Assembly: GCA_000388065.2 (NCBI GenBank)
Contig: KB932212.1
Length of the DNA: 15,812 bases
Strand: one strand, 5' to 3'
Origin: Fonticula alba ATCC 38817
Taxonomy: Eukaryota; Protista; Nucleariida
Below are positions 1 to 15,812 of this stretch, in pieces; position 1 is the stretch's first letter, and each line of letters begins with the position of its first letter. The notes under the pieces were generated by a model that saw only the letters and a program-made list of their open reading frames with translations, had not been told where the DNA came from and did no database searches. Position numbers and translations under genes: made by a program.

Positions 1-25
1 CCCGCCCTGATGGACACGCCCGTAG

Positions 26-130
26 CTCGCCCCCGGCATCCTGGACAAGCTGTTCGACTTCGCCCGCTTCCTCTACGACCTCGGTGTCTACGAGAAGGCC
101 GCCCAGCTCCTGCCCTACATCCGTATGCTT
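26..130 (+). CDS. EIF3E: eIF3 subunit E, internal coding exon 'C' (3rd by protein order), located upstream of the start exon
   Basis: CTGAT branch-like site (7-11), TAG acceptor (23-25), GTGCGT donor (131). 105 nt, phase 0/0, encodes LAPGILDKLFDFARFLYDLGVYEKAAQLLPYIRML. This matches from memory the eIF3e segment '[30 protein letters not shown]'. Not in the ORF track. Confidence 0.88.
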
Positions 131-260
131 GTGCGTCCCCCCATGCCATGCTGCGCCTTCGCCCCCGCGTTTGACCGCCCATCCGCGCACGCACGCGCAC
201 TTCCTCCGCCGCCCCCCCTGGTATGCTGACCGGCCCTCCCCCCCCCACCGCCGGTCCTAG

Positions 261-386
261 GCCACCGACCCCGCCAAGTCCCTGGCCGCCGCCTGGGGCC
301 ACCTCGCCTGCTGCATCCTCACCAACAAGTGGGACTCCGCCAAGGAGATCATTCTGTCCCTGCGCGATGAGCTGTCCACCAAGAAG
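261..386 (+). CDS. EIF3E: eIF3 subunit E, internal coding exon 'D' (4th by protein order), located upstream of the start exon
   Basis: CTGAC branch (226-230), TAG acceptor (258-260), GTATGT donor (387). 126 nt, phase 0/0, encodes ATDPAKSLAAAWGHLACCILTNKWDSAKEIILSLRDELSTKK. This resembles eIF3e '[33 protein letters not shown]'. Confidence 0.88.
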
Positions 387-460
387 GTATGTCTCCTCTC
401 CCTCCTCCTCCCCCCCCCTGTGCATTCTCACCCTCCGCGCCTGCCGCATTGTTTTTGCAT

Positions 461-508
461 CCTCCTCCTCCTCCTCCTCCTCCTCCTCCTCCGCCTCCTC
501 CTCCGCCT
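461..508 (+). repeat. (CCT)n microsatellite
   Basis: Ten perfect CCT units at 461-490, continuing imperfectly to about 508. Confidence 0.9.
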
Positions 509-613
509 AGGCCCTTCTCTCCCCTCCCAATCACGCACACACATCCCCCGCCACCTCCCCTCCACCCCCTGACGCGCCTGCCCACGCCGCCGCCACCACC
601 ACCCAGATCCGTC

Positions 614-830
614 ATGGCCCCCCAGCTTGAGTTTGATCTCACCCAGGTCCTGTGCCAGTTCCTGGACCCGCACCTGGCTCTGCGCCTCATCGAGTTCGCT
701 GAGAAGCGCCAGGTCTACAACGAGAAGGACATCCTCCAGGCCAAGTTCGACATCGTCAAGAAGACCACCATCCCCGACCTGATCAGCCAGGTGTTCTCGG
801 AGCTGTACCCCGGTCAGCCCCTCCCGGCCG
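614..830 (+). CDS. EIF3E: eIF3 subunit E, first coding exon 'A' (N-terminal eIF3e domain)
   Basis: ATG at 614 (CCGTCATGG). Encodes MAPQLEFDLTQVLCQFLDPHLALRLIEFAEKRQVYNEKDILQAKFDIVKKT..., matching the eIF3e N-terminus (DLT...FLD.HL...YNEKE.LQ.K). Ends in phase 1 at GTGCGC donor (831). Confidence 0.92.
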
Positions 831-973
831 GTGCGCAGCTTTCCCGGCCCCCTCCCCCCGCCGCGCCGGCCCCCGTGCACACGCATGCCATCCGCCACCC
901 TGACCCCCACTCCGCTTCCTGGGCCCATCTCCCCCTTCCCCCCACCCCCCCCCTTTTGGCTGCCGGCACGCAG

Positions 974-1131
974 AGTACGATGTTGACCTCGAGGAGAAGC
1001 GCGACCTCCTGCTCGAGGAGTACCAGGAGTCCTGTGGCGAGATCATGCCCATCCTCCAGGATGGTGAGCTCGTCGAGACCCTCCGCCAGGATGGCACCTT
1101 CACCCTGGCCTTCCTGATCAGCGAGTACAAG
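974..1131 (+). CDS. EIF3E: eIF3 subunit E, coding exon 'B'
   Basis: CAG acceptor (971-973), phase 1 compatible with exon A (G+AG=Glu). Encodes EYDVDLEEKRDLLLEEYQESCGEIMPILQDGELVETLRQDGTFTLAFLISEYK. Ends in phase 0 at GTACGC donor (1132). Confidence 0.88.
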
Positions 1132-1252
1132 GTACGCATGTGTCCTGGACACGCCCCTGCCCGCCGCCCGCTGCCCGGCCCTCGATCTCACGCCCCTCTT
1201 GCGTATGTATGTGTGTCTGCATGCCGCCTATGCGCGCACCCGGACCCTACCC

Positions 1253-1413
1253 NNNNNNNNNNNNNNNNNNNNNNNNNNNNNNNNNNNNNNNNNNNNNNNN
1301 NNNNNNNNNNNNNNNNNNNNNNNNNNNNNNNNNNNNNNNNNNNNNNNNNNNNNNNNNNNNNNNNNNNNNNNNNNNNNNNNNNNNNNNNNNNNNNNNNNNN
1401 NNNNNNNNNNNNN
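1253..1413. other. Assembly gap (161 N) inside eIF3e, at the point where exons C and D belong
   Basis: Run of N flanked by C-runs on both sides, between the exon B donor and the exon E acceptor. Confidence 0.99.
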
Positions 1414-1508
1414 CCCCCGCGCGCGCGCACACACACCCACCCACACACACACGCCCATGCCGCGCCCCCACCCCCACTCACCCGCCGCCCCCACACGACG
1501 ACACGCAG

Positions 1509-2150
1509 GAGTTCCTCAACGAGTACTCCCTGGTCAAGCAGCGCGCGTGGCTCCTCCACTGGTCGCTGTTTGTCTTCTTCAACGCCCCGAAGACCAGCCC
1601 GACTGCCTCTGCCGCCGCGGACGAGGCGTCCGATGAGGACGCCGACGACGCCGACGACACCCCCATCGAGACCGTCATCGATGACACGCTGATCGACCTG
1701 TTCTCCACCTCCGAGGTCTTCCGCCAGGCGCTGCAGCTGCACGCGCCGCACCTGCTCCGGTACCTGGCCGTGGTGGTGGTCATCTTCCACCGCCGCCGCC
1801 TGACCCTGCTGAACCTCATGTCCATGTTCAACCAGGAGGCCCACATCTATGCCGACCCGATCCTGGAGCTGATCAGCTGCGTCTACCGCAAGTTCGACTT
1901 CGACAGCGCTCGCGGCAAGATCCTCGAGTGCAAGGCCGTCTTCGAGAATGACTACTTCCTGAACCCCTACTGGGACCAGTTCTTCGAGGCCGCGCGCCTC
2001 TTCATCTTCGAGACCTACTCCCAGATCCACAAGCGCATCGACAACAAGATGCTGGCCGAGTACCTGCATCTGGACATGGAGGCCGCCGAGCGCTGGATCG
2101 TCAACATGATCCGCAACGCCTCGCTCGATGCCAAGATCGACTCCACCAAC
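1509..2150 (+). CDS. EIF3E: eIF3 subunit E, coding exon 'E' (most of the PCI domain)
   Basis: CAG acceptor (1506-1508), GTGCGT donor (2151), 642 nt, phase 0/0. Contains QRAWLLHWSLFVFFN, PHLLRYLA, YADPILE, FDFD, ENDYFL, ARLFIFETYSQIH and AERWIVNMIRNASLDAKIDS, all hallmark eIF3e/Int6 motifs. Confidence 0.96.
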
Positions 2151-2388
2151 GTGCGTCGCGCGATGTGGTGCTGGCGGCCAAGAGGGCGGCGGCGGGGGCG
2201 GGGGGGTAGCCCTGGCCCCGCGCCATCCTCGCCCACTTGTGCATGCGCGCCCCCTCCTTCTCTCTCTCTAACACACACTGTCCTGCGCGATGACCTTCCC
2301 CCTGACTCCGTCCCCTCCCCGGCCGCTCGCACGTCCACACATGTGCTCCCCCCCCCCCCCCCCCCCCCGCTGACCCCCCTACACACAG

Positions 2389-2715
2389 AACGTCGTCATC
2401 ATGGGCCAGAGCCAGCGCAACCCCAACGCCCAGGTGATCGAGATCACCCGCGGCCAGGAGATCAAGAACCAGGGCCTGCTGCAGCGCATCAACGAGCTGG
2501 AGTCCTCGCAGAACAGCACGACCTCCGGCGCGGCGGGTGCCCGCGGCGGCGCTGCCGGCGGCAAGCCCGGCAACAAGTCCGGCCCCAAGTCCGGCGGCCT
2601 CGGCAGTGGCGGGGCTCGCGGTGGTGCCGGCAAGGAGGGCGGGCACACCGCCGGTGGTGCTCGTGGCAGCGCCATCTCCTCGGGTGCCCGCCGCCAGCCG
2701 GCCACCGCCCACTGA
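2389..2715 (+). CDS. EIF3E: eIF3 subunit E, last coding exon 'F' with Gly/Ala-rich C-terminal extension
   Basis: CTGAC branch (2370-2374), CAG acceptor (2386-2388). NVVIMG continues AKIDSTN as in eIF3e 'AKIDS..HVVMG'. TGA stop at 2713-2715. Confidence 0.9.
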   Translation, partial: NVVIMGQSQRNPNAQVIEITRGQEIKNQGLLQRINELESSQNSTTSGAAGARGGAAGGKPGNKSGPKSGGLGSGGARGGAGKEGGHTAGGARGSAISSGARRQPATAH

Positions 2716-3283
2716 GAGCGGCGCGCGATGTGCGAGAGGGAGCCATGAGAGCGTGCCACCCTCCGCGCGCCTCCACGCACATGCATGCACACACGTGTGT
2801 GCATGCATGGCGGACCCTCGGGGGGGGCGCGCGGCGCACAGGTGTGCTTTGCGTGCGTGTGTGCGCTTGTGTGTTTGTGTTGCTTCCTCCCCCTCCCCCC
2901 TTCTCCTCTCCTCTCTTTCTCTTGGGGTGTCCCCCCCCCCCTCCCTCCGGGGAGGGACGGGGCGCGCGCACGCAAGAGAAGGGGGGAGAGAGGGAGAAGG
3001 CCGCGAGAGTGTGTGCGCGCGCGTGAGCCGCGTCAGGCCCGTGGCGCGAAAGGCATGCTCCTCATCAGATCTCTCCCTGCGCGCGCGGGGGGCCACAGAG
3101 GACGAGACCGAGGCCCCCCAGAGGCGCCGACCTCCTCTTCCCCCGCGCGTTTCCCGAAATCCTCCCCCCCCATAACCACACACGCATGATGTCGTCGTCG
3201 TCTACATGTGCGTGTGTACGTGCACACACACACACACACACATACAGTTTCCCGTTGTCCCCTCTCGTCCCTTCCTTTCTGTA

Positions 3284-3289
3284 AATAAA
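3284..3289 (+). terminator. Probable polyadenylation signal of eIF3e
   Basis: AATAAA about 570 nt after the stop, followed by TG/T-rich sequence (CTTGTTGTT, TTTGATTGTTG). One of very few AT-rich spots in the region. Confidence 0.6.
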
Positions 3290-6200
3290 TGACCTTGTTG
3301 TTCCGAAGCCCGCGTGCCGCCTTTGATTGTTGATCTGCCGGACGCGGCCCGTGTACGTGCGTGCATCGCGCACTGGGGAGGCGGGGGGAGGGGGGGGGGA
3401 GATCCGCACTCGCGGCCCCCACGGGAGGAGAATGAGGGCGCGGCCCGGCGAGCTGGCGCCCTGGTGGTACCAGCCACGTGATGCGCCACCGAGTGATGGG
3501 CCACGCTGCCCATCGGTTCGGTTAATAATGGTAACTGGCCCTCGCCGCGCGGGAGTCCGGCGGGCCGGGGCGGCCCTGCGGAATTGGGGCATTCTGGTGC
3601 TGCTGGCGCGTGCGGCAGTCTGCAGGCCGGCGTCGGACCGCCCGCGGGGGGGGGGGGGGGAGACTCTCGGTGGCCGAATTCCCGAACCGGCCCCGCCGTA
3701 CGGCCGGCGACCGAGCCCGGGGCAGGACCCGGGGACCGGGTACCGCCACTACGGTGGCCCAGGACGGGCGCGCGTGCGGGCGGGGAGGGGGGGGGGGGAA
3801 TGGCCCGACAGCGGCCTTCCTGCCCGCCCCCGCCCCCCGCTCCGGGAGAGAGCCACGGGGAGGCACAGTCGTCAGGGCACGCGCGCCCCTGCACCCGCCA
3901 CAGGGGCGGCAGCCGCACGGCAACACCGCGCCAGGTGGTGCATTTGCCCGGGGCGCGGACAGGGCGGCGGTGTGATCCTTCGAGAAGGGCCCCGGGGGCA
4001 GGGGGGCCTGTCCGCCGAGGGTGCCGCGCGCATGTGAGGACCATTGCACAAGGGATGCCCGCCCGACACGGCGCCACTCGGCCCGCCGCGGCCCAAACAG
4101 CCCCGGGGCCCGGTCTCGGGCCTGGCTGGGGTGGCGACTCCGCCCCGCCGTTGCGCTGGCGCCGCGCGACAGAGACAGACGCCCAGCCACGCAGCCGCCC
4201 TGGGGCGGGAGCGAGGCGGGGGGGGGGGGGGGGGGAAAAGACTAGACTTCGGCCGGGGCTGCTGTGCACCCTCTCCCTTGGGCCAGGCGCGGGCGTGAGC
4301 GCACACGCCTGGCCCAGAATGCCGCGTTCGGCATTTGCCATGACACAGGGACGCACCTGCTGCAAGGGAAGGAGAAGGGCGCCGGGGGCGGGGCGGGGCC
4401 TGCACCAACCCTAAATGCAGGCTGCTTGCGGGAGGGAGAGCCCCTTTTTCCGCGTATGCGCGCGGAATGCCCCCCCCCCCCCGGTCCGGCGCCGTTGTCG
4501 CCCCCCGGGACTCGGGACGGAGCAGGTACGAGGGGGGAGGGGCCGCGCGGGCCTGGCCGCGGGTGTCCGGCACCGACAGGCCGGGGGACCGGGAGGGGTT
4601 GGGGCGCTGGCTGATGGCGCCCCGCCCGCCTCCCCGCGGCCAACGGGGGGGACAGGGAGAGCCCCTAGCCGGGGAGAAGGGGCCCAGCCGGCATACCCCC
4701 GGGGCATTTAGGGACCTGGCGGAGGGGGGGGGGGGAAGCCATGTAAGTAGTGTGTATATATTGCGCGGCGTATAAAATGGCCGGATTAGACCCTCGAGCG
4801 CGGGCGGGCGCGGCTTCCCCGGTGTACAAAGAAAGAAGTGCGCGCATCACCCCCCCCCCCCCCCCGCTGGCACAGGCCCCGGCACCGACGCCGACGCGCC
4901 GTGCGCGTCACTCTGGGCGTGTGTGCGCGTGTTTGTGCACACAGACGGAGGGGGTGCCCTTTTTTCTCGGGCTCAAGGGGAGGTATTTTCTGGGGAATGC
5001 GCTGGCCCGACTATTCGGCTGGTGCATTCCTCACGGGCATGTGTGTCGGCGCGCCCTCCTGCCCTCAGCCCCCCCCCCCGGGCTCCTTCCTCGCCAAGCG
5101 GCCGTCGACAGAGCGTCTCCCCCCGCGCCGCCCCCCCGCGCCGCCCCCCCCCCCCCCCCGGGCACAATGGCCTCGGCTGGAATGGGGGACCGGACCGTAA
5201 GGCGTGCCTGGCCTGCGTCCCCCTCTGCCCTGTGCGGCTACTGCCGTGCGGCCGTTGTTGTGCCGATTCTACGTCCGAGGGGCGCGCGCGCGGCCGGCGG
5301 GGGGGAGGAGGGGGGCGGACTGGCACCCGCGCAGGAATGCCGTCCTGCCGGGCCGGGTCGTCGAGCGGTCCGTCGTCCGCTCCTCCCCGGGTGCGGACGG
5401 TGTCCCCCCCCCCTCCTCGCTCGGCGGCCGGAGTCGCTGCGGTTCCTCGGCCGGGCGAGGCCGTCGGGGCCCGGCGCCGGCGAGCGCCCTCCGTCCGCCG
5501 CTCAACCGGCGGTCCGGCCGCCCCCGGGTGACCCGTCTACCTGGTGCCTTGTTGTCGGTGCGGGGCGCGACGGCCGGCGGCGCAGGCACTGGCCCCGGGG
5601 CCTGACCCTGGCGATGGTCAACGCCCTACGCCGCGCGGAAGGCCGGGCCCGGCCGGCCCTGTCTCCCCCTCGCTGTCGGGCTGGATTGGGGATGTGCCCG
5701 CCGCGCCGTGCCGCGCCGCCCGGCCCCACTGACCGGCCGGAGAGTCCACACCGGGGGGGGGGGGGGGGGGGCCGGGGCCCCGGGGGCGTCGCGCGGCCGG
5801 CCGCGGCAGCCTGAACCCTCTTTTTTCCTTCGGCCGGCCAGCCGCGGCCGGGGCGGCACACCGGACAAGGGACACCCCGGCGGCCAGTCCGTTCGCGAGG
5901 AATGTGTTTGCCAATTTGCCGGCCGTCTGCCTGGCGCCTGGGAGGGCGGGGGGGAGGGGACGCGCGCTGTGTATTTTAAAAAGCCCGCCCCAGGCGAGGC
6001 GCCCGCCGGCGGGCGAGGGGGGCCGTGTCGCGGGGAGCAGGCGCCGGACGGGCAAACAGACGGACGCCGCCCTGACAGACGGACAGAGTTGTCTGTGTGT
6101 GTGTGTGTGTGTGTGGGCCGGCGGGCTCGCGGCCCCTCGCCCGGGACCACCACACCGAGGCTCCCTCTCGGTGACACCCGGGCCGGTGTTCCTTCCCTGC

Positions 6201-7005
6201 CGGGGAAAAGGGGATGACAGCGCGCGCCCGGGCGTCCGCGCGTCTGCCCCACCCGCGGGTGTGTCTGCGTGGGCTGGGGGGCGTTGTTTGTCCCCTCGCG
6301 CGCCCTCTTGGCGCCGCTTCGGCGCGGCCGGGCAGAGGCGGGCCCGCGCGCCTTGTCCACACACACACACGCACGCACACACACACACACACACACACGG
6401 TGTGGGCCCCCATATAATATGCACACATCGTGTCCGGCTGTGTGTGCTTCGAGACGCGTACACACGGGCGGGGGCGGGGGGGGACGCATGAGAGTGTCGC
6501 CAGGGCCAGCGCGGGCTGGCGGGCCGGCCGCGAAAGCCCGGTCGGACGAGCCGTCGAGCTGGGCTGTTCGAGGCGCGAGCGGGGGGGGGGGGGCGGCAGA
6601 GGGACGGGCGGCCACGACAGACGCCCGGGGCCCCGGTGAGTGAGCGGGCGAGCGGGCGGGGGGACACGCCCTTTTTCGGGCCCGCGCGCCAGGCCCACCG
6701 CCAGGGCCCGGGGTTCCCCCGCCCTTGCCCCCAGGGGCGAAGGGAGGGGGGAGGACGTCGTTCGCGTCGGGCCGCGGCCCGGGGCCCGGGCGGGGACGGG
6801 CCTGGGTCACGACGGGCGAGGAGAGGGGGGGCGCGCCAAATGGCTGGGGCCACGTCTGCGCGCCGGCACGCGCGCGAGCCCACGTCCACCCCAGCCCTGT
6901 GCCGTCGCCCGCGGCGGGGGGAGGGGACGGGGGGGCGGGGGGGCCTGGGGGGGGGGGGGAGGGGGCGGGGGGGAGACGTGTGCGCGGCCGGGGAACGCGC
7001 CTGGC

Positions 7006-7036
7006 TATTAAGGGGAGCCGAGTGGTTCGCCACTTG
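7006..7036 (+). promoter_or_regulatory. Candidate core promoter of the myosin gene (TATA-like box plus Inr-like site)
   Basis: TATTAAG at 7006-7012. CCACTT Inr-like site with its A at 7032, 26 nt downstream. Followed by an ATG-free leader and a strong donor at 7093. Confidence 0.5.
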
Positions 7037-7092
7037 CCCCAAGGCTCTGCACCTTTGTCGGGCGTATCCGTAACCTGTTAGTTCCGGTTTTG

Positions 7093-7248
7093 GTATGTGC
7101 CCTCCCCTCCCCTCCTTTCTCCTCCCGCCTCGCCTCCCCCCCCCTCCCGCACGCACGCACACACACACACGCACGCACACGCTTGCCTTTCTGCATTCTT
7201 ACATGGCCCCCTGACACCCCCCCCCCTGCCCTCTCCCCCACACCGCAG
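7093..7248 (+). other. 5' UTR intron of the myosin gene (156 nt)
   Basis: GTATGT donor (7093), C-rich/CA-rich body, CTGAC branch (7211-7215), CAG acceptor (7246-7248). Same architecture as the coding introns. Confidence 0.72.
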
Positions 7249-7298
7249 TCTGTCAAACTTTTCATCGACTCGCGTCGACGTTCCCCCCCCCCCCCACC

Positions 7299-10200
7299 AT
7301 GGCTTCCAACAATTCTCTCCGCGACCAGACGGTCAGCACCGACCTCGAGGTCCGCCAGCAGGAGTTCGCTAAGAAGAAGTGGACCTGGCTCATCGACAAG
7401 AACGAGGGCGCCCTCGCGGTCCACATCATCAAGGACCACGGCGGCGGCAAGATCACCGTCCAGGCCAACGACGGCAAGGTATGTCCCCGAGGCCTTCCCC
7501 CCCCCCCCCCCCCCCCCCCCCGCCCCTCCCACGCAGAAAGGACACCCACTCACACGCATCTGCCCCGCGCCCACCCCCCCCCACCATCACAGGAGTACGA
7601 GGTCTCCCAGGACGACCTGGAGCCCATGAACCCGCCGAAGTACGACAAGTCCGAGGACATGGCCACCCTGCTCCACCTGAACGAGTCTTCGGTGCTGCAC
7701 AACCTCCGCGACCGCTACATGTCGGACCTGATCTACACCTACTCCGGTCTTTTCCTGGTGGTGATCAACCCCTGGCGCAACCTGCCCATCTACTCGGATG
7801 AGATCATCCAGCTGTACAAGGGCAAGAAGCGCAAGGAGATGCCCCCCCACATCTTCGCCGTCTGTGACGAGGCCTACCGCGACATGCTCGGCAACAAGGA
7901 GAACCAGTCCCTCCTGATTACCGGCGAGTCCGGTGCCGGTAAGACCGAGAACACCAAGAAGGTCATCCAGTACCTGGCCTCCGTGGCCGGCACCTCGGGC
8001 ACCAACCAGAGCCAGCTGGAGAAGCAGATCATCCTGACCAACCCGCTGCTCGAGGCCTTCGGTAACGCCAAGACCATCCGCAACAACAACTCCTCGCGCT
8101 TCGGCAAGTTCATCCGCATCGAGTTCGGCTCCGATGGCAAGATTGTCGGTTGCAACATCGACAACTACCTGCTGGAGAAGAACCGTGTCATCACCCACGC
8201 CAAGGCCGAGCGCTCTTTCCACATCTTCTACCAGCTCATCGCCGGTGCCACCGCCGAGCAGAAGAAGGACCTCCTGCTGGAGGGCGTCCGCGCCTACCGC
8301 TACCTGGAGGGCGAGGCCAACATCGACAATGTCGACGATGCCAAGGAGTTCCGCGACACCCTGGACGCCATGCGCATCATCGGCTTCTCCGAGGAGGAGC
8401 AGACCTCCATCTGGCAGATTCTGTCCGGTCTGCTGCAGTTCGGCAACCTGGAGTTCGTCGGGTCTCGTCGTGATGAGACCGCCTCCTTCAAGGATGCCGC
8501 CACGGCCGACCGCGTGTCGCACCTGCTCGGCATCAAGTCCGCCGACTTCCAGCGCTGCCTGCTGAAGCCCCGTGTCAAGGCCGGCCGCGAGTGGGTCACC
8601 CAGATGGTGACCACCGACCGCGCCGGGCACAACTCCAATGCCCTGGTCAAGGCCGTCTACGAGCGCCTCTTCAAGTGGATCATCTCCAAGATCAACTCCA
8701 CCCTGGAGACCCACGGCCGTGCGCAGACCTTCATCGGCTGCCTGGATATCGCCGGTTTCGAGATCTTCGACCACAACAGCTTCGAGCAGCTCTGCATCAA
8801 CCTGACCAACGAGAAGCTCCAGCAGTTCTTCAACCACCACATGTTCGTCCTCGAGCAGGAGGAGTACATGCGCGAGGGCATCGAGTGGAAGTTCGTCGAC
8901 TTCGGCCTGGATCTCCAGCCGACCATCGATCTCATCGAGAAGCCGCTCGGTATCCTGTCCATCCTGGACGAGGAGTGCCTGCTGCCCCGGTCCACCGACA
9001 AGACCTTCATCGAGAAGTGCCACATGCAGCATGAGAACAAGCACGACAAGTACCACAAGCCGCGTCTCAACCCGGACATGTTCATCCTGGACCACTATGC
9101 CGGCTCGGTGTCCTACAACACCGCCGAGTGGATCGAGAAGAACAAGGACCCGATCAACGACAATGTGGCCTCCCTGTTCGCCAAGTCCACCAACCCCCTG
9201 CTGGCCACCATCTTCGAGGACTTCCAGGTCAATGATGATGGCACCCTGGTCACCGACCGCAAGGGCAAGGCCAGCAGCTTCATCACCGTGTCCCAGCGCC
9301 ACAAGCAGTCGCTCAATGCCCTGATCAGCACCCTGCGTGCCACTCAGCCGCACTTCGTTCGTTGCATCATCCCCAACGAGTCCAAGAAGCCCGGCATGAT
9401 TGATGCTCCGCTGGTGCTGGATCAGCTCCGGTGCAATGGTGTCCTGGAGGGTATCCGCATTGTGCGCCTCGGTTTCCCCAACCGCATTCCCTTCGCCGAG
9501 TTCAAGCAGCGCTACGAGCTCCTGGCCCCGGGCATCATCCCCAAGGGCTTCATGGATGGCCGTGTCATTGCGCAGAAGCTCCTGGACGCCCTCAAGATCG
9601 AGAAGGAGTTCTACCGCATCGGTCAGTCCAAGGTCTTCTTCAAGGCCGGCACTGTGGCCGAGCTGGAGGAGCGCCGTGATGCCCGCCTGAGCGAGCTGAT
9701 TTCCGGCTTCCAGGCCGCCGCTCGTGGTGCCCTGGCTCGTCGTGCCTTCCGTCGTCAGCACGGCAAGGAGGAGGCCATCCAGCTGATCCAGAAGAATGCC
9801 CGTGTCTTCATCGATCTCTACCAGTGGAGCTGGTGGAAGCTGTACCGCAGCATCAAGCCGCTGCTTGGTGTCCACCGCCAGGACCAGCAGGAGAAGGCCC
9901 TGAAGGATCGCATTGCCGAGCTGGAGGCCCAGCTGGAGCGCGAGGCCGCCGCCGCCCGCGAGGCCGCTGCCCGTGCCTCGGAGCTGGAGAAGGACAACCG
10001 CGAGCTGGAGACCGATCTGGACACCGCTCGCAATGCCCACGCCGAGGCTGTTGCTTCCTACAAGAACAGCGAGGAGCGCCGCCAGAAGCTGGCCACCATT
10101 GTCTCGGACATGGAGGCCCAGGCCGACGAGTACGAGCAGGAGATCGACACCCTGGCCGAGTCCAACCGCAAGGCCCAGGCCGACATCAAGTCCCTCAAGG

Positions 10201-11087
10201 CCCAGCTGGACGACGATTCCAAGGCCCGCGCCGCCGTCGAGGAGGCCAAGGCCCAGTCCCAGCGCGAGCTGGAGCTGCTCAAGTCCCAGCACGATTTGGA
10301 CTCTCGTCGCCAGGCCGAGGAGGCCGAGGCCGAGCGTGCCAAGCAGGCTAAGGCCCTGGCCGAGGCCGCCGCCAAGGCCGAGGCCCTGTCGGCTCAGCTT
10401 GAGCGTGCCAAGAAGGACGCCAAGAGCGCCTCCGCCGAGAAGGACTCCCTCCAGGCCGAGCTGGACGCCCTGCAGGCTCAGCTCCGCGAGGCCGACAAGG
10501 CCAAGCGCCAGCTCGAGTCGGAGCTGCGCGATGCCCAGACCGAGACCCGCCAGGTTACCTCGCGTCTGGAGGCCGCCGAGGCTGCCAAGGCCGAGGCCGA
10601 GGCCCGCGGCAAGAAGCTCAACGACCAGATCGAGGAGGCTCTCACCTCTCGCGCCGTGTCCGCCCAGCAGGTGGAGAATGCCCAGGCCGAGATCGAGGAC
10701 CTGCGCAACGAGCTGGCCGAGGCCAACAAGGCCAAGGCCACCGCCGAGCAGGCCCTCAAGTCCGCCGAGGCCAAGATCGACCAGGCCGACGACCAGCTCC
10801 ACGAGGAGGTCAGCAAGCGCAAGGACCTCGACGTGCAGATTGTCGCCCTGCAGGCCGAGAACGCCTCGCTGGCCGACAAGCTGGCCAAGGCCAACGACGC
10901 CGCCGACAACTCCCTCATGGACGCCCTGCGTGCCGAGCGCGCCAAGGTCGCCGCCCTGGAGGAGAAGAACAAGAGCGACTCCTCTCGCCGCCTGGCCGCC
11001 GAGGAGAAGAACAACCAGCTTCTCGAGAAGAACTCCTCTCTCGAGGCCAAGATCCGCTCCATGCGCGAGCTGTTCGCCGGCAACTAA
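7299..11087 (+). CDS. Myosin II (class II) heavy chain, join(7299-7478,7593-11087), 1224 aa, short coiled-coil tail
   Basis: CCACCATGG start. SH3-like N-terminus (EFAKKKWTW, MNPPKYDKSEDMA). P-loop GESGAGKTENTK (from 7923), switch I NNNSSRFGKF, switch II DIAGFEIF, PHFVRCIIPN, QLRCNGVLEGIR. Two light-chain-binding motifs ending in the class II WSWWKLY hook, then the invariant Pro (IKPLL, 9858) and a proline-free coiled coil to TAA (11085-11087). Strong C/G3 codon bias throughout. Confidence 0.97.
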   Translation: MASNNSLRDQTVSTDLEVRQQEFAKKKWTWLIDKNEGALAVHIIKDHGGGKITVQANDGKVCPRGLPPPPPPPPRPSHAERTPTHTHLPRAHPPPPSQEYEVSQDDLEPMNPPKYDKSEDMATLLHLNESSVLHNLRDRYMSDLIYTYSGLFLVVINPWRNLPIYSDEIIQLYKGKKRKEMPPHIFAVCDEAYRDMLGNKENQSLLITGESGAGKTENTKKVIQYLASVAGTSGTNQSQLEKQIILTNPLLEAFGNAKTIRNNNSSRFGKFIRIEFGSDGKIVGCNIDNYLLEKNRVITHAKAERSFHIFYQLIAGATAEQKKDLLLEGVRAYRYLEGEANIDNVDDAKEFRDTLDAMRIIGFSEEEQTSIWQILSGLLQFGNLEFVGSRRDETASFKDAATADRVSHLLGIKSADFQRCLLKPRVKAGREWVTQMVTTDRAGHNSNALVKAVYERLFKWIISKINSTLETHGRAQTFIGCLDIAGFEIFDHNSFEQLCINLTNEKLQQFFNHHMFVLEQEEYMREGIEWKFVDFGLDLQPTIDLIEKPLGILSILDEECLLPRSTDKTFIEKCHMQHENKHDKYHKPRLNPDMFILDHYAGSVSYNTAEWIEKNKDPINDNVASLFAKSTNPLLATIFEDFQVNDDGTLVTDRKGKASSFITVSQRHKQSLNALISTLRATQPHFVRCIIPNESKKPGMIDAPLVLDQLRCNGVLEGIRIVRLGFPNRIPFAEFKQRYELLAPGIIPKGFMDGRVIAQKLLDALKIEKEFYRIGQSKVFFKAGTVAELEERRDARLSELISGFQAAARGALARRAFRRQHGKEEAIQLIQKNARVFIDLYQWSWWKLYRSIKPLLGVHRQDQQEKALKDRIAELEAQLEREAAAAREAAARASELEKDNRELETDLDTARNAHAEAVASYKNSEERRQKLATIVSDMEAQADEYEQEIDTLAESNRKAQADIKSLKAQLDDDSKARAAVEEAKAQSQRELELLKSQHDLDSRRQAEEAEAERAKQAKALAEAAAKAEALSAQLERAKKDAKSASAEKDSLQAELDALQAQLREADKAKRQLESELRDAQTETRQVTSRLEAAEAAKAEAEARGKKLNDQIEEALTSRAVSAQQVENAQAEIEDLRNELAEANKAKATAEQALKSAEAKIDQADDQLHEEVSKRKDLDVQIVALQAENASLADKLAKANDAADNSLMDALRAERAKVAALEEKNKSDSSRRLAAEEKNNQLLEKNSSLEAKIRSMRELFAGN
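7479..7592 (+). other. Intron in the myosin CDS (114 nt, phase 0)
   Basis: GTATGT donor, poly-C tract, ACTCAC branch-like site (7548-7553), CAG acceptor. Removing it restores a contiguous SH3-like domain (..ANDGK|EYEV..). Confidence 0.9.
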
Positions 11088-11444
11088 GCGGCGCGCCCCC
11101 TTGTCTTTGTTCTGGCCCCACTCCTCCTCCTCCTTCTGGAAGAGGGTCCGGGGGGGGGGGATCCGTCCACACCACCTGCGTCTTCCTTCCCCCCGCGCGC
11201 GCGCGCGCGCCATATCACGGTGAATCAGTTTCGCCAGGATATATATGCGCATGCCTGCTGTGTGGGGGAATGGCGCGCACTGGTGCGCGGCATCCCCCCC
11301 CCCCGTCTCCTCCCCCTCAGCCGGGGTGTGTGCATATTCAATACACATTCATCCTCCCTCTTTCTTCTGCCTTTTTGTTTTGTGCTCTGTCGTGCTTCTT
11401 TCCTTTGCGCGTGTGTGGGTGGGTGGCTGTGCTGGGATTCCGCC

Positions 11445-11450
<6 letters not shown>

Positions 11451-11480
<30 letters not shown>

Positions 11481-11489
11481 CACACACAC
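11451..11489 (+). repeat. Compound (CT)n-(CA)n microsatellite between convergent 3' ends
   Basis: (CT)13 at 11451-11476 followed by a CA run to 11489. Confidence 0.9.
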
Positions 11490-11650
11490 GTACATATATA
11501 TGTATACACATACGCACACACAGCCAAACGAACGGGACTCCTTTCGGCCGGCGCCCCACACCAGCCGCCAGCTTCCACGAGCAGGACCCTATCCTCCGCC
11601 GTTGCTCTCGTGTCCTCCCAGTTGCTCCTACTGCCACCATGTACCACACA

Positions 11651-11700
11651 CACGCATACACACGCATACACACGCATACACACGCATACACACGCATACA
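11651..11700 (+). repeat. 10-bp tandem repeat (CACGCATACA)x5
   Basis: Five exact adjacent copies without spacers, embedded in CA-rich sequence. Confidence 0.93.
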
Positions 11701-11803
11701 CAGAGACACACACACACACACACACATCCATGGCCCTTCCCTTGTCAGAGAGTTGCTGTATTCCGGCGCCTTACATATACAGGAGTGCGCACGCCCGGCC
11801 GCC

Positions 11804-12442
11804 CTAGACCACGGCCAGGGACTCGAGCGACCGGCGCACCGAGTCGATGACAGACGACACGGCCGCCATCTCCAGCGAGGTGACCCTCTCCTCGGAGTCG
11901 CCCGGCTGCGGGTCATACTGGCTCAGGATGTCCCCCAGGTTGAGGCTGACCAGCAGGCGGGACAGGGCCGGCGGCGAGACGGCCGAGTGCCGGGCCGCCA
12001 GGCTGTCGGCCACATACTGCGCGGCCTGCCGGGCCACCAGCTGAGTCAGCTCATCGTACGTCATGGTCAGGGTGGCGGCCTGGTCGCGGCCCGCCCCGGG
12101 CCCCAGGAACCCCGGGTGCCCCCGGCGCCCGAGAAGCAGCAGCACATCGTACGTGCCGGAGGCCGCCATGGGGTCGTCCTGCTGGGCGTCCGCGCCGGCC
12201 GGCCGGACGGCATCGAGCGGGCCACGGTGCCGAGAGGCGCCGGCCCCGGCGTCGCCGGTGCGCGACACCAGCAGGACCACCTGCGGCGGGGCTCCGCCGG
12301 TCGACCCCCGGGGGCCGATGTTCAGCAGGCACCGGTCGCGCAGGCAGGTGAGCGTCGCCTGCAGCCGCAGCGTGTCCGCCGGATCGACGGCCGTCTGGAA
12401 GACGATGGCCGGGTGGGGCGGCGTGGCCGCGGTGAGGCTCAT
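11804..12442 (-). CDS. PSMG3: Probable proteasome assembly chaperone 3 (PAC3/PSMG3-like), 212 aa, apparently intronless
   Basis: From ATG 12442 to TAG 11804. Ordered blocks LQATLTCLRDRCLLNIG / TYDVLLLLGRR / DELTQLVARQAAQYVA / SRLLVSLNLGD resemble, from memory, PAC3 blocks such as 'VVCTAFSSHILVV / FNVSVIFGKR / DEPMLVACARQLIEHI / RPLVLSLGLKD'. The upstream 29 codons of the tracked ORF are microsatellite-derived. No HMM search was run. Confidence 0.62.
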   Translation of the reverse strand: MSLTAATPPHPAIVFQTAVDPADTLRLQATLTCLRDRCLLNIGPRGSTGGAPPQVVLLVSRTGDAGAGASRHRGPLDAVRPAGADAQQDDPMAASGTYDVLLLLGRRGHPGFLGPGAGRDQAATLTMTYDELTQLVARQAAQYVADSLAARHSAVSPPALSRLLVSLNLGDILSQYDPQPGDSEERVTSLEMAAVSSVIDSVRRSLESLAVV

Positions 12443-12454
12443 CGTGCCGTCAGA

Positions 12455-12512
12455 TGGTGGTGGTGGTGGTGGTGGTGGTGGTAGTAGTAGTAGGGGGGGG
12501 GGGGGGGGGGGG
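12455..12512 (+). repeat. (TGG)9-(TAG)4-G20 compound repeat in the leader of the PAC3-like gene
   Basis: Read directly from the sequence. On the minus (sense) strand it reads C20-(CTA)4-(CCA)9, ending 12 nt before the ATG. Confidence 0.88.
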
Positions 12513-13575
12513 ATGTCGGGCGGCGGCACTCCGCGGGGCAGAGACGAGCGCAGGTGCGGGGAAGAGGCGGAAAAGGGGAGGAGGCACAGGAGGAGAGGCA
12601 GGTGGGCGCGTGCTTTTGTCCCCCCCCCTCCTCACCGTCCCGAAGGGGGGAGCCGCTGCCCCTTGTGACGGCGGGCCCGCCTTCTCCCGGCCAGCGCGCG
12701 AGGGGACGCAGATCGAGAGCCGGACATTCCGCTCGTGGTGTCACGCACACGGGCGTGATCTCGGGCGAGAGGGGCACGTGCCGCGCCCTTGGCAGGGTCC
12801 CCGAGGAGGGGACAGGCGCCACCGTCGGAGGGGGGGGAGAGGGGGCAACAGCAGTACACAACCCTGCCACTCGCCGGTTCCTGGACCGGCGCGGGGCGCC
12901 GCGCACACGTCGACTCTGCTCAACGGGGCGCGGTCCGGGGACGCGCCTGCCCCCCCCCCCCCGGGCCCCGGCGACAAGCCAGAAGGCGCGCGCGCCGATT
13001 TCGTCTGGTGCGTCGTGCGCCAGGGGCCGGCTTCTGTGCGGAACAGCGCCCGCGGCCGGGAGAGGGGAGGGCGGGCAGGAGCGCGAGACGCCGGCCTGCG
13101 CGCGCCCGCGAGCCCCCCCCGCCCCGCGCCCCCCGTCGAGAGGGGAACATTCGAGACTCGTCCGGCCGGACGAGTCCCGGGCCGCGGCGGGGGGGGGGGG
13201 CCGGCGCCAAGGAGCCGGAAAAGGAAGCGAATGCGCACGCTTCGGGGGGGACGAGGAGGACAGGCATTCTCTTACAAGGATGATGGCCGGGCCGGGGGGG
13301 GGGGGGGCATTTTGCGCGGGCGTCCGGGGCGGGCACGCGCCGGCGCGCCGGCCAAGGCCCTAGGCCGCGTCCACGGCGCGCGCAGCCCGCCAGGCGCAAG
13401 GGTGTCCCCTCCCCCGCCCCCCCCTGGGCCCTGTGGTTGCATTTTGCGCGGGGCCCCTGCCGGCCAGGCTGTGCGTGCCTGCGCCGGGCTGCCGCCCGCG
13501 CCAGGAGCATGGGGGCCCGCGCGGCCGGGCCTGGTTGCGGAGCGCTGTGGGCACCCTGCTGGCCGGTGCCAACGC

Positions 13576-13629
13576 GTGTGTGTGTGTGTGTGTGTGCGTG
13601 TGTGTGCCGCCCCCCCCCCCCCCCCCCCC
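13576..13629 (+). repeat. (GT)n microsatellite followed by a C homopolymer
   Basis: GT run at about 13576-13606 with one interruption, then about 20 C. Confidence 0.85.
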
Positions 13630-14363
13630 GGCCGGCCGGGGCCTGGCCGGGCTGCGAGCGGGACTATTTTTATTCCTATATGTCTCGGTCTGTGCTCCGC
13701 ACGCATGAGACTCGTCTGCCTGCGGCCGCCCGGAGCCCCGCAGATGGCATGTGCGGCGCGTCCGCCCTATTCCAGGTGGGCATCGGGGCGCGGGATGGAC
13801 GAAAAAGCAAAATCAGCTGCTCGCGCCGGGGCCCCGGCAAGGTTGGACCGCCAGCGCGGCCTCCGGCGGCATGCCCGGCTACGTGGTCTGCCCGCGTTGC
13901 CGGCCGTCGTGGCTGGCGGCCCGGGCCTGGTGTGGGTGTCTCTGTTGGGCGCGCGCACGTGCGGCCCCCCCGCGCGGCGCCCCTCCCGAGCCGCGGGCCG
14001 GGAGGGTGCTTCCGGCGCCAGGGGCCCCGACGCGGCCGGCGGTGGAAGAACGTGCGAAAGCCCGACCATGTCTGGTGTGCCTGCAACCCGGGATTTCCGG
14101 CCAAAATTGATTATGCAATCCCCTGCTCGGGCTGGGCCCCCGGCACCCTGCCTTGCGCCGGCGGGCGCCCCCCCCCGGCGCCGGCGAGCGCCGGCCGACA
14201 AGCGCGACCGGGGGCGGGGGAGGGGGGGCGCGAGGCCGGGAAAACACGGGCAGGGTGTTGGGCGGGCGTCGGGCCGGCCCGGCGATCGAGCGGCGTCGCC
14301 AGCCCTGGCCCCCTTCCCGGGTTTCCATGGTGCGGGTGCGGCGCGTTGCCCGCCCCCCCCCCC

Positions 14364-14722
14364 NNNNNNNNNNNNNNNNNNNNNNNNNNNNNNNNNNNNN
14401 NNNNNNNNNNNNNNNNNNNNNNNNNNNNNNNNNNNNNNNNNNNNNNNNNNNNNNNNNNNNNNNNNNNNNNNNNNNNNNNNNNNNNNNNNNNNNNNNNNNN
14501 NNNNNNNNNNNNNNNNNNNNNNNNNNNNNNNNNNNNNNNNNNNNNNNNNNNNNNNNNNNNNNNNNNNNNNNNNNNNNNNNNNNNNNNNNNNNNNNNNNNN
14601 NNNNNNNNNNNNNNNNNNNNNNNNNNNNNNNNNNNNNNNNNNNNNNNNNNNNNNNNNNNNNNNNNNNNNNNNNNNNNNNNNNNNNNNNNNNNNNNNNNNN
14701 NNNNNNNNNNNNNNNNNNNNNN
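14364..14722. other. Assembly gap (359 N)
   Basis: Run of N preceded by a C homopolymer. Confidence 0.99.
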
Positions 14723-15812
14723 GCCCCGGGCCGGGTCGATCGGCGGGAGGGCGTTTCAGTCGGCCTGGTAGCTGCCGGCTCCGGGCGACGCCCGCCGTCC
14801 TGATCGTAGGTTTCATCGGCTCACGCCGTCATCGCTTCCCCCCAACACACCGGGGAGGCGAGAAATTGCACCCGGCCGGGGGGGGGGGCCCTGCGGTCCA
14901 TTCCTCCGAGACGCACGCCAGGGCAGGGCGGTCCGTTTGCAGGCGCACTTCGGGGCGCCCACCCGCGGCCCGGACACGCGCACACACACACACACACACA
15001 CACACCGCACAGGCGTGTCGATCCGCGCGCGCGCGCGCGTACGGACCCCGGCGCACGCACGCGACCGGGCGCGCACCCCGGGCCCTGAGCGCGTTGGGAA
15101 CGCCCGGCCAGGAGCCGATCGGCCGGCGGCCGTGGGGATTCCTGCCCCGACCCCCCGGCACCAGGGGGGGCCAGGCGCCATGGAAAGGTGGCACACGGCC
15201 GCCCGGTGCGGCCCGGTGCGGCCGGGGGGGGGGGGGGGAGCAACAGAGCAGGCAGGCGTGCCCCGCGCCCCTGCCGCCGGCTCCCCTGGTCCCTGGACCC
15301 GGGGAGCCGGCCGGCGGGCTCGACGGCGGCCTCGCCGGGCCGAAATGCGGCCCAAGCGCGCCGGGGCTTATGAAAGCCGGACGTGCTTCGCGCTTTCGGT
15401 TAAGCGAATACATGGGTAATGACTGGAACTTCGCGCGGGCCGGGGGCGAGCGCGCGCGCGCGCACACACACACACACACACGCTGGCCGGCCGACACCGC
15501 CGGCGAGCGGCGATGCTCCCGGGCCGGCGCCGCGCGCCGCGCGCAGGTGCAAATTCCCGGCCCGGCGCGGGCCGGCCGGAAGCCAGGCCAGGGCCTTCTT
15601 TAGCCGGAGCTGGCAGGCCGGCCGCCCCGCCCGGGTGGACCACCTGCGTGCCCTCGCGAGGGGACATTATGCCGGCCCGGAGGCATGATGACACATCGCC
15701 CAGGCTCAGGACAACCGGGGGATCGCATCCTGGTCTGGGCTCCGCTCGCGCAGGGGCCGGTGCCTGGCGCCGGCTTGAGTGTGTGCGACCCATCCCCCCC
15801 CCCTCCCCCCCC

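What the first reader, a model, noticed from the sequence alone, without database searches (positions are those of the whole stretch)
9858..11087. Myosin II with a roughly 409-aa tail: a natural heavy-meromyosin-like motor
Seen: after the invariant Pro the tail runs 409 residues with no further Pro and almost no Gly, and ends at TAA with no non-helical tailpiece. Codon bias stays coding-like up to the stop. Low-complexity UTR-like DNA and a convergent gene follow, leaving no evident further exons. Established: animal myosin II rods are about 1100 aa with the filament-assembly region near the C-terminus. Even the short amoebozoan and fission-yeast myosin II tails are roughly 650-700 aa. Inference: a rod of about 60 nm, near S2 length, probably cannot build conventional bipolar filaments or fold into the 10S state. 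It may act as a two-headed dimer, a minimal antiparallel tetramer or an adaptor-anchored motor, which would be an unusual contractile design.
Basis: partly seen in the sequence, partly recalled or inferred. Interest (0 to 1): 0.72.

Follow-up and report, generated by a model that had tools for sequence, protein, structure and literature searches.

The report
Short-tailed myosin II of nucleariid amoebae
The amoeba Fonticula alba and its nucleariid relatives make a genuine myosin II whose rod is cut to about 408 residues, a third of the usual length, and ends in a conserved cap of their own, so it is a natural test of how much rod a contractile motor needs.

Summary
The window is Fonticula alba. 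The gene (exon 7299-7478, in-frame 114-nt intron, exon 7593-11087) encodes the annotated 1224-aa myosin heavy chain.

After the invariant Pro (codon 9858-9860) come 408 residues with no Pro and 3 Gly. They are helical to the end and stop at TAA (11085-11087). GC3 stays near 0.9 up to the stop and falls to 0.6 after it.

The stop is not an artefact. Five further nucleariid-type sequences have 407-410-aa tails: a Lithocolla transcript, three cDNA-like contigs and two genomic contigs with different downstream genes. All six tails align without one internal gap at about 39% identity.

The six form a clade (98/96). Its nearest relatives are long-tailed: an aphelid (1784 aa), an unnamed 2327-aa protein, and chytrids near 2300 aa. 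The truncation is therefore derived.

The tail is colinear with the first ~345 residues of canonical rods, up to the conserved first skip residue. About 60 clade-specific, well-conserved residues follow, with no LMM.

Function is inferred only. I favour small self-assembled bipolar oligomers over adaptor anchoring. A second, long-tailed myosin II in Fonticula is not excluded.

The parts
7299..7478 (+). Exon 1 (60 codons): start codon and the first part of the N-terminal SH3-like domain
   Evidence: ATG at 7299. GT at 7479. The spliced product equals P0001. Myosin_N matches residues 25-69 at 23.1 bits, below the 27-bit cut-off, while orthologues pass.
7479..7592 (+). Intron of 114 nt, GT..AG, poly-C rich, in frame and without a stop, so the raw ORF reads through it
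   Evidence: Sequence. The 38 Pro-rich codons are absent from P0001 and from all orthologues.
7653..9644 (+). Myosin motor domain (spliced residues 81-744)
   Evidence: Pfam Myosin_head E=5.7e-281, profile 2-679 of 679. The best 60 PDB hits are all class II heads, matched end to end. The P-loop GESGAGKT, switch I NSSRFGK and switch II DIAGFE are read directly.
9696..9857 (+). Lever arm: IQ1 (FQAAARGALARR) and IQ2 (IQKNARVF..WSWWKLY), the sites for the essential and regulatory light chains
   Evidence: Read. WxWW and the junction are invariant in all nucleariid sequences. The Pfam IQ match is weak.
9858..9860 (+). Invariant head-rod junction proline (residue 816)
   Evidence: KPLL junction, invariant column P37 of alignment A1.
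9861..10892 (+). Proximal rod, tail residues 1-344: heptad coiled coil colinear with the first ~345 residues of canonical myosin II rods
   Evidence: Tail-HMM positions 1 to ~310-350 align without offset to the start of animal and chytrid rods. Heptad Viterbi. The 28/3 charge period is.
10314..10316 (+). Nucleariid-specific skip residue (tail residue ~152, placement within a few residues)
   Evidence: A +1 heptad shift is called at 152 in each of the six orthologues separately. No +1 skip is called there in any other rod analysed; the aphelid shows a discontinuity of another type at 153. Canonical rods have one residue fewer over HMM positions 1-307.
10893..10907 (+). Second skip residue (tail ~345-349), at the position of the conserved first skip of canonical rods
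   Evidence: A +1 shift is called at 345-356 in all six. The first discontinuity falls at 337-362 in animals, Corallochytrium, Naegleria, chytrids and P0124. In NM2B the first skip, Q1193, lies 350 residues after the Pro (PMC13438149; Pro 843).
10863..11084 (+). Clade-specific C-terminal cap (DKLxKA..ADNSLLEALKAER..RR..AEER..IREIL): helical, with a partly polar core and no tailpiece
   Evidence: Conservation peaks at 0.50-0.54 mean pairwise identity against 0.39 overall. An HMM of the last 82 columns hits only the nucleariid set (E 1e-31 to 1e-34) among about 375 class II sequences. There is no Pfam or PDB match.
11085..11087 (+). Stop codon TAA
   Evidence: Orthologues stop within 3 residues of the same alignment column.
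11088..11803 (.). 3' flank: low-complexity DNA and microsatellites, with no coding signal
   Evidence: Sequence. GC is flat at ~0.6 in all three codon phases.
11804..12445 (-). Convergent neighbouring ORF (213 aa from MSLTAAT..), which leaves no room for further rod exons
   Evidence: No Pfam match. The exact sequence is not in the collection, so its reality as a gene is not shown.

Best explanation
This is the class II myosin heavy chain of Fonticula alba. It has a full motor, an SH3-like N-terminus and two IQ motifs. Its rod was truncated in the common ancestor of the sampled nucleariid-type lineages and has been kept at 407-410 residues (about 60 nm) since.

The rod consists of the ancestral proximal rod up to and including the conserved first skip residue. 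A clade-specific, conserved cap of about 60 helical residues then replaces the whole light-meromyosin part and the tailpiece. These points are shown.

The rest is inferred. The heavy chains dimerise into a two-headed molecule that cannot adopt the three-segment 10S fold. The strict absence of indels, a second skip residue about 197 residues before the conserved one, the 28/3 charge period and an electrostatic optimum at a 97-98-residue parallel stagger suggest that the rods still pack against each other. The molecule would then build small bipolar oligomers, nucleated tail to tail by the cap, rather than long filaments. Such oligomers would supply contractility for cytokinesis and amoeboid movement.
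For: Identity and gene model.

The stop is real:
- GC3 drops at the stop.
- The Lithocolla transcript is marked 'complete', 1219 aa.
- Intronless contigs L002, L003 and L004 (~3.8 kb) have short UTRs; L004 ends in an A-run.
- Two further genomic contexts have different genes close after the stop: an NPR2-domain gene 257 nt downstream in L001 and a convergent amidase 152 nt downstream in L005.

Length constraint: six tails at 32-62% pairwise identity show no gap in the first 405 columns.

Derived truncation: the nucleariid clade has support 98/96. It is sister to the aphelid (1784 aa) plus P0190 (1686 aa) at 99/95, then P0124 (2327 aa) at 100/99. Chytrid and other fungal myosins are 2053-2368 aa.

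Anatomy: colinearity with canonical rods ends near HMM position 345. Skips fall at 152 and 345-356 in every orthologue. The cap is private.

Packing signals: the 28/3 period is present in 4 of 5 tails. The 97-98-residue stagger is the best electrostatic parallel offset, mean z 2.9, in 5 of 6 tails. The 14-residue stagger is also high. The same method recovers 97-99 on animal LMM.
Against:
- The 98-residue signal is only as strong as in the first 408 residues of animal rods (z 2.8-3.9). That part is soluble on its own as S2. It is weaker than in LMM (z 5-7).
- The fundamental 28-residue charge period is weak.
- No conserved antiparallel electrostatic optimum was found (best mean z 1.5).
- The tail has no strongly positive cluster like the animal assembly-competence domain.
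- Pfam Myosin_tail_1 is below threshold in all members.
- Skip positions are placed only to within a few residues.
- A long-tailed paralogue in Fonticula cannot be excluded with these tools.
Confidence: 0.55

Rival explanations
1. Adaptor-anchored, unipolar motor. The rod is a spacer of fixed length, and the conserved C-terminal cap docks the two-headed dimer onto a scaffold at the membrane or division site. Heads radiate out, as proposed for fission-yeast Myo2 in cytokinesis nodes. No filament is made.
For: The cap is the best conserved part of the tail after the head-rod junction, and it is clade-specific. Its heptad core is partly polar, as expected for a binding surface. Nucleariids are the sister group of fungi. 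Purified S. pombe Myo2 (85-90 nm tail) forms no filaments and is unipolar in nodes (PMC7710916). No antiparallel charge optimum was found and the net tail charge is -16 to -29.
Against: A mere spacer would tolerate heptad-sized indels, yet none occur in six lineages. It would also have no need for a 197-residue skip spacing, a 28/3 charge period or a 98-residue stagger optimum. No partner is known.
Confidence: 0.28
2. Non-assembling two-headed dimer that acts alone, as a low-duty crosslinker, tension sensor or cargo motor. The cap only stabilises the end of the coiled coil.
For: The length equals long S2, and HMM-like fragments are soluble (established knowledge). The tail is strongly net negative.
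Against: A trigger or stabiliser would not need about 60 conserved residues or a fixed total length. Class II kinetics with two low-duty heads are ill suited to solitary work (established knowledge, not tested here).
Confidence: 0.1
3. The short myosin is a specialised extra paralogue, and a conventional long-tailed myosin II elsewhere in the Fonticula genome does the filament work. This reading can hold together with any of the mechanisms above.
For: The genome could not be searched directly. P0124, an unnamed 2327-aa myosin II from a 523-kb metagenome contig, branches just outside the aphelid plus nucleariid group and its organism is unknown.
Against: No Fonticula, Lithocolla or other named nucleariid long-tailed class II protein appeared in the word search, the exhaustive HMMER search of representatives or the search with P0124's motor. 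The nearest named relatives of P0124 are chytrids at 55-57% identity. The scan's own notes on this genome list no second class II myosin, although they cover only part of the genome.
Confidence: 0.15
4. Annotation or assembly artefact: a false stop, or unrecognised downstream rod exons.
For: An assembly gap (run of N) lies at about 14.4-14.75 kb. No RNA reads were available.
Against: Six independent sequences from transcript-like and genomic sources end within 3 residues of the same column. The coding signal ends at the stop. Downstream neighbours differ in three genomic contexts. There is no rod-like ORF downstream.
Confidence: 0.02

Closest known systems
Conventional long-tailed class II myosins (animal non-muscle myosin 2; chytrid and other fungal myosin II of ~2050-2370 aa; aphelid Amoeboaphelidium 1784 aa)
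   Same: The motor, SH3-like N-terminus, two IQ motifs, WxWW-KPLL junction, heptad rod starting at the Pro, first skip residue ~350 residues after the Pro and 28/3 charge period.
   Different: The rod stops ~60 residues after the first skip. The whole LMM, the assembly-competence region and the non-helical tailpiece are missing. There is an extra skip at ~152 and a private C-terminal cap. Myosin_tail_1 is below Pfam's threshold.
Heavy meromyosin (the proteolytic head plus S2 fragment of animal myosin II)
   Same: Two-headed architecture with a ~60-nm proximal rod colinear with S2.
   Different: It is a natural, complete gene product under length selection, and it ends in a conserved cap that HMM lacks. 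HMM is a fragment, not a family.
Schizosaccharomyces pombe Myo2
   Same: A holomycotan class II myosin with a shortened rod. Myo2 forms no filaments in vitro and is organised unipolarly through its tail (PMC7710916), a possible functional analogue.
   Different: The Myo2 rod is 85-90 nm (about 700 aa). It sits in the dikaryan fungal part of the tree, far from the nucleariid clade (rep_P0143, 1526 aa; its identity with Myo2 is assumed from length only). The tails share no cap.
Acanthamoeba myosin II (own knowledge, not tested here)
   Same: A short-rod myosin II that still makes small bipolar minifilaments through a short antiparallel overlap at the tail end. This is the model for the favoured mechanism.
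   Different: Its rod is about 87 nm and has a regulated non-helical tailpiece. It is an amoebozoan with no sequence relation to the nucleariid cap.

Membership tests
Class II myosin heavy chain | Myosin motor domain most similar to class II heads | tested here: met
   Myosin_head E=5.7e-281. The 60 best PDB chains shown (of 150 matched) are all class II heads, 840-950 bits, aligned over residues 15-816.
Class II myosin heavy chain | N-terminal SH3-like domain (Pfam Myosin_N) | tested here: inconclusive
   Fonticula scores 23.1 bits against a 27-bit cut-off. The orthologues Lithocolla (47.3) and P0004 (39) pass.
Class II myosin heavy chain | Two IQ motifs, the second ending in WxWW, then the invariant junction proline | tested here: met
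   Read directly and invariant across alignment A1. The Pfam IQ model itself is below threshold.
Class II myosin heavy chain | Heptad coiled-coil rod with skip residues starting at the proline | tested here: met
   The heptad register is continuous except for +1 skips at 152 and 345-356 in all six orthologues. There are no Pro residues and the model is helical to the end.
Class II myosin heavy chain | Pfam Myosin_tail_1 at the gathering threshold | tested here: not met
   17.9-32.6 bits against the 38.1-bit cut-off in all five members scanned.
Class II myosin heavy chain | 28-residue charge repeat of the rod | tested here: inconclusive
   The 28/3 harmonic reaches 6-11 (random expectation 1) in 4 of 5 tails. 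The fundamental is only 0.7-3.5, against 3-11 in equal windows of animal rods.
Class II myosin heavy chain | Phylogenetic placement among class II sequences | tested here: met
   It is nested among aphelid, fungal, amoebozoan, heterolobosean and animal class II motors. No sequences of other myosin classes were available as an outgroup.
Filament-forming conventional myosin II | Distal rod (LMM) with an assembly-competence region, and usually a non-helical tailpiece | tested here: not met
   The tail ends ~60 residues after the first skip. HMM positions beyond ~350 match no canonical rod. There is no tailpiece.
Filament-forming conventional myosin II | Salt-dependent self-assembly into bipolar filaments | not testable with these tools
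   Only an electrostatic stagger calculation was possible.
Node-anchored fungal myosin II (S. pombe Myo2 type) | No filament formation; tail end bound to a scaffold | not testable with these tools
   Precedent from PMC7710916. No partner or localisation data exist for nucleariids.

The most novel reading that the evidence does not exclude
Nucleariids, the sister lineage of fungi, run all their actomyosin contractility on a single myosin II with only a 60-nm rod. A private ~60-residue cap after the first skip residue is a new, minimal assembly domain. It joins dimers tail to tail into bipolar units of roughly 110-120 nm, the smallest natural contractile myosin II assemblies. The cap would be a transferable module that makes an HMM-like molecule contractile.
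Probability: 0.25. Interest if true: 0.8.

Novelty: new variant of a known kind. Interest (0 to 1): 0.58.

Why it matters
Myosin II is the only motor known to contract actin networks, and textbook contraction depends on bipolar filaments built by the distal two thirds of the rod. Here a whole lineage of amoebae next to the fungi has discarded that part. What remains has been kept at a fixed length for what must be a very long time, given about 39% tail identity.

Two outcomes are possible. If these cells still divide and crawl with this motor, the ~60-residue cap plus an S2-length rod defines a natural minimum for myosin II assembly or anchoring. That bears on how fungal node-anchored myosin II arose and on the design of compact contractile units. 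If the motor does not assemble, it would show that class II myosins can work outside filaments more widely than the single fission-yeast case suggests.

The protein is small, almost intronless and expressible, so the question can be tested directly.

Tried and rejected
- **Tail-only word search:** it returned only the query, probably because Ala-rich words swamped it.
- **Other 'short' class II hits:**
  - P0034, P0047, P0063 and P0068 (~1160-1243 aa) are frameshifted or fragmentary animal non-muscle myosins.
  - P0139 (tail 406) sits beside a 2379-aa close relative, which points to a truncated gene model.
  - P0151 (tail 393) sits beside striated-muscle myosin and has an odd N-terminus, which also points to a truncated or faulty model.
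  - P0149 (tail 390) lies among long-tailed fungal myosins and is followed by an unassigned ORF on the same strand. I read it as a probable truncated model too, which is a judgement, not a result.
- **Known domains in the cap:** Pfam and PDB profile searches gave only chance-level coiled-coil matches.
- **Antiparallel electrostatic scan:** no conserved optimum (best mean z 1.5), so it cannot support a specific overlap.
- **AlphaFold2 hairpin:** the single-chain model folds the rod into a hairpin at model residues 213-225 with pLDDT below 50. I treat this as the usual single-chain artefact, not as evidence for fold-back.
- **Literature:** searches on Fonticula or nucleariids with myosin II, and on short-tailed myosin II, found no paper that discusses this tail. 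The Kollmar 2017 data set includes Fonticula without comment on tail length.
- **Spliced model:** I searched exon 2 by reference and used the database's own spliced protein P0001.
Full report
**Where and what.** The window is from Fonticula alba. Translating exon 2 (7593-11084) retrieves 'myosin heavy chain [Fonticula alba]', 1224 aa, at 100% identity. The raw ORF 7299-11087 reads through a 114-nt GT..AG intron (7479-7592). The intron is in frame, stop-free and poly-C rich. Removing it gives exactly the database protein P0001.

**Observation.**
- The invariant junction proline is residue 816, codon 9858-9860, the first base of the finding.
- After it come 408 residues with no Pro and 3 Gly, ending ...MRELFAGN, then TAA at 11085-11087.
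- Third-position GC is 0.89-0.93 along the tail and 0.92 in the last 150 nt. It drops to 0.60 in all three phases after the stop.
- Downstream lie about 700 nt of microsatellite and low-complexity DNA, then a convergent ORF at 11804-12445.
- No + strand ORF further down has rod-like composition.
- A single-chain AlphaFold2 model is helical to within two residues of the end.

- Five further sequences are full-length relatives at 52-63% identity: a Lithocolla globosa transcript flagged 'complete' (1219 aa), P0002 (1230 aa), P0004 (1232 aa), and the genomic P0005 and P0014.
- P0002 and P0004 sit on intronless contigs of ~3.8 kb with short UTRs. One of these ends in an A-run.
- P0005 and P0014 sit on genomic contigs where a different gene follows closely. 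One is an NPR2-domain gene 257 nt after the stop. The other is a convergent amidase 152 nt after it.
- The tails measure 407-410 aa. At 32-62% pairwise identity (mean 39%) the six tails align with no gap in the first 405 columns.

An artefactual stop or hidden exons can be dismissed, and the length itself is under selection.

**Class and relatives.**
- Pfam gives Myosin_head at E=5.7e-281. The 60 best solved chains shown are all class II heads, matched end to end.
- Two IQ motifs, the WxWW motif and the KPLL junction are invariant.
- Myosin_N is just below threshold in Fonticula but passes in orthologues. Myosin_tail_1 is below threshold in all members.
- An exhaustive HMMER search of 1.84 billion representatives collapses the short-tailed sequences into P0001's own cluster. 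It then finds only long proteins: P0124 (2327 aa, unnamed), fungi of 2053-2299 aa and the aphelid Amoeboaphelidium (1784 aa).
- In a careful maximum-likelihood tree of motor domains the six short-tailed sequences form one clade (98/96). That clade is sister to the aphelid plus P0190 (99/95), and then to P0124 (100/99).
- Chytrid myosin IIs are about 2300 aa.

The short rod is thus a derived truncation at the base of the sampled nucleariid-type lineages.

**Anatomy of the tail.**
- A heptad Viterbi on the alignment, and on each sequence alone, finds two +1 skips, at tail residue 152 and at 345-356.
- In animals, Corallochytrium, Naegleria, chytrids and P0124 the first discontinuity lies at 337-362.
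- In NM2B the first skip, Q1193, is 350 residues after the junction Pro (PMC13438149; Pro 843).
- A profile of the nucleariid tail aligns without offset to the first ~310-350 residues of animal and chytrid rods. Those rods are one residue shorter over that span, which fits the extra skip at 152. The profile also matches at 197-residue offsets.
- Positions beyond ~350 match no other rod. It has no Pfam or PDB match.
- This cap (consensus DKLxKA..ADNSLLEALKAER..RR..AEER..IREIL) is, with the junction and an L-DDS-K--A-EE stretch near residue 115, the best conserved part of the tail.

The molecule is therefore head, then proximal rod through the first conserved skip, then a private ~60-residue cap. 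The light-meromyosin part and the tailpiece are gone.

**Signals of rod packing.**
- The 28/3 harmonic of the charge repeat is present in four of five tails at the level of equal-length windows of animal rods. The 28-residue fundamental is weak.
- I scanned all parallel staggers for electrostatic complementarity against heptad-preserving shuffles. The best offset was 97-98 residues (mean z 2.9; five of six tails at 2.7 or above), and 14 residues was also high.
- The same method recovers 97-99 on animal LMM (z 4-7). On the first 408 residues of animal rods it gives z 2.8-3.9.
- The nucleariid rod is therefore S2-like in strength, not LMM-like.
- Antiparallel overlaps gave no conserved optimum.
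- The nucleariid-specific skip lies about 197 residues before the conserved one, which is the canonical skip spacing.

**Mechanism.**
- Shown: a complete class II motor with a fixed-length 60-nm rod and a conserved private cap.
- Inferred from length: the three-segment 10S fold cannot form. In NM2B, bend 1 is 317-323 residues and bend 2 about 680 residues after the Pro.
- Favoured (about 0.45): the fixed length, skip spacing and charge pattern mean that rods still pack. The cap nucleates tail-to-tail association into small bipolar oligomers.
- Main rival (about 0.3): the cap docks a unipolar dimer to a scaffold, as proposed for fission-yeast Myo2. Myo2 has an 85-90 nm tail and forms no filaments (PMC7710916).
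- Less likely: a solitary dimer.
- Open: a long-tailed paralogue in Fonticula. None appeared or 73 or in the scan's notes, but the genome could not be searched directly.

**Novelty.** The protein is annotated, and Fonticula is in a published myosin inventory (PMC5583752). I found no paper that mentions the short, conserved tail. It is a new variant of a known kind.

**Uniqueness is not certain.** An unnamed environmental clade (P0128, P0147, P0243, P0184; tails 426-539 aa) is sister to animal non-muscle myosins (95/83). One of its members is a complete ORF on its scaffold.

Noticed in passing
P0128, P0147, P0243 (L010:128-4135), P0184: An unnamed environmental clade of class II-like myosins has tails of only 426-539 aa, several ending in acidic non-helical tailpieces. 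It is sister to animal non-muscle myosin II (95/83). P0243 is a complete intronless ORF on a 4.2-kb marine metagenome scaffold. Short rods may have arisen more than once.
   Followed up: partly
L006:10001-16984 (P0124): An orphan intronless 2327-aa myosin II lies on a 523-kb metagenome contig (GC 0.39). It is the closest long-tailed motor to the nucleariid plus aphelid group (100/99). Its nearest named relatives are chytrids at only 55-57% identity, and its organism is unknown.
   Followed up: partly
P0155 (Amoeboaphelidium occidentale), tail residue ~153: The aphelid rod, from the sister group of the short-tailed clade, shows a heptad discontinuity of another type at the same place (~153) as the nucleariid-specific skip. 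It may be a shared older irregularity.
   Followed up: no
window 389-3023 (+): An eIF3 subunit E-like gene lies upstream: eIF3_N in ORF 389-1114 and a PCI domain in ORF 1140-3023, in different frames, so it is spliced. Another note of the scan (s1-066039) says its exons look permuted; I did not check this.
   Followed up: no
window 11804-12445 (-): The convergent 213-aa ORF (MSLTAATPPH...SLESLAVV) has no Pfam match and no exact copy in the protein collection. Its identity and reality as a gene are open.
   Followed up: partly
window 7587-11348 (-): A 1253-aa antisense 'shadow' ORF runs opposite the myosin gene. It is Gly/Leu/Val-rich, a by-product of GC3 near 0.9, not a gene.
   Followed up: no
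window 11430-11730 and ~14400-14750: (CT)n, (CA)n and an (ACACGCAT)n-type microsatellite lie in the myosin 3' flank. A run of N (assembly gap) lies further downstream, beyond the convergent ORF.
   Followed up: no
L001:608-4422: In the GC-rich Fonticula-like relative the same gene has at least two short introns in the N-terminal region (called pieces 608-811, 865-1011, 1303-4422), against one in Fonticula. Intron positions were not compared.
   Followed up: no
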